This document shows, in pieces, positions 1-64,000 of a stretch of 64,000 bases of DNA (positions are counted from its first letter, which is position 1; every line of letters begins with the position of its first letter). Below the pieces are notes generated by a model. That model saw only the letters and a program-made list of their open reading frames with translations, ran no database searches and was not told where the DNA came from. The stretch is from NCBI GenBank assembly GCA_039028615.1, contig JBCCHT010000008.1, positions 32,001 through 96,000 on the forward strand, in the 5' to 3' direction. This DNA is from Myxococcota bacterium. Lineage in GTDB: Bacteria > Myxococcota_A > Polyangia > Nannocystales > Nannocystaceae. The position numbers and the translations under genes were made by a program.

Positions 1-36
1 TTTCGATCCCAGTTCATGACCGATGTTTCGTCGCGT

Positions 37-2199
37 TCACGAACCGGCCCGATGGACTATTTTCCACGCGCGGTGGATGGGAGGTTCACGTCGAAAGTCG
101 ACCGGCAGCGTGGCGCGAGTGAGGTCTTCGACGTCCCATCGTTGCGACACTTCTGCTGCCAATTGGAAGCGACGTGCATTCGTGGAAAAGATCAACTCGC
201 CGCCCGGTGCCACCTTGTTCATCACTCCTTCGATCAATGTCGGGTGATCCCTGATGACATCAAAGCGATCGTCCATCGCCTTGGAGGTGGACGTCGTCGG
301 TGGATCGAGAAAGACCAAGTCGTACTGCTGGCGATCGTTTCGTAGCCAACGCTCGACATCGGCCTTCACCAACCGATGGGTGCCCCCGACTTCGATCCCG
401 TTGAGCTCGAGGTTGGCCTTGGCCCAGTCGAGATAGGTGTTGCTGAGATCGACGGTGGTGGTGGTCGCTGCCCCGCCCACCGCGGCATACACCGTCGCAC
501 TGCCCGTGTAGGCAAACAGGTTCAAGAAGCGCTTGCCCGCGGCCTTGGACTCGATGAGCGCACGCGTGACCCGATGATCGAGGAACAGCCCGGTGTCGAG
601 GTAATCGTGCAGGTTGACCCAAAACCGGTGGCCGCCCTCGGTCACGGCGAAGCGATGCCCGGTCGCGGCCAAGGGTCGGTACTGCGTTCGCCCCCGCCGA
701 CGGCGGCGGCGCTTGAGCACCACCGACCCGGGGTCGATGCCCAGCACCTCGGGCAAGGTGGCGATGACCAGGTCGACCCGTCGAGCGGCGACTTCGGGAT
801 CGACCCGCTCGGGCGCCTCGAACTCCTGCACGTGCAGCCACTTCTCGTAGCGATCGATGGCCACGTTGAACTCGGGGACATCCGAGTCGTAGAGCCGATA
901 GCAGCCGATGTCCTCGCGATTCGCCCAGCGCTTGCGCTGCTTGAGGTTCTTGCGCAGCCGGTTGACGAAGGGCGCCGCCTCGGCGCGATCGGACTCGGAA
1001 GTGCGCGGCGGCGGAGCGTCGTCGGAGGTGGGCGTGGGCAGAGCGTAGCGCAGCGCGGTGCAGCGCAGCGGCCCGTTGTGCACGGCCATGGTGGCCTCGG
1101 GCACCTGCCCCACCGCGTGGCGCAGCGCGTCGTCGGACGTGAGCACCACGCTGCGCCAGCCGGGGAAGCACCGCAACAGGGTTCGCCCCAAGCGACCGTA
1201 GAGCCCGCGCATGTCCGCCTTGTCGCCCAGCCGCTCGCCATAGGGAGGGTTGAGAGCGAGCAGTCCGTATTGCGGAGCCATGCCCGGGGACCATCGGCGA
1301 AGCGATCGCACCTCGAACTCGACCCGCGACGCTGCGTCGGCGCGCTGGGCATTGGCCTGGGCGTGCGCCACCACTTCGGCGTCGCCGTCGTAGCCGTGAA
1401 TGGAGGCGTTGGCCGCCGCTCGCCCCTTCTCGGCGCGCTCGTCGGCCTCGGCCTTCAGTTCGCGCCAGGCCTCGGTATCGTGGCCGAGCCAGCGCTCGAA
1501 GCCCCAGCTCGCGCGCAGGCAGCCGGGCGCGACGTCCTCGGCCATCCATGCCGCCTCGATCGCCAGCGTGCCCGCGCCCGCCATCGGGTCGACGAAGGTC
1601 GCCCCTTCGGCCGCCATCGTCGGCCACTCCACCCAGCGCAGCAGGGCCGCGGCCAGGTTCTCTTTGAGCGGGGCCACGCCGCGCTCGGTTCGGTAGCCGC
1701 GACGATGCAGGCTGTCGCCGCTCAGATCGATCGCGATGCTACAGCCCGAGCCGCGCGCGAACGCATTGATGCGTAGATCGGGGCCCCGCACCTGCACCGA
1801 GGGTCGACGCCCCGTGCGATCGCGAAAGCGGTCGACCACCGCGTCCTTGACCCGCTGCATGCCGAAGCGCGAGTGCGAGATCTTGGCCCGCACGCCCACG
1901 AAGTCGACGGCCAGCGTGCCCTCGGCCGACAGGTGGTCCTCCCACGGCAGCTCGCGCACGCCCTGGTAGAGCGCGTCGGGATCGGGGGCGGAGATGTCGG
2001 CCACGTGCAGCAACACCCGATTGGCGATGCGCGACCACAGACAGATCCGATAGCCGAACGACAGCGGCCCTCGCACTCGGCATCCGCCGGGCTCCGTCCG
2101 CACGACCCGAGCACCCAGCTCCCGCAGCTCGTCGGCGAGCAGCTCGGTGAGGCCCCGCGGGGCGGTGACGAAGAACGAGTAGGTCGACACGTCGGGCAA
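37..2199 (-). CDS. rlmL: Bifunctional 23S rRNA (G2445-N2/G2069-N7) methyltransferase RlmKL
   Basis: 720 aa. THUMP-like N-terminus, APLKENLAAA, DPMAGAGT, NPPYGERLG; second MTase half with YRLYD, DTGLFLDHR, FLNLFAYTG, DPPT. Confidence 0.95.
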   Translation of the reverse strand: MPDVSTYSFFVTAPRGLTELLADELRELGARVVRTEPGGCRVRGPLSFGYRICLWSRIANRVLLHVADISAPDPDALYQGVRELPWEDHLSAEGTLAVDFVGVRAKISHSRFGMQRVKDAVVDRFRDRTGRRPSVQVRGPDLRINAFARGSGCSIAIDLSGDSLHRRGYRTERGVAPLKENLAAALLRWVEWPTMAAEGATFVDPMAGAGTLAIEAAWMAEDVAPGCLRASWGFERWLGHDTEAWRELKAEADERAEKGRAAANASIHGYDGDAEVVAHAQANAQRADAASRVEFEVRSLRRWSPGMAPQYGLLALNPPYGERLGDKADMRGLYGRLGRTLLRCFPGWRSVVLTSDDALRHAVGQVPEATMAVHNGPLRCTALRYALPTPTSDDAPPPRTSESDRAEAAPFVNRLRKNLKQRKRWANREDIGCYRLYDSDVPEFNVAIDRYEKWLHVQEFEAPERVDPEVAARRVDLVIATLPEVLGIDPGSVVLKRRRRRRGRTQYRPLAATGHRFAVTEGGHRFWVNLHDYLDTGLFLDHRVTRALIESKAAGKRFLNLFAYTGSATVYAAVGGAATTTTVDLSNTYLDWAKANLELNGIEVGGTHRLVKADVERWLRNDRQQYDLVFLDPPTTSTSKAMDDRFDVIRDHPTLIEGVMNKVAPGGELIFSTNARRFQLAAEVSQRWDVEDLTRATLPVDFRREPPIHRAWKIVHRAGS

Positions 2200-2250
2200 C
2201 CATGGACCATTGCCGGCCCATACGCGAGTGGCCCCGCTGTCGCCCCCCGG

Positions 2251-3051
2251 CTAGCGCAGCGCTTGCTGGAGCGCAGGGCGCAGGCGAGGCCCGCTGGCGC
2301 ACACGCTGGGCCCGCGCAGGGTCCAGGGCTCGCCGTGCATCGTCTCGACCTCGCCGCCCGCCTCGCGCACCAGCACGACGCCCGCGCCCCAATCCCAGGG
2401 CTGCAGGCAGTACTCCCAGAACCCGTCGACGCGACCCGAAGCCACGTAGGCCAGGTCGAGCGCGGCGCTGCCGACCCGTCGCACGCCGCGAACCTGCCGC
2501 ACCACGCGACCGAACTCCTCCACGTTGCCGCCGCGAGGGCGGTCGTAGCCGAAGCCAGTGGCGAGCAGACTGTGCGACAGCTGCTCGGTGTCGGTGACTT
2601 GCAAGCGGCGGTCTTCGTGGTTCGGCCGACGCAGCCACGCGCCGTGGCCCCGACGCGCGAAGAAGGTCTCCTCGCGCACGGGGTCGTGCACCACGCCCAC
2701 CAGGCCCGTCTCGCCGTCGAATAGACCGATCGACACGCTGAAGTGGGGAAAGCGATGGGCGAAGTTGGTGGTGCCGTCGAGCGGATCGACGTACCAGCAC
2801 GGACCGTCGGCGCGGGTGACCTCGCCCGATTCCTCCGCCACGATGCCGTCACCGGGCACCGCCTGCTTCAGGCGCTCGAGCACCACCGCCTCGGCGGCGC
2901 GATCGGCCGGCGTCACCAGATCGGCCTGCGACGACTTGGTCTCGATCTCCAGGTGCCCCTCGAAGAACTCCAGCAGCCGCCGCCCCGCCGCCTGGGCGGT
3001 GTCGATGGCCAGGTCCAGGCGCGCTTGCTGTTCAGCGTCGCTCAGGCTCAT
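2251..3051 (-). CDS. suhB: Inositol monophosphatase family protein (SuhB-like)
   Basis: DLVT.AD, EE, WYVDPLDGTTNF, GSAALDLAYVASG, WD motifs. Start MSLSD at 3051 overlaps the SDR stop (ATGA); the longer 605-aa ORF call is an upstream extension. Confidence 0.88.
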   Translation of the reverse strand: MSLSDAEQQARLDLAIDTAQAAGRRLLEFFEGHLEIETKSSQADLVTPADRAAEAVVLERLKQAVPGDGIVAEESGEVTRADGPCWYVDPLDGTTNFAHRFPHFSVSIGLFDGETGLVGVVHDPVREETFFARRGHGAWLRRPNHEDRRLQVTDTEQLSHSLLATGFGYDRPRGGNVEEFGRVVRQVRGVRRVGSAALDLAYVASGRVDGFWEYCLQPWDWGAGVVLVREAGGEVETMHGEPWTLRGPSVCASGPRLRPALQQALR

Positions 3052-3890
3052 GAGCGATCCGCCCCGATGACTCGACCCAACGCCAGCTTGGCCGTGCGCC
3101 GATACAGCCGCGACGAGATCTTGCGCAGCAGCACCGCCGGATAGGCCGACCCCAGCGTGGTCGCGACCGGGGCTCCGCTGCGCACCGCCTTGAGGATGTC
3201 CTTGGCCACCCGCTCGGGCGGGATGCCGCGCTTTTCGTAGAAGTCGATGAGCTTGCTCCGACGCTCGCCCACCGCCCCCTCGAGCCGCCCGGAGCGAATG
3301 ATGTCGGTGGAGATCACCCCGGGGCAGATCGCGGTCACCTTGATCCCGTGCGGCGCCAGCTCGGCCCCCAACGCCTCGGAGACGCCCACCACCGCAAACT
3401 TGCTCGCACAATAGGGCGCCATCGAAGGCAGGCCGATCAGCCCCGCCATGGAGGCGGTATTGACGATGTGGGCCTTGCCGCCCTGATCGATGAGCCGCGG
3501 CACGAACACGTGAATGCCGTGCACGACCCCCCACAGGTTTACGTCGAGCACCCACCGCCAGTCGTCGAGGCTCGTCTCGTGCACCAGGGCGCTGTGCCCC
3601 ACCCCCGCGTTGTTGACCAACACGTCGACCCGGTGGTGGCGTCGGTAGATATCCTCCGCCAACGCCTCCATCGCCTCGGGGTCGCGTACGTCGACGACGT
3701 GGGCATGGGCCTCGGACCCGAGCCGCCGAATCTCGGCCCCGACCTCCTCGACCCGGCCGCGGTGGATGTCGACCAGGTGCAGACGAGCACCGTGCTTGGC
3801 AAAGGCAGCCGCGGTGGCCCGACCGATGCCCGAGCCCGCCCCGGTGATGACGACGATGCGATCCTTGAACCGCTTGAAGATGCTGAGCAT
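3048..3890 (-). CDS. Short-chain dehydrogenase/reductase (SDR)
   Basis: TGAGSGIG, NNAG, catalytic S and YCASK motifs. Confidence 0.93.
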   Translation of the reverse strand: MLSIFKRFKDRIVVITGAGSGIGRATAAAFAKHGARLHLVDIHRGRVEEVGAEIRRLGSEAHAHVVDVRDPEAMEALAEDIYRRHHRVDVLVNNAGVGHSALVHETSLDDWRWVLDVNLWGVVHGIHVFVPRLIDQGGKAHIVNTASMAGLIGLPSMAPYCASKFAVVGVSEALGAELAPHGIKVTAICPGVISTDIIRSGRLEGAVGERRSKLIDFYEKRGIPPERVAKDILKAVRSGAPVATTLGSAYPAVLLRKISSRLYRRTAKLALGRVIGADRS

Positions 3891-3976
3891 GAGGTGACGG
3901 GCAGGCTAGCAGGGTGCGCGCGTCGCCGAGTAAGCGAGCGACTTCGTTGACCTTTAGTGTACTTTCGATCGTAGCC

Positions 3977-4264
3977 ATGCCGACCTTGGAAGCACGCATC
4001 GCCACCCTCGAGCGCCAGAACCGAGCCCTTCGGGCGTCCTTCATCGTCAGCGCGATCGCCTTGGTCACCTGCGGCGGGATCGTGTCGAACTACGAGCGGG
4101 TCAACACGAACTCGCTGGTGATCCAGGACGCGAACGAGCAGGCCAAGATCACCTTGTCGTCCAACGGCAACATCACGTTCCACGGCAAGACTCGTGCGGT
4201 GCTCAATGCCAAGGTGCTGAGCGAGCTGCTGGCCAAGGACGAGCCGCCCCCGGCCCCGAAGTGA
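3977..4264 (+). CDS. Small hypothetical protein (coiled coil plus one TM/signal segment)
   Basis: MPTLEARIATLERQN followed by a hydrophobic stretch; GC3-rich codons; ATG at 3977. Confidence 0.65.
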   Translation: MPTLEARIATLERQNRALRASFIVSAIALVTCGGIVSNYERVNTNSLVIQDANEQAKITLSSNGNITFHGKTRAVLNAKVLSELLAKDEPPPAPK

Positions 4265-4415
4265 GGGGGCAACCGGCCGAGCTCGAGGAGAGCGCTTTGG
4301 TGTAGGCGATTCCCTGTTTCGACCCGATCGAGACGAAATCGCGAACGGAGTGCCCTCGCCCGATCACTACACGCGGTTGCCCGAGCGTCGACCGCCGACG
4401 CGGGGCCCCAATCCC

Positions 4416-6323
4416 ATGTCCTGCCGCTCCTTCGCTCCTTCCTCCCCTTTCGCCTCCCGCTCCCGACTGACGCTGGCCGCCTGCGCCCTCGCCACGCTGA
4501 CGCTGGCCTGCGGAGACGACTCCTCGAACCCCGCCGACACCGACGCCGCCGCCACCATGGGCGGGCCGGACACCGACGGCAACGAGTCCGCGGACGAGAC
4601 GGCGGGAGCGGCCGGCCCGCTGCAGATCGGCGTCACCAACGTCGTGTCCACGCGCTTCGAGGACTGCATCGAGCCGATCGTCGGGCCCGAGCAAGGCCCC
4701 CTCGCCGACGATGGCCCGCAGTTCCTCGACGCTGGCGGCACGCCGGGCCTGCCTCCCGACTGGACCCCGGGCGAGACCTGCACGCTGGTCGGGGGCGGGC
4801 TCGAGTGCGACTCGGGCATCACGGTGATGGAGTACTCGGGGCCGAGCCAGTTCGTGCTGATCACCTTCGCCGCCTCGGACGCTGCGGTGCTCTTCTCCAT
4901 CTCGGGCACCCCCAACGGGGTACGCCCGATCGATGACGGCGGCCGCGTCGCGCTGGTGGGATCGATCCAGAATGGCTCGACGATTCGCGCCGACCCGCTG
5001 CGTGGGACGATTTCCGACCTTCGCATCACCCCCATTACCGCCACCAACTTCACGCCGCCGACCAACTCACGGGTCCTCTTCGACATCCCGGAGGCCCCCT
5101 CCCTCGGCGGCGACATTCGGGCCGGCGGTCTGTCCTACCTGGCCTCGATCACCCTGCCGACCGATGGCGACTACGCGTTCGGCACCATGTGCTTCGACCA
5201 GGTGGAGACGGGCGAGAGCGGCTGCGAGGACCTGCCCTCGTGTCGATGGTTCTACGACGGCGAGCAGTTCCAGTCCGGCGGCTACGAGTGGGATTCTTCG
5301 GTCGACCCCTTCGAGGAGAACTTCCCGGAGCTCGAGGAGATCCAGCGCAGCACGGGCGTCAACACGCGGCAGGCGGGCGAGTACTACGTCGGGTGTGATG
5401 CCCCCGCGCGAGTCTTCGTGCGCAACTACGACGACGCGCTCGTGCGCTCCTGCAACTTCGTGACCTGGTACTTCGACCTGGCGCAGGGCGAAGTCCCGGT
5501 GTCGGACCTGACCGTCGACGCGCTGACTCCGGTGGTGAACGACGAGGAGCTGAGCGTGGAGGCGGGGGCTCGCCTGACCCAGGACAACGTCTCGCGGGTC
5601 ACGCTGCTGCTCGATCGCAGCTTCAGCATCACCGCCGCGGAGGCGACCGAGTCGGTGGTGGGCGCGGCCTCCTCGTTCGTGGATTCGATGCCCGCGGGGA
5701 CGATCTATCAGCTCGCCGAGTTCGCGAGCGAGGCCGAGGTCCCGCTCGATCTCATGCAGATCCCCAGCCGCGACGTCGCCGAGGTCCAGGCCAACCTCAC
5801 CCAGTACGCACCATGGCCCGTGTCCAACTCGGAGGGCTTCACCAAGCTCTTCGATGCGATCGGCAACACCCCCGTCGAAGGGTTTCGCCGCTGGCGGAAC
5901 AACCTCACTCCCGTGGAGTACGACCGCATGCCACGGACGATCGTGGTGTTCACCGACGGTGACGACACCGCGAGCACGCTGTTCACCGACAACGCGGGCG
6001 TCCCCGATGCCTCCGTGGTCACGGGGCAGCTCGACGTCTGCCTCACCGACCTGGCCGCGATCGGCCTCGGCGACGAGATCCAGCAGTCCACCCTCGAGTC
6101 GCTGGCGGGCGACCAGGTGTTCCTCGCCCCCGCCAACGGCGACCTCGAGGGGGCGTTCCAGGACGTGGCCGCCCGCCTGACCACCCGCTACCGCTTCAAG
6201 ATGCTCACCCCCGAGTACGTGGACATCGAGGGCTCGACCGCGCTGTCGGCCAGCTACGAGGGCGAGCAGGCGACCGGGTTGTTCACGGCCCCCGAGGGCA
6301 ATTGCACGGAGTTCGAGGGCTGA
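4416..6323 (+). CDS. Lipoprotein with C-terminal von Willebrand factor A domain
   Basis: Lipobox LTLAC, acidic linker, MIDAS LLLDRSFS, TKLFDA, VFTDG. Start uncertain (4350 or 4416). Confidence 0.8.
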   Translation: MSCRSFAPSSPFASRSRLTLAACALATLTLACGDDSSNPADTDAAATMGGPDTDGNESADETAGAAGPLQIGVTNVVSTRFEDCIEPIVGPEQGPLADDGPQFLDAGGTPGLPPDWTPGETCTLVGGGLECDSGITVMEYSGPSQFVLITFAASDAAVLFSISGTPNGVRPIDDGGRVALVGSIQNGSTIRADPLRGTISDLRITPITATNFTPPTNSRVLFDIPEAPSLGGDIRAGGLSYLASITLPTDGDYAFGTMCFDQVETGESGCEDLPSCRWFYDGEQFQSGGYEWDSSVDPFEENFPELEEIQRSTGVNTRQAGEYYVGCDAPARVFVRNYDDALVRSCNFVTWYFDLAQGEVPVSDLTVDALTPVVNDEELSVEAGARLTQDNVSRVTLLLDRSFSITAAEATESVVGAASSFVDSMPAGTIYQLAEFASEAEVPLDLMQIPSRDVAEVQANLTQYAPWPVSNSEGFTKLFDAIGNTPVEGFRRWRNNLTPVEYDRMPRTIVVFTDGDDTASTLFTDNAGVPDASVVTGQLDVCLTDLAAIGLGDEIQQSTLESLAGDQVFLAPANGDLEGAFQDVAARLTTRYRFKMLTPEYVDIEGSTALSASYEGEQATGLFTAPEGNCTEFEG

Positions 6324-6326
6324 GGG

Positions 6327-6836
6327 CTAGCCCCCGACTTCGGCGACGGAGCGGCTGTCGGCCAGCTCCATGACCGCAGCCGCGAGCGCGTCCATCGACC
6401 CGGTATCGACCGCGGGATTGCCCGGCAACGATAGCAACCACTGCGTGGCGTCGGGCACGTTGGAGAAGGGCTTGGTGGGGCTCGCGGTGCGCCCCAGCAG
6501 CATGATCCCGGTGAGCAGCGAGCGCATGATCGTGGCGCGCAGTCCCGAGTCCCCCACCACCACCGCCGCCCCGAGCATGGTGGTGCCGTTGGCCTTGGCC
6601 ATCGCGCCCGATTTTTTGCGGGCCTCCTCGTCGATCTTCGACAGGATGGGGACCAGCATTACCGAGAGGCTGGCAAAGTGGCCGAACTCCCGCTTGATGA
6701 CCTCTTGGAGCTGCTCGAGCCGCTCGAGGTCGGCCACGCAGGCCCGGCGCCAGAACACGGTGATCAGCACGTGACGCCACGACGCGACCACGAACGCGGG
6801 CTCGTCGTGCATGAAGTGGAGTTCGGCCGCAGGCAT
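6327..6836 (-). CDS. Hypothetical protein (myxobacterial STAS/SpoIIAA-like)
   Basis: AAVVVGDSGLRATIMRSLLTG...F..V.DA..WL pattern typical of this family; start at MPAAELHF. Confidence 0.6.
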   Translation of the reverse strand: MPAAELHFMHDEPAFVVASWRHVLITVFWRRACVADLERLEQLQEVIKREFGHFASLSVMLVPILSKIDEEARKKSGAMAKANGTTMLGAAVVVGDSGLRATIMRSLLTGIMLLGRTASPTKPFSNVPDATQWLLSLPGNPAVDTGSMDALAAAVMELADSRSVAEVGG

Positions 6837-7073
6837 GGGTCGGGAACGGGACGGTCTCGCCGACGCGAGCCTCGCCGTGGTTGTACCGATCTTTTCGGCG
6901 AGCTTGAAATGGGGGCGACCGAGCGCCGAGGGCCACGGAATATCGCAGGTTGCGCATCGCGGGGAGCGGGAGAACATCACCGTTCCGCGGCTGAATTCGG
7001 GTCCTGGCGCGCTTTCGCGAGGAATCTGCGCCGCAGGGTGCGACAGCGCGGGTCCCGACTCGTCTCTAGCGGC

Positions 7074-7583
7074 ATGGGGCTGTTCGACAAGGCCAAGAAA
7101 TTCCTGGGTGGCAAGGGCATGGCAGACGTGACGATCACCGTGATCGAGCGTCAGCCGGCCGAGAGTGCGACCTTCCCGGTGACCGACTCCGTGCTCAAGG
7201 GCACGATGGTCATCGACGTCAAGAAGGACTGCACGCTGCTCGCGACCAAGTACGAGATCTGGCTCGAGGTCGACACGGATGACGAGGAGAAGGCCAACCG
7301 GGTCGATCTGGTCGCGTTCGATGCCGATCCGGACCCCAACACCTCGTACTCCGACGAGTGCCTCAAGATGCCCTGCGACCTGACTCCGGGGCAGCAGATC
7401 ACGCAGCCCTGGCTCGTCTGCGACGTGGAGCTGGCCAAGTACCTCGCCAAGGGAGGCATCAGCGATCCCAACGCGGCCGTCGGCAACTCGAACGTGCGGC
7501 TCAAGGTCAAGTGCATTGCCGACGTGAAGGGCTCGCCCTTCGACCCGAGCGCCGAGGTGACGGTGCAGCTCGCTCCGAGCTGA
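7074..7583 (+). CDS. Hypothetical protein, possibly SpoOM/arrestin-like beta sandwich
   Basis: MGLFDKAKKFLGG N-terminus, beta-rich sequence, ADVKGSPFDP near the C-terminus; strong codon bias. Confidence 0.6.
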   Translation: MGLFDKAKKFLGGKGMADVTITVIERQPAESATFPVTDSVLKGTMVIDVKKDCTLLATKYEIWLEVDTDDEEKANRVDLVAFDADPDPNTSYSDECLKMPCDLTPGQQITQPWLVCDVELAKYLAKGGISDPNAAVGNSNVRLKVKCIADVKGSPFDPSAEVTVQLAPS

Positions 7584-7585
7584 GA

Positions 7586-8605
7586 TCAGGGCGTGCCGCG
7601 GCGGTGGAGCTCGACCTCCGCCGCGATGTAGCCGAAGGCCGCCCACTGGTCGGTGCCCACGACGGCCCGCCACTGCTCGAGCGCCACGGGCAGCCGCCCC
7701 TGCGCGAGATGATGGTGACCCACGCCGAAGCCGAGGGTCGCCGAGTCGAGCCCTTCGGTGCCTCCGGGCAGGACCTGCGCGGCCGAGGCCTCGCCCTTGA
7801 ACAGGGTCAGTAGCTGCAAGTACGCGTGGTTTTCGAGCAGCGGCATGTCGGCGGAGAACGACTTCAGCAACCCCGGCACCTCGTCGTTGCGACCCATCCG
7901 CTGGAAGGTGAGCGCCAGCCAGTACGCGACCGCGACCCGCATGTCGTCGGTGGTCGACGCCGCCTCGCAGCGACGATAGGCCACCAACGCCTCGTCGAAC
8001 TTCTCCTGGAGGAACAGCGCCAGGCCGAGGTGGTAGTAGACGTTGGTCTGGAGCGTGCCCGTGGGGATCCCGGCCGGGTTGGGGAGTCCGTCCGGCTCGA
8101 CCTCGCTGGGCATGGTCTTCACGATGCTCGCCGCCAGGTCGAGGTCACGCTCCGCCTGCTCGAAGCGGCGCAGGGTGATGAAGCGATGACCGCGATGCCG
8201 CAGCAGGTGCGGCTCGTCGAGGTGGATCTTCAGGCCGGCGGTGAAGATGTCGATCGCCTCCTGGTAGCGGCCGAGATAGGCCGTGCGGCGCCCGTACCAG
8301 ACGATGGCGTCGAGGTCCTCGGGTGCGGCCTCGTAGCGTGCCTTGGCCTCGAGCCACTTCGCGTGGCGATCGGCGTACACGTCGTCGGGGAGCACGGGCC
8401 GTAGCAAGGGCCGACCGTCGACCGCGTTCGCCTCCACGACGTCGGGCGCCTGGGGCGGCGGCGTCTGCTCGGCCGTCGCCGTCGGCTCGCCCGCGCTCGT
8501 CTCCGTGCCTGCGTCGGCCTGCGTCGGCGTGTCCGGTCCGGCTGGAGTCTCGACGGGTCGGCAGGCAACGCCAGCCAACAGCAGCAGGGGCAGAACGGAC
8601 CGCAT
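7586..8605 (-). CDS. TPR-repeat lipoprotein
   Basis: Lipobox GVAC, Pro/Thr linker, TPR-like helices (YLGRYQEAI, YYHLGLALFLQEKFDEAL). Confidence 0.8.
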   Translation of the reverse strand: MRSVLPLLLLAGVACRPVETPAGPDTPTQADAGTETSAGEPTATAEQTPPPQAPDVVEANAVDGRPLLRPVLPDDVYADRHAKWLEAKARYEAAPEDLDAIVWYGRRTAYLGRYQEAIDIFTAGLKIHLDEPHLLRHRGHRFITLRRFEQAERDLDLAASIVKTMPSEVEPDGLPNPAGIPTGTLQTNVYYHLGLALFLQEKFDEALVAYRRCEAASTTDDMRVAVAYWLALTFQRMGRNDEVPGLLKSFSADMPLLENHAYLQLLTLFKGEASAAQVLPGGTEGLDSATLGFGVGHHHLAQGRLPVALEQWRAVVGTDQWAAFGYIAAEVELHRRGTP

Positions 8606-8640
8606 GCCGCGAGCCTATCGCAGCCCGTGCGGGACGCGGG

Positions 8641-9597
8641 CTAGCCAGTGACCCAGTCGGTGAGCATGGGCAGGAGCAGGGCCAGAGCCACGCTCGCCGC
8701 CAGGCCGATGCCGGCCTTGATCACGTCGCGCAGGACCAGCGCGCCCGTCTCCTTCGGCGTGCGGATCTTCAGGCGGATGGTCAGGGCGAGCTCACGACCC
8801 GCCAGCATGCCCAAGAACACCCAGGTCGTGCTCATGGGGATGTTGCTGAGCTCCTTGAAGAAGAACAGTACCAGGCCGTAGGTGAAGTTGATGACCGCCG
8901 CGGCCCGGATGTCCGTGGTGTTGGTCTTCGAGGTGACGATCTTCTGGATCGGCCCGCCCGCGCTGTAGAAGACCCAGCCGAGCAGCGCGACCATCATCGC
9001 CAAACCACCGAGCAAGGCCTCGGGCTGCAGCGGCCGCGGCAGGTACACGAAGATGTTGGCGAGGTCCTGGATGAGCCACTGCGTCCACAAAAAACCCGTG
9101 GACAGCCACTGGATGACCAGCCACAGGCGAGGGCGCTTCACGGGGTTGTCCGGCGTGAACCGCTTGGAGACGATCTCCGCGATGGCCAGGTAGACCAGCA
9201 GCGCCACGACGAAGGCGACCGCGTAGCCGAGCAGCGACTTGGTCAGCATGCTGCCCAGGCTCTTGGGCGAGAACACGGTGAGCACGAGGAAGGTGGTGCT
9301 CACTGGCATCCCGAGCCGGGTCAGGATGAGCAGCACGATCGGCGGCAGCACGTACAACCACGTGTACGGGTCGGGGAACGGGATGCGATCGAGACGGCCG
9401 TAGGACACGTCACCGTCGTGCGTGAACCAGCCCCAAAGCAGGACGGCCACGAGGATCGAACCCGAGTAGAGCCACAAGACCCACCAGGGGCGCTCACGGT
9501 TCGACGCGAGAAAAGTACCGAGCGTTTGGATGGCGTCGTTGGCAACGACGGCGTACGAGGCCAGCGCGAAGCCAGCCAGCATCAGAAACCATTCCAT
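8641..9597 (-). CDS. Multi-pass membrane protein, PiT (phosphate/sulfate permease)-like
   Basis: About 10 hydrophobic segments; internal duplication of ANDAIQT/QDLANI and PVSTT/PMSTT motifs resembling PiT signatures. Confidence 0.7.
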   Translation of the reverse strand: MEWFLMLAGFALASYAVVANDAIQTLGTFLASNRERPWWVLWLYSGSILVAVLLWGWFTHDGDVSYGRLDRIPFPDPYTWLYVLPPIVLLILTRLGMPVSTTFLVLTVFSPKSLGSMLTKSLLGYAVAFVVALLVYLAIAEIVSKRFTPDNPVKRPRLWLVIQWLSTGFLWTQWLIQDLANIFVYLPRPLQPEALLGGLAMMVALLGWVFYSAGGPIQKIVTSKTNTTDIRAAAVINFTYGLVLFFFKELSNIPMSTTWVFLGMLAGRELALTIRLKIRTPKETGALVLRDVIKAGIGLAASVALALLLPMLTDWVTG

Positions 9598-9683
9598 GGA
9601 ATTGCGTTTCGTCCGTCGCGTAGTACCGCGGCGAGGGCCACACATTGCCGTAGGCGTGCCCGTGTCGCCGGCTCGGGGGCGGA

Positions 9684-9701
9684 AGTTACCCACTTGTGAC
9701 A
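9684..9701 (-). promoter_or_regulatory. Pho-box-like direct repeat
   Basis: Minus strand TGTCACAAGTGGGTAACT: GTCAC and GTAAC spaced 11 bp apart, about 87 nt upstream of the PiT-like gene. Confidence 0.45.
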
Positions 9702-9874
9702 TGCGGCAGGAAGCACCTCACGGATCCGGCATGCCACGGCGGGGGAACCCCTGCGAAAAGGGCCTGCGGGGATCACGGGGGCGCACATCAGCCGCCGAAG
9801 TGGCACCTCGCCTCGGTCGCCGCCGCGGATTTTTCGCACTCCACGTGATGGTCACCACGAAGGAGTCGAGCCGG

Positions 9875-12622
9875 TCACTCGCGGGGAATGGGTGCCAAGC
9901 GGTTGGCGATCACCAGCGCCTCGCCGAACAGATCGTCGCGGTCCTTGGTCTCGCGCAGCACGGGCGCCGCTTCGGCCGCGAGCGCCCTCGCCTGCTCGAG
10001 GTCGCCGCGCTGCTCGGCACACATCGCCAAGAAGGCTCGGGTCGCCGCGCGAGCCGTCGCGTCGTAACCCCGCTCGTCGTCGAGCGCGTCCTGGAGCGCC
10101 TGGCACCCGGCGTCGACCTGGCCCCGCGACAGTAGGGTCGCTCCCCGCCCCATCGCGACCTTCGCTCGCAGTGCGTGCAGCCCCGTGTCGGTGCTCTCGA
10201 TGAGCCCCCACGCGTGGCTCATCTCGTCGAGAGCACCCTGGGCCTGCCCTTGCCCGTAGTGCAGCCGCCCCAGGTTCCAGCGCGCATACACGACGGAGTC
10301 AGGATGGCCGCCCTCCTCCCAGATCGATGCCGCCGCTTCGTAGGCCTCCCGGGCATCCTCGACGTGACCCTGCGCGAGCATCACGTTGCCCAAGTTGTTG
10401 TAGATGCCGCCGACGCTGCGAGAGCGAGGACCGTAGGCCGACGACATGATGGCCAGCGCCTCGCGATTGGCGACCTCGGCCTCCTCGTGCTGGCCCCGCG
10501 CAGAGCGAATCGACGCCACCAGCATCCAGCTGCGACCGGTCTGCGGGTGGCGCTCGCCAAGCTCGTCGGAGCGCACGCGCATCCCGTGGCGGGCCAAGGT
10601 CTCGGCCTGCTCGTAGTTGCGACGCAGGTACTCGACGGCGGCGCGTTCAATGTCGGCGGAGGCCACCCGGAGGTGATCGGGACCCAGCTGCTCGCGTAGA
10701 TGGTCGTGGGCCCGGCTGGCGTGGGCAAAGGCCTCGTCGATCCGCCCGACCTCCCGCAGCGCCCGGCTCACGCCCAAGTCGATGGACGCACTGAGCCACG
10801 GGTCGTCGTGGGGACTCGACAGGGTGCGTGCCCGCTCGGCCCACTCGAGGGTGTAGTCGACCCGCGAGATGTCGCGCTGCACCGACACCAGCGCGGCCGC
10901 GGCCGAGAGCGCCGTCTCTCGATCACCCCGGGCCAAGGCCGTCCATGCCGCATCGACCAGCTCTCGCTCCGCCTCCTCGTTGCGCTGCTGCTGCGAGGCG
11001 ATCGTCCCCGCCACGGTCTGCGCCTTGGCGACCAGCGGCAGGTACCCCACGGCGCGCGCGGCCGCGAGGGCCTCGGCCGCCTCGGCCTGCGCCACCTCGT
11101 AGTGTCCGGCCGCGCTCTCGTTACGGACCTTGGCCAGCACCTGTTCGAGCTGCCGCACCTGGGGCTCCTGCTCGGCGGTGGGCGGCTCGACGCTCGACAA
11201 TACCGCTTCGGCGTCGCCACACCGCTCGATCGAGGGCAGCCCATCGACCAGCGCGACCGCCCGCAGCAAGGCGGCGTCGTCGGGCTCGCTCAGGACCTCG
11301 ACCATCGCGTCGAAGGACCGCCGCTTCCCCGCCAGGCAGGCGAGCCTCGCATCCATGATCCGACCCGACTGCTCCTCACGAACCTGGGTGGCCTCGCAGG
11401 CATCCACTCGGCTCTCGGCCCAGCCCCGCGACCACGCGTCGACCTGCGTGACGCGATCGGAAGACTCGGCGTCGTAGTTGCGATCGTAGCCCTCGAAGGC
11501 CCGCGTGATGGCCTCCTGGGCCGAGGGCCCATAGAGTTCCGCGTGCTGCTCTTCGATCGTGGGGCACGGGTTGGTGGGTGCATCGGAGCCCGCCATGACC
11601 CCGTAGACGACGCTGCCGATCGCGAGCGTCGCCACGGCCAGGGCCACGCCGAGACGCCGCGGCGGCCGACGACCCGCGGCGAGGGCTTCGACCAGCGCCT
11701 CCATGCTCGGCCAGCGGTCGGCGGGCTCCCGGGCGAGGCCCCGGGCGATCGCGGCTCGGATCGAGCTGGGCACCTCGGGCACCTCGAGCGGCTGCGGCTG
11801 GACCTCGCCGATGGCCACCATCAGCGCGACCGCATCCAGCACGTCACCGAAGGGGTGTGTGCCGGCCAGCGCCTCGTGCAAGGCCAGACAGAAGCTGAAC
11901 TGATCGGCGGCGGCGGTGATGGGCTCGCGGTGCACCTGCTCGGGCGCCATGTAACGGGGCGTGCCGAGCATGGATCCCGTGCGGGTGAGCGACGACGCCG
12001 GCCCGGGCGATACGAACTCCTCGCTCACCACCTCGGGCTCCGCCGACGCATCGCGATTACCCGCCACGACCAGGCCAAAGTCCATCACCCGCACGCGACC
12101 GCCCTCGTCGATCATGACGTTGCCCGGCTTGAAGTCGCGATGCACCAGGTCGGCCTCGTGCGCCGCGCTCAAGCCTCGCCCCGCCGCGATGAACACGTCG
12201 ACCGTCTCCTGCCAGCGCCGCGGGGTGGCGAGCCACTGGTCCAGGGTCTGCCCCGAGACCAGCTCCATCGCGATGAACACCGCCTCGTCGTGATGGCCGA
12301 CGTCGAAGACGGACACGACGTGCGGATCGCTGAGCCGAGCCAGCGCCCGGGCTTCCTGTAGCAAGCGAGCGTTGCGGGTGTCGCTGCGCTCGTGCAGCAG
12401 CTTGACGGCCACGCGACGGTCGAGCTGCGGGTCGTACGCGGCATAGACCACGCCCATCCCCCCGCTGCCGAGGCGATCGAGCACCACGTAGCGCGACAGC
12501 GCCTCCCCGCGTCGCAGCACCCGCTCGCTCGCCGCTCGGCCACGCCCCTCGAAGGCCCCGGTCGCGTTGATGGTGACGTCGGCCTCGGTCGCATCGCTCG
12601 ATGGCTGAGAGGAGGACGACAC
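9875..12622 (-). CDS. Ser/Thr protein kinase with TM segment and C-terminal TPR repeats
   Basis: GSGGMG, VAVK, HRDFKPGN, DFG, GTPRYMAPE; TM; TPR/kinesin-light-chain-like repeats. Confidence 0.93.
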   Translation of the reverse strand: MSSSSQPSSDATEADVTINATGAFEGRGRAASERVLRRGEALSRYVVLDRLGSGGMGVVYAAYDPQLDRRVAVKLLHERSDTRNARLLQEARALARLSDPHVVSVFDVGHHDEAVFIAMELVSGQTLDQWLATPRRWQETVDVFIAAGRGLSAAHEADLVHRDFKPGNVMIDEGGRVRVMDFGLVVAGNRDASAEPEVVSEEFVSPGPASSLTRTGSMLGTPRYMAPEQVHREPITAAADQFSFCLALHEALAGTHPFGDVLDAVALMVAIGEVQPQPLEVPEVPSSIRAAIARGLAREPADRWPSMEALVEALAAGRRPPRRLGVALAVATLAIGSVVYGVMAGSDAPTNPCPTIEEQHAELYGPSAQEAITRAFEGYDRNYDAESSDRVTQVDAWSRGWAESRVDACEATQVREEQSGRIMDARLACLAGKRRSFDAMVEVLSEPDDAALLRAVALVDGLPSIERCGDAEAVLSSVEPPTAEQEPQVRQLEQVLAKVRNESAAGHYEVAQAEAAEALAAARAVGYLPLVAKAQTVAGTIASQQQRNEEAERELVDAAWTALARGDRETALSAAAALVSVQRDISRVDYTLEWAERARTLSSPHDDPWLSASIDLGVSRALREVGRIDEAFAHASRAHDHLREQLGPDHLRVASADIERAAVEYLRRNYEQAETLARHGMRVRSDELGERHPQTGRSWMLVASIRSARGQHEEAEVANREALAIMSSAYGPRSRSVGGIYNNLGNVMLAQGHVEDAREAYEAAASIWEEGGHPDSVVYARWNLGRLHYGQGQAQGALDEMSHAWGLIESTDTGLHALRAKVAMGRGATLLSRGQVDAGCQALQDALDDERGYDATARAATRAFLAMCAEQRGDLEQARALAAEAAPVLRETKDRDDLFGEALVIANRLAPIPRE

Positions 12623-12666
12623 GCTCGCACGAGGGTATCGCGCCCGACGGCGCTACTGAAGCCCGG

Positions 12667-15600
12667 CTACTGCTCCGCGTTGCGGGCCCGCAGCCACTCT
12701 CGCACTGTACGCCGAAACTCGCCTTCGGCGGGCAGCCCTTCGAGGTGCTTCTGCGCCGACTTGGCCAGCGCGATGGCCCGGGGACGGTCGCGCCCTTCCC
12801 CGGCTGCAATCATCCACAGCACCTTGGCCAGGAAGTAGTCGGCCTCGGCCTTGAGCGCGGGCAGACCATCGGCCGACTCGAGCACCTTGGCCGCTCGCTG
12901 GGCGTGCTCGAGCGCATCGGCCATGCGCCCCTCGGCCAGCGCCACCCGACCGAGACCCACCAAGCCATGCGCCAGCTTGGGATGATCGACGCCGAGACTC
13001 TTGCCGCGCACCGCGATGGCCCGCTCGAGCAGCGTCCGCGCCCGCTCGTAGCGCTCCTCGGTGATGTGCACCTCGGCCAGGCCGATCAGCGAGAACGCGA
13101 GGTCGGGGTGCTCGATGCCCGAGGTGGCCTCGACGATGGCGATGGCGCGCTCGAACATCCGCGCCGCCGTGGCCCGGTCGCCTTCGTCGTTGTAGATGGT
13201 GCCCAGGTTGTTGAGCAGCGGGGCCACCGAGCCGTGGCTGGAGCCGTGCTGCTCCTCGTGAATGGCCAGCGCCCGCTCGAGCAGCGGCTTCGCCCGATCG
13301 GGTTGCCCCAGCGACTGCTGCACCGCCGCCATGTTGTTGAGCGTTCGAGCCACCTGCGGATGGCTGGAGCCCAGCGCTCGCTCGGCGATGGACAGCGCCC
13401 GCTCGTTGAGCGACAGCGCCTCGGTCAGGTTGCCCTGGAGCCGCTCGACGATGGCCGCGTTGCCCAGCAGCGTGACCAGCTGGGGGTGCTCGGGGCCCAG
13501 CGCCTTCTCGGTGATGGTCAGCGCCCGCTCGTAGTCGGCCTTGGCTCCCGCGTAGTCCCCGGTGGCCGTCTCGATCGCGGCGAGGTTCTGAAACAGCGTG
13601 GCGACCTGGGGATGGTCGGGTCCGTAGGTGGCCTCGAGCACGGCCAGGGTCTGCTGGAACAGCGCCTGGGCGGTGTCGTACTCGCCCTGCTTGTAGTGGA
13701 CGCCGGCCAGGGCATTGAGCCCGACCGTCAGCCGCGGGTGCTCGTCGCCGTGGACCCGACGATAGGTGCCGAGCGAGCGTTCGAACAGCTCCTTGGCAAC
13801 TGTGGCGTTGCCCTCGGTCGCCTCGATGTCGGCGAGGCTGTGGTCGCGCTGGGCCATGCGCAGCCCGAGCGGGTCCCCGGCGTGGCTGGCCGCGACCGCG
13901 GCATGCCGGACCCAGACTCGCCCCTCCTCGGGACGCGCCTGTCGCTTGCCCACGGTGACCGCCAGCTGCACGGCGGCATCGCTGGCCACCCCCCACGCGC
14001 TGGCTTCCATGGCCTCGACGAAGGCCTCGATGCCGACGCGCTCGGACTCGGGGTAGTCGCCGACGTGATCGAGCAGGTCGGCCTCGCGGGTCAGGGCGAG
14101 CGCCCGCAGGGCGGGCCAGTCGAGCCCCTCGGACTCGACCCGTGCCTCTCGAACCAGAGCCAGGGCCGGCGTGTACTTGCCCGCATCGGTCAGGGTGTGC
14201 GCGCGCGACAAGGACTCCCGGACGTCGGCGAACTGATCGCGGGTGCGCTGGGGGGGCGGCGGCGGCCCGTTGTCGAGCTGCGCTTCGTCGATGCACGACG
14301 CGACCGGGGTGAGCCGGGCCGCGGCCCTCACCGCGCGGCGCACCACCTCTTCGTCCGCCCGCGCCAGCTCCGTCACCAGCGACGTGAGCTCCAGTCGGCG
14401 CTCGTCGAGGCACCACAGCGAACGATCGAAGGTCTGATCGGTCCACTCCTCGCGCACCGACGTGTGCAAGCAGGCCTCGGTCCGGGCGTCCGACCACTCG
14501 TGGGCCTGGCGGTTGAGCCACGGCATGACGTTGTCGGCCGTGCTCACCGCGTAGCCGACATCCGTCGCCAGCAGACCGCGACGGACCCCGTCTCGCGCCT
14601 CGTCGTTCCAGACCTCTTCGATGCTCTGCCCCGCGACGCGACAGCGCTCGATGGCCTCCTCGGTACGTCGGCCTTCCAGCCAATCCGAGACCTGCCACGC
14701 GCCGACCCCCACCGCGAGCCCCGCCACGAGCACGCTTGCTCCGACGATCCGCTGTCGACGCTCCCGGGCCGAGCGATCGGGCTCGAGCACCTTGAGCAGC
14801 GCCTCCATGTTGGGGAAGCGATCGTCGCTGCGCACCGAGAGCCCGCGCTGGAGCGCCTCGCTGATCACCTTGGGCACGGGCAGCACGCTGGGCCAGGCGG
14901 GAGGCCCCCGCAGCTTGGCGCGCGCCAGGTTGGGTCCGCGGAAGGGCGGCTCCTTGGTCAGCGCCTCCCACAGCGCGACACAAAACGCGTACTGATCGGC
15001 GGTCGGCGTCAGGTCTCCGTCGTGGTGCTGCTCGGGCGCCATGTAGCGCGGCGTGCCCATCACGATGCCCGTCTGCGTGAGCGACTGCCCGACGTCCGAG
15101 GGAAACGACTCCTCGGGAGAAAACGAGCTCTCGCCGAAGGCATCGCGCGCGGGCTTGGCCAGGCCGAAGTCGGTGACCTTGACCCGGCCGTCTTCGGAGA
15201 CCAGGACATTCGACGGCTTGAAGTCCCGGTGCAGCAGGCCTTCGGCGTGGGCCGCCGCCAGCCCGCGCCCCGCCGCCACGAACACCCGCAGGATGTCCGG
15301 CCACTCCGGTCCCTTGCGCAGCCATCGACGTAGCGTCGTGCCCGAGACCAGCTCCATTGCGAGCAGCACCCCTTTTTCGGGATCGGTCTCCACGTCGTAG
15401 ACCGCCACCACGTTGGGATGACTCAGCTGCGCCATGATCCGCGCCTCGCGGAGCATGCGTTCTTGGGCTTGCGTGTTCATCACGTCCGCCCGCAAGACCT
15501 TCAGCGCCACCTCGCGCTGGAGCTTGGGCTCGTAGGCCCGCAGCACTCGCCCCATCGCACCACGACCGAGCTCGTCGATCACCACGTAGCGACCGAGCCG

Positions 15601-15723
15601 CGTCCCGATCTTTCCGGCTTCGGAGCCGGCGGGCGGCTTCACTCGCGGTGCATCGGGCTTGGTCGCGATCCCCCGAGGGCGGGTCTCGACCCTGCTCTCG
15701 ACGGTGCGCGGGCTCGACGTCAC
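12667..15723 (-). CDS. Ser/Thr protein kinase with TM segment and TPR repeats
   Basis: GRGAMG, VALK, HRDFKPSN, DFG, GTPRYMAPE; ~42-aa repeats of the type ERALAI.E...G..HP. Start GTG 15723 or ATG 15786. Confidence 0.93.
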   Translation of the reverse strand: MTSSPRTVESRVETRPRGIATKPDAPRVKPPAGSEAGKIGTRLGRYVVIDELGRGAMGRVLRAYEPKLQREVALKVLRADVMNTQAQERMLREARIMAQLSHPNVVAVYDVETDPEKGVLLAMELVSGTTLRRWLRKGPEWPDILRVFVAAGRGLAAAHAEGLLHRDFKPSNVLVSEDGRVKVTDFGLAKPARDAFGESSFSPEESFPSDVGQSLTQTGIVMGTPRYMAPEQHHDGDLTPTADQYAFCVALWEALTKEPPFRGPNLARAKLRGPPAWPSVLPVPKVISEALQRGLSVRSDDRFPNMEALLKVLEPDRSARERRQRIVGASVLVAGLAVGVGAWQVSDWLEGRRTEEAIERCRVAGQSIEEVWNDEARDGVRRGLLATDVGYAVSTADNVMPWLNRQAHEWSDARTEACLHTSVREEWTDQTFDRSLWCLDERRLELTSLVTELARADEEVVRRAVRAAARLTPVASCIDEAQLDNGPPPPPQRTRDQFADVRESLSRAHTLTDAGKYTPALALVREARVESEGLDWPALRALALTREADLLDHVGDYPESERVGIEAFVEAMEASAWGVASDAAVQLAVTVGKRQARPEEGRVWVRHAAVAASHAGDPLGLRMAQRDHSLADIEATEGNATVAKELFERSLGTYRRVHGDEHPRLTVGLNALAGVHYKQGEYDTAQALFQQTLAVLEATYGPDHPQVATLFQNLAAIETATGDYAGAKADYERALTITEKALGPEHPQLVTLLGNAAIVERLQGNLTEALSLNERALSIAERALGSSHPQVARTLNNMAAVQQSLGQPDRAKPLLERALAIHEEQHGSSHGSVAPLLNNLGTIYNDEGDRATAARMFERAIAIVEATSGIEHPDLAFSLIGLAEVHITEERYERARTLLERAIAVRGKSLGVDHPKLAHGLVGLGRVALAEGRMADALEHAQRAAKVLESADGLPALKAEADYFLAKVLWMIAAGEGRDRPRAIALAKSAQKHLEGLPAEGEFRRTVREWLRARNAEQ

Positions 15724-15812
15724 GGCGCTCAGGATATTACAGCCGAGGGTCGGCGTGCCGAGTCCCAGATCGAACGTCCAATACACCCACGGTGTAGGAC
15801 TATGATTCCGCG

Positions 15813-16364
15813 ATGAGCCATGGCTGTGCAGTGTGCCGAGAAGTCCCTGCGGCCGACTCGGTCGGCCTCAATCGGGTCGGCGGCCTGGACGTGTGCGATC
15901 CATGTTTTCTCGGGCTCGCGCCGCAACGCGCCCGTGCACGCGGCTGGAGCCTGAATATCGACCAATGGCAGCGTACTGACGGCGAAGGCAATGTCGTGGC
16001 CTACATCACCCGGGGCCACTTGACGCTTGCCAAGGGCGTCGGGATTCACTTCAAATCCCGGCGCAAGACGCTCATGCGCAAGCTTCTCCAGCTCTTCGCG
16101 CCCTCGGTCGCCGTAGGGGATCCCCTCTTCGACAACCACGTCTACACCCGCAGCAAGAACGCCGGTCTCACCCGGCGGATCCTCGCCGACGAGGGCGTGC
16201 AGTCCATCATCATGGACTTGCTGGGCGAAGGCTCGTGGATCGAGTTCGAGGCCAACACCCTCACCACCTACAGCGTGCGCGACGAGTACGTCTCCGAGGC
16301 CAAGTTCACCTCGGAGATGTGCGTGCTCGCCTCGCACCTCGAGCGCCTCGCCCTGCCGAGCTGA
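15813..16364 (+). CDS. Hypothetical protein with N-terminal CxxC pair
   Basis: CAVC...CDPC; GDPLFDNHVY motif; coding-like codon use. Confidence 0.65.
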   Translation: MSHGCAVCREVPAADSVGLNRVGGLDVCDPCFLGLAPQRARARGWSLNIDQWQRTDGEGNVVAYITRGHLTLAKGVGIHFKSRRKTLMRKLLQLFAPSVAVGDPLFDNHVYTRSKNAGLTRRILADEGVQSIIMDLLGEGSWIEFEANTLTTYSVRDEYVSEAKFTSEMCVLASHLERLALPS

Positions 16365-16399
16365 TTTCGGGTGGTCACCGCGGGCCGGGCTCCGGTAGT

Positions 16400-16735
16400 T
16401 TGAGTCCCTTGCCCAATCCCTCGCCCCCCATCGAACTCGTCGAGCGCGGCGGCACCACGTGCCCCCACTGCGGCACGCCGCTGGCGTCGGCCGAGCGCAC
16501 CCGACGAACCCGGACCGCCCGATGTCGCGGTCGCTTCGGCGGGCACTACACGTACACGGTTCGCGAGCTGCGATGCGCCGGGTGCCGCCGCCTGGTGCCC
16601 GCCCGGAAGACCGAGCAGGGCTTCGTCACCGTGCCCGACCCCGGCATCAGCGGGCCGAACGTGATCACCGAGCTCGAGCGTGAACAGCTCGGGCAGGCGA
16701 TCGAGCTGCAGTACGCCGAACAAGATCGCTCCTGA
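16400..16735 (+). CDS. Small zinc-ribbon-like protein
   Basis: CPHC and CAGC pairs; fills the gap between genes; start (TTG 16400) uncertain. Confidence 0.5.
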   Translation: MSPLPNPSPPIELVERGGTTCPHCGTPLASAERTRRTRTARCRGRFGGHYTYTVRELRCAGCRRLVPARKTEQGFVTVPDPGISGPNVITELEREQLGQAIELQYAEQDRS

Positions 16736-16813
16736 GTCGCGGGACGCGACTCGAGCGAATCGCCGTGGTCGAGGACCGCGGTGATCCGCTCGAAGTGGGC
16801 TTACCCGAGGCTC

Positions 16814-18979
16814 TCAGTCGGTGAAGCGAACGCCGACGTCGTCGACGAAGTAGGTGCCCGTGCTCAGGGTCGTGCCGTAGGTGTACATGCCGAACATGAC
16901 ACGCAGCGCCTCCCCCGTCGCGAGGGGCTCGTCGACCTGGATGCAGGTCTCGCTCCAGTTCGTGCCCGGGATGAAGTACGAGCCGGCGACGTAGGTGCCA
17001 TCGGTGTGCTCCACCCGCAGGCGCCCCAGGGTCCCGCCCTGCCACGTCGTGGACGGATCACGACGATGATCGAAGCACAGCGTCCCGCTGCCGTCTTGGG
17101 GGAAGGGCAGATCGTGGGTGGCGAGGTCGTAGTCGAAGCCCGTGCCGCTCGGGTTCGTCGCCGTGATCCGGCCCGCCCAGTTGACGCCCGTGCCCTGACC
17201 GTCGGGCAGGATGTGCGGCCGAACGGTCCACGACGGAGCCTCGGGCTCGAACCACGCTCGGCGCTCGTCGTGGCTGTCGAACGTGTTCGCGAACCGCTCC
17301 ACGGCCGTCCAGCCCTGCGGGAGCACATACGTCGTCGAGTGAGGCACCGGCTCGTTGACGGAAACGTCGTGGATCGAGCCCGACGCGTTCCACCCTTGGA
17401 TCACCAGCTTGGACACGTTGGCGGGCGGATTGACCGTCACCCGTCGCGCGGTGGGGCCATCGTTGGAGTTGTCGAAGAAGAACGGGCTACAGGAGAGCGT
17501 GTTGCCATCGAGACAAACCCGGTACCACCCCGTGGTGCTGTCGAGGTTCAGCGTGACATCGAGCGGCTCCGCGCTGCTGAGGTTGAGCCCGGGATGCCGT
17601 GCGAGATCGACCCACGCGTTGTTGGCCAAGACCGTCGATTGGTAGGTCACCCGGCCCTGGTTGAGCTGGTGAGCCGAGCCCACGCCCAGCTCCCACTGCC
17701 GAGTCTGGCGACGGCTGTCGAACCGAAGGTGGTGCATCGACTTGTGGTTCTCGCCCTCGATGTCCTCGATGTCGGACACGAGGTCGAAGAACCAATCCGA
17801 GTCCTGGTCGACGTAGGTGTTGGTGTAGTCGTCCGGGTCGAGGCCCAGGCTCGTCACGTAGCTGGCATTGATGGTGTTGTCGGTATCGCAGTTGGTGACC
17901 GGTGTGGCGCAGTACGACGGCGACGACAGCGGCGTGTAGATCCACCCGTAGGTCATGAAGTCGCGCATGCTCAACGCCCATCGGTTGAGGCCGTCTTCCC
18001 AGCCCGTCGACAGCGGGCCCACGACCATGCGCCCGGCGCTGTTGAAGTGGCCCGAGCCACTGGCCCCGCCCATGGACCACAGCGCCATGCGGACTGCCCG
18101 GGCGAGGGTGTTGCCCTGGTACGGGTAGCCGACGCTACCGAGATTGTCGGTCGGATTGGCCGACACGCCCGGGACCTCGAGCTGGGCGATATGCCCGCTG
18201 GTCAGCAAGCTCGCGTCGCCCGCGGCCGGAACGTTGTCGATTTTGTTGTTGAAGACCGAAAAAATGTAGCCGTAGAGCGTGGGCTCGCTGACGTCGACAT
18301 CGACCCAGCCGAAGCGGTCACCCAGGGAGACCCCACTACTCGTGGTGGGGCAGTGGTAGACCGCCAAGTCGGTCTCGGGAAAGGTGTGGAACAGCAGATT
18401 GCACGTGTACTGCTCGGTCCGCTGCTCCGTCACATCGCGCTCGCGATAGACCCGCCCCGTCACATCCATCATGGTCATGCTCGGGGCATCGGCACCGCAG
18501 TGGGCGGCGGTCACGAGAATGTTCGGGCCGATCATCGTCGCCGAACAACCCAGACCGGTGGGAGCGCTCACGCTCTCCGTGGCAGGAGTGGCCCAGCTGG
18601 TCTCCGCGTAGAGCGGGTTGAGGTAGTAGTCGGTCACTCGGCGCACACCGCCGCTAGCGGTGGCGGTCTCGGTGGCGATGGTCTCGGGGTCGCGCTCGTG
18701 GTCGGTCAGCCCGAAGGGCTCCAGCTCGCCTTCGTCGTCCGACGATGGTTGCTCCGTCTCGTCGACGAAACGGATCTCGGGCTCGTCGCCATCGGGAAGC
18801 TCGACACCCGGCGGCAACAGTTCGTCGGCCGGGAGTTCTTCGGCGAACGCCTCTTGCCATTCGAGGTCGGCCGCGTCGTCGACATCGGCACACGCCGTCA
18901 CCAAGGACAACAGCACGAGACCGCGGACGGCGGGCAAGGAGCGAGAAGAAACGGGAGTGGAACGCTGGGGGTTGGTCAT
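16814..18979 (-). CDS. Secreted/lipoprotein trypsin-like (S1) serine protease with C-terminal extension
   Basis: LVTAC lipobox-like; CSATMIGPNILVTAAHC (His), DLAVY (Asp), GASGSG (Ser); beta-rich C-terminus. Confidence 0.8.
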   Translation of the reverse strand: MTNPQRSTPVSSRSLPAVRGLVLLSLVTACADVDDAADLEWQEAFAEELPADELLPPGVELPDGDEPEIRFVDETEQPSSDDEGELEPFGLTDHERDPETIATETATASGGVRRVTDYYLNPLYAETSWATPATESVSAPTGLGCSATMIGPNILVTAAHCGADAPSMTMMDVTGRVYRERDVTEQRTEQYTCNLLFHTFPETDLAVYHCPTTSSGVSLGDRFGWVDVDVSEPTLYGYIFSVFNNKIDNVPAAGDASLLTSGHIAQLEVPGVSANPTDNLGSVGYPYQGNTLARAVRMALWSMGGASGSGHFNSAGRMVVGPLSTGWEDGLNRWALSMRDFMTYGWIYTPLSSPSYCATPVTNCDTDNTINASYVTSLGLDPDDYTNTYVDQDSDWFFDLVSDIEDIEGENHKSMHHLRFDSRRQTRQWELGVGSAHQLNQGRVTYQSTVLANNAWVDLARHPGLNLSSAEPLDVTLNLDSTTGWYRVCLDGNTLSCSPFFFDNSNDGPTARRVTVNPPANVSKLVIQGWNASGSIHDVSVNEPVPHSTTYVLPQGWTAVERFANTFDSHDERRAWFEPEAPSWTVRPHILPDGQGTGVNWAGRITATNPSGTGFDYDLATHDLPFPQDGSGTLCFDHRRDPSTTWQGGTLGRLRVEHTDGTYVAGSYFIPGTNWSETCIQVDEPLATGEALRVMFGMYTYGTTLSTGTYFVDDVGVRFTD

Positions 18980-19068
18980 GGCGGGGAGCAAGGACGCCGC
19001 TTTCGCGCCTTCAGCCTAGTGAACGGGGGCCACGACCCGACTCCCTCATTCGAATTCCCACGGAAAGT

Positions 19069-19857
19069 TCAATCTTCGATCACGACGTCCGCGGCCAGGC
19101 GATACCCCTGACCGACGGTCTCGATCTGCTCCTCGAGACCGAGGCTTCGAAGCGCACGGATCGAAGTCCACAGACGAGCCTGGGCTGATTCCCAGCGCAT
19201 GCGCTCGTCGGGCCACCCCGCCTGGATGCACTGCTCGGAGCTGACCTCGGTGCCGGGGCGCTCGCGATGGGCCAGCGCGAGGCGGGCCAGGATTCGCCGC
19301 ACGGCCTGGCGCCGCCGCAGGTCCACGACCTGCCCGTCGGGCAGACGGACCGAGCTTCCGTCCACTGCCACCCGGGGCCCCGTCGACTCGGCCCGCTCGG
19401 CCCGCTCGGCCGCGGACTGTTCTCGCAATCCCTCCAGCAAGCCACGCGCGACCCGGGGCGACAAGGGTGCACCTCCCGAGCCGAGCTCCAGCAGGCGGGA
19501 GACGAGCACATCGAGCGGGTCGCTCTTGACCAGATAACCGGAAGCGCCCGCTCGGATCGCGGCGTCCACCTCCTCCCGGCTGTCGTGCACGGTGCACATG
19601 ACGATGGGCAGCTCGGGGCGCTGGGCGTGCAGGAATCGCGTGCCGTCCAGGCCCGACTCGCCGGGCAGACCGAAGTCCATCAGCACCACGTCCCACTGCT
19701 GCAGTCGCTCCGGCTCGCGCTCGAGGGCCGTCCGCAGGTCCTCGACCGAGTCGAACGCCCCGCCGAAGCCGAGATCGGGGGTCAGCTCGATCATCGTCTT
19801 CAGGGCGTCGCGCATGGCCGCCTGATCTTCGACGATCGCGACTCGGATGGTGCTCAT
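19069..19857 (-). CDS. Response regulator (REC domain plus winged-helix-like output)
   Basis: IVED, LMDFGLPG, T, GASGYLVK; C-terminal AGWPDE...LRSLGL...GYRL; ATGA overlap with the kinase stop. Confidence 0.88.
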   Translation of the reverse strand: MSTIRVAIVEDQAAMRDALKTMIELTPDLGFGGAFDSVEDLRTALEREPERLQQWDVVLMDFGLPGESGLDGTRFLHAQRPELPIVMCTVHDSREEVDAAIRAGASGYLVKSDPLDVLVSRLLELGSGGAPLSPRVARGLLEGLREQSAAERAERAESTGPRVAVDGSSVRLPDGQVVDLRRRQAVRRILARLALAHRERPGTEVSSEQCIQAGWPDERMRWESAQARLWTSIRALRSLGLEEQIETVGQGYRLAADVVIED

Positions 19858-22736
19858 GCCGATGCCTCCGGTCGACGGCCGACCCGTCGCCACCCGCGGC
19901 GCAGGCGGAAGTGGGCCTCCACTCGAGTGCCACCGACCGCCCCGGGTAGGACCTCGAGTCGACCACCGACCCCGCGCATGCGGGTCTCCATGCCCCCGAG
20001 GCCACGCCCGCGATCGGGGGCCGGCGCACGCACCAGGGGCAAGCCCACCCCGTCGTCCACGATGGTCAGCCGTACCCCTTCGGCCCCCCGCTCGACTCGA
20101 ACCTCCACCTGCGTCGCCTGGGCGTGGCGAGCCGCGTTGTTGAGCGCCTCGAGCCCGACCAGCTGGAGCGCGCGCAACACATCGATGTCGACCGGGAGTT
20201 CAGCCAAGCCCGGATCGCAGCGACAGGGCCGCAGCGCGGGGTCGAAGTCGGCGAGGATGCTCGACGCACGGTGGTCCAGATACTCGATGAGGGCGCCGAG
20301 GGTGTTGCTACGCGGCGACAGCGACCAGACGATCGCCGACACGCCATCGCCGAGTTCGTGGGCCTCGGTGGCGATCCGCCCGGCCAGCTCTTGCGTGCGC
20401 CGCGGGGAGAGCCCCCGACGGATGAGCCCCGCGAGCAGCCCCATCGCCGCCAGCCCGGCCCCCAGCTCGTCGTGGATGTCCATCGCGACCTGGGTCCGCA
20501 AGCGCTGAGCCCGAGCGGCTAGCTCGCTCCGCGCCCGCGCAATGGCCAGCGCCAGCGAGACGCAGCCCACCAGCGCCAGCGCCCACACCCAGCGGCGCTC
20601 GTACCAGGGCTGCGGCACGTGCACCCAGATCACGCTGGGCTGCTTGCTCCAGCGCTCGGCGTCGAGGCTCGCCGCCAGCTCGACCCGGTGGGGACCCGGG
20701 GGCAGCGAGGCGAGCACGATCGAGGGCGCGGAGCTCGGAGCGGACCACGGGCGCTCGTCCACCCGATGCCGATAGCGAAGCTGCGCCGGAGCGCGGTAGT
20801 TGGGGCTCGACAGGTGCAGGGTGACCGTCTGTTCGCCGTGCTCGAGGTCGACGCGATCGCCCTGCACCGCCCGACCGTCGACGAGAAGTTCGCTGACCCA
20901 CACCGCGGGCGGCGGCGGCTCGGCCTGCTGCCGCACGCGGGCCGGGATCTGAAGCAGGCCAGTGTCCCCGGCCAGATAGAGCGTGCCGTCCTCGAGCTCG
21001 AGCACGTCGGCGATGGCCGAGAGGCTCCGCCCCAACCAATCCGGCACGGACTCGACGATGCGCAGTCCCTCGGGCTCATCGACGACGCGGACCACCGCCC
21101 CGATGCCCGCGACCCAGCTGCCGCCCGCCGGGGAGTGGCTGAGCCCCCGTAGATCCCCCAGCCCGATCGCCTCGCTGCCGGGCACGACCCGAGGCTCGCC
21201 ATCGACGAACTCGAGCAGGCCTTCGTAGCGGTCGGCCAGCCAAACGCGGCCGCGGGCGGTCTCGTGCAGGTCTTCGATCGAACCCAGCGACGGAGGCAGG
21301 GTGTGGCAGGTCCAGCTCGCCTCGCCTGCGAGCACTCCGGGCACGGACGCCCAGCAAGTCTCGCGCCCCGCCGCCACCCACAGCACGCCGTCTCGCGTCT
21401 CCACGATCGATCGCACCTGGTTCGACGGGGCAAGGGGATGCTCGGCGACGGCGCGCGGAGTTTCGTCGGGCCGCCCCAGCGCATACAGCTGCGCCCCCAC
21501 CGTCAGCCAGTGACGACCGGCCTGGCCCACCGCGCAGCCGAAGGTCCACGGGTCGCCCTGCGCGGCGGGGTGGAGCCGATGCTCGCCCGCGTCGTCCCAC
21601 GCGATCCAGTGCAGGTCCCCCGTGACGGTGCTTCCGACCATGCTCCACAGCGCGCCGTCGGGGCCGTGGCAGATCCGCCCCTTGCCGATGAGGGGCGAAG
21701 CGTCGTCCACCGCCCCTCCCTCGCGCACGCGGTAGAGCCCGTTCCAGCTGCCGACCCAGACCTCCCCGTCACGGGCGACCACCGAGCGCGCGGAGATCGG
21801 GTTGGAGCCCTCGGTCAGCGGCCACCGACGAAGGTCGGGATCGGGCAAGTGGGCGAGGCCCCGGAAGTTGGTCGACCACAGCGAACCATCCGAGCTGGCG
21901 AGGATGCGCCCCGTGTTGCCCGTGGGCGAAGTGGCCTCGATGATCTCGACGCCGCCGTCTCGGTCGACGACGGCCAGGTGCAACGAGAACGCGACCCACA
22001 GCGTGCCCTCGCGAAAGGTGAGGTCCTTGGCGACCTCGGGGCGCTCGAGCACCATGGATGCGCCTTCGGGACTCAACCTCCAAAGGCGCGTGGGCGAGCG
22101 CTCGAGCAGCCACGTGATGTCGCCATCGAACGCCGCCCGATGAACGACGACTCCGTCCAAGACCCGCCGCGGAGCACTGCCCGGCGACCACACAAACGCG
22201 GCGTTCGCCGTGGCGAGCAGCAGCTCGCCGCGACCGGTCACGAACACCCGCCGCAAGGGCTCGCCGTCGACCGACTCGAGCCGACGGCGCCACCCTGCGT
22301 CGTCGCCCCGGGCCCACAGCTCGCCGTCGATGATCGCGAGCAGCTCCCCTTCGCCCGCATCGGCGAGGTGCTCGGCCCGTAGCGCGGCGCCGTCCGGACC
22401 GAGCATGGCGTCCGTGGTGCCGTCGTGCCAGGCCGAGACCGCACCGCCGAACACCCGAATCGTCAGGTCCGTACCCTCGCGGGGGAGAATCTGTTGGACC
22501 GCCTGCGACGGCCCGGGCAGCTCCCACGACCGCATGCGCGCCCCGTCGTAGGTCGCCACCCAGCCCGAGCCACCGATCCACAGCGCCCCCCGCTGGTCCT
22601 GGGTGACCTCGGTGGTCCAGTTCGAAGGCAAGCCCTCGGTGACCGTGACCCACTCGGTCGCCAACTCGGGGCCGTCGCCGCGGGCCAGGACGGCGGCGAG
22701 ACACAGCGTGGCCCACATCGAGGCGCAGTGTATCAA
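19854..22736 (-). CDS. Sensor histidine kinase (beta-propeller and Y_Y_Y periplasmic region, HisKA_3, HATPase)
   Basis: GLPSN..QD..G.LWIG repeats, YRHR..W, TM, AMDIHDELG, EALNNAARHA, DDGVG, GRGLGGM. Confidence 0.9.
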   Translation of the reverse strand: MIHCASMWATLCLAAVLARGDGPELATEWVTVTEGLPSNWTTEVTQDQRGALWIGGSGWVATYDGARMRSWELPGPSQAVQQILPREGTDLTIRVFGGAVSAWHDGTTDAMLGPDGAALRAEHLADAGEGELLAIIDGELWARGDDAGWRRRLESVDGEPLRRVFVTGRGELLLATANAAFVWSPGSAPRRVLDGVVVHRAAFDGDITWLLERSPTRLWRLSPEGASMVLERPEVAKDLTFREGTLWVAFSLHLAVVDRDGGVEIIEATSPTGNTGRILASSDGSLWSTNFRGLAHLPDPDLRRWPLTEGSNPISARSVVARDGEVWVGSWNGLYRVREGGAVDDASPLIGKGRICHGPDGALWSMVGSTVTGDLHWIAWDDAGEHRLHPAAQGDPWTFGCAVGQAGRHWLTVGAQLYALGRPDETPRAVAEHPLAPSNQVRSIVETRDGVLWVAAGRETCWASVPGVLAGEASWTCHTLPPSLGSIEDLHETARGRVWLADRYEGLLEFVDGEPRVVPGSEAIGLGDLRGLSHSPAGGSWVAGIGAVVRVVDEPEGLRIVESVPDWLGRSLSAIADVLELEDGTLYLAGDTGLLQIPARVRQQAEPPPPAVWVSELLVDGRAVQGDRVDLEHGEQTVTLHLSSPNYRAPAQLRYRHRVDERPWSAPSSAPSIVLASLPPGPHRVELAASLDAERWSKQPSVIWVHVPQPWYERRWVWALALVGCVSLALAIARARSELAARAQRLRTQVAMDIHDELGAGLAAMGLLAGLIRRGLSPRRTQELAGRIATEAHELGDGVSAIVWSLSPRSNTLGALIEYLDHRASSILADFDPALRPCRCDPGLAELPVDIDVLRALQLVGLEALNNAARHAQATQVEVRVERGAEGVRLTIVDDGVGLPLVRAPAPDRGRGLGGMETRMRGVGGRLEVLPGAVGGTRVEAHFRLRRGWRRVGRRPEASA

Positions 22737-22785
22737 CTCTCCTGCTTCGCTCTCCGGGCTCCGACCCCGTCATGCATCCGCCGAA

Positions 22786-23355
22786 TCAAGGCTCGATGCC
22801 CATCTCGCGCAAGCTCGACCGCAGATCCGCGAGCCCCCGGTACACCAGGTTCTCGGCCCGCTTGGTGCCGCAATCCAGCTGTCGCGCAATCTCGGGAACG
22901 GAGTGCCCTTGCAGGTACGACACCACGGCCCGACGGCGGCTCGCGATCAGCCGCCCCAGGCAAACCCCGATGGCTTGGCCGATCTCTCGGCCCGCCACCT
23001 GCACTTCGGGCTGGAGCCCTCGGGCCGGGACGGCGCCGGACTGATGATGCGACAGGCTCGTCTTGAGCCGCTGCTGGCTCTTTTGCCGACGCACGTGATC
23101 GACGACGGCGGACTGAGCCACCCGCCACTGGTAGGACGGCGTCAGGACCCGAGGGCCCTCGGTCGCCTCCAGGGCCCGATGCATGCGCAGGAGCACCTGT
23201 TGCGTGATGTCGTCGACGTGCGGATCCAGGTCGCGTGGACATAGCCGTCGCACCACGGTCCCCAGCGCATCCTCGACGTCGCGGACGCCTCTCGGATACG
23301 AGGCAACCGAGACCGTGGGCTCCATTCCAGCGTGCATCGATCGCCGGAATAGCAC
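22786..23355 (-). CDS. ECF RNA polymerase sigma factor
   Basis: DDITQQVLL (region 2), VVDHVRR, GHSVPEIARQL..ENLVYRGLADLR (region 4). Start may be 23337 or 23325. Confidence 0.85.
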   Translation of the reverse strand: MLFRRSMHAGMEPTVSVASYPRGVRDVEDALGTVVRRLCPRDLDPHVDDITQQVLLRMHRALEATEGPRVLTPSYQWRVAQSAVVDHVRRQKSQQRLKTSLSHHQSGAVPARGLQPEVQVAGREIGQAIGVCLGRLIASRRRAVVSYLQGHSVPEIARQLDCGTKRAENLVYRGLADLRSSLREMGIEP

Positions 23356-23455
23356 CTCTACCCCCCGTTTTCGGGGGTCTACGGGCGACCCTCAGGAACT
23401 CTCAGGGTCGTCGCCCACGGCCGCGTGCGAAGCGCAAACGCGACTGCGATGGCCG

Positions 23456-24244
23456 TCAGCCCCCGACCAGGCCCAGCCCGTACTGCTCGCCCTGCAGCGT
23501 CAGGCGCGACGCCGTCACTTCCCACGTGACCGGCTGCGCCCCGTACACCAGGCCCAGCACCACGCGCTCGAGCTCCTGCGCGAGCTCGTCGACGCAGCCG
23601 GCTTCGGTGACCCCGACGTCGACGAAGGTGAGCTCGTTGCCCGACACGGAGTACGTGCCCGAGCCCGAGTTGCACCCGGTGTTCACCTGGACCGTGCCGT
23701 CATCGCCGAACACGATGGTCGCCGGCTCGGGCCACGCCGCGTTGCTGGCCACCTCGCCGTCGATGAGCGTGTCGACGGTCCAGGTCTGCCCGGCAAGCGC
23801 CAGGTCGGGCGTGGCGACCTCTTGGTCGAGATACTCGATGCGAATGCCCCCGCCCTCGAGCACCACCCCTTGCTCTTGAATGGTGATGGCCGGGCTGGAG
23901 CCGAGGAAGCCGAAGTACCACTCGTCTTGCGCGAGCAGAGCGGGTTCGCAGCCGATCTCCGTCTGAGCGGCGTCGGTCATGACGAACACCCCGTCGTTGA
24001 TGGAGTAGGAGCCGCTGAGCGAGTTGCACCCCGCCGACCCGCTCACGCCCGAGCCCTCTTGAAAACGGAGCGACAGGTTGGCGACGCCGCCCTCCAGCGG
24101 CCGATCGGCGCCGTTTTCCGTGACCGACTGCGACAGGAACGTACGGTCTTCGAGCGAGGCACTGTTGCCGTTGCCACCGCCGACGGTCGCACACGCGAGC
24201 GAAAGCGCGGGAAGGGCCACGAACAGGAGGCGAGACGGGGACAT
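23456..24244 (-). CDS. Lipoprotein with two META (HslJ-like) domains
   Basis: Lipobox SLAC; GSAGCNSLSGSY...TEIGC and NTGCNSGSGTY...TEAGC. Confidence 0.88.
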   Translation of the reverse strand: MSPSRLLFVALPALSLACATVGGGNGNSASLEDRTFLSQSVTENGADRPLEGGVANLSLRFQEGSGVSGSAGCNSLSGSYSINDGVFVMTDAAQTEIGCEPALLAQDEWYFGFLGSSPAITIQEQGVVLEGGGIRIEYLDQEVATPDLALAGQTWTVDTLIDGEVASNAAWPEPATIVFGDDGTVQVNTGCNSGSGTYSVSGNELTFVDVGVTEAGCVDELAQELERVVLGLVYGAQPVTWEVTASRLTLQGEQYGLGLVGG

Positions 24245-24287
24245 GGGTCCACCTTGGCACCGACGCGAACGGACCGCCAGTGCGGCG

Positions 24288-25325
24288 TCAGTCGGCCATG
24301 ATCACGCGATTGCGCCCCGACTGCTTCGCTCGATACATCGCGGCGTCGGCCCGGGCGACCAGGGACATGCGGGACTCGCCCGGCTTCCGCTCGGCCACGC
24401 CCACGGAGATGGTAACCCGCAGGTCCTCGCACGCGGGGGTGAGCACGGAGTTTTCGATGGTGGTGCGAGCACGCTCGGCGACGACGCGGGCCCCGTCGAC
24501 CTCGACCTGGGGCAAGAGCAGCACGAACTCCTCGCCGCCGTAGCGGACCACCGAGTCGTGCTGGCGCACCACCTCACCGAGGATCCGCCCCACCGCCTTG
24601 AGCACCTCGTCGCCCACCGCATGGCCGAGCTCGTCGTTTACCCGCTTGAAGTGATCGACGTCGACCATGGCCACCGCCAGCGGCATGGCGCGGCCCCGGG
24701 AGCGCACGAGCGGCTCGATCTCGGGCAGCTTGCGATCGAAGCCCCGGCGATTGAGCACCCCGGTGAGCGGATCGATGCCCGACAGCTGCTCGAGCCGCGC
24801 CGCCTCGACCCGCGGGGCACAGATGGCGGCGATGAGGGTGGCGAGCTGCTCGTGGTGCGGGCTGAGCTGGTCTTGCTCGGGGTGGACCGCGGACAGCACC
24901 CCCATGCAGCGCGAGCCCGCCACCAGCGGGACGCCGAGGAACGAGCCGATCTTGCGGGTGAGCCCCGGCTTGGCGACGAAGCGCGGGTCCTCGTGGGCCC
25001 GGCCGAGACACAGCGACTCGGCGTTCTGCACGATCCACCCGATGAGGCCCTCGCCCGAGACGAAGTCGACCTCGCCGTCGGCGTGACGCGATTGCCCCGA
25101 GCGCACCGCGGTGATGAGCCGCGTGCCCGTGGGGTCGAGCAGGCGCACGCTGGCGTAGGGCACGTCGAGCAGGCGCACGGCATGGTCGACGATCATCTGC
25201 AGCATCGGCTCCACGCCTTGGGGCTGCTGGAGGTCGAGCGCGAGCGTGGTGAGCTGCGTGAGCTGCTCCGCCGTGCGCTCGGGCCGGTCCGAGTCGTCGG
25301 GCGTGATCATCGAAAGCGCGTGCAT
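24288..25325 (-). CDS. GAF-GGDEF diguanylate cyclase
   Basis: GAF (GEGLIGW, SFLGVPL), DPLTG..NRR, DVDHFK.VND..GH..GD, RYGGEEF with RxxD I-site (RQHD). Confidence 0.93.
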   Translation of the reverse strand: MHALSMITPDDSDRPERTAEQLTQLTTLALDLQQPQGVEPMLQMIVDHAVRLLDVPYASVRLLDPTGTRLITAVRSGQSRHADGEVDFVSGEGLIGWIVQNAESLCLGRAHEDPRFVAKPGLTRKIGSFLGVPLVAGSRCMGVLSAVHPEQDQLSPHHEQLATLIAAICAPRVEAARLEQLSGIDPLTGVLNRRGFDRKLPEIEPLVRSRGRAMPLAVAMVDVDHFKRVNDELGHAVGDEVLKAVGRILGEVVRQHDSVVRYGGEEFVLLLPQVEVDGARVVAERARTTIENSVLTPACEDLRVTISVGVAERKPGESRMSLVARADAAMYRAKQSGRNRVIMAD

Positions 25326-25408
25326 CCTTGCCGCGGTTTAGCACCGATGACCAGGGGATCCGCGACCAAGCGGTCCCTCGCCCAAAATGGGATGCTTTGG
25401 CGGCCCGG

Positions 25409-26950
25409 CTAGCGATCGGCGCCCGCGACGTCCGGGGACCCCGCACGCGAAGGCCGACGATCACCATCGAGATCGACCGGGGGATCGCCCACCTCCCAGC
25501 GCGCCACGTCGGTGAAGGGATGACCGTCGGCGAGGTGAAAATCCCCGGAGCCGGGGGACACGAACCACGCCACGTCGAAAGTGCCAACCGGCACCACGCC
25601 TTCACCCATGAAGGCCGAGTCCGTCGCGCTGGTCTCGACCACGAGGTCGGGGCAGTCCACCGAACCGGTCTGCACCCCCACCACGATGCCGTTGCGAATC
25701 GAGCCGTTGCTCGCCCCTGTACACAGGATGGAGCTCACCGCCGTGCCGTCGTTGCCGGCCAGGGTCACATAGCGCAGATCGAAGCTCGAGTCGGTCACCC
25801 GCAGCGCCTGGGCGTCGACCAGCGCGTTGCCGTTGGCGCCCAGCACGGAGTTGTCGGCCTGGAGCAGAGCGCCGTTGGTCAGCGCGATGCCTCCGCCCAC
25901 GTTGAGCACGACCCGGAACTCGTGCAAATGCAGCACCGACCCCACCACCGAGATGGCATGTGTCCCCAGGCTGCCCTCGACGCGCCCGCCCTGCAGATAG
26001 GCCACCGCGCCGCCCGAGACGGTGATCGGTGCCCCGATGCCCGAGCCGGTCAGGCGCGGCGGCTCCTCGTCGGCCGACAGCACCGCCACCACCCGGCCCG
26101 CCGCGAGCACGAGATTCTCCGCGTAGGCGGCCCCGAACTCCCGGGCCGCGACCCGCAGGGTGCCCAGCTGGCCCACGCCGATGTTCGCCATGGCATCGGC
26201 GAAGGTGCAGTAGGGGCTGGCTTCGCTGCCGTCGGCGATGCCGCAATCTCGGGCATCACCATCGACCCACCACACCCGATCGACCGGCAGGCAGCTCCCG
26301 GCCTCGAGGTGACACGCGCTGTCGGGGCACTGGCCATGGCGCGTGCACGCGACACAGGTGCCGGTCGGCACATCGCACGCGGGCGTCGCCCCCTCGCAGG
26401 CGCTCGTGTCTTCGGCCGTGCATGCCACACACGCGTCCTCGACACATAGGGGCCGGTCGGGGAACGATTCGACGCACGCGGCGTTCGGGTCGTCGGTCGC
26501 GCTGCAGGGCACGCAAGTGTCCTCGCGACAGAACGGGCTCGCCGCGGGGCACGAGGCGTCGTCGCGACAGCCCGGGGCCGGCCCGGTGGTCGTATCGTCG
26601 GCGCCGGTCGCGGTCATCGAGGGTAGCTCGTCGCCCGCGGTGGTGCCCATGCCCGTCGTGGGGGCGGGACCGGTACCCGAGGTCGGCTCCGGGCACTCGT
26701 CGAGTTCTTCTGCGGTCAGGCCCCCGCCGCACGGGCTATGACACGACGGCGGTGGTTGCTCGGCCACGCACCCGTTGCCGAAGGGGCTGTTCTTGCACCC
26801 CGCGCTGCAATACGGCAGCAGGGTTCCGAGCGCGGCACAGGTCGCGTCGCCCTCGAGCAACGAGCAGTGGGCCCCGTTGATCCCCGGGGAGGGGCAGCCG
26901 GTCAGCAATACGATCGAAGGTAGAGTCCATACGAAGTTCTCGATGTTCAT
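25409..26950 (-). CDS. Cys-rich lipoprotein with C-terminal parallel beta-helix-like domain
   Basis: Lipobox LTGC, many CxxC/Cys repeats, WVD...DGS...PYCT..DA, C-terminal DFHL...D.DG..R...D.GAD; ATGA overlap with the upstream gene. Confidence 0.78.
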   Translation of the reverse strand: MNIENFVWTLPSIVLLTGCPSPGINGAHCSLLEGDATCAALGTLLPYCSAGCKNSPFGNGCVAEQPPPSCHSPCGGGLTAEELDECPEPTSGTGPAPTTGMGTTAGDELPSMTATGADDTTTGPAPGCRDDASCPAASPFCREDTCVPCSATDDPNAACVESFPDRPLCVEDACVACTAEDTSACEGATPACDVPTGTCVACTRHGQCPDSACHLEAGSCLPVDRVWWVDGDARDCGIADGSEASPYCTFADAMANIGVGQLGTLRVAAREFGAAYAENLVLAAGRVVAVLSADEEPPRLTGSGIGAPITVSGGAVAYLQGGRVEGSLGTHAISVVGSVLHLHEFRVVLNVGGGIALTNGALLQADNSVLGANGNALVDAQALRVTDSSFDLRYVTLAGNDGTAVSSILCTGASNGSIRNGIVVGVQTGSVDCPDLVVETSATDSAFMGEGVVPVGTFDVAWFVSPGSGDFHLADGHPFTDVARWEVGDPPVDLDGDRRPSRAGSPDVAGADR

Positions 26951-27594
26951 CGGGTTGTTCTCGAGGCCCGCCGACGGGCGCGGCGTTCGGAGACCAGCAG
27001 GGCGACCCCGGTGACCACCGCGGCCGTGCCCACGGCGAGGGCAGCGATGGCGGGAGGCCGACCGTCGAAGCGGCTTGGCGCCAGCTCGGTGCGAACGGCC
27101 GCCATGCCGAGCCAGAAACCGCCGCCGGCTCCGATGGCGAGCGCCCCCGCGACGAGCGAGCCGACTCCAGCGCGCCCGCGGGGGCTCAGGCCAGAAGGCG
27201 GAGCCACGGGGGGTGGAGCGGCCGCGGGTCGTACCGCTGGGCACGCGGGCAATGGCGCACGTGGGCGTACCGGAGGGGGCGTTTCGATGGCTTCGACCAC
27301 GCGGTGACGCACGTGGGCCACCAGCTCCCCGTGGGTACAGGGGCACTCGGTGATCGTGCGGCGACCGGCGAAGTCCACCTGCACGCGAAAGCCGAGCAGC
27401 TCTCCGCCGATGTGGATCGCCACCGGTCCCGCCGCGGGGCCCTCGGGCGACCGCTCGCTCAGCGTACGGGCCACGTCCGACTCGAGGCGATCGCCGAGCA
27501 GGGCCCCATCGGCGATCTGGGCGTCGACGGTCACTTCGACGGACGGGGACACCACGAGAAGGTTCGACACGATCAAGGCGACGATGGCATTCAT
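26947..27594 (-). CDS. Hypothetical exported/membrane protein with C-terminal TM hairpin
   Basis: Signal-like N-terminus, CPC motif, Pro linker, two hydrophobic segments; 4-nt overlaps at both ends. Confidence 0.7.
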   Translation of the reverse strand: MNAIVALIVSNLLVVSPSVEVTVDAQIADGALLGDRLESDVARTLSERSPEGPAAGPVAIHIGGELLGFRVQVDFAGRRTITECPCTHGELVAHVRHRVVEAIETPPPVRPRAPLPACPAVRPAAAPPPVAPPSGLSPRGRAGVGSLVAGALAIGAGGGFWLGMAAVRTELAPSRFDGRPPAIAALAVGTAAVVTGVALLVSERRARRRASRTTR

Positions 27595-29207
27595 GGTTCG
27601 GCTCCGGCGGGGGGCGTACGGCGGCTACGGCATCGCTGCACCAGCCGCACGAGCTCGGGCGCCTGGGCCTCGGCCCCTTCGCGTGCACAGGCGTCGAAGC
27701 GGCGTTGTTCGATCCACGCGGTGAGACGCAGTCGAAGCCGCTGCTCCGGGTCGGGCCAGCAGCGTCGCTCGGCGGTGGCGCGCAGGACTCGAGGCCAGGC
27801 CCAACGACGAGCGGCCGCCGTGGCCTCGGCTCGTTGGGCGCGACAACGTGAATCGGACGAAGGCTCGGGTGGTCGCGACGTCGCGGTGGTCGTTCGTTCG
27901 GGAGACTTGCGAGGGTCGATGGGTGAACGCGCCGTGCTCGTGCGACGAACCGTGGTCGGCCGCCGCGCGAGGGGCTCGGCTTCGACCTCGCGTTCCGAGG
28001 TGGTCGCGTCCGAAGCGGCGACGGTAGCCAAGCCCGGACGAACGGACTCGTCTCTTCGCTCCGGCATCGGCGGTCGCTGGGGCACCGCCACGCTCACCGC
28101 CTCGGCCTCCGTCTCCCGCGGCTCACCCGCGCGCAGCCCCGACCGTTCGTCAACCGGAGGCACCACCGAGGGAGTCGCGGCCGCCCCCGCCAACAACATC
28201 GAGACCAACGCCACGCCACCGCCCAACCCCCGCCACGACCGCCGCCGGGGCGCCGCCCGCTCGAGCACCTCACCGCGCGTCGCCGCTCGCGGCAGAGGCA
28301 TCAGCGGCACCACCTTGGCCTGCGAGACCAGGGCATCGTCGACTTCCCGCAGCCGCGCCCCCACTTCGGCCGCAGCCGGTCGCGAGCGAGAGTCGGGCTC
28401 GAGGCACGCATCGACCACCGCCCGCAGCCCCCGGGGCCCCGCGCCGACGAGCGGAGCCACCCGAGCGCCCGCGAGATGGCGCGCCTCGAGCTCGCTGCGG
28501 GGCACGGTGGCGTGAGGGTCTTCGCCGGTCAGCATCTCGTAGAGCAGCCGGCCGAGCGCATACACGTCCATGGCCGGGTGCGGCGGCTGCCCGCGAAACT
28601 GCTCGGGCGCCATGGTGGTCAGCGTGCCGGGACGCTCGTGCAGCCGGGTGATCCGCGAACCAACCGGGTCGGGCTCGACCAAGGCCGCCAGCCCGAAGTC
28701 GACGAGCACGGGCGTCGCGTCGGCGCCGTGGCTGCGGAGCAAGATGTTGCGCGCGGTGAGATCGCGATGCACCACGCCGACCGCGTGCGTCACCGCCAGC
28801 GCGTCGGCCAAGCCGAGCCCGAGCGCCACCACCCGGGGCACGGGCACCCGCAATGCCATCGCCACCCGAAAGGCCAGCGTGGGACCCTCGATCCACTCGA
28901 CGCACAGGAACGGTCGCCCGCACAGCTCCGGCAATCGGCCCGCCCCGAGCGCCTGCACCAGCCCCGGGTGCCGCGGTAGGCGAGCGGTGAGCCGAACTTC
29001 GCGGGCAAAGCGATGCTCACCGTCGCGGCGGCGGTGCATCACCTTGAGCGCGACGTCCCGCGCCGCCCGACGATCGTGCACCCGATACACGGTGCCCATG
29101 CCGCCGCGCCCCAGCTCGGCCCGCACCACGAATCGACCCGCGCCCACCACCGAACGCGGTCGCAGCTCGGGAGGCTCGCCGTCGTGCCCGGCCTCGAAGG
29201 GGTTCAC
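27591..29207 (-). CDS. Hanks-type protein kinase, membrane anchored
   Basis: GRGGMG, VALK, HRDLTARN, DFG, GTLTTMAPE; GTG start at 29207 overlaps the upstream stop (GTGA). Confidence 0.88.
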   Translation of the reverse strand: MNPFEAGHDGEPPELRPRSVVGAGRFVVRAELGRGGMGTVYRVHDRRAARDVALKVMHRRRDGEHRFAREVRLTARLPRHPGLVQALGAGRLPELCGRPFLCVEWIEGPTLAFRVAMALRVPVPRVVALGLGLADALAVTHAVGVVHRDLTARNILLRSHGADATPVLVDFGLAALVEPDPVGSRITRLHERPGTLTTMAPEQFRGQPPHPAMDVYALGRLLYEMLTGEDPHATVPRSELEARHLAGARVAPLVGAGPRGLRAVVDACLEPDSRSRPAAAEVGARLREVDDALVSQAKVVPLMPLPRAATRGEVLERAAPRRRSWRGLGGGVALVSMLLAGAAATPSVVPPVDERSGLRAGEPRETEAEAVSVAVPQRPPMPERRDESVRPGLATVAASDATTSEREVEAEPLARRPTTVRRTSTARSPIDPRKSPERTTTATSRPPEPSSDSRCRAQRAEATAAARRWAWPRVLRATAERRCWPDPEQRLRLRLTAWIEQRRFDACAREGAEAQAPELVRLVQRCRSRRTPPAGAEP

Positions 29208-30787
29208 GAGCCGCCTCCCCGGGCGATCGCCAGCACGATCCACACCGATAGACCGCCCAGCACCGCCCACACCAAGCGCTTGGCCACCCGTCGCCCGCGC
29301 GCGTTGGGAGACCACCGGCGCAGCCCCAGGCTCGCCAGCGGTCGACGCATCGCCATGGCACCGGGCCACCCGCGGGAGGGACTCGAGCCCGCCCCCCCGA
29401 TCGAGGACTCCCGGGCGGCTCGCTGGGCGCCCTCGTCCCAGCGCTCTTCCGAGCCGGACGGGGCCAACCACGCCGTGGCCGATTCGTCGAGCGACCCCCG
29501 GGGGCTGCGCGGCCAGGGCTCGGTGTCTTCGCGCTCGAGCGCCTCGTCGTCACTGCCACGAGCGGCCGAGGTGCCCGCGGTGGACGACGCCACCCGATGG
29601 GCCATCACCTGCTCGGTCGATCGAGCCCGCACCACCGCCTGGCTCTCGCCCGCGGTGACTCCCGCGCCTTGGCTCGCGCTCGCCTCCGGCTGCGACGCCC
29701 GCGACGACACCACGTACGGCACGGTGGCCTGCGAGACCCGGGGCTCTACCGTGCCTTGCCCCTCGTCCTCGATCCGCCGACGCAGTTCGTCGAGCAGCTC
29801 GCTGCGCACCCCCAACGAGAGCAGCTGGGTGAGCCCCGACCGCGGCTCACCGAAGACCTGCCGATACAGCGACTCGAGCTGTAGCCGACGGTTGCGATAC
29901 CCGGGCCACGACGCGAGGGTGGTGAGCGCCTGCCGGGCCGTCTTGATGCGCAGCTCGACCCGCGGCTCGAGCAAGCCGCGGCGCAACGACTCGATGACCT
30001 CGGGCACGCGCCGCTGCAGCCGCGGGATGCCGCCTTCGAAGATGGAAGCGATGAGCGCCTGATCGTCCTCGCACTCGCGGCGGAACTTCTGCCCTTCGAG
30101 CAGCTCGTGCAAGATGGCCCCGATCGCGAACAAGTCGGAGGCCGCCTCGGGCCGGCCCCGGGCCTGCTCTCGCGACAAATACCGCAGCGTGCCTCGCAGC
30201 CGCGGCCCCGCCCCGTCGCCGATCCCCGGGCCCAGCCCGGCCAGGCCGAAGTCCATGAGCTTGACCTCGCCGCGGGAGGTGATCATCGCGTTGCCCGGCG
30301 AGATGTCGCGATGCACCACGCCCTGCTCGCACCCGGCCACGGAAAAGTCGTGGGCGTACCCCACCGCATCGAGCAAGGCCCCGACCACGTGCATCGCCTC
30401 GGGGACCGCCAATGGTTGGCCTCCCGCCGCCTGTTGCACCCGCCGCCAAAACGTGCCCAGGTCGACGCCATCGACCCACTCCATGGCCATGAACAATCGA
30501 CCGCCCACCACCCCCACATCGAAGACGGACACGATGTTGGCGTGGCTGAGCATCATGGCCAGGCGCCCTTCGGCGACGAACAGCTCGCGGTAGCGGGCAT
30601 CGTCGGCGAACACGGGGCGAATGACCTTGATCGCACAGGGTTTGATCGCCCCCTCGACGCCGATGCGGGCCGCCGCCCAGACCTCGCCCATGCCCCCTTG
30701 GCCCAGCTGGCAAAGCAGCTCATAGCCCGCCTGGCGTAGCTGCCCCCGCCCCGGCCGGGCACTGGTGCCGTCTTCCATCACTCGCAT
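29204..30787 (-). CDS. Ser/Thr protein kinase with C-terminal TM anchor
   Basis: GQGGMG, CAIK, HRDISPGN, DFG, GTLRYLSREQ. Confidence 0.9.
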   Translation of the reverse strand: MRVMEDGTSARPGRGQLRQAGYELLCQLGQGGMGEVWAAARIGVEGAIKPCAIKVIRPVFADDARYRELFVAEGRLAMMLSHANIVSVFDVGVVGGRLFMAMEWVDGVDLGTFWRRVQQAAGGQPLAVPEAMHVVGALLDAVGYAHDFSVAGCEQGVVHRDISPGNAMITSRGEVKLMDFGLAGLGPGIGDGAGPRLRGTLRYLSREQARGRPEAASDLFAIGAILHELLEGQKFRRECEDDQALIASIFEGGIPRLQRRVPEVIESLRRGLLEPRVELRIKTARQALTTLASWPGYRNRRLQLESLYRQVFGEPRSGLTQLLSLGVRSELLDELRRRIEDEGQGTVEPRVSQATVPYVVSSRASQPEASASQGAGVTAGESQAVVRARSTEQVMAHRVASSTAGTSAARGSDDEALEREDTEPWPRSPRGSLDESATAWLAPSGSEERWDEGAQRAARESSIGGAGSSPSRGWPGAMAMRRPLASLGLRRWSPNARGRRVAKRLVWAVLGGLSVWIVLAIARGGGS

Positions 30788-30962
30788 CGAGCCACGCGAC
30801 CAATCAATGGTCTCGACGTCGATGTACCACCTGTCGACACGAGTGTGAACCGGGCATGTTCACCCACCAACACCACACTTTCTCGTCCTATGAATCTACA
30901 TCTTCATTCGACACAGTTCGTCTCGATCATCGGACGACTGGCACTTTGTAATCCACCCGCGC

Positions 30963-30978
30963 TGGCACGGAACATGCC
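30963..30978 (+). promoter_or_regulatory. Candidate sigma54 (-24/-12) promoter
   Basis: TGGCACGGAACATGCC = GG-N10-GC, in the AT-richer divergent intergenic region. Confidence 0.5.
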
Positions 30979-31205
30979 CCGAACGGCCTCAGCGGGCCAG
31001 AAATCGAGAATTCACACTTCCTGTGTCGTTGAATGGGAGCAACCGGTACCGACTGAACCAGTTGAGCGAAGAAAACGAAGCACGATTCTCGAATCTACCG
31101 ATGCGCTTGCCCAATTCGCCTAATCAAGACCGGGGGCCAATAGACCGCACCGGTACCAAATCTCCCACTAACACAGTCAGATCCAGCGTGATATCAACCC
31201 GCGAC

Positions 31206-32486
31206 ATGACGGATACGGTGGATCGCACGGCCGCGACGACGCGGACCGAACGAACGGCCACGGTCGTTCGCAAGCTGAGAAGCGTCAAGCTGCGCCGCCT
31301 CGACGGGCCCGATGCAGGGGCGGCCCAGACCTTCACCGTCCCGCGCATCACGGTCGGGCGCAGTCGAGCCTGCCACATGTTGGTGGCCGACGCCTCGGTG
31401 AGCGCCCTGCACTTCGAGCTGAGGATTCGAGGCGAGCACGTGGAGCTGCGCGACCTCGACAGCACCAATGGCACCCGCATCGGCGACCGCCGCATCTATC
31501 ACGTCGAGCTCCACCCCGGCGACCGCTTCCGGGCAGGCGACGTGGGGTTCGAGCTGCTCGAGGCGGCCGAGGTCGAGGTCCCCGTGTCCGCCGACGACCG
31601 CTTCGAAGAGATGTGGGGCGACAGCCCGATGATCCGCGAGGTCTTCGCCCAGCTCGATGGCCTGGCCGGCGCCACCATGGACGTGCTGATCGCAGGAGAG
31701 ACGGGCACGGGCAAGGAGGTCGCCGCTCGCTCGTTGCACCAACGCTCGGGTCGCACGGGCAGCTTCGTCGTCTACGACTGCGCCAGCCTGGCCCCGCACG
31801 CGCTCGAGCTGGCCTTCGAAGAAGCCGACGGCGGCACGCTGCTGCTCGACGAGCTGTCCGAGCTGCCGCCCGAGCAACAGCCTCGCTTGCTCCGCATGCT
31901 CGATCGCCGCGAGGTCCGGCGCAGCGGAGAGCTGCGCGAGCGGCTGGTCGACGTGCGCATCGTGGCCTCGACCCGGGCCGACCTGCCCAAGCACGTGGTC
32001 GCCCAGCGCTTCCGCGAGGACCTGTACTTCCGGGTGGCCCAGGCCATCGTCGAGCTGCCGCCCTTGCGCGAGCGGGGCGACGACGTCGAGCTGCTCGCCG
32101 CCCATTTCGTGGCGGAGCAAGCCAGCCTCCAGGGCTCCCGTCCCCTCGATCTCGCCGAGGATGCCCGTCATGCCCTCCGCGAGTATCGTTGGCCCGGCAA
32201 CGTCCGCGAGCTCCGCAACGTGGTGCAGCGCGCGGTGCATCTCGCTCGGGGCCCGCGGATTCGGGCGGCCGACCTCGCCCTCAGCGACCACGGCGATCTC
32301 ATGGGTCTCGAGGAGCTGCTCGCCCTGCCCTATCGCGACGCCCATACCCAGCTCGACCGCTACTACCTGCGCCGCATCATGACCGAGACCCGCGGCAACA
32401 TCACGCGCGCGGCCCAGCGCTTGGGCACCAGCCGACGTTCGCTTCGCGAGCGACTCAAACGCCTCAACCTGTACTCGGCCGAGTAG
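31206..32486 (+). CDS. FHA domain / sigma54-interaction (AAA+) / Fis-HTH transcriptional regulator with degenerate loop 1
   Basis: FHA (VGRS, SVSALH, DLDSTNGT), GETGTGKE, LLDE, RFREDLYFR, WPGNVREL, HTH; no GAFTGA. Confidence 0.9.
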   Translation: MTDTVDRTAATTRTERTATVVRKLRSVKLRRLDGPDAGAAQTFTVPRITVGRSRACHMLVADASVSALHFELRIRGEHVELRDLDSTNGTRIGDRRIYHVELHPGDRFRAGDVGFELLEAAEVEVPVSADDRFEEMWGDSPMIREVFAQLDGLAGATMDVLIAGETGTGKEVAARSLHQRSGRTGSFVVYDCASLAPHALELAFEEADGGTLLLDELSELPPEQQPRLLRMLDRREVRRSGELRERLVDVRIVASTRADLPKHVVAQRFREDLYFRVAQAIVELPPLRERGDDVELLAAHFVAEQASLQGSRPLDLAEDARHALREYRWPGNVRELRNVVQRAVHLARGPRIRAADLALSDHGDLMGLEELLALPYRDAHTQLDRYYLRRIMTETRGNITRAAQRLGTSRRSLRERLKRLNLYSAE

Positions 32487-32501
32487 CGGTCGCCGGTCCG
32501 C

Positions 32502-33035
32502 TCAAAACCGCAGCGACACCGAGACGCCGCCCGCCGGACGTCGCACCGAGGCCCACGGTCGCACCGAAAACGCGACGTTGTTGGCCTTCCACTTGCGATA
32601 GTCGCGATTGATTCGAATCCCCCGCGCGAGCAAGAAGCCCGACGTCCCCGCCAGCAGGGCGGCGAATCCAAACGAGAGGCCCGCTGCGATCGCCCCGTTG
32701 GTCTCGGGCGAGAGCACCGTGCACTCGGGACCGGAGATGGTGCCGTTCTGACAGTCGATGGCGCGTTGCCTCGAGGTCGTGATCTCCCAGATGCCGCGCC
32801 CGACGAGCAGACCCGACGTCGCCAGTACCACCGAACCCAAGCTCAGCTCGAGCACGCCGCGGCGCTCGCCGCCTTCGGAGCGATCGATGTCGGCGCGTCG
32901 TGCTTGCCGTCGCTCCTTGCCCTTCTTCTTCTGGGGCACAATCTGCGTCGGTTTCGCGGCGTGGGCCGTGCGCACGGGGGCGGCGATCGCCACCATCGTT
33001 CCCCCGACGACGGAGGCACGGACGCCGATCGCCAT
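32502..33035 (-). CDS. Hypothetical exported/membrane protein
   Basis: Signal-like segment, two hydrophobic helices flanking a Cys pair, C-terminal VSVSLRF. Start uncertain. Confidence 0.6.
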   Translation of the reverse strand: MAIGVRASVVGGTMVAIAAPVRTAHAAKPTQIVPQKKKGKERRQARRADIDRSEGGERRGVLELSLGSVVLATSGLLVGRGIWEITTSRQRAIDCQNGTISGPECTVLSPETNGAIAAGLSFGFAALLAGTSGFLLARGIRINRDYRKWKANNVAFSVRPWASVRRPAGGVSVSLRF

Positions 33036-33199
33036 GCGACGAGACCAACTCACCAACCCACGGTACCGCACCTCGACCGGCAAAGCGGCTTGCCAGTGGC
33101 CACACGGACCGAAGCCACCGCCGCACTCTGCAACGGTACGAACGGTGAGATCCCTTGCCTCCACTCAAGGGTTCCGGGCACTTCGGCCGACCGGCCACG

Positions 33200-33215
33200 T
33201 GGCACCCGCGTTGCA
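33200..33215 (+). promoter_or_regulatory. Sigma54 (-24/-12) promoter
   Basis: TGGCACCCGCGTTGCA closely matches consensus TGGCAC-N5-TTGCW, immediately upstream of ATG 33231. Confidence 0.75.
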
Positions 33216-33230
33216 GTACTTCAGGGCGCA

Positions 33231-33620
33231 ATGCTCATGGTCGGCGGATTGGTCTTGGGAGCGCTCATCTCCACCTCCAGCGCAACGGGCGCTCCTTCGG
33301 GAGAGCCGCTCGCCGATCCCTTCGTCGCGGATGCCACGGAGGTGGCCGCGCGCGTCGTTCAGGAGCCGCAGGACCTGCGGAACCCCTTCGAGCGCGACCG
33401 GGACCAGCTGCCCGCCAACAAGCGCAAGCGCCTCGTCTCCAATGCCGCCTCCGCCGGTCTGCGCGATCCGTTCCGCGCCAAGCGCCAAAACTCGCGCCTC
33501 ACGCCGAAGCCCGAGGATCTCCGCAGCCCCTTCGATGGGACGCGATCGCAGCGGTTGGTGCCCGCCCCGGCCACCAAACAGAGTTCCGACCCCAATTTGC
33601 GCGATCCCTTCGCGATCTGA
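33231..33620 (+). CDS. Small secreted protein with five L-[RA]-[DNS]-P-F repeats
   Basis: Hydrophobic N-terminus; LADPF, LRNPF, LRDPF, LRSPF, LRDPF. Confidence 0.7.
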   Translation: MLMVGGLVLGALISTSSATGAPSGEPLADPFVADATEVAARVVQEPQDLRNPFERDRDQLPANKRKRLVSNAASAGLRDPFRAKRQNSRLTPKPEDLRSPFDGTRSQRLVPAPATKQSSDPNLRDPFAI

Positions 33621-33746
33621 GCGCATCGCACCGCTGGATCGTCGCTAAACGCAACGCTCGCCGGGTCTTCTCGCCGAGCGTTGCTGGATCCCACAACCCA
33701 CACAATCTCTCGACATTGAACCCCTTCTTTCTCCTATATTGTATGG

Positions 33747-35126
33747 GTGAAAGATTGGGATGCCCGAGTCGCGTCAGGGGACAAACCCCGCTATGTCGCG
33801 ATCGCCGATGCATTGAGTGCCGACATTGCGGACGGCCGGCTCGCCGCCGGGCAGCAGCTGCCCACCCATCGCGACCTGGCTGAGACGCTGGGGGTCACCG
33901 TGGGCACGGTCAGTCGCGCGTATCGCGAGGCGGAGCATCGAGGTCTGGTGGTCGGCGAGGTCGGCCGCGGCACCTTCGTTCGGCGCCCCAGCTCCGGCGC
34001 CGACCCGGGCTCCGATGCTCGCGGCGGGCTCATCGATCTGGGGGTCAACTCGATGCGGATCCCCGATGGTTCGATGCTCGTGCCGCAAGCGCTGACCGAG
34101 CTGGCGCGCGACCCCGCCGTCGTTCGATTGCTCGAGGACTATCAACCTCAAGCGGGCCTGCCCGAGCATCGCGAAGCCGGGTCCAGCCTCATCGCCGAGG
34201 CAGGCTGGAAGGTGCACCCCGATCGCGTGCTCGTGTGTGCGGGCGCTCAGCATGCGACCACCGTGGCGCTGATGGGGCTGTGCCAGCCCGGGGACACCCT
34301 CCTGACCGGGGCGCTCACCCACCCCACCTTGATGGCGCTGGCCCGAACGCTGCGCTTGAACCTGGTGGGCGTGGCGCTGGACGAGCAGGGCATCGAGCCG
34401 AGCGCGTTCGAAGACGCCTGCATCGATCACCGACCGCAGGCGCTGTACTGCATGCCGACCCTGCACAACCCCACCACGCGCACCATGAGCGCGGAGCGGC
34501 GCGCCACGATCGCCCAGATCGCGCTGCGCTACGACGTGGCAGTGCTCGAGAGCGACGTGCACGGGTTCATGGCCGAGGACTCGCCCCCGCCGCTGTCGTC
34601 GTGGATGGACGCGGAGTACGGCTACTACCTCACCAGCTGCTCCAAGCGCATCGCCCCCGGCCTGCGGGTGGGCTACCTCGTCGTGCCCCGCGGTGAGCAG
34701 GGTCGGTTCCTCGACGCCCTGTGGAGCACCACCGGGATGGCACCGCCGCTCATGGCCGAGATCGCGAGCCGATGGATCCGCGACGGCACGGCGGCTTCGC
34801 TGGCCGAGGCCCGGCGGGCCGAGAGCGCCACCCGTCAGGGCATCGCCCGGGCCGTGCTGCACGACCACCCCTTCGAGTGCCAATCCACCGCCGGTCATGC
34901 CTGGCTGCCCTTGCCCCCCGCGTGGCGGGACACGGCGAGCTTCGTGGGTCGGGCCATGGCGGCCGGAGTCGCGGTCACCCCTCGGGATGCCTTCGCCGCA
35001 ACGAAGGGGGGAGCGCCCGCGGTCCGGCTCTCGCTCGGGGCCCCGCCCTCGCGCGAGATCGTGCGCCGCGGTCTCGAGATCGTGGCCGAGCTGCTCCACG
35101 GCGTGCATCCGCTCCGCGTGGTGTAG
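33747..35126 (+). CDS. MocR/GabR-family regulator (GntR HTH plus PLP aminotransferase domain)
   Basis: LPTHRDLA..LGVTVGTVSRAY..GRGTFV; PTLHNPT, SCSKRIAPGLRVGY. Confidence 0.93.
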   Translation: MKDWDARVASGDKPRYVAIADALSADIADGRLAAGQQLPTHRDLAETLGVTVGTVSRAYREAEHRGLVVGEVGRGTFVRRPSSGADPGSDARGGLIDLGVNSMRIPDGSMLVPQALTELARDPAVVRLLEDYQPQAGLPEHREAGSSLIAEAGWKVHPDRVLVCAGAQHATTVALMGLCQPGDTLLTGALTHPTLMALARTLRLNLVGVALDEQGIEPSAFEDACIDHRPQALYCMPTLHNPTTRTMSAERRATIAQIALRYDVAVLESDVHGFMAEDSPPPLSSWMDAEYGYYLTSCSKRIAPGLRVGYLVVPRGEQGRFLDALWSTTGMAPPLMAEIASRWIRDGTAASLAEARRAESATRQGIARAVLHDHPFECQSTAGHAWLPLPPAWRDTASFVGRAMAAGVAVTPRDAFAATKGGAPAVRLSLGAPPSREIVRRGLEIVAELLHGVHPLRVV

Positions 35127-35150
35127 GCCAGTGCTAAGCTTGGAACGCCC

Positions 35151-35777
35151 ATGGACGACTGGGAGTTGCTCGAAGCCTGGCGCCGCGGCGACCAAAAGTC
35201 CGGTCAGAAGCTGCTGAAGCGCTACCTGGGCGTGCTCACCCGGTTCTTCCGCAACAAAGTCAAAAACCACGAGGACGCGGCCGACCTCGTCTCGGAGACG
35301 ATGCTCGCGTGCACGCGGGCGCGACAGAACGTGCGGGATGCGGGCGCGTTCCGATCGTTCCTGTTCTCGTGCGCCATGAATACGCTGCGGCTGTACTACC
35401 GCAAGAAGGTCAAGCGGAACCGCGAGCTCGACGACTTCGAGGACATCTGCGTGGGTGAGTCCGAGGTCCCGCTGTCTCCCACCTCGATGATCGCGATTCG
35501 GCGTGAGGGTCAGCTGCTCGTTCGGGCGCTTCGCCGACTCCCGCTCGACCAACAGATCGCGCTCGAGCTGACCCACATCGAGGGCCTCAATGGACCGGAG
35601 ATCGCCGAGCTGCTCGGCGTGCCGCAGCAGACCATCTACGCCCGCCTGCGGCGAGGGGCCGAGAAGCTGCGCAAGCTGGTGGCCGAGCTCGCCGAGTCGC
35701 CCGACATCGCCGAGAGCACCATGACCGGGCTGCAAACCTGGGCCGCGCAGGTTCGCAACGAGCTGTCCTCCGACTGA
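35151..35777 (+). CDS. ECF RNA polymerase sigma factor
   Basis: ELLEAWRRGD, DAADLVSET, FRSFLF, LRRLPLDQQ..LEL...EIAELLGVP..TI..RLRR. Confidence 0.9.
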   Translation: MDDWELLEAWRRGDQKSGQKLLKRYLGVLTRFFRNKVKNHEDAADLVSETMLACTRARQNVRDAGAFRSFLFSCAMNTLRLYYRKKVKRNRELDDFEDICVGESEVPLSPTSMIAIRREGQLLVRALRRLPLDQQIALELTHIEGLNGPEIAELLGVPQQTIYARLRRGAEKLRKLVAELAESPDIAESTMTGLQTWAAQVRNELSSD

Positions 35778-35901
35778 CATCCTGGCCGACCGTCACGGGC
35801 GACTTCGATCGAGCGCGAACGATGCGCGATCGCGTGGTTCCGAAACGACACGGGTTGCGCGGCCGATTTCGAGGCTCGTGAGGCCATGGTACCCATGCTC
35901 G

Positions 35902-38091
35902 ATGGCACGGCAATGGCTCGCCGCTCTCGGCATGGCGATGGTGCTGACGCTCCCGGGCGTCGGCTGCAAGAAAGACGAACCCGCCTCGACCGAGGACGAC
36001 AGTGGGTCCTCTTCGAGTTCTTCGAAGGGCAAGAAGAAGAAAAAGGCCTCCGCTCGGCTGGACGCGGAGTCCCTCGACGAGATCGGCGAGCAGCCCGGCT
36101 TCATCGAGGGCGCCCCCGTCTACGCCGCCGTCTCGGCCCGCCATGCCCAGCAGTTCATCCAGCAGCTGCCGCTGCCCGGGGAAGCCATGCGGGAGATGTC
36201 CGAGGCTCGCCGCGAGATCGGCTTCAACCCGCTGACCGACGACATGCTCCAGCAGTTCGCGATCCCCGAAGACGCGGTGATCAGCATGAGCCTGGGTCGC
36301 CCCGCGGGGGCCGAGCACCGCGACGCGGTACGAACCGGCGTCCTCCGAGACGCTCGCTTCCTCGAGCGCGTGGCCGAGGTCATGGCGGCCGATTCCGGGG
36401 TCGCCGTGGAGCGAGCCGAGCCCGAAGTCATCAAGGAAATCGTCGTCCCGGAACTCGAGGAGGAGCCCCTTCCGATGCCCGAGCCCCCGCCTCCGGGCGG
36501 CGTGCTCGGTGGGGTTCCGGGTGGTGTGCCCGGCGGCGTTCCGGGTGGTGTGCCCGGCGGCGTCGTGGGAGGCGTCGCGTATGACCCGACGCCGCCACCC
36601 ATGAGCGCGGGCGAGCGCCGCGAGGTCGAAGAGCTGCTCGGCCACGCCGACGCCATGGCACTGCAGTTCCGCTTTCATATCCCCAGCGACGAGCCCGAGA
36701 AGCTCTTCGGCTTCATGCGTCGCGTCATCCCCAGCGGCCCGAAGCGTCGCGGCGAGGAGGCCTGCCGCGACCTCGAGGTCGAGCTGTGCACGCTGGGCGG
36801 CCGCGAGCTGATGGTGATGCACCGCGACGGCAAGGCCGCCGTCTTCGACCTGTTCGTGTTCGGCGGCCGCTACGACGCGCCCCCCAAGCCCAAGGCCGAG
36901 ACCGCCAAAGCGGGGATGAAGGCCGGCCCCGCGAAGCTCGAGGCCCTCGAAGGCATGGCCGGGCACGGCAGCCTCTACATCGACGGCGAGCGCGTGGTGG
37001 AGATGTTCGAGCACCAGCGGATCGCGGCGACCATCCGCGGCCTCGACGGCGCCTACGACGGAGCGCAGACCGACATCAAGCGGAGGCTCGACGCCGCCAA
37101 GGCCCTCCGCCGCATGCTCGAGGCCCCGCGCCTGTTCGACGGCATGCTCGCCAACGCCACCTACGAGCGCGACCGCATGCAGCTGCAGATGACCTGGACG
37201 CTGCGCGAGGACCAACAGGAGCTGGCCGAGCGCACCCTGGCCCCGCCCGCTCTGGTGGTCCCCGTGCCGACCCTCGACGCACTATGCGAGGGCTCGCTCG
37301 CCTGCATTCGCAGCCGCGGCATCCCGAACCCGCAGGAGATGGGCAGCGCGCTGGCCCTGGGGATCTATGCCGACCCCGGGGCGCTGGAAGACGCCATCGA
37401 CGACGCGGACGAGGGCGCCGCGCTGCTGCTGCTCGCCTCGACCTGGCCCAACGCCTTGGGCACCGTGGCCTGGCAGCTTCCGCAGCAAGAAGCGCGCGGT
37501 CCCGAGGGCGCGATCATACGAGGAGTCCTCGGCGCGGTCGCCCGCATCCAGGGCATGGGCGGCAGCCTGAAGAACCTCGGCGTCGGCCGCCGCAGCGTGC
37601 AGGCCGAGTTCGCCGCCTATGCGCGCGTGCAGGCCAGCGACCTCAGCCTGGTGAGCACCCTGCTGTCCATGGCCGACATGCGCATGAGCTCCACCTCCGT
37701 GGACGGGGTCGACGGCGAAGTCCTCATGCTGAAGGCACCCGACGACGAGGTCCCCATGGTGCTGATGACCCGCGAAGATCCAGAGCCGACCAAGACCGAC
37801 GACGGCGACGTGAAGCACGGCTGGCTGACCGCGGTCGACGGCTCCAAGACCTTCGCGTGGCTGCTTCAGCTGCCCACCGAGGCGTGCGAGGAGCCCTTGT
37901 TCCACGGCGAGATTCCCAACCTCTGGCGCTTGGTCTCGTCGTTCCCCGAGGCCGTCGACGAGCTCGGCTTCGCCCGCACCTGGTCCAACGATCGGCACTT
38001 CAAACTCTCTTTGAATATCGATGACGGGCAACCTCACCTCGTGATGGAAGTCGCCGTCGCGGAGCCCAGCTCCAAGAGCAAGTCGCCGTGA
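35902..38091 (+). CDS. Large hypothetical lipoprotein with internal Pro/GGVP repeat insert
   Basis: Lipobox GVGC then KKDE; Ser/Lys tract; strong codon bias. Confidence 0.75.
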   Translation: MARQWLAALGMAMVLTLPGVGCKKDEPASTEDDSGSSSSSSKGKKKKKASARLDAESLDEIGEQPGFIEGAPVYAAVSARHAQQFIQQLPLPGEAMREMSEARREIGFNPLTDDMLQQFAIPEDAVISMSLGRPAGAEHRDAVRTGVLRDARFLERVAEVMAADSGVAVERAEPEVIKEIVVPELEEEPLPMPEPPPPGGVLGGVPGGVPGGVPGGVPGGVVGGVAYDPTPPPMSAGERREVEELLGHADAMALQFRFHIPSDEPEKLFGFMRRVIPSGPKRRGEEACRDLEVELCTLGGRELMVMHRDGKAAVFDLFVFGGRYDAPPKPKAETAKAGMKAGPAKLEALEGMAGHGSLYIDGERVVEMFEHQRIAATIRGLDGAYDGAQTDIKRRLDAAKALRRMLEAPRLFDGMLANATYERDRMQLQMTWTLREDQQELAERTLAPPALVVPVPTLDALCEGSLACIRSRGIPNPQEMGSALALGIYADPGALEDAIDDADEGAALLLLASTWPNALGTVAWQLPQQEARGPEGAIIRGVLGAVARIQGMGGSLKNLGVGRRSVQAEFAAYARVQASDLSLVSTLLSMADMRMSSTSVDGVDGEVLMLKAPDDEVPMVLMTREDPEPTKTDDGDVKHGWLTAVDGSKTFAWLLQLPTEACEEPLFHGEIPNLWRLVSSFPEAVDELGFARTWSNDRHFKLSLNIDDGQPHLVMEVAVAEPSSKSKSP
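36496..36576 (+). repeat. In-frame GGV[PLV] tetrapeptide repeat including an exact 24-bp duplication
   Basis: gttccgggtggtgtgcccggcggc at 36514 and 36538. Confidence 0.85.
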
Positions 38092-38243
38092 GGCACCCAC
38101 GCTTGCCCACCTGTGGGCTCCAGGTGTGAGTCACTACGCCACGACGCGCGCGTCAGCGTGGCTTGGCGATCCAGGACATCGGCGCCCTACCAGGCGGGCA
38201 CTGCAGTCGCCCGAGATTGCGCCCATGCGGCCGGACCCCTTGA

Positions 38244-38280
38244 AATCACGGGATTGTTCTCGTGGGGTCCTGCTCTTGCA
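38244..38280 (+). promoter_or_regulatory. Candidate sigma54 promoter with upstream IHF-like site
   Basis: GG-TCCTGCTCTT-GCA (38266-38280) preceded by AATCACGGGATTG (38244-38256). Confidence 0.4.
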
Positions 38281-38304
38281 CTTCTAGCGGGCACCCAGCC
38301 CGCC

Positions 38305-39918
38305 ATGCTTTCGCCCTTCTCCCGGTCTGTTCGCTCGTCCTTGGTCACCGCCCTGCTCGCCCTGAGCGTGGCCGCGTGTTCCTCCTCGGACGGGGGCAGC
38401 TTCCTCGACCCGGACTACGGCGACACGCTCCCCTCCGAGCCCGGGGGCACGGGCGTCGGCGAGACCGGGGGTGACGTGCCTCCGCCCGGTGACGAGCCGG
38501 ACGACGACGGCACGGGCGGCGCCGACGACGACGGCGGCCTGCCGCCCGAGCCCGACGACGACGGGATCGACAACGGCTCCGAGGAGCCCGAAGACCTATG
38601 CGACGACGCGAGCGACGTGACGCTCTACCTGTCGCCGGACGACTCCAACTCGATGTCCTCGCCCGTGCAGGTCCGCGAAGCGGTGCTGGGCGAGTGGGGC
38701 AGCGTCGAGGCGGTGGCCATTCGCACCTGGGAGTTCTTCAACTACTACCGCTTCGACTATCCCGCGGCCGAGCCCGGGCAGGTCGTGGTCTCGCCCTCGC
38801 TGCACCAGCCCGACGCGGACGAGGACGGCGAGTACCTGCTGCAGATCGGTGTGAGCAGCGAGCTGCTCGACGAGCAGACGCGTGCCCCCATGGCGATCAC
38901 CCTGGTGCTCGACACCTCGGGCTCGATGGAGGGTCGCTCGATGGACATGCTCAAGGAGAGCAGCATGGCCATCGCCGCCAGCCTCCGCGAGGGCGACACC
39001 ATCTCCATCGTCACCTGGGCCACCGACAACCAGGTCCGACTCGAGCGCCACGAGGTCACCGGTCCCGACGACCCGACCCTGCTCGCCGAGATCGAGGCGC
39101 TCGAGCCCGGCGGCAGCACGGACCTGCACGGGGGCCTCGTCGCCGGCTACGAGCTCGCCCAGTCCTCCTACGCCGCCGGCCTCGTCAACCGCATCGTGCT
39201 CGTGAGCGACGGTGGGGCCAACGCGGGCCTCACCGACGTCGACCTCATCGCCCAGTACGCGGGCAGCCAGGACGAGGACGGCATCTACATGGTGGGCGTG
39301 GGCGTGGGCGACCCGCTCAGCTACCACGACGACCTCATGGACGTGGTCACCGACGTGGGCAAGGGGGCCTCCGTGTTCATCGCCGACCCCGACGAGGCCT
39401 GGTCGATCTTCCACGACGACTTCATCAGCACCATGGCCGTGGCCGCTCGCGACGTGCAGGTGCGACTCGACATGCCGCCCGGCTTCGAGATCGTCAGCAC
39501 CAGCGCCGAGGAAGTGAGCACCGACGTCAGCGAGGTCGAGCCGCAGCACCTGGCGCCCAACGACACCATGGTCTTCCACCAGCGCATCCGCACCTGTGCG
39601 CCCGAGCTGCTCGACGAAGACGCGAGCATCACGGTGACGGTGCGCTATCGCGACGCGGTCACCTTCGAGACCCGCGAGGTCGTGCACGAGCAGCTCATCA
39701 GCGAGCTGCTCCAGCAGAGCCCCGCCCAGCTGCTCAAGGGCGCCGCGATCTTCAGCTACGCCGAGAGCCTCAAGGCCTACAAGAAGGCCGACCTCGAGGG
39801 TCGAGCGTCGACTACCGAAGGGGCATTCCGGGCGCTCGAGCGGGCCGAGGCGGTGCTCGAAGGCGATGCCGACCTGGCGGAGATTCGCGCCGTGCTCGAG
39901 GCCCTCGCCGACGTCTGA
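38305..39918 (+). CDS. VWA-domain lipoprotein (YfbK-like)
   Basis: Lipobox VAAC, acidic linker, IRTWEFFNYY, LVLDTSGSM, GGSTDL, LVSDGGAN. Confidence 0.88.
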   Translation: MLSPFSRSVRSSLVTALLALSVAACSSSDGGSFLDPDYGDTLPSEPGGTGVGETGGDVPPPGDEPDDDGTGGADDDGGLPPEPDDDGIDNGSEEPEDLCDDASDVTLYLSPDDSNSMSSPVQVREAVLGEWGSVEAVAIRTWEFFNYYRFDYPAAEPGQVVVSPSLHQPDADEDGEYLLQIGVSSELLDEQTRAPMAITLVLDTSGSMEGRSMDMLKESSMAIAASLREGDTISIVTWATDNQVRLERHEVTGPDDPTLLAEIEALEPGGSTDLHGGLVAGYELAQSSYAAGLVNRIVLVSDGGANAGLTDVDLIAQYAGSQDEDGIYMVGVGVGDPLSYHDDLMDVVTDVGKGASVFIADPDEAWSIFHDDFISTMAVAARDVQVRLDMPPGFEIVSTSAEEVSTDVSEVEPQHLAPNDTMVFHQRIRTCAPELLDEDASITVTVRYRDAVTFETREVVHEQLISELLQQSPAQLLKGAAIFSYAESLKAYKKADLEGRASTTEGAFRALERAEAVLEGDADLAEIRAVLEALADV

Positions 39919-40796
39919 GCGAGTCCGAGCCCGGCCAGCAGCGAGCGCCCCGTGCCGAGCAGCAGCTCGATGAGCGTGGGCGGCTCGACGCGACCGGGGC
40001 GGTGAATCCCCAGCTGCTTGCCCAGCCGCAGCGCCACGATCCGCCGCAGCGCCACCAGGACGTCGCGCTTGTCGAGGGGGACGACCATCGGCAAGCGGTC
40101 TCCGCCTTCATAGTCGCCGTGCATCGTGACGTAGCTGGCGAGCAAGGGGTTGTCGCCCCGGATGGCATCGGCGGTCACCCGAGGCGGAGGACCCTCGAGC
40201 AGGCCGCGTCGACGGAAGCCCTCGAGCTTGGCGGGAAAGAGCTTCTCCACCAGCTGGGCGCGCAGAAGCTCGAACCCCGGGGCCTGTCGACCGGGATAGG
40301 GATGCACGCGCGGCATGTGCCGGGCCGCGATGAACGACGCCAAGGGGCTGACGTTGGTGGCCAGCAGATACACGTGGCGACGCGAGCCGATGCGGGGCGC
40401 ATGAAAGTCACGCATCGCTCGCAGCACGAAGGGGTGCACCCGCACGACATCGTCATACTCGGGCAGGACCCCGCCTCCGCCGACGCACGCATAGATCGGC
40501 GCTTCGCGGCCCCGGGCCGGATCATAGACCCGCAGCGGGAGCACGGTGAGGTTGGCCCGCCCCACCAGCGCCCCGTGATGCCGATAGAACACCGAGCGCA
40601 TGAAGCAGGCTCGGCTTCGGTCCATATGCGGACCGCCGAGCGGTCGACCGAAGAGCCTCTCGTTGATCTCGTCGGTCTGATCCCGATGGCGTAGGAACGA
40701 GGCGTCGTCGAGGGCGAGCACGTCGGTGTACTCGCTCTCGATGGTGATCTCGACGGTGCGATGAGGTCGGCGGGGTGGGATGATGCTGTGTTTCAT
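39777..40796 (-). CDS. Hypothetical protein, possible GNAT-like fold
   Basis: ATG 40796 overlaps the racemase stop (ATGA); VLPEY..motif-A-like segment; 3' end overlaps the convergent VWA gene. Confidence 0.55.
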   Translation of the reverse strand: MKHSIIPPRRPHRTVEITIESEYTDVLALDDASFLRHRDQTDEINERLFGRPLGGPHMDRSRACFMRSVFYRHHGALVGRANLTVLPLRVYDPARGREAPIYACVGGGGVLPEYDDVVRVHPFVLRAMRDFHAPRIGSRRHVYLLATNVSPLASFIAARHMPRVHPYPGRQAPGFELLRAQLVEKLFPAKLEGFRRRGLLEGPPPRVTADAIRGDNPLLASYVTMHGDYEGGDRLPMVVPLDKRDVLVALRRIVALRLGKQLGIHRPGRVEPPTLIELLLGTGRSLLAGLGLAQTSARASSTARISARSASPSSTASARSSARNAPSVVDARPSRSAFL

Positions 40797-41566
40797 GAGG
40801 GCCTCGAGGCGCGATCGAGCGCGGTGCGGGCAATGATGGAGAGGGGGTCGATCCACTCGGGGCCCCAATGAGGAAGCGCGGACGTCAGCATGGACAGCTC
40901 GGTGCAGCCCAAGATGACGACATCGTTGTCGGCCAGCGCCCGGCAGGCCGGAGCCAGCAGCTCGACGACGGCCGACAGCTCGGTGCCCCGCGGCGGCCCC
41001 GACTTGAGCCCCACCCGGTTGCCCGCGCCGTAGATCGCCTCCATCACGCGGCGATGCAGGGGCTCGTCGACGGGGTGATCGAGCAGCGAGCGGACGGTCA
41101 TGGCCGGGTGGGCCCGCCGCGCGCAGCGACGGTGCAGATCGGTGCGCAAGGTCCCGGTGGTCGCCAGCACCCCGACGGTGGCTCGCGGGCCATGGGTCGA
41201 CTCGATGCTCCGCAGCGTGTGCTCGACCATGTCCAACACGGGCAAGGGCGAGTCGAACTCGGGGTCCTCGAGCCACGCGTGGGCCGTATTGCAGGGCACC
41301 ACGGCAAAGTCGGCCCCCGCCCTCGCGAGGCGCCGTAAGCCGTGGCCGAGCGCGGGGCGAGGCGTGGGCCCGCGCCCGAGCAGCGCCGCCGTGCGATCGG
41401 GGATGCTCGGCGTGGAGCAGACCACCCACGACGGGAAGTCGCGATCGGCGCTACAGCCCCGCCTCCGACACTCGTCGAGCAGCCGCCGCTCGAGCTCCAC
41501 GTGGGCCCACGGACCCATGCCACCGAGAATGCCGATCGTTCGATTCCAGTGCGGGTCGACGTTCAT
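40793..41566 (-). CDS. Aspartate/glutamate racemase family protein
   Basis: IGILGGMGP, IPDRT, PCNTAH, LATTGT, LGCTE (two catalytic Cys); AAGGAG RBS 7 nt before ATG 41566. Confidence 0.9.
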   Translation of the reverse strand: MNVDPHWNRTIGILGGMGPWAHVELERRLLDECRRRGCSADRDFPSWVVCSTPSIPDRTAALLGRGPTPRPALGHGLRRLARAGADFAVVPCNTAHAWLEDPEFDSPLPVLDMVEHTLRSIESTHGPRATVGVLATTGTLRTDLHRRCARRAHPAMTVRSLLDHPVDEPLHRRVMEAIYGAGNRVGLKSGPPRGTELSAVVELLAPACRALADNDVVILGCTELSMLTSALPHWGPEWIDPLSIIARTALDRASRPS

Positions 41567-42363
41567 GCCCATGCTCCTTTGCCTCGACGAGCCAGCGCGC
41601 CGAGGACCCCTCGCTCCGTGACGATCGCCTCGAGCCCCGCCACCACCGCGACGACGGCCGCCATCATCGACATCAGCTCGTGCACCGCGGGGTCGAACAG
41701 CTCGGGCGTACGCACCATCCACGGCGACGCGGACGCGGACGCGGAAAAGCGCCACATCATCAGCAGCGCCAACGCCAGCGCGCGAGCTTCCATGTAGCGC
41801 CCCCGATCCCGGCCCATGGTCAGCAGCGGCGCCCCCAGGTGGACGATGGCAAAGGCGGTGTAGGGACCGATCGAGTCCGGGTACACGTGGCCGTAGACGA
41901 AGGTGAGGTTCCAGATCGAGTAGCCCGCGATCCACAACCCCGACAGCTCGAAGCGCACGCCGTCGTCGGTCGCCTCGATCGCGCGCGGGCCCGGCAGAGC
42001 CACGAGCAAGCCCGCCGCGGCGAGCACGTTGAGCGTGAGACCCCAGTCGAGCGCCTCGGCCACCATCGCCTCGCCGATGTTGAGGACCAGGATCGCGACC
42101 AGCACCGGGCCGGCCGCGATCCGTCGTCGCACCTCGGGCATGCGCAAGGCCACCACCATGCCCGCGGCCAGACACACGGACGCCAGCTTGACCCACGAAA
42201 ACCAGGTGAAATCGGCGTCGCTCGTGCTCCACGGGCCGGCCGCGACCAGCGGGAGGCCCCACAACACCGCCAGGCCCCACCGCGGCGCAGACCGGCGAAG
42301 CGCCCAGCAACCGACGACGGTGAGCCCCGTCGCCGCCGCGATCCATGCAATCGTAGTCACCAT
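41563..42363 (-). CDS. Multi-pass membrane protein (DUF5692-like)
   Basis: WFSWVK, LNIGEA, WIAGYSIWNLTFVY, R..AL motifs; GGAGG RBS. Confidence 0.65.
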   Translation of the reverse strand: MVTTIAWIAAATGLTVVGCWALRRSAPRWGLAVLWGLPLVAAGPWSTSDADFTWFSWVKLASVCLAAGMVVALRMPEVRRRIAAGPVLVAILVLNIGEAMVAEALDWGLTLNVLAAAGLLVALPGPRAIEATDDGVRFELSGLWIAGYSIWNLTFVYGHVYPDSIGPYTAFAIVHLGAPLLTMGRDRGRYMEARALALALLMMWRFSASASASPWMVRTPELFDPAVHELMSMMAAVVAVVAGLEAIVTERGVLGALARRGKGAWA

Positions 42364-42578
42364 TCGACCTCCGCCGAGGAGCCGAACCGAGACCCTTCAT
42401 GGGTTCCGGTGGCGGCTCGCCGACGTCCTGCGGATCACCATAGTCGGCGCGCCCGCGGACGGCCCCGTCCGATTGCGGTCAGTGGCTTCCCAGATCTGGT
42501 CGCGGCCGCCGTGGGGTCATCACGCGTCGAAGAACGACGTCAGACCCACACGGGCCGACGCGGGACCGAGCGCTCGCG

Positions 42579-43484
42579 CTACTTCGGCGAACTCAGGGTC
42601 GGGATCTCGGGCGGCGTCGTGCACCAACGATCGATGGCCCAGCGAACGTTGGGATCTTCGGCGAGCACCTCGGGCACGATGGTCCAAATCGCGATCTCGC
42701 CGCGAATCACGTCGTCCATGACCGGCCGCAGGCCGCCGGTGGGTTGGGCGACGTCGGGCACCTCGGCGTCGGGCAAGAACGCGATCGCATCCCCGTTGAG
42801 CGCCAGCCATCGCACGATGGCGATGTTGGCCGAGACCAGGCTCGGTCGCACGGTGAGACGGCGGCCGTCGGCCTGGGGCAGCGACTCGTCATCACCGACC
42901 TTGGGCACCCACAACGCGAGGTCGCGCTCGCACAGCTCTTCGATGGAACAAGGCGCACCGTGGCGCTCGAGGTAGCCCTCGGAGGCGAGCAGGCGCGTCT
43001 TCACCCGGCCGATCACGCGGCAGCGCCAAGGCCCCGGGGGCGGCCGTAGAGCGAACTGCAGCGCCAGATCGAACTCCTCCGGGTTGAGCTCGTCCAGGGC
43101 GCGATGAAAGCGAACGATGAGCTGCATCTGCGGCCGCTCTTCGCGAGCGATACCGTACCACGCCGCCACCATCTGAGGGGCGAAGCCGTGCGGGAGCAGC
43201 AGCCGCAGGCCACCCCCCGAGCGAGTCGCTCGCAGGCGAGCCGATTGCAGCAGGTTGCCGAACTCCGTGGTCAAGCCGGCCCCGCGCTCGGCCATGAGTC
43301 GACCCGCCGGAGTCAGCTCGGCGCCATCCCGACCCAGCTGGAGCAGCGGCGCCCCCACCAAGGCCTCGAGGCTGTCCAGACGACGCCGCACCGAGGTCCG
43401 CGGCACACCGAGCACCCGCGACGCGCCCGACAGCGAGCCCGTTCGGTGCACGGCGATCAACGTCTCGAGTGCGCTGAGGTCGAT
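42579..43484 (-). CDS. LysR-family transcriptional regulator (apparent ATC start)
   Basis: DLSALETLIAVHRTGSLSGASRVLGVPRTSVRRRLDSLE..LTPAG HTH, then a substrate-binding domain; AAGGAGG 5 nt before ATC. Confidence 0.85.
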   Translation of the reverse strand: MDLSALETLIAVHRTGSLSGASRVLGVPRTSVRRRLDSLEALVGAPLLQLGRDGAELTPAGRLMAERGAGLTTEFGNLLQSARLRATRSGGGLRLLLPHGFAPQMVAAWYGIAREERPQMQLIVRFHRALDELNPEEFDLALQFALRPPPGPWRCRVIGRVKTRLLASEGYLERHGAPCSIEELCERDLALWVPKVGDDESLPQADGRRLTVRPSLVSANIAIVRWLALNGDAIAFLPDAEVPDVAQPTGGLRPVMDDVIRGEIAIWTIVPEVLAEDPNVRWAIDRWCTTPPEIPTLSSPK

Positions 43485-43754
43485 GGCGTCCTCCTTCCAC
43501 GCTCATAGCACGTGAGCGGAAATCTCGATGGCACGGTCGATCGCGTTTCCGCGCGGCCAATCGCAAGCCACCCCCGCGGTCCATGACCAATGTTCCTTCG
43601 CTCCGCCGAGACGACCGACGACCCGAGCGACGACGCGTTGCCGCCTACGACGCCGAGCGGCGGTGACTCTTCGAGGCCCCCTGCGGAGTCTCGGACCGAG
43701 GCATCGACCGGGCGCTCGTACCAGCGACGGCGCGTCCCCCTATCCACCCAGCAA

Positions 43755-43767
43755 AATCAGGCACTTA
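43755..43767 (+). promoter_or_regulatory. IHF-consensus-like site
   Basis: AATCAGGCACTTA fits WATCAR-N4-TTR, in the divergent LysR/ECF intergenic region. Confidence 0.4.
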
Positions 43768-43854
43768 CAGCCCCTCGTCCGCCGATTCGAAAAAAATCGA
43801 CGACGACGCGGGACACTTCGGGGACCCACGGCAACGGGGGAATCGAACCAAACG

Positions 43855-46800
43855 ATGCCTTCTGTGCGCGACTCCGGTGTTCATCATTCCCAGCGGCAGC
43901 TCAGCGACGAGCTGCAGTGGCTGGGTGCGCTCGCGCGACGCGTGGCGCTCAACCGTGATGACGCCGACGACTTGGTGCAGGAGACATGGCTGGCCGCGGA
44001 GCAATCCACCGCCGAGCCCACGCGATCGAAACGAGCGTGGCTGGGCGGGGTGCTCCGCAATCGCGAACGCATGCGTCGGCGGGGTGCAGTCCGTCGGCGA
44101 CAACGTGAACAACGGGTCGCACCGGACGAGGTCGAGGCCTCGCCCGAGGTCGACGTTCACCGCCAGCAAGTGCTGACGGCCGTTCGCGAGGCGCTCGACG
44201 AGCTCGATGAAGGCGACCGGCAGCTGTTGCTGGCGCGCTACTGCGACGAACATGCAGCATCGACCTTGGCCGAGCGCCTGGGCATTCCGGCATCGACGGT
44301 TCGTTCCCGCCTGAGTCGCGCGACGGCTCGGGTGCGGCGGAGCTTGGACGAGCGCTGGGGAGGCGACCGCGGAGCATGGGCTCCCGCGGTGCTGGCCATT
44401 CCCCGTCCCGCGCCTCCGAAGAGCCCCGCCTCTCTCGGATGGAAGGCGCTGCTGGTGGCCGTCATGGGTAAGAAGATCATCGTTGGAGTCGTGGCAGTGC
44501 TCGTCGCTGCCCTGTGGTGGACGAGCTCGCGCAACGGCACGCCGACGGCGACCGCCTCGGCCACGTCCGATTCCGCGGCGGAACGCTCGGCCATCGCCGC
44601 GCGCATGCGGGACGCCCGAAACGACAACCCGCCCGACTCGAGCCCCGGCCGAGTGACGGGCCAGGTCATCGACGCGACCACCGAGCAACCCCTGGCCGGC
44701 TCGGTGATCTTGCTGGCTCCCGCCTCGGGCCCGATGGCCAAGCACCGCCACGGACTGAGCCTGGCCTCGGTGCCGCGGACCCGCACCAACGCCGACGGCG
44801 AGTTCACGATCGAAGACGTGCCCCCCGGGAGCTATCGCGTCACCGCGACCGCGCTGGGCTATCTGCCGGGACGACGCGGCCAGCTGGTGGTCCCTCCCGG
44901 AGCCGATGCCGCCACCACCGTGCTGAAGCTCAGCCCGGGCGGCAACTTGGTCGAGGGCACCATCTCGGACATCGGCGGAGGCCCGGTCGAGGGCGCCTTG
45001 GTGCGGGTGCAGAAGCAGGTCGGCGGGATGTCCCCATCCCCCACCAACCCCGCGGCGGCCTACGGCACCATGTCCGACGACGAAGGCCACTACCGGATGA
45101 CGGTCCCCGACGGCAACTGGAAGATCACCGCGGGCGGCCAGGACTACACCGAGAAGGACCGTCGCCTTCGGCTCGCCAAGGGGCCCGCACGCGCCGACTT
45201 CTCGCTCGTCCCGGGGGCCACGATCCACGGCCGGGTGCTGTCGCAGAGCACGGGACAGCCGGTCGCCAACGCGCGTGTCGGCTTCGACGTCTATGTCCGC
45301 CGCGGCAGCGGATACAGCTCCTACTCGGCCGATCCGCACGAATACGCGGTAACCGACGCCGAGGGCCGCTTCGAGCTGAGCCCGCTCGGACCCGGGGAAT
45401 ACACGCTCCAGGCCAACGCGGCCGGCCTCGCCACGTCGTCGCCCACGCTGGTGCTGGCCGCCCTCGCGGAGGAGATCACCGGGGTCGAGGTCTTGGTCGG
45501 CCCGGCCTTCGACGCCAGCGGCTTCGTCGTCGAGTCCGGCGAAGACCAGCGAGGCATCGGCGGCCTGGAGATCATGGCCATGGACTTCGACCGACGGCTC
45601 AAGCTCTTCGCCGTGAGCGAGCCCGACGGCTACTTCGAGTTCCGCGGCCTCCCGCCGGGGTCCTTCATGCTCGCGGTCTCGGGTCCCGGCGTGGTGCCGA
45701 GCCCCATGGGCAGCTCGATCGAGATCGAGGACCACGGCGTCGACGACCTGCTGGTCGAAATGGAACGAGGCCGAACGATCCGCGGCCGCGTCACGCCTCC
45801 CATCGCGGGGCGCGTACAGGTCCGCCAGCGCCAGTCGCAGGGCGGGTTCGAGATCATGATGAACGGCGCCAAGCTGACCAATGCCCGAACGGAGTTCGAC
45901 GACTCCGGTTCGTTCGTCATCGAGGGCGTGCCAACCGGCGAGTGGAAGCTCGTCGCCACGGGCGAGGACGGCAGCCAAGGGGAGCAAGAGTTCGAGCTCG
46001 ACGATGCTGATCTCGACGATGTCGTGATCTCGTTGTCGCCCCGCACCACGCTGCACGGGCACGTGCGGGACCAAGCCGATCACCCCGCCGCCGGGATGGT
46101 GGTCGAGCTGCAAAAGGGCGTGGACCCCTCGCGAGCGCCGGGCCACCTCAACCGGCCCCGTGCAGCATACACAGCCACCACGGCGGCCGACGGCTCCTTC
46201 GCCATGGTGGGGGTCGACGCGGACTCCTACGACCTCGTCGTTCGCACGGCGGCGGGCCAGCGCGGCGACATCGCCGAGGGCCCCCGCCAGATCACGACCC
46301 GCGACGGTGAGGACGTCGACGACCTCGCCCTGAGAGTCTCACTGCCGGCCGGGCGAGTGGCGGGCCACGTCCTCGGAGCCGACGGGCAGCCCGTGCCCGA
46401 CGCTTGGGTCACGCTGCGAGGCGAGAACGAGTCGACCCATGGCATCACCGATGCCGACGGCGCCTTCGAGTTCACCGAGCTCGCCGACGCCGACTACTCC
46501 GTGTACGCGCGGGGCCCCGATGCCAGCACCAAGGCTTCCGCGCAGGACGTCCGCATCGGCACCCCGGTCGAGCTGTCGCTCGAGGCGTTGGGGGAGATCC
46601 GCGGCGTCGTCACCCGCGGCGGCGAGCCGGTGCCCGAGTTCCACCTGCGTCCCATTCGGGGTCCTCGGGCCCGCAACATCTCCTCGCCAGACGGTTCCTT
46701 CGTGCTCTCTCGCGTCGAGCCGGGCACGCAGAAGCTCACCATCTCCACCGAGGACGGTTCGGCCTACGCCGAGGTCGAAGTCGAGCCGGGGGCCGAGGTC

Positions 46801-47472
46801 GAAGTCGAGCTCGCGATCGAGCCGTGGGGTTCGGTGGAGGGCACCGTCGTCTCGGCTACCGACGGCACGCCACTGGCCGGGCTCGCCTTCAGCGTGTGGA
46901 GCGACGGCGGTGAAAAGAAACGCAGCTCTCGCATGTTGTCGACGCTGATGGGAGGCGGTGGCTCCACCGTCACCGACGACGAGGGTCACTTCTCCATCGA
47001 GGGGCTGGGCGCAGGCGAGGTCACCCTTCGCTTCAAGCAGGGCAGCCGCTTCACCCGCCGTGCATCCATGGGACTGCACGAGTTCACCCTCGACGCGGGG
47101 AGCCACCGGGACCTGGGCACGATCACGCTGCTACCGAGCGTGGACCTGGAGTCGGGCGACGCGGGGCGCCTCGGGCTATCGGCGACCACCAAGCGACCCG
47201 AGACCGCGGGCACCGATGACGAGCCGAAATCCGCGGTGTGGATCTCGTGGATCGATCCCGCGGGCCCCGCCGCCACGGCCGGCCTGCAGGTGGGCGACCG
47301 CGTGCTGTCCGTCGATGGCATCGACGAGTCGAAGGTGGGTACGGAGACGCTCAGGCAGATGCTGACGGCCGGACGCATCAGGGCCGCCCAGCGCTACGTC
47401 CTACGCGTCGAACGAGACGGCGGACCCACCACGATCGCCATCGAGGCCGCCGCCGAGACGAAGAAGAAGTAG
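43855..47472 (+). CDS. ECF sigma factor fused to TM, multiple carboxypeptidase-regulatory-like (Ig/transthyretin-like) repeats and a PDZ domain
   Basis: DADDLVQETW, RAWL, LAERLGIPASTVRSRLSRA; TM near aa 205-225; repeated G.V.....P..GA.V...T..DG.F....PG.Y; GPAATAGLQVGDRVLSVDG. Confidence 0.88.
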   Translation: MPSVRDSGVHHSQRQLSDELQWLGALARRVALNRDDADDLVQETWLAAEQSTAEPTRSKRAWLGGVLRNRERMRRRGAVRRRQREQRVAPDEVEASPEVDVHRQQVLTAVREALDELDEGDRQLLLARYCDEHAASTLAERLGIPASTVRSRLSRATARVRRSLDERWGGDRGAWAPAVLAIPRPAPPKSPASLGWKALLVAVMGKKIIVGVVAVLVAALWWTSSRNGTPTATASATSDSAAERSAIAARMRDARNDNPPDSSPGRVTGQVIDATTEQPLAGSVILLAPASGPMAKHRHGLSLASVPRTRTNADGEFTIEDVPPGSYRVTATALGYLPGRRGQLVVPPGADAATTVLKLSPGGNLVEGTISDIGGGPVEGALVRVQKQVGGMSPSPTNPAAAYGTMSDDEGHYRMTVPDGNWKITAGGQDYTEKDRRLRLAKGPARADFSLVPGATIHGRVLSQSTGQPVANARVGFDVYVRRGSGYSSYSADPHEYAVTDAEGRFELSPLGPGEYTLQANAAGLATSSPTLVLAALAEEITGVEVLVGPAFDASGFVVESGEDQRGIGGLEIMAMDFDRRLKLFAVSEPDGYFEFRGLPPGSFMLAVSGPGVVPSPMGSSIEIEDHGVDDLLVEMERGRTIRGRVTPPIAGRVQVRQRQSQGGFEIMMNGAKLTNARTEFDDSGSFVIEGVPTGEWKLVATGEDGSQGEQEFELDDADLDDVVISLSPRTTLHGHVRDQADHPAAGMVVELQKGVDPSRAPGHLNRPRAAYTATTAADGSFAMVGVDADSYDLVVRTAAGQRGDIAEGPRQITTRDGEDVDDLALRVSLPAGRVAGHVLGADGQPVPDAWVTLRGENESTHGITDADGAFEFTELADADYSVYARGPDASTKASAQDVRIGTPVELSLEALGEIRGVVTRGGEPVPEFHLRPIRGPRARNISSPDGSFVLSRVEPGTQKLTISTEDGSAYAEVEVEPGAEVEVELAIEPWGSVEGTVVSATDGTPLAGLAFSVWSDGGEKKRSSRMLSTLMGGGGSTVTDDEGHFSIEGLGAGEVTLRFKQGSRFTRRASMGLHEFTLDAGSHRDLGTITLLPSVDLESGDAGRLGLSATTKRPETAGTDDEPKSAVWISWIDPAGPAATAGLQVGDRVLSVDGIDESKVGTETLRQMLTAGRIRAAQRYVLRVERDGGPTTIAIEAAAETKKK

Positions 47473-47491
47473 CCAGCCCCGGCCCCAATGC

Positions 47492-47528
47492 ACGAACGGC
47501 CGCGACCACCAGGGTCACGGCCGTTCGT
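47492..47528. terminator. Hairpin between convergent genes
   Basis: ACGAACGGCCG-C-GACC / loop ACCAG / GGTC-A-CGGCCGTTCGT. Confidence 0.7.
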
Positions 47529-47546
47529 CGCGTTCCAGAGCACTCG

Positions 47547-49724
47547 TCAGTTCGTCACGATGTTGCCGGGCGCTCCGTCGCCACCGTCGTAGCCGTTGAA
47601 GAAGGTGTCGGAGACACCACCGCTGACGTCCAGGGTCGCTCCAGCCACGTCGGTCGCGGGCGAGTTCAGCAGGATGGTGCCTCCGGCTCCACCGCCACCC
47701 AGGCCGCCTGAGCAGGTCTCCGAGGGGCCGCCGTCGCCACCGCTGGCATCGATGACCCCGGTCACGACGATCGAGACGGTCGCATCGATGGCAACGGCTC
47801 CACCACCACCGCCGCCGCCCGTACCTTCGTCATCCGCGGGAGTGAGGCCACCACCGGGAGGAGAGTCTTTCTCGACTCCACCCCCGCCTCCGCCGCCACC
47901 ACCGATGAGCGGGGGAAGGCTCATGTGCGCTTCACCTCCGGCGCCTCCCATGGCGCCCGCGTTGCCTTCGCCCGGCTGGCCCGGGACGCTATGGCCACCG
48001 CCTCCGCCGCCCGCCACGGCATCACCCGTGCTCGTCACGGTCGAGGACACTCCGCCGCCCGCCGGAGCCATGCCCGGACCGTCGCCCGGCGAGCCGTCTT
48101 CGGTGCCCGAGCCGCCGAAGCCCGCCCCGTCTCCACCGTCGAACCCACCGGGGCCACCGATGCCTCCCGCGCCCGCGGTATCGCAGGTGGTGACCATCGT
48201 GGTGCCCGTTTGCCCGTCGCCACCCGAGACATCCAACGTGCCGGAGATGTCCACCATGCCATCGACCAGGATCGTCAACGGATTGGAACCGGTGACCACC
48301 AGCGTCCCGGACAGCTCGAGCCCGGTCAGCGCCCAGATCGACAGCGCGGGGTTCCAGCTGACCTGCGGCACGCCGTCGAGCTCTCCCGTGTCCGTATCGA
48401 AGGTGTGGGACAGGTCCAGCACCAGGTCGGGCGCGGGCTGGCACAGGTTGCTGCAGAAATCGAACCCGATGTCGTTGCCGTCGTCGCAGGCTTCCATCGC
48501 CGTCGGGTTGAGCGTGCCGTCGCCGCACAACGCCGCCGTACAGTCGGCGTCGCAGTCCTGAGTCTCGCCCGCCTCGTCGCACTCCTCCAACGCGGTCATG
48601 TTCACGATGCCGTCGCCGCAATCCGCGGGCGTGCAGTCGATGTCGCAGATCGCCGACTCTCCACCATCGTCGCAGAGCTCCAGCGCGGTCGCGTTGATCT
48701 GACCGTCGCCGCAGACCGCCGTCGAGCAGTCGATGTCGCAGCCCGCCGACTCACCGCCGTCGTCGCACTGCTCCAGAGCGGTCGCGTTCACCACCCCGTC
48801 GCCGCATACGGCCGGCGTGCAGTCGATGTCGCATGCCGCCGATTCGCCCGCGTCGTCGCAGACCTCCGACGCGGTCACGTTCACGATCCCATCGCCGCAC
48901 TGCGCCGTCGTGCAGTTGGCGTTGCACGTCGCCGACTCGCCCACGTCGTCGCAGTCCTCCATCGCGGTGACGTTCACCACCCCATCGCCGCACATCGCCG
49001 ACGTGCAGTCGTCGTTGCATGCCGCCGACCGGCCACCGTCGTCGCAGACCTCCATCGCCGCCCGGTTCACGATGCCGTCGCCGCACATCGCCGCCGTGCA
49101 ATCGTCGTTGCACGCCGCCGACTCACCGCCGTCGTCGCAAGCCTCCATCGCGGTGGCATTGACCACCCCGTCCCCGCACATCGCCGTCGTGCAGTCGTCG
49201 TTGCAGGTCGCCGACTCACCACCGTCGTCGCAGACCTCCATCGCGGTCGCGTTCACCATCCCGTCCCCGCACATCGCCGTCGTGCAGTCGTCGTTGCAGG
49301 TCTCCGACTCGCCTTCGTCGTCGCAATCTTCCGAGGCGGTCACGTTCACCACCCCGTCCCCGCACATCGCCGTCGTGCAGTCGTCATTGCAGGTCTCCGA
49401 CTCGCCCGCGTCGTCACAGTCCTCGGCGTCTTCGACCACCCCGTTGCCGCACTCGGCGATGGTGTCCGCGGTGCTGCTTCCCATGGGGTCGTCGGTGGTT
49501 CCCGCCGTGGTGCCCGACGTCGTTCCGTCGGCGCTCCCCGCCGTGGTGTCGGCGGACCCCTCCGTATCCGACGTCGGATCCGGCGTCACCGAGCCCGTGT
49601 CCGTGCCCGTCGTCGAATCGCCCTCGCTGTCGGTCGTGACCGTGGGGACATCGTCTGCGGGGCAGCCGATCAACAGGCTCGCCGCGCTCGTGACCAACAA
49701 GATGTTTCCAATCCGAAATGCCAA
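47547..49724 (-). CDS. Surface lipoprotein with Myxococcus-type Cys-rich (DUF4215-like) repeats and Gly-rich C-terminal domain
   Basis: Lipobox LIGC, Thr/Asp linker, 11 CGDG...E.CDD...C..DC repeats; TTG start with GAGGAAGG RBS. Confidence 0.88.
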   Translation of the reverse strand: MAFRIGNILLVTSAASLLIGCPADDVPTVTTDSEGDSTTGTDTGSVTPDPTSDTEGSADTTAGSADGTTSGTTAGTTDDPMGSSTADTIAECGNGVVEDAEDCDDAGESETCNDDCTTAMCGDGVVNVTASEDCDDEGESETCNDDCTTAMCGDGMVNATAMEVCDDGGESATCNDDCTTAMCGDGVVNATAMEACDDGGESAACNDDCTAAMCGDGIVNRAAMEVCDDGGRSAACNDDCTSAMCGDGVVNVTAMEDCDDVGESATCNANCTTAQCGDGIVNVTASEVCDDAGESAACDIDCTPAVCGDGVVNATALEQCDDGGESAGCDIDCSTAVCGDGQINATALELCDDGGESAICDIDCTPADCGDGIVNMTALEECDEAGETQDCDADCTAALCGDGTLNPTAMEACDDGNDIGFDFCSNLCQPAPDLVLDLSHTFDTDTGELDGVPQVSWNPALSIWALTGLELSGTLVVTGSNPLTILVDGMVDISGTLDVSGGDGQTGTTMVTTCDTAGAGGIGGPGGFDGGDGAGFGGSGTEDGSPGDGPGMAPAGGGVSSTVTSTGDAVAGGGGGGHSVPGQPGEGNAGAMGGAGGEAHMSLPPLIGGGGGGGGGVEKDSPPGGGLTPADDEGTGGGGGGGAVAIDATVSIVVTGVIDASGGDGGPSETCSGGLGGGGAGGTILLNSPATDVAGATLDVSGGVSDTFFNGYDGGDGAPGNIVTN
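48433..49452 (-). repeat. Tandem 93-bp (31-aa) coding repeat, 11 units
   Basis: ccgtccccgcacatcgccgtcgtgcagtcg recurs at 49168, 49261 and 49354. Confidence 0.9.
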
Positions 49725-50125
49725 GTGTTTTCCCTTCCTCGTCTTACGTTCCCACCGGTGGGACACGCTCCATGGTGCGGTCCCGCCGACGAACCCGAGC
49801 CGATCGTATCGAGACGAGCGCAGCGACGACATCGGGCACTCCACTAGCCCGAGCATTGGTGTGCCCTACGACGACATCCAGCTCGAGCGCCGATGAAATT
49901 GGTAACGCGATCGCACGACGCCGAGAACACGACGCTCCCACACGATTTCACCCCACGACGGGTCGCGAACTCGACGCGAGCGATTGAACTTCGTTCGCGA
50001 ATCGAGCCCACTCGAAAGCACTTGAAAGATCGAACGAGACTGAAAGAGCACGCGTCCAATCGAGAGGCTGGTGCCGTTTTGGAGCCTTGTGGGCGACTGA
50101 CCGTTCGCGTAATTCAGAGAGTCCG

Positions 50126-50359
50126 ATGCAAGAGATCCTCTCCTACAAGGTCACCTGGCGAGCGGCCGACGACACCGGCATGCTCCACCTCGCGATGAAA
50201 GACGGCACCGCGGTCTCGATCCCGGTCGACTCGCCCTCCGAAATGTCGCTGTTGATCGATCTCGTTCGCAACGAGAGCCCGGTGTTCTACAACGCCAAGC
50301 ACGGCCTACTCTGCACGGGTATGGAAGCGGTGGGCGAAGGGGAAAAGGCCGCGGAGTAA
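50126..50359 (+). CDS. Small hypothetical protein (77 aa)
   Basis: MQEILSYKVTW...DLVRNESPVFY...TGMEAVGEGE; coding-like codon use. Confidence 0.65.
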   Translation: MQEILSYKVTWRAADDTGMLHLAMKDGTAVSIPVDSPSEMSLLIDLVRNESPVFYNAKHGLLCTGMEAVGEGEKAAE

Positions 50360-50430
50360 CGCGGGGATCTCTGTGCTTCGAAAGGTCGACGGCGCGACGG
50401 ATCACTCCGCCACGCCGCTCGACTCGTGAC

Positions 50431-52356
50431 TCATGCGTCGCTGCGACTCGACGGCACGGCCTGTTCTTCGGCTCGCTCGGCGAGGTACCGAGCCCGCATC
50501 GTCGCGTACTGTCGCTTGCCGTTGTGCGTCCGCGGGATGGTGCCGCGCTTGACCATGTGAACCCGACTGGGGCGTAGGCCCAGCCGCGCCTTCACCTTGG
50601 CGCCGATGGCCTGTGCGAGCGTCGTCCACTCGCGCCGCGGGGCTCGAGCCTCGACGAACAAGTGCAGGTGCTCCCCCGCCTTGCCGCCCTCGTCGATGCC
50701 CAGCGCCATCGAGCTGGCGACCCCGTCGACCGAGTCGACGATTTCCTCGACCTCCTTGGGCGCGAGGTTGCGACCGGCCACGATGATGACCTCCTTGGTC
50801 CGCCCCACGATGAACAGCACCCCGTCCTCGTCGACGTAGCCCACGTCACCCGTGCGGATGAAGCCATCGGAGGTGGTGAGCCGATCGGTGAGCTCGGCGT
50901 CGCGGTAGTAGCCCGCCGTCTGCGAGGGACTACGCAGGCAGACCTCGCCTCGCTCCCCAGCCGGCATCGAGCGATCGCCCTGTCGAATGTCGACGTCGAA
51001 GTCGGTCAGCGGCGCACCCACGCCCACGAAGCCGTCGTCGTCGACCACCAGCCCGTCACGAGACAACGGCCAGAATGCCGCGCCCACGCAGATCTCGGCG
51101 AGCCCGTAGCCGGGCCGCAGCACGTTGCGCAAGCCATGGGCCGTTTCGAAGGCCTCGATCGTGCTGGCACGAACCGGCTCGGCCGCGACCAAGGCAAAAC
51201 GCAGGCTGGTCAGATCGTACTTGCCGACGTCACCCCCGAAGCGCAGCGCAAAGCGGTACGCGAAGTCGGGCGCCGCGGTCATGGTGCCGCGATGCTCGGT
51301 GATGGCCTCGAACCACGCCTGCGGGCGCAACGAGACCGGCAACAGCACCACGCGTGCACCCACGTACATCGGACACAGCGTCATCGTGATGAGCCCCATG
51401 TCGTGATAGACGGGCAGCCAGCTGACGAACACGTCGTCGGGGTTGAACTGGGCGGGCGGGATCATCTGGCGGATGTTCGCCATCAAGCCCCGATGCGTGA
51501 GCATGACTCCCTTGGAGTCTCCCGTGGTCCCCGAGGTGTATTGCAGCATCGCCACCGCATCGGGCTCGGGGACGGGCAGGGGCTCCAGCTCGTGGCCCGC
51601 CTCCGCATCGGTGAACACGTCGGCGAGCGCCACCAGATCGACCTCGGTGCCCTCGAGCGCGGCGTCCAGATCGCGGCAGGCCGCGTCGTCCAGCCGCCCT
51701 CGGGTGATGACCATCGTCGCCTGGCAGTCGCGCACGATCGAGGCGATGCGCTCGGGCCCGGACGCGTGGAAGATCGGGGCCACGATCGCGCCGAGGCGCG
51801 TGATCCCGTGGAACAGCGGCAAGAACTCGGCGCAGTTGGGCATCATCAAGACGACGACATCCCCCCCGCTGACCCCCGCCCGCCGTAGGGCCCGGGCCAC
51901 CCGCTCCACGAAGATCGCCAGCTCGGCGTAGGTGCAGACCTCGTCGTCGAAGCGAAAGGCCTCGCGGTCCGGGGTGAGCACGGCCCGACGCAGCACCATC
52001 TCCGCGAGCGTGTCGACTCCGGCGAGCGGATCGGTGCCGAGCCACGCGGTCACCTCGGCTTGTCGCCCGCTCTCGGCTGGGGCGGTCGCAGCCGCGTCCA
52101 CGGCCGGCGCGGGCGCTTCGACGGGCACTGGCCCCACCAGCGCTCGATAGAACTGCTCGACCGTCTCGACCTCGGCGAGGCTGTTGGTGTCGAGCTCTCG
52201 CCCCAGCGCAATCTCTACGCGCTGGAGCACCTGCACGACGTCGATCGATTGCACGCCCAGCTCATCGAGGCTCTGGCCCGCCTCGATCGTCTCCGCGGGA
52301 AGCAAGAGTTCCTCGGCCAAGATCCCGGCAAAGCTCGGAAAATCCATCGTCTTCAT
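50431..52356 (-). CDS. Acyl carrier protein fused N-terminally to a fatty acyl-AMP ligase-like adenylation domain
   Basis: LDELGVQSIDVV (ACP Ser); LQYTSGTTGDSKG, SWLPVYHDMGLI, APDFAY, AEPV, YGLAE, RTGD, IPRT..GK. Confidence 0.88.
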   Translation of the reverse strand: MKTMDFPSFAGILAEELLLPAETIEAGQSLDELGVQSIDVVQVLQRVEIALGRELDTNSLAEVETVEQFYRALVGPVPVEAPAPAVDAAATAPAESGRQAEVTAWLGTDPLAGVDTLAEMVLRRAVLTPDREAFRFDDEVCTYAELAIFVERVARALRRAGVSGGDVVVLMMPNCAEFLPLFHGITRLGAIVAPIFHASGPERIASIVRDCQATMVITRGRLDDAACRDLDAALEGTEVDLVALADVFTDAEAGHELEPLPVPEPDAVAMLQYTSGTTGDSKGVMLTHRGLMANIRQMIPPAQFNPDDVFVSWLPVYHDMGLITMTLCPMYVGARVVLLPVSLRPQAWFEAITEHRGTMTAAPDFAYRFALRFGGDVGKYDLTSLRFALVAAEPVRASTIEAFETAHGLRNVLRPGYGLAEICVGAAFWPLSRDGLVVDDDGFVGVGAPLTDFDVDIRQGDRSMPAGERGEVCLRSPSQTAGYYRDAELTDRLTTSDGFIRTGDVGYVDEDGVLFIVGRTKEVIIVAGRNLAPKEVEEIVDSVDGVASSMALGIDEGGKAGEHLHLFVEARAPRREWTTLAQAIGAKVKARLGLRPSRVHMVKRGTIPRTHNGKRQYATMRARYLAERAEEQAVPSSRSDA

Positions 52357-52377
52357 GAGTTGTCCCCCCGTGGTCTT

Positions 52378-54816
52378 CTAGAGATTGGCCAATACGCTGG
52401 CCGAGTACGTGTCATCCAACATGACGAAGGCAGAGTTCGCGGCCGGCCGTGCGCCCAGCTTCTTTTTGATGAGCTCGGCGGTATACGCCAGGTTCAGCGA
52501 GGTCGCCCCGTGGGCTCGAGCTCGCTCGACCATGTGCAGCAAGCAGACCTTGTAGATCGAGTGCGAGGTGACATGGGCCTGGTCGAAGCCGACGAGCAGC
52601 GCCGTACAACGCACGCCCCGCTCGTGGGAGATGAACACACCGACCGGCCGATGGAGATCGGCCTGCCCCGGCTCGTAGAGCCGCACCACGTCGAACTCGG
52701 GGTTGGCGAACATCGCCTCGAACACCCCGAGCGGCAGGGGCATCACGTTGAGGCGATGGCCTCGCGCGTGCACCCGTCGATAGAGCTGATAGCAGGCCTC
52801 GATGATCTTCGGGTCGTCGGTCGTCGAGTCGTCGACGCGCAGGCCCTCCATGGCGGGCAGGAACTCCCGCCGCACGTTGTAGCGATAGCGCTGCCCCAAG
52901 GTCGCGAGGAAGCCGTCACGATCGGCCCAGGCCATCTCGTCGACCATCATCATGTCGGGCATCGAGGTCTCCACGAAGCCCAGGTCGAGCAAGATCTTGC
53001 GGAGCTGTTCGTCCTCGCCCCGCGGAAACTCGCGCAGCAAGACCTGCGTGGCGCCGACCTCCCGCTTGACGCGCTGCATGTCGTCGACCAGCAGGGCCAG
53101 CGCCTCCGACCAATCCGGGTGCGAACGATCGAGCTGCAGGTGCGGCCCGAGGCTCATGGGGTTGCCCAGCACCACCGCGGGCGAGACCAGGAAATCCGGG
53201 TCGCGCTGCCGAATGGCCTCGACCTTCTCGGAGATCTCGGCCGAGGACAGCATGTCCGCCTTGACCCGCGTGACCCCGTAGAAGGTCGCCAGCACCGGGT
53301 GCCCCTGCGCATCCTCGACCAGCACGTAGTGCATGTCGGCCTGGCAGGTATCGGCGGGCGCATCGACGAAGGGTCCCTCGAGGTCCCTGAGCACCGAGTG
53401 GCTCATCGGGCCCTTGTCGGCGAACAGCGCGTCCCACTTTTCGGCCGGAATCTCTGCGATCGAGCCGTAGTGCCGCAGGTTCAGCGAGGGCTCGTTGGAC
53501 TCGACCACCTTCAGGCGCGAGCGCTCGAAGTTCAGCTCGGCGATCGAAGGGTCGCGGAAGGTCCGGGCCAGGTCGTGCGGCGTGACGCCCTCTTCGCGGA
53601 AGACGTCGAACAGGTGGTCCCGCATGCGATCGAGCAGGTCGTCGATCTCTTGGAAGCTCAGCCCGCGATGCACGTGGAAGCGCAGCCCGCCCTGGTTCAT
53701 GGGAACGGCGGGAAACGAGCCTTGGTTGACGTAGAAGCCGTCGGCCAGCAGCCGCTCCGAAGCGGCGTAGACCAGGCGCGGCAGCCCGGTCGGCACGAAG
53801 AACAGCGGCGTGTCGTTGGAGACCAGCTGGGGCAGGCCCCGCTGCTCGATCCCCTCGCGGGCATGCGCGATGCGCTGCTTCAGGTCGATCTGCAGGGGCA
53901 CGATCTCGGGCGACAGGTGCAGCCGCGCCGAGGCCAGGGCCGCGCCGAGCATGGGCGGCTGAATGGGCCCCGAGAAGATCAGCGGCCCGCCGCAGGTCCG
54001 CACCCGGCGGGCGAGTTCCTCGGTGGGAAAGGCCAGCGCTCCCCCGGCCGCTGCGAACGACTTGTTGAGCGAGACGGCCAGCACCATCTGCTCGGGCATG
54101 GTGATCTTGGACGCCACCCAGCCGCAGCCGTTGCGACCCGCCCAGCCGAAGCCGTGGGCATCGTCGACGTAGGACCACAGCTGGTCATACTGCTCGTGCA
54201 GGGCCGCCAGCTCGTCGAGCGGCGCCCCGTCTCCGTGCATCGAGTAGACGCCGTCGGCGAAGTACCAGACCTTGTCGTGGTCGGCCTTGAGGCGCTTGAT
54301 CTCTCGCTCGAGCTGGTCCATGCGGTTGTGCCGGATCATCACGATCGGCACGCCGCGCGCCTTGAGCAGCTGCACTGCGATCTGCAGGCTGTTGTGCACC
54401 TGGTGGTCGAGCACCACCGCGTCGTTGTCGGAGACCAAGACCGGCACCGCCGACATGTGCCCGAGCGTCGTCGACGGGGTCACCACCACGGGGCGACCGA
54501 CCATCTTGCCGACCTCGGACTCGAGCTGTTCGTACATGCCGAGCGACAGGTAGACGCGCGACGAAGCGAACTGGGTACCATAGCGGCGGAGCCCGTCTTC
54601 GACCCCCGCCATGATGGCGGGATGACGCTCGAGGCTCAGGTAGCTCGCGGAGCCATAGTTGAGGACACGCCGACCCGAAATGTGGATCGTACGACCATCG
54701 ATCTGTTCATCACGCGCGGAGAGATGGGCGATCCCGCGCCCTACTCCATCGGTGATGATCTGGTCGATGACATCGTACATGCCAGCGGAACCAGTCTGAT
54801 GTCTCACGATGTCCAC
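52378..54816 (-). CDS. Alpha-oxoamine synthase (BioF/SPT-like, PLP) fused to a GNAT/FemAB-like acyltransferase domain
   Basis: SYLSL, SSR, VHNSL, HN, DGVYSMHG, DDAHGFG, SLNKSF (PLP Lys), FSGP; C-terminal FLATL..RYRYNVRRE. Start GTG 54816 or 54807. Confidence 0.87.
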   Translation of the reverse strand: MDIVRHQTGSAGMYDVIDQIITDGVGRGIAHLSARDEQIDGRTIHISGRRVLNYGSASYLSLERHPAIMAGVEDGLRRYGTQFASSRVYLSLGMYEQLESEVGKMVGRPVVVTPSTTLGHMSAVPVLVSDNDAVVLDHQVHNSLQIAVQLLKARGVPIVMIRHNRMDQLEREIKRLKADHDKVWYFADGVYSMHGDGAPLDELAALHEQYDQLWSYVDDAHGFGWAGRNGCGWVASKITMPEQMVLAVSLNKSFAAAGGALAFPTEELARRVRTCGGPLIFSGPIQPPMLGAALASARLHLSPEIVPLQIDLKQRIAHAREGIEQRGLPQLVSNDTPLFFVPTGLPRLVYAASERLLADGFYVNQGSFPAVPMNQGGLRFHVHRGLSFQEIDDLLDRMRDHLFDVFREEGVTPHDLARTFRDPSIAELNFERSRLKVVESNEPSLNLRHYGSIAEIPAEKWDALFADKGPMSHSVLRDLEGPFVDAPADTCQADMHYVLVEDAQGHPVLATFYGVTRVKADMLSSAEISEKVEAIRQRDPDFLVSPAVVLGNPMSLGPHLQLDRSHPDWSEALALLVDDMQRVKREVGATQVLLREFPRGEDEQLRKILLDLGFVETSMPDMMMVDEMAWADRDGFLATLGQRYRYNVRREFLPAMEGLRVDDSTTDDPKIIEACYQLYRRVHARGHRLNVMPLPLGVFEAMFANPEFDVVRLYEPGQADLHRPVGVFISHERGVRCTALLVGFDQAHVTSHSIYKVCLLHMVERARAHGATSLNLAYTAELIKKKLGARPAANSAFVMLDDTYSASVLANL

Positions 54817-55222
54817 TCCCCCGAGTCACACCCCCCAGTGCCCCCGTCGAGCGGACACCGCAGAAGATTTCTGCAGTGACCGATCACCATCGTGGGGGGA
54901 GTTCTTGGATTCTTCGATTCTCTTCAGTCATCCCAATTTTTTTTCGCCGGCACCATCCATTCACCTCATACGAGGCCGAAAACGGCCTCCCATGGCGAAT
55001 TTCAGCGTTCACGAGGACGAATGCAGAGGACTGCGGATTTATACAATTTGCTCATCACAATCTGCCAGTTTCGCAGGCGCCGTCGTGGCACGATTCATGT
55101 CTGTTCACTACCGCATCGCACAATAGACGCGATGCGATCACATCGAAAAACGGCGACGCAGACCCGGTAGAAAATCGAGCAAGACCACTCGCGAGCTCGT
55201 CCTCGAAGGCGGCGGCTCCCAT

Positions 55223-55274
55223 GAAAAAGAGGCCGGGTAACGAAGCCTCGGCTTCGTCACACGGCCCCCTTTTC
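55223..55274 (-). terminator. Intrinsic terminator downstream of the M49 peptidase gene
   Basis: Long GC stem (GGCCG..ACGAAGC/GCTTCGT..CGGCC) followed by a U-tract on the minus strand. Confidence 0.8.
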
Positions 55275-55287
55275 CGAGCAGGTCGGC

Positions 55288-57090
55288 TCAGCGAGGTCCG
55301 GTCTCGCCCGCCACCGGGTACACGGGGCGGATGTCGACCGGAATGCCCTCGAGCTTCCCGAGCGCCTTCTCCATGGCCGGAGACATCCCGCCGAACTCGG
55401 CCAGGAACTGCTCGGCCTTGCCCTTGTTGCCCTCGTGCTGGATCATCACCAGATCGTGCACGAGCGTGCCGATGTTGGCCTCGAGTTTGTCCATGTCGAT
55501 GGTGAACACGCCCTTGGCCTCGTCGAAGCTGGCGCCTCCGTCCTTCAGGTAGCGATTGATCTGCACCGCCGCGCCTTGGCCGTGGGCCTCGGCCACCCCG
55601 AAGCGAACGCTGCGGAAGAGCCCGGCGAAGTAACTGACCAGGAGCTTCTCGCGGAAGTCCTTGGGCAGCTCGCCCTTCTCGATCATGAACAGGATGTTGT
55701 ACGCGCCCATGACGTCGGCCTTGCACTCCTCGAGCGCGGTATAGGCCGGTCCCAGGGCCATGCGGACCTCGACCTTCTTGCCGTCGACGTCGGTGAAGGC
55801 GGGGCCGAGGCTGTGGGACAGCTCGTGGAAGAGCACTTGGTTGAAGAAGGCGTCGCCCGAGAGCCGGTCGTGCAACGAGGCCTCGAGGACCTTCTCACCG
55901 ATCGGCTTCATGATGCGCTCGAACTTGGTCTCGATGAGGTTGCGCAGCAGGACCTTCTTGGCGCCCTTCTCCTTGCGCACGCGCTCGTCGTTGGGGAGGT
56001 TGAACGCGATGGTCTGCACCGACTTGCGGGAGTCGCCCGAGGTGTAGACCAGGTCCACCACGCGAATCGGGCTCTCGGCCCCGCGCTTGGTCTTGACCGC
56101 GTCGTCGATGGGCAGGTGGTCCTCCATCTCCGGGAGGTAGGCCTTGTACTTGGCCAGAGCCTTCGAAGCCTCGGGGTCGCTGACGGTGACGAAGGCTTCG
56201 AAGCTGGCCTTGAGCCCCTTCAGCTCGTCCTCGTAGGTCTCGTAGGGCCCGATGGTGATCTCGACGCGGCTGTCGAGATCCATCCAGTCCTTGTCGCTCT
56301 GGTAGTAGTCGTCGCTGAGGAAGGCGTCGGCGCGCGAGCGCAGGAAGGTGGAGAGCGACTCGTTGGTGGTGGTCGCGGCCGCCTCGCGCAGCTTCTCCGC
56401 CGCGGGCTTCAGCCACTCGGCGTAGACCTCCCGGTAGGGCTTGGCCACCAGCCCGTTGTCGCCCATCTCGATCACGGTGAAGAGGCTGTTGAAGGCCTCC
56501 GCGTCGTCCGGGTGAGCGTCGACCCACGCGTCGAAGCGATCGGCGGTGAGCTCCTCGGGGTAAAAGCCCGCGCCCTTGGGCCAGGGTTTGTCGATGGCGA
56601 AGGGCTTGCGGTGCTCCTGGCGATCCCAGGGCCCCCGCATGATGCGGAAGTAGGCGTACTTGGCCTTGCCCACCGGGTCGGTCGCCTTGGACAGCTCGGC
56701 CTCGAGCGCAGGGTTGCCCGCCCAGGCCTGGCGCTCGTAGATGGGGTCGAGCAGCTTGGCCGCCTCGATGAGGATCTCGAGGGTCTTGCGCTCGGACTCC
56801 GGCAACTTGGAGGTGTCGACGCCCAGCTTCGCGATGGCGAACGCATCGATCTTGGCTTGCAGCTCGGCTGCCTCGTCGCCGCCCGCGTCGGGCTCGGCAT
56901 CCGGCTTGCCCTTGCCATCCGGCTTGCCCTTCGCGTCCGGCTTGCCCTTGCCGTCGGCCTTGCCCCCCGCCTTCGCGCCCCCCTTGGTCGTCTTCCCGTC
57001 GGCTGCTCCACCGCCGCAGGCGAGCGCGAGCGACAACGACAACATGGCCAACGAACGAACGAGGGGCGACAGCAGTGGGCGAGAGGACAT
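55288..57090 (-). CDS. Dipeptidyl peptidase III (M49)-like zinc metallopeptidase lipoprotein
   Basis: Lipobox ALAC; GPYETYED, AFNLPNDE, HELSH, LEECKAD, FG..EAHG. Confidence 0.9.
   Translation of the reverse strand: MSSRPLLSPLVRSLAMLSLSLALACGGGAADGKTTKGGAKAGGKADGKGKPDAKGKPDGKGKPDAEPDAGGDEAAELQAKIDAFAIAKLGVDTSKLPESERKTLEILIEAAKLLDPIYERQAWAGNPALEAELSKATDPVGKAKYAYFRIMRGPWDRQEHRKPFAIDKPWPKGAGFYPEELTADRFDAWVDAHPDDAEAFNSLFTVIEMGDNGLVAKPYREVYAEWLKPAAEKLREAAATTTNESLSTFLRSRADAFLSDDYYQSDKDWMDLDSRVEITIGPYETYEDELKGLKASFEAFVTVSDPEASKALAKYKAYLPEMEDHLPIDDAVKTKRGAESPIRVVDLVYTSGDSRKSVQTIAFNLPNDERVRKEKGAKKVLLRNLIETKFERIMKPIGEKVLEASLHDRLSGDAFFNQVLFHELSHSLGPAFTDVDGKKVEVRMALGPAYTALEECKADVMGAYNILFMIEKGELPKDFREKLLVSYFAGLFRSVRFGVAEAHGQGAAVQINRYLKDGGASFDEAKGVFTIDMDKLEANIGTLVHDLVMIQHEGNKGKAEQFLAEFGGMSPAMEKALGKLEGIPVDIRPVYPVAGETGPR
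56898..56964 (-). repeat. 18-bp coding tandem repeat (KGKPD[AG])
   Basis: tccggcttgccctt at 56900, 56918 and 56936. Confidence 0.8.
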
Positions 57091-57195
57091 GGAACGCGAA
57101 GGTTCGCAAGCGCGAGCGGCCAGAGCAAACCGCCGCGCACTCGCTTTGCGCACACGGCCCGCACGGGGCCGCCCCCTGCATGCTCGCGAGGTCTC

Positions 57196-57930
57196 CTAGG
57201 CTTCGACGTAGCGAGTGGGGTCGGCGACCCCGGCTTCCTCGAAGCCCTTGCGGCGCAGCTGACAGCTATCGCAACGCCCGCAGGCCAGCGGCCTGTGATC
57301 GGCGTCCGGCACGGGGTCGTAGCAGCTGACGGTATCTCCGTAGTTCACGCCCAGCTCCGTTCCCCGCTTCACGATGCCGGCCTTGGTCAGCTCGAGCAGC
57401 GGCGTGCGAATGCGCAGCGCGTCACCCTGGCCCTGCACCCCCACGCGAGTCGCGAGGTTCGCCATGCGGGCATAAGCGTCGATGAAGTCGGGCCGACAGT
57501 CGGGATAGCCGGAGTAGTCGAGCGCGTTGACACCGATCCAGATGTCGCGCGCCCCGAGGGACTCGGCCCACGCCAGCGCGTAGGAGAGGAACAAGGTGTT
57601 GCGCGCGGGGACGTAGGTCACCGGGATCTCGGACTCGTCTTCGACGTCGCGATCCTTGGGCACGGCCAGCTCGCTGCCCTCGACCAGGGCCGTGGCCGAA
57701 GCGACCAGCCGACCCAAGTGCGACAGATCGACGACCTCGTGGCTCGTCGCGCCCAGGGCCTGGGCCTGCCGCGCCGCGCACCCCAGCTCGATGGCGTGCC
57801 GCTGCCCGTAGCGAAAGCTCAGCGCGTGAACATCGTGTCCGGCCTCGCGGGCGATGGCCATCACGGTCACCGAATCGAGCCCACCGCTCAATAGAACCAC
57901 GGCCGGTCCGGCCGTACTCGAATTCTTCAT
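57196..57930 (-). CDS. queC: 7-cyano-7-deazaguanine synthase
   Basis: [39 protein letters not shown]. Confidence 0.96.
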
Positions 57931-57945
57931 CGGTCTCTTCTCGGC

Positions 57946-58434
57946 TCAGCCCGTGCTGCCGTCGCCCTCGCCCGAGCCGCCTTCGTCGGTCATCGGCTCG
58001 TCGCCATCGTCTTCGGCCCCTGCCTCGCCGCCGGGCGACGCGGAGCAGTTGGGATCGATGACGCCCAGGGCGGGATCGGGGCAACAGTACAGCGCGAACT
58101 GATCGTTGTTGTAGCCGACGGCGCAGCTACACGTCGGCAAGAACGTTGCCGGATCGGTAAAGCACATGCCCCGCTCGTCGCCGCCGCAGAAGAAACCGCG
58201 GCAAGGGTCGGCGGGGTCGTAGCAGAAGTTGCTCTCGAGGTTGCACTGGCCTTCCGCGCACGAGCCATCGGGAGCCAGACACAGCCCGCCCGGCAGCCCC
58301 GGCGGCGGATCTTTGTCGCGCTCGCCTCCGCGGTAACAGGCTTGCGCCAGGCTCAACGCCGTCAGCAACGCCAAACCGGCGCCCCACCCACGCCATCGCG
58401 TGGGACCCCTATCGTGCTTCGCGTGGGTCGGCAC
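57946..58434 (-). CDS. Small Cys-rich lipoprotein
   Basis: AQAC lipobox-like, numerous Cys, acidic tail. Start uncertain. Confidence 0.65.
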   Translation of the reverse strand: MPTHAKHDRGPTRWRGWGAGLALLTALSLAQACYRGGERDKDPPPGLPGGLCLAPDGSCAEGQCNLESNFCYDPADPCRGFFCGGDERGMCFTDPATFLPTCSCAVGYNNDQFALYCCPDPALGVIDPNCSASPGGEAGAEDDGDEPMTDEGGSGEGDGSTG

Positions 58435-58610
58435 TGGGAGGGACGATATCGCCAAACGCTCTCGAGAGAAACCAATGACGACGCGCAGTGGAACCCTTCG
58501 GTCGGTCGGCGGCGGTCCCGTTCGCGTTGATGGGGCAAGGAGCCCCACGGAGAAATCCGTGCCGCCCCTCGGTTTGAAAATGGCGCAGGGCTCCGGTAGC
58601 GTGCTCTTCG

Positions 58611-59537
58611 ATGCGTTTGGTCAGGAACGGTGGTCCGGCGGCGCTGCGCAGCACCGCGGTAGCGCTGGCGGTGTTCATGGGGACCGGGGCCCTGCCTCTC
58701 ACGGCAACCGCTGGCGTGACGCCGTTGCCGCTGCTGGTCAAGAAGAAGAAAAAGAAGAAGTTCACCCCGGAGCAGGCGGCCGATCAGCGCATGCCGATCC
58801 AGGACGAGGGCCGACAGATGGTCGAGGCGGGCGAGCTGACCGCGGCGACCATCCTCTACGACGGCGCCGCGAACTCGCAGGGTGACCCCATTTTGTTCCT
58901 CGACGCGGGCGACACGTACCTCGAGATGGCCATCGTCGAGCGCGACATCGCCTCGGCCGAGACGGCCAAAGAGCGCGCGTACACGGCACGGGACATCCTG
59001 TACTTCCACACGCACGACGCCTCGAGTGACGACTACCGCGTCGTCACCGACGACGAGATCGGCGGCCTCCTGTCGCGGTCGAGCGAGCTCATCGCCAAGG
59101 CCGACGACACCATCGCCGAGATCGAGGCCGAGCAAGAAGCTCTGTCCGAGCCGCCCCCCGCCCCGGAAAAAGCCAAGGGTGACGGCAAGGGCATGCGGAT
59201 CGCTGGCATCGGCTTCATGGCGCTCGGCGTCGCGGGCCTGGGTGCGGGCGCGGCCGGCCTCGTCATCGGGCAGGTCAACCAAAACCGAGTCAACGACGAC
59301 GCGGTCTACGGCGCCGAGTTCGACGACTTCGACGCCCGGGGCCGTCGCGGCAACCTCATCGCGGGCGTGGGCCTGGCGGTGGGCGGCACCGCCCTCGTGG
59401 CCGGCACCGTGCTCTTCATCATCGGAAAACGTCGCGGCAAGAAGGCCGGAGAGGCGGACGAGCCCGCTCCCTCCGACGACGCTTCCGTCGCCGTGGTCCC
59501 CACCGGCCGCGGCCTCGCCCTCGTGGGTCGCTTCTAA
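58611..59537 (+). CDS. Exported protein with helical (TPR-like) domain and C-terminal TM hairpin
   Basis: Signal peptide, K7 tract, helical acidic domain, two Gly-rich hydrophobic segments, ends LALVGRF. Confidence 0.75.
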   Translation: MRLVRNGGPAALRSTAVALAVFMGTGALPLTATAGVTPLPLLVKKKKKKKFTPEQAADQRMPIQDEGRQMVEAGELTAATILYDGAANSQGDPILFLDAGDTYLEMAIVERDIASAETAKERAYTARDILYFHTHDASSDDYRVVTDDEIGGLLSRSSELIAKADDTIAEIEAEQEALSEPPPAPEKAKGDGKGMRIAGIGFMALGVAGLGAGAAGLVIGQVNQNRVNDDAVYGAEFDDFDARGRRGNLIAGVGLAVGGTALVAGTVLFIIGKRRGKKAGEADEPAPSDDASVAVVPTGRGLALVGRF

Positions 59538-59555
59538 GCTCTCAGGATCATCATC

Positions 59556-59960
59556 ATGCCCAAGCTGCCTCTCCTCGCCCTCGTTTTCGGAACCGGTCTC
59601 GCCCTCGTCGCGACCACCCCGGGTGCGGCCTCGGCCGCGGCGACCCTGGGTTGCGACGACGACAGCGGCCTGTGTGTCAATTCCGGCGGAGCCAAGTGGA
59701 GCCCGGACAAGACGGCCTCCGCCAAAGATCGTCGCAAGCGCAAGGCCAAGACCGGCGGCACCCTGAGCGTGGACATCGACGGGGGCCGCGGTAGCGTGTT
59801 CCTCAACGGTCGCTACGTCGGCACCGCCCCGGTCAGCGACGTAGCCATCCCCCAGGGCAAGAACGACGTGCACGTGCGCGACGGCGACATCACGCTGGCC
59901 ACCGGGGTGCTCAACGTGCCCAAGGGCGCCTCGGTCTCGCTGACCGTCCGCCACGACTAG
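59556..59960 (+). CDS. PEGA-domain secreted protein
   Basis: Signal peptide; GTLSV...SVFLNGRYVGTAP...IPQG..DV. Confidence 0.75.
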   Translation: MPKLPLLALVFGTGLALVATTPGAASAAATLGCDDDSGLCVNSGGAKWSPDKTASAKDRRKRKAKTGGTLSVDIDGGRGSVFLNGRYVGTAPVSDVAIPQGKNDVHVRDGDITLATGVLNVPKGASVSLTVRHD

Positions 59961-59962
59961 AA

Positions 59963-59990
59963 CTCACCTCATCGACCCTCGTGGGGTGAG
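59963..59990. terminator. Hairpin between convergent genes
   Basis: CTCACCTCAT / GTGGGGTGAG 10-bp stem with two G-U pairs. Confidence 0.6.
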
Positions 59991-60011
59991 GCGACGGGGC
60001 ACAGTGCCGCT

Positions 60012-61325
60012 TCAGAGCCACGGCGTTCTAGAAATGTAGATGGCGAAGCGGTCCTCGATGATGACGATCAAGTCGTCGATGTCATCGGCGTTGACGTCAC
60101 CGACGACGACGGGAGCATGGGGGAGAGGCACGAGGCTCTCCGCGCCGAGCTGTGGAAACAACGCTCCATGATAGAGATCGAACGACCCGTCCGGGTGATG
60201 GGTGGCATATTGCCCGTGCGTGATGCCGTCGAAAGGGGCAGCAGAGAAGCGACCTGCGAAGGTCAGGCCGCCAACGCCGGGGGACTGCTCGACGGTGAGC
60301 ATCTCCGGTTCGCCGAAACCACCGGATTGCCATTTCACGATCGAGAGCGTTTGTACGTCGTGGACGATTAGGATCTCGGTTGCTGCGTCCCCGTCGAAGT
60401 CACCGGATACCGCCCGGCGCATCGACGGTGGCTGGGGCGAGCGAACGAGGCTGATGTCGCCATCGATCGCTGAGCCGCCGAGCACACTGATGATTTCGGG
60501 TGGATCATGGTTCGGATAGGCCTCGCAATAGCCATGCCATGCGACAGCCAAATCCCCGTGACCGTCACCGTTGTAGTCACCCGCCATGAAGTCCCACGCA
60601 GGGCACTGCAGATCGGTCGGCTCAGAGGCGATGAGCGAGAACTGGCCATTGACGATCGACCACACGTTGATCGTCAGGAGCTGATCGACCCTCTCTCCGC
60701 TGATGAGCTCAGCAATGCCGTCTCCGTCGAGGTCGAGTGACCCGGTGCGTAGCGCACTCACCTCGTGAGTGGCTCCAAAATCACGGAACGCCACCGTGTC
60801 GAGCGTCGTGCTGTCGAGCACCGCCACTTGTAACTTGCCGCTCCCTTGGTCGACGGTGAGCACAATCTCCTCGAGGCCGTCGCCGTCGAAATCCGCGTGG
60901 TGGATCGGCAAATCGCCGGCAAGGTTCCAATCCAAAGTGAACGGGGAGTCCACCTCGGCCAAAATGTCCGCTGGCGGCAGCGGCGTCACCAGCCGCAGGC
61001 CGAAGTCATCTCTGCCTGAGACGAGCAGAGGCCGGAACCCATCGCGGACCTGTTCAACGACGCCAACGGGATAACCGATGGGCTCCCAGTATTGGCGCAA
61101 CTCGTGGCAGAACGGATCGGGAAGGTCCGAGTGCGGGCATTCGAAATCCACGGACGTCGTGCCGTCGGAGCCACTGAGCTCCACGGACGCTCCGCTGCCG
61201 GCGCTACCACCAGCCGAACCGCCGCCGCCCGTCGACACGACGCTCGGGCTGCACCCCATCGCCAGCAACAACGTCCCCGACGTTGCAGCGCGACAGGCGA
61301 TCCGATTCAGCGACATGAAATTCAT
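60012..61325 (-). CDS. FG-GAP/VCBS-repeat lipoprotein
   Basis: AMGC lipobox; DFDGDGLEEI, DLDGDGIAEL, GDYNGDGHGDL, GDFDGD, GDVNADDIDDL. Confidence 0.82.
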   Translation of the reverse strand: MNFMSLNRIACRAATSGTLLLAMGCSPSVVSTGGGGSAGGSAGSGASVELSGSDGTTSVDFECPHSDLPDPFCHELRQYWEPIGYPVGVVEQVRDGFRPLLVSGRDDFGLRLVTPLPPADILAEVDSPFTLDWNLAGDLPIHHADFDGDGLEEIVLTVDQGSGKLQVAVLDSTTLDTVAFRDFGATHEVSALRTGSLDLDGDGIAELISGERVDQLLTINVWSIVNGQFSLIASEPTDLQCPAWDFMAGDYNGDGHGDLAVAWHGYCEAYPNHDPPEIISVLGGSAIDGDISLVRSPQPPSMRRAVSGDFDGDAATEILIVHDVQTLSIVKWQSGGFGEPEMLTVEQSPGVGGLTFAGRFSAAPFDGITHGQYATHHPDGSFDLYHGALFPQLGAESLVPLPHAPVVVGDVNADDIDDLIVIIEDRFAIYISRTPWL

Positions 61326-61482
61326 GCTGCTGTTCAGTCGGCCACGCTGCAAGGATCGTTGCGGACCGACTTCACGAACTTCCGCAGTCCGCATCGACCC
61401 ACCCGTGGGAAGGTGATTCCCACGAAAGGGCCTTGTCGGCTTCGCCACGACGAACATGTTGGGCGGTCGAGGAGGCTTTTTC

Positions 61483-62028
61483 ATGGATGGACCCAGCCAT
61501 ATCCCCCCGCGGCTCGACCTTCCCCGCGAGCAGTGGGCCGACCACCCTCACTATCCGTCGCAGGTGCTCTTGATGCGATCGCACGAGGGCTTCCGCGAGA
61601 TCAGTCGCCAGCTGCTCGAGCGCGCCCGCGAAGGCATCGCGCCTCGTTCCATCGCGTGGATCTATCCGCAGTGGATCGCGGGCATGCGCAGCCACGAGGG
61701 CTATGAGGAGTACAAGCTCTATCCCTTCTTGCGACGGCGATGGGGCGTATCGATGGAGTCGCTCAAAGAAGGGCACCAGCAGCTGCATCGCTGCGACGAC
61801 GCGGTGCGAGCCGCTCTGCTCGAGCACCGCAACGCGGACGGCGACGCGTCGAACGATGCCCTCGTGCGCGCGCTCGAAGAACACGACCGCGTGTTGGTCG
61901 AACACCTTCGGCACGAAGAGGACACCGTCATTCCTCTGCTGCTCGAGCTGTCGCCGGACGAGTTCGACGAGTATTGCCATCACTCGATCGCCGAGCTGCT
62001 ACGACGCCTGGAATCGAGATCTGCGTAG
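61483..62028 (+). CDS. Hemerythrin/HHE cation-binding domain protein
   Basis: H..H...EE..LYP..H...H...EE..VIP spacing; GGAGG RBS. Confidence 0.8.
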   Translation: MDGPSHIPPRLDLPREQWADHPHYPSQVLLMRSHEGFREISRQLLERAREGIAPRSIAWIYPQWIAGMRSHEGYEEYKLYPFLRRRWGVSMESLKEGHQQLHRCDDAVRAALLEHRNADGDASNDALVRALEEHDRVLVEHLRHEEDTVIPLLLELSPDEFDEYCHHSIAELLRRLESRSA

Positions 62029-62239
62029 GGTGTCAATGGGCCGGCCAGTTTCGGATCCATCGACCCAAAACCAGGCCCGGTCATGAGCAAGTGTTTGCCG
62101 GGCTCGATATCGAGCCCGGCGGCGAATACCGGCCCAAATCGTTGTTCCAGCGCATCGGGATTATGGGGGCGTACGCTTCGTTCATGCCCCGTTGGATTGT
62201 GGCGGGGACACTTGACGGAGCCTAGGCCCCCTCGGCAGC

Positions 62240-63814
62240 GTGGCCTTGATGGGCTCGCCACGCGACGCCTACGAGCTTGGTGGCGTCGCCGGCGAAGGCC
62301 GCACGACGCTCGTTCGCCTCGGTGTTCGCCGGGGTGACAGCCAACCCGTAGCGCTCAAGCAGCTGCGCACCGACCACGTCGAGCGCCCCGGTCGGCGCGT
62401 GCGCTTCATCGAGCAGGCCCAGCGAGCGAGCCTGCTCGACCACGAGACCGTGGAGCGGATCTTCGACGTGCTCGATGATCGCGAGCGCCCCCTGGTGGTC
62501 GCGGAGTGGATCGACGGCCGAGCGTTGAACCGACTCATCGATCGGCGGCGAACCAGCGGCGAGTCATGGTCGCCCGAAGCCGTCACGCACATCGCGACCT
62601 GCCTGCTCGAAGCCCTGCGCCACGCCCACCAGCAGCTGTCGCACTTCGATGTGCCGGGCGTGATGCTCCACGGCGGCATCGCGCCGCGCAACGTGCTGGT
62701 CGACATCGAGGGCAACATCAAGCTCGTCGGGTTCGGCATGGCCTCGGTGTGGCAAGAGGCGCCCGAGCCCTGGCAAGACCTCGAGACCCTGCGCTACCTG
62801 TCCGCCGACCATGCGCGACGCGGGGCCTCGCCTGCCTCCGACCTCTATGCCGTGGGCGCGATCGTGCACGAGCTATTGTCAGGGAAACGCTTCCGTGACG
62901 AGTGCAAGACCGAGGAGCAGATGCGGGAGGCGATCGATCGCCTCGAGCCCCCGCCGCGGCCCCGCAAGGACGTCCCCTCCGCCCTCGAGCGGCTGCGTCG
63001 GCGCCTGCTCGAGCCCGCCCCCAACCCCCGCATGACGCTCGAGCACATGCTCGACATCTGTGCCGCGGTGCCCGTGGATGGGGCCCGCACGGAGCTGCGC
63101 GACCTCGTCCGCGAAGCGCTGCGCATGGACAGCACCCAGACCGGCCCTACCCCGGTGGTCGAAGAAGATGCCGCCGTCGCCCGCTCGCACAAGCAGTCGG
63201 TTTCGAACCCGCTGAAGCAGGCGCTCGAGCAGGTGCCGATCGGCAAGGAGCCGCGTCGGCGGGGTCGCGACACGCAGTCGGTGCCCGTGCCCGTCGACCA
63301 CGAGCAGACGGCGCCACGGCGCCCGCTGTTCCTCCAGCAGACCGCACCGCCGCAGAGCGACGAGACCCGCGACGCCGAGCAACGCCGCAGCGGCCGCGAC
63401 GAACCCAACCTCGACGTGGGGATCGAAGATCGGATCGAGGAGCCCAACCCCCAGTCCATCGCCGAGGTGGACACCGCACCGCTGTCGGTCGAAGAGGGTG
63501 CGCCCCAGATCCCCATGGATGATCTGGAGCCGCTGCCGATCACCGAGCCCAAGGAGACCGATGAGATCCCGCGGGCGCCCGAGCACATGCAGGAGCGGCT
63601 ACGCCCGAAACCTCCGCAGGTCGTGTCGGCCTCAGGCGAGATGGGCGAGCCCAGCGAAGTGGCTCGCTCGTGGCTGCAGGTCCGCGGCCCGCTGGGCTGG
63701 GCCTTGGTGGGTGCGCTGGGCGTGGGGATCGGTCTGCCGCTCGCCGTTCGGTGCTCGGCCGGAGAAGCGAGCGTCCCCGACCGCTCGGCCCCGACCACCG
63801 AGCCGGAGCGCTAG
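62240..63814 (+). CDS. Membrane-anchored Ser/Thr kinase-like protein (probable pseudokinase)
   Basis: VALK present, but HGGIAPRN replaces HRD and VGFG replaces DFG; disordered linker; C-terminal TM. Confidence 0.82.
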   Translation: MALMGSPRDAYELGGVAGEGRTTLVRLGVRRGDSQPVALKQLRTDHVERPGRRVRFIEQAQRASLLDHETVERIFDVLDDRERPLVVAEWIDGRALNRLIDRRRTSGESWSPEAVTHIATCLLEALRHAHQQLSHFDVPGVMLHGGIAPRNVLVDIEGNIKLVGFGMASVWQEAPEPWQDLETLRYLSADHARRGASPASDLYAVGAIVHELLSGKRFRDECKTEEQMREAIDRLEPPPRPRKDVPSALERLRRRLLEPAPNPRMTLEHMLDICAAVPVDGARTELRDLVREALRMDSTQTGPTPVVEEDAAVARSHKQSVSNPLKQALEQVPIGKEPRRRGRDTQSVPVPVDHEQTAPRRPLFLQQTAPPQSDETRDAEQRRSGRDEPNLDVGIEDRIEEPNPQSIAEVDTAPLSVEEGAPQIPMDDLEPLPITEPKETDEIPRAPEHMQERLRPKPPQVVSASGEMGEPSEVARSWLQVRGPLGWALVGALGVGIGLPLAVRCSAGEASVPDRSAPTTEPER

Positions 63815-64000
63815 CGCTTCACGTCATCGTCGAGCCACGAGGGCATCTGCTCCATCGCGAGCAGCTCCTCGACGGTCTGGCGCTTGCGGATGGTGTCGAA
63901 CTGATCACCGCGCACCAGCGCCTCGGCGACCAGGGGCCGCGTGTTGTAGGTGCTGGCCATGGTCATCGCGTAGGCACCCGCGCTCAGCACCGCGAGCACC
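63811..64000 (-). CDS. lysA: Diaminopimelate decarboxylase, C-terminal fragment (gene continues beyond the window)
   Basis: AGAYAMTMASTYNTRP..AE.LV...IRKR. Confidence 0.85.
   Translation of the reverse strand, partial: VLAVLSAGAYAMTMASTYNTRPLVAEALVRGDQFDTIRKRQTVEELLAMEQMPSWLDDDVKR

What the first reader, a model, noticed from the sequence alone, without database searches (positions are those of the whole stretch)
50431..54816. Two-gene, four-domain module (oxoamine synthase-GNAT plus ACP-FAAL): candidate minimal ceramide-like lipid or aminoketone signal pathway
Seen: two co-oriented genes 21 nt apart, insulated upstream by a terminator and an AT-richer promoter region. One fuses a PLP alpha-oxoamine synthase to a GNAT/Fem-like domain; the other fuses an ACP to a fatty acyl-AMP ligase. 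Known: FAALs load fatty acids onto ACPs; the oxoamine synthase family (BioF, serine palmitoyltransferase, CqsA/LqsA) condenses acyl thioesters with amino acids; the bacterial ceramide synthase is a GNAT-family enzyme that N-acylates 3-ketosphinganine. Inference: the four domains would suffice for fatty acid -> acyl-ACP -> alpha-aminoketone -> N-acylated product. No other biotin genes lie nearby, which argues against a BioF role.
Basis: partly seen in the sequence, partly recalled or inferred. Interest (0 to 1): 0.8.

Follow-up and report, generated by a model that had tools for sequence, protein, structure and literature searches.

The report
Aminoketone synthase cassette, probable signal maker
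Two adjacent genes in this myxobacterium encode four enzyme parts that also occur together in other bacteria and likely join a fatty acid to an amino acid and then cap the amine, probably making an undescribed small signal molecule rather than the ceramide first proposed.

Summary
The two genes are real and belong together. Gene 1 fuses a PLP alpha-oxoamine synthase (AOS) to a Fem-type tandem GNAT. Gene 2 fuses an ACP to a FAAL-lineage ligase that lacks the FAAL insertion. This ligase subfamily occurs in 3 of 401 class genomes, each time directly behind the AOS-GNAT; one Ca. Kentron protein carries all four domains in one chain. BioF is excluded: the tree rejects it and the genome has its own bioF-like gene. 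Ceramide is unlikely: the AOS lies outside serine palmitoyltransferases (AU p 0.0004), next to PRK07505/Alb29, and the GNAT shows no similarity to the bCerS ortholog YghO but folds like aminoacyl-tRNA transferases (FemX, Sbb17). Across relatives the commonest neighbour is a sensor kinase (48 of 79 loci), often with DUF7793; here no kinase is near. Best reading: a cassette making an N-substituted long-chain aminoketone, probably a signal; no chemistry is shown. Bold reading: aminoacylation then ring closure to a lipid pyrazinone. Closest precedents: Cqs/Lqs, AasR-AcpR-Spt-bCerS, mycobacterial BioF2. This scan noted related AOS-kinase pairs and one AOS-GNAT lipid cluster in other genomes.

The parts
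52378..54816 (-). Gene 1: AOS-GNAT fusion (812 aa as listed; likely start 54807, 809 aa)
   Evidence: model pLDDT 84
53614..54735 (-). PLP alpha-oxoamine synthase domain (residues about 28-401); H141, D218/H221, K252, R379 kept
   Evidence: tree
52381..53493 (-). Tandem-GNAT, Fem-fold domain (residues 442-812); invariant Y755 and K784, basic helix R645/R649
50431..52356 (-). Gene 2: ACP-acyl-AMP ligase fusion (641 aa)
52138..52326 (-). ACP domain (residues 11-73), phosphopantetheine Ser37 in GVQSIDV
50467..52041 (-). FAAL-lineage adenylation domain without the FAAL-specific insertion
   Evidence: criteria from PMC8460268
54817..55214 (.). AT-richer upstream region (55.5% GC), presumed promoter; no sigma-70 match
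55215..55290 (-). Terminator-like hairpin closing the upstream peptidase M49 gene
   Evidence: z -5.4
50355..50435 (-). Hairpin after gene 2, between it and a convergent 77-aa ORF
   Evidence: z -3.4 on the minus strand, -0.8 on the plus strand

Best explanation
The two genes form a small, patchily distributed cassette that likely makes an N-substituted long-chain alpha-aminoketone, probably used as a signal or specialised metabolite rather than as a membrane ceramide. Steps: (1) the ligase adenylates a fatty acid and loads it on its own ACP (domains shown; reaction inferred; acyl-CoA output not excluded because the FAAL insertion is missing); (2) the PLP domain condenses the acyl thioester with an amino acid, losing CO2 (catalytic residues shown; substrates unknown); (3) the Fem-fold GNAT caps the new amine, most likely with an amino acid from aminoacyl-tRNA (about 55%), otherwise with an acyl group from ACP or CoA (about 35%); (4) the product would be read by a two-component kinase, as suggested by relatives; the receptor in this genome is not identified. 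Odds by layer: four domains act in one pathway 0.85; product is an N-modified acyl aminoketone 0.7; signal role 0.5.
For: Coupling: the ligase subfamily is in 3 of 401 class genomes, from 3 genera, each time directly downstream of AOS-GNAT; four more protein pairs share a longest-contig length across two searches (P0004/P0021, P0007/P0024, P0008/P0023, P0011/P0038; one of them is the same contig as L225); a second, canonical FAAL(-ACP) follows AOS-GNAT in L004, L009, L066, L226. Fusions: P0145 (Ca. Kentron) = ligase-ACP-ACP-AOS-GNAT; P0032/P0039/P0047 = the same ligase subfamily fused to a sister AOS; P0243 = acyl-CoA-binding domain-AOS-GNAT. Amine capping: sister GNATs follow a FAAL-ACP-class III aminotransferase (L236) and a class III aminotransferase (L244). 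Fem fold: FemX Z 22.8 (rmsd 4.8, 304 aligned), Sbb17 Z 22.1 (3.0, 271), FemA 21.6, against NMT 17.8; Lys784 in 61 of 61, Arg645 in 54 of 61; CoA motif [RQ]xxGx[GA] in only 4 of 61. Signal context: histidine kinase within 3 genes in 48 of 79 AOS-GNAT loci and 24 of 50 AOS-only loci; kinase genes 55 of 457 near against 12 of 464 farther away; DUF7793 in 36 of 79, 0 of 464 farther genes, in two different gene orders.
Against: No chemistry or expression data. No kinase gene was detected in this window, and only 3 of 15 class-relative loci have one nearby; the kinase link is strongest in Bacteroidota (31 of 42), which are kin and not independent. DUF7793 does not track AOS-GNAT in this class: 81 of 401 genomes carry it, including same-genus genomes without the fusion. 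The aromatic residue before the catalytic Lys of Fem enzymes is Glu in 53 of 61 (Ile here), which weakens the tRNA-donor reading; the Lys equivalence rests on motif and secondary structure, not a residue-level superposition. In 12 of 34 ligase relatives the ACP serine is replaced, so the ligase can apparently work without its own ACP. Most AOS-GNAT genes have no ligase neighbour.
Confidence: 0.5

Rival explanations
1. Minimal ceramide-like lipid pathway: the AOS acts like serine palmitoyltransferase and the GNAT N-acylates the product with a second fatty acyl chain, giving a structural oxo-ceramide analogue.
For: Same logic as AasR-AcpR-Spt-bCerS (PMC9386255, PMC11324152 passages). This genome has no SPT-clade gene and no YghO homologue, so the slot is free. 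Ser86 sits at the position where SPT has Ser (PMC11906848 passage). A fatty acid hydroxylase or desaturase gene neighbours L004 and L074. N-myristoyltransferase shares the fold (Z 17.8).
Against: AOS scores 84-140 bits on three SPT models with cut-offs 500-670; grouping with SPTs is rejected (p-AU 0.0004). The GNAT profile scores the bCerS ortholog YghO at -3.2 bits (one sequence tested). G403 has a true SPT (730 bits) besides two AOS-GNAT genes. No reductase in the cassette. Kinases, not lipid genes, are the usual neighbours.
Confidence: 0.22
2. Specialised metabolite without a signalling role (antibiotic or enzyme inhibitor, as in alaremycin or dehydrophos), with tailoring genes varying by locus.
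For: AOS plus N-acetyltransferase builds alaremycin (PMC9356726 passages); Fem-type GNATs build dehydrophos and BD-12 (PMC12945691 passages); nearest solved AOS is the natural-product enzyme Alb29; patchy distribution; varied tailoring neighbours such as flavin oxidoreductase, aromatic amino acid hydroxylase, methyltransferase.
Against: No exporter or resistance gene in the cassette; recurrent kinases across several phyla are easier to explain by a signal.
Confidence: 0.2
3. The kinases only regulate expression of the enzyme, or the AOS-GNAT protein acts as a metabolite-binding partner of DUF7793 and the kinase, and the product is incidental.
For: Divergent kinase-regulator operons beside target genes are common (general knowledge); the Bacteroidota kinases are soluble.
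Against: Catalytic residues are invariant; sensor type changes with enzyme architecture (though not significant after phylogeny).
Confidence: 0.06
4. Biotin synthesis (BioF) or threonine catabolism (KBL).
For: Second-best NCBIfam hit is bioF, 169 bits.
Against: Cut-off is 426; grouping with BioF rejected (p-AU 1e-28); the genome has a bioF-like gene beside a bioD-like gene on C18 and a KBL (64% to E. coli) on C12.
Confidence: 0.02

Closest known systems
CqsA/CqsS, LqsA/LqsS, JqsA alpha-hydroxyketone signalling
   Same: AOS-family synthase using an acyl thioester, encoded beside a histidine kinase; AOS-kinase adjacency was also reported for CPR genomes (PMC7567580 passages).
   Different: 81 bits on the CqsA-type model against a cut-off of 428; extra Fem-type GNAT; partner kinases of the fused form are mostly soluble (51 of 54) and often come with DUF7793; dedicated ACP-ligase; no kinase at this locus.
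Rhodobacterial ceramide pathway AasR-AcpR-Spt-bCerS-CerR
   Same: Acyl-AMP ligase, dedicated ACP, AOS and a GNAT-type amine transferase; ACP motif similar to AcpR; ligase 29% identical to E. coli AasR.
   Different: AOS outside the SPT clade, GNAT not detectably related to YghO/bCerS, no CerR, two fusion genes instead of five genes, ligase lacks the insertion.
Mycobacterial BioF2 (Rv0032)-AcpA-FadD34 type clusters
   Same: Same four domain types; the GNAT half matches the Atlas BioF2 cluster at TM 0.83 over 356 residues; a ligase-ACP-GNAT-AOS cluster of that order is in G150 (L227). BioF2 does not complement bioF and is of unknown function (PMC12910592 passage); Rv0032/33 and Rv0035 names.
   Different: Domain order reversed (GNAT-AOS) and, in L227, the AOS is SPT-like (440 bits), so the fusion arose independently. 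The mycobacterial sequence itself was not compared.
PRK07505 subfamily and Alb29
   Same: Best family model (233 bits) and best solved structures (E 1e-37); sister clade with 100/99 support.
   Different: Below the 342-bit cut-off, about 30% identity; rhizobial members examined (3 loci) have no fused GNAT and no ligase.
Fem-type aminoacyl-tRNA transferases (FemX, Sbb17/Sba18, DhpH-C, Orf11)
   Same: Tandem GNAT fold, basic helix, conserved late Lys; DhpH-C is likewise the C-terminal domain of a larger enzyme (PMC12945691 passages; that DhpH's other domain is PLP-dependent is recalled).
   Different: 12-15% identity; the Phe before the Lys is not kept; fused to a C-C bond-forming AOS.
DPO / AI-3 pyrazinone autoinducers
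   Same: Recalled: an aminoketone is N-aminoacylated and cyclises, and DPO is read by a cytoplasmic PAS receptor. Only the Tdh link was seen in print here.
   Different: There the aminoketone comes from threonine dehydrogenase and no dedicated AOS-Fem fusion or fatty-acid loader is involved; the primary papers were not held.

Membership tests
alpha-oxoamine synthase superfamily | Fold-type I PLP domain with His, Asp-x-x-His, Schiff-base Lys and C-terminal Arg | tested here: met
   H141, D218/H221, K252, R379 align with E. coli BioF, KBL, Spt; TM to target about 0.8
Serine palmitoyltransferase | Score above an SPT model cut-off | tested here: not met
   139.5/640, 132.1/500, 84.5/670
Serine palmitoyltransferase | Branches with SPTs | tested here: not met
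   36-row tree; p-AU 0.0004; only 3 SPT rows, LG+G4
Serine palmitoyltransferase | Makes 3-ketosphinganine from Ser | not testable with these tools
   needs assay
BioF | Model cut-off, tree position, biotin gene context | tested here: not met
   169/426; p-AU 1e-28; bioF-bioD-like pair on C18
CqsA/LqsA synthases | Score above NF005526 cut-off | tested here: not met
   80.9/428; no CqsA sequence was in the tree
CqsA/LqsA systems | Cognate sensor kinase encoded next to the synthase | tested here: not met
   none in the window; met in 48 of 79 relatives' loci
PRK07505 | Score above 342 bits | tested here: not met
   232.7; sister clade
Bacterial ceramide synthase (bCerS) | Sequence homology to CC_1154/YghO | tested here: not met
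   61-sequence profile scores YghO -3.2 bits with filters off; single reference, no profile-profile test
Bacterial ceramide synthase (bCerS) | Same fold | tested here: inconclusive
   no bCerS chain is listed in the fold searches; a shared tandem-GNAT fold is not excluded
Fem-type aminoacyl-tRNA transferases | Tandem GNAT fold | tested here: met
   Z 22.8, 22.1, 21.6, 20.6 to FemX, Sbb17, FemA, FemX-Wv
Fem-type aminoacyl-tRNA transferases | Basic tRNA-binding helix and catalytic Lys (FemX K305, DhpH-C K329) | tested here: inconclusive
   K784 61/61, R645 54/61, R/K649 60/61; Phe before Lys replaced by Glu 53/61; equivalence inferred; criteria
Fem-type aminoacyl-tRNA transferases | Uses aminoacyl-tRNA | not testable with these tools
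   needs RNase-sensitive assay
FAAL | FAAL-specific insertion | tested here: not met
   31 residues between motifs against 50-57 in six FAALs
FAAL | FAAL-specific helix | tested here: inconclusive
   3 residues shorter than in E. coli FAAL
FAAL | Bulky W224, M231, F279 blocking the CoA pocket | tested here: met
   all three kept (criteria); best PDB hits are FAALs
ACP | Phosphopantetheine Ser motif | tested here: met
   PF00550 30.7 bits over 20.8; Ser37; two PPTase-like genes in the genome by motif search
BioF2-type clusters | N-terminal GNAT, C-terminal SPT-like AOS | tested here: not met
   order reversed and AOS of another clade

The most novel reading that the evidence does not exclude
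This AOS clade is a widespread, undescribed family of signal synthases. The AOS-only form would make an aminoketone read by membrane kinases. The Fem-GNAT fusion would add an amino acid from tRNA so that the product closes to a pyrazinone (DPO/AI-3-like), read by soluble PAS kinases with DUF7793. The ACP-ligase gene here would set a long acyl tail, giving a lipid pyrazinone signal in myxobacteria, with related enzymes in Bacteroidota and apparently some algae.
Probability: 0.22. Interest if true: 0.88.

Novelty: new variant of a known kind. Interest (0 to 1): 0.6.

Why it matters
This locus is the most convenient entry point: two soluble proteins supply substrate loading, condensation and capping, so the product can be found by heterologous expression. 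A product would assign a function to the AOS-GNAT fusion, test whether Bacteroidota and myxobacteria have a Cqs-like or pyrazinone-type signalling system, give DUF7793 a first lead, and inform the unexplained BioF2-type clusters that share the GNAT domain. It also offers a natural FAAL-lineage ligase without the FAAL insertion for testing CoA rejection.

Tried and rejected
Sequence search of the GNAT half against PDB found nothing; the profile gave only two insignificant hits and NCBIfam nothing consistent. Complex prediction of GNAT with ACP gave no verdict. Run search listed no RNA holder. Unlinked DUF7793-kinase-receiver operon on C39 as cognate receptor: not supported, DUF7793 is common in the class regardless of the fusion; in family f1 by my count 12 of 18 fusion-positive and 26 of 53 other genomes carry it (the class total of 81 includes unpublished G337 and G367, no other claim rests on them). 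Soluble versus membrane kinase contrast (51 of 54 against 2 of 27) rests on only 2-3 independent pairs and is not significant (11 truncated AOS-only loci dropped; helix counts by a crude hydropathy window). Search of 301 genomes from the phylum of G401 found no BioF2-like GNAT; FemAB family search in 5 genomes found none, so no profile-profile comparison with FemX was made. No CqsA or Alb29 sequence could be placed in the tree. Paper searches for this fusion or for DUF7793/PRK07505 listed nothing on it; I saw listings only, and subscription journals are missing. The primary bCerS paper was not listed; DPO and AI-3 papers were not held. No supplements were read. The simple terminator scan missed the hairpins because of loop limits.


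Full report
Observation. Two minus-strand ORFs lie at 54816-52378 (812 aa) and 52356-50431 (641 aa), 21 nt apart, with GC3 near 0.89. A start at GTG 54807 fits a ribosome-binding box and the homologue N-termini better (inference). Pfam gives Aminotran_1_2 plus Acetyltransf_6 for gene 1 and PP-binding plus AMP-binding for gene 2. The upstream gap is 55.5% GC against 68.3%. Hairpins flank the pair (z -5.4 and -3.4); the consensus scan found no promoter. The nearest homologues are from Myxococcota, one named Nannocystaceae.

The PLP domain. It keeps the catalytic His, Asp/His, Lys and Arg. It passes no NCBIfam cut-off: PRK07505 233/342, BioF 169/426, SPT 140/640, KBL 133/460, CqsA-type 81/428. 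The nearest solved structure is Alb29. In a 36-row tree (chosen from 215 domains) its clade joins the ACP-ligase-AOS fusions (100/99) and then rhizobial PRK07505 proteins (100/99), apart from SPT, KBL and BioF. Forcing it with SPT or BioF is rejected (p-AU 0.0004 and 1e-28). CqsA and Alb29 were not in the tree. The genome has a bioF-like gene beside a bioD-like gene and a KBL elsewhere, and no SPT or YghO match.

The GNAT half. A model from 61 sequences (pLDDT 94.7) is a tandem GNAT closest to aminoacyl-tRNA transferases: FemX Z 22.8, Sbb17 22.1, FemA 21.6; a tandem acetyltransferase (18.1) and NMT (17.8) follow. Lys784 and Tyr755 are invariant, a basic helix is kept, and the CoA-binding motif is present in 4 of 61. 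These fit the Fem features described in PMC12945691 (passages), but the Phe before the Lys is mostly Glu. E. coli YghO, the bCerS ortholog according to PMC9386255 (passages), scores -3.2 bits on the profile. The Atlas links the domain to the BioF2 cluster (TM 0.83). The donor is therefore open; aminoacyl-tRNA is somewhat favoured, and acyl-ACP could use the same basic patch (general knowledge).

The ligase. Best solved relatives are FAALs. The three bulky pocket residues named in PMC8460268 (passages) are kept, but the insertion is about 20 residues short in all 13 subfamily members aligned and the helix is shortened. It is a FAAL-lineage ligase, not a canonical FAAL. Ser37 is intact here and in 22 of 34 relatives, including the 20 closest rows.

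Are the genes coupled? Yes. The GNAT profile hits 28 of 401 class genomes; the ligase profile hits 3 of 401 at E 1e-150 (3 candidates scored per genome), all directly behind AOS-GNAT. None of the 5 same-genus genomes has the ligase. Matching contig lengths suggest further pairs. Four other loci use a canonical FAAL in the same position. P0145 has all four domain types in one chain, P0032/P0039/P0047 fuse this ligase type to a sister AOS, and P0243 adds an acyl-CoA-binding domain. The loader is optional: 0 of 42 named Bacteroidota loci have it next door.

Family context. With my own gene caller and HMMs built from Pfam-annotated neighbours, after dropping 4 duplicates and 10 other-type loci, a histidine kinase lies within 3 genes in 48 of 79 AOS-GNAT loci and 24 of 50 AOS-only loci that have genes on both sides; DUF7793 in 36 of 79 and 0 of 50; a ligase in 7 of 79, one of them an unrelated acetyl-CoA synthetase. 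Kinases also appear beside members from Pseudomonadota, Actinomycetota, Cyanobacteriota and Chlorobiota, in small numbers. The nearest kinase is soluble for 51 of 54 fused and 2 of 27 unfused members, but that is only 2-3 independent contrasts. Against a signal role at this locus: no kinase in the window, few in class relatives, and DUF7793 is common without the fusion.

Mechanism. Shown: domains, catalytic residues, linkage, fusions, neighbours. Inferred: fatty acid to acyl-ACP, condensation with an amino acid to an alpha-aminoketone, capping of the amine. Free aminoketones are unstable (general knowledge), which makes a fused capping domain sensible. If the cap is an amino acid, its free amine could close on the ketone to give a pyrazinone, as recalled for DPO and AI-3 (papers not held); this is the bold reading.

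Comparison. The logic matches AasR-AcpR-Spt-bCerS and alaremycin AlmA/AlmB, the context matches Cqs/Lqs, and the domain set matches BioF2-type clusters in reverse order. It passes none of these membership tests. NCBI already names the architecture, but my paper searches (listings, then passages of 12 papers, no full texts or supplements) showed no study of it. Earlier notes of this scan describe related AOS-kinase pairs and one AOS-GNAT lipid cluster; they are unchecked and not counted as support, and my signal reading predates them.

Verdict. A real, coupled, two-gene cassette from a large uncharacterised family; new variant of known aminoketone chemistry; interest 0.6 because the product is unknown but directly testable.

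Noticed in passing
L022, L029, L050, L076 and others (36 of 79 loci): Bacteroidota AOS-GNAT genes sit beside a DUF7793 - soluble PAS histidine kinase - response regulator module, either divergently upstream or downstream in the same direction.
   Followed up: yes
L068, L173, L185, L195, L204 and others: AOS-only members lie next to kinases with 2-9 predicted membrane helices (some MASE7), whereas fused members lie next to soluble kinases.
   Followed up: partly
P0145: 1429-aa Ca. Kentron protein with ligase (partial), two ACPs, AOS and GNAT in one chain.
   Followed up: partly
P0243, P0255, P0275: AOS-GNAT proteins with N-terminal extensions, one with an acyl-CoA-binding domain; they look eukaryotic (impression from sequence, origin not checked).
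   Followed up: no
P0041, P0044, P0046, P0049, P0052, P0055, P0057-59, P0065, P0067, P0071: A subclade of the ACP-ligase has Pro or Ala in place of the ACP serine (12 of 34), so a dead carrier domain is retained.
   Followed up: no
L227 (G150:C224): Ligase - ACP - GNAT-AOS cluster with an SPT-like AOS, the BioF2-type order.
   Followed up: partly
L236 (G319:C310): FAAL-ACP-class III aminotransferase protein followed by two sister Fem-type GNATs.
   Followed up: partly
G000:C39:106125-108130: Unlinked DUF7793 - soluble kinase - receiver operon in this genome; not specific to fusion carriers.
   Followed up: yes
G000: Only three AOS genes were found (KBL, BioF-like, this one); no SPT-clade gene and no YghO homologue with these queries.
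   Followed up: partly
L225:4507-5349; L103:9677-10942; L235:3626-9034: Variant neighbours: an aromatic amino acid hydroxylase upstream; a flavin oxidoreductase downstream; an AOS-GNAT apparently fused behind a Ser/Thr kinase-like region in a 1803-aa frame.
   Followed up: no
window 50126-50359 (+): 77-aa ORF convergent on gene 2, no Pfam match.
   Followed up: no
window 43855-47472 (+) and 47547-49856 (-): ECF sigma factor fused to carboxypeptidase-regulatory repeats and PDZ; Cys-rich DUF4215 repeat protein.
   Followed up: no
window 57196-57930 (-): QueC-like gene (motif recalled) upstream of the peptidase M49 gene.
   Followed up: no
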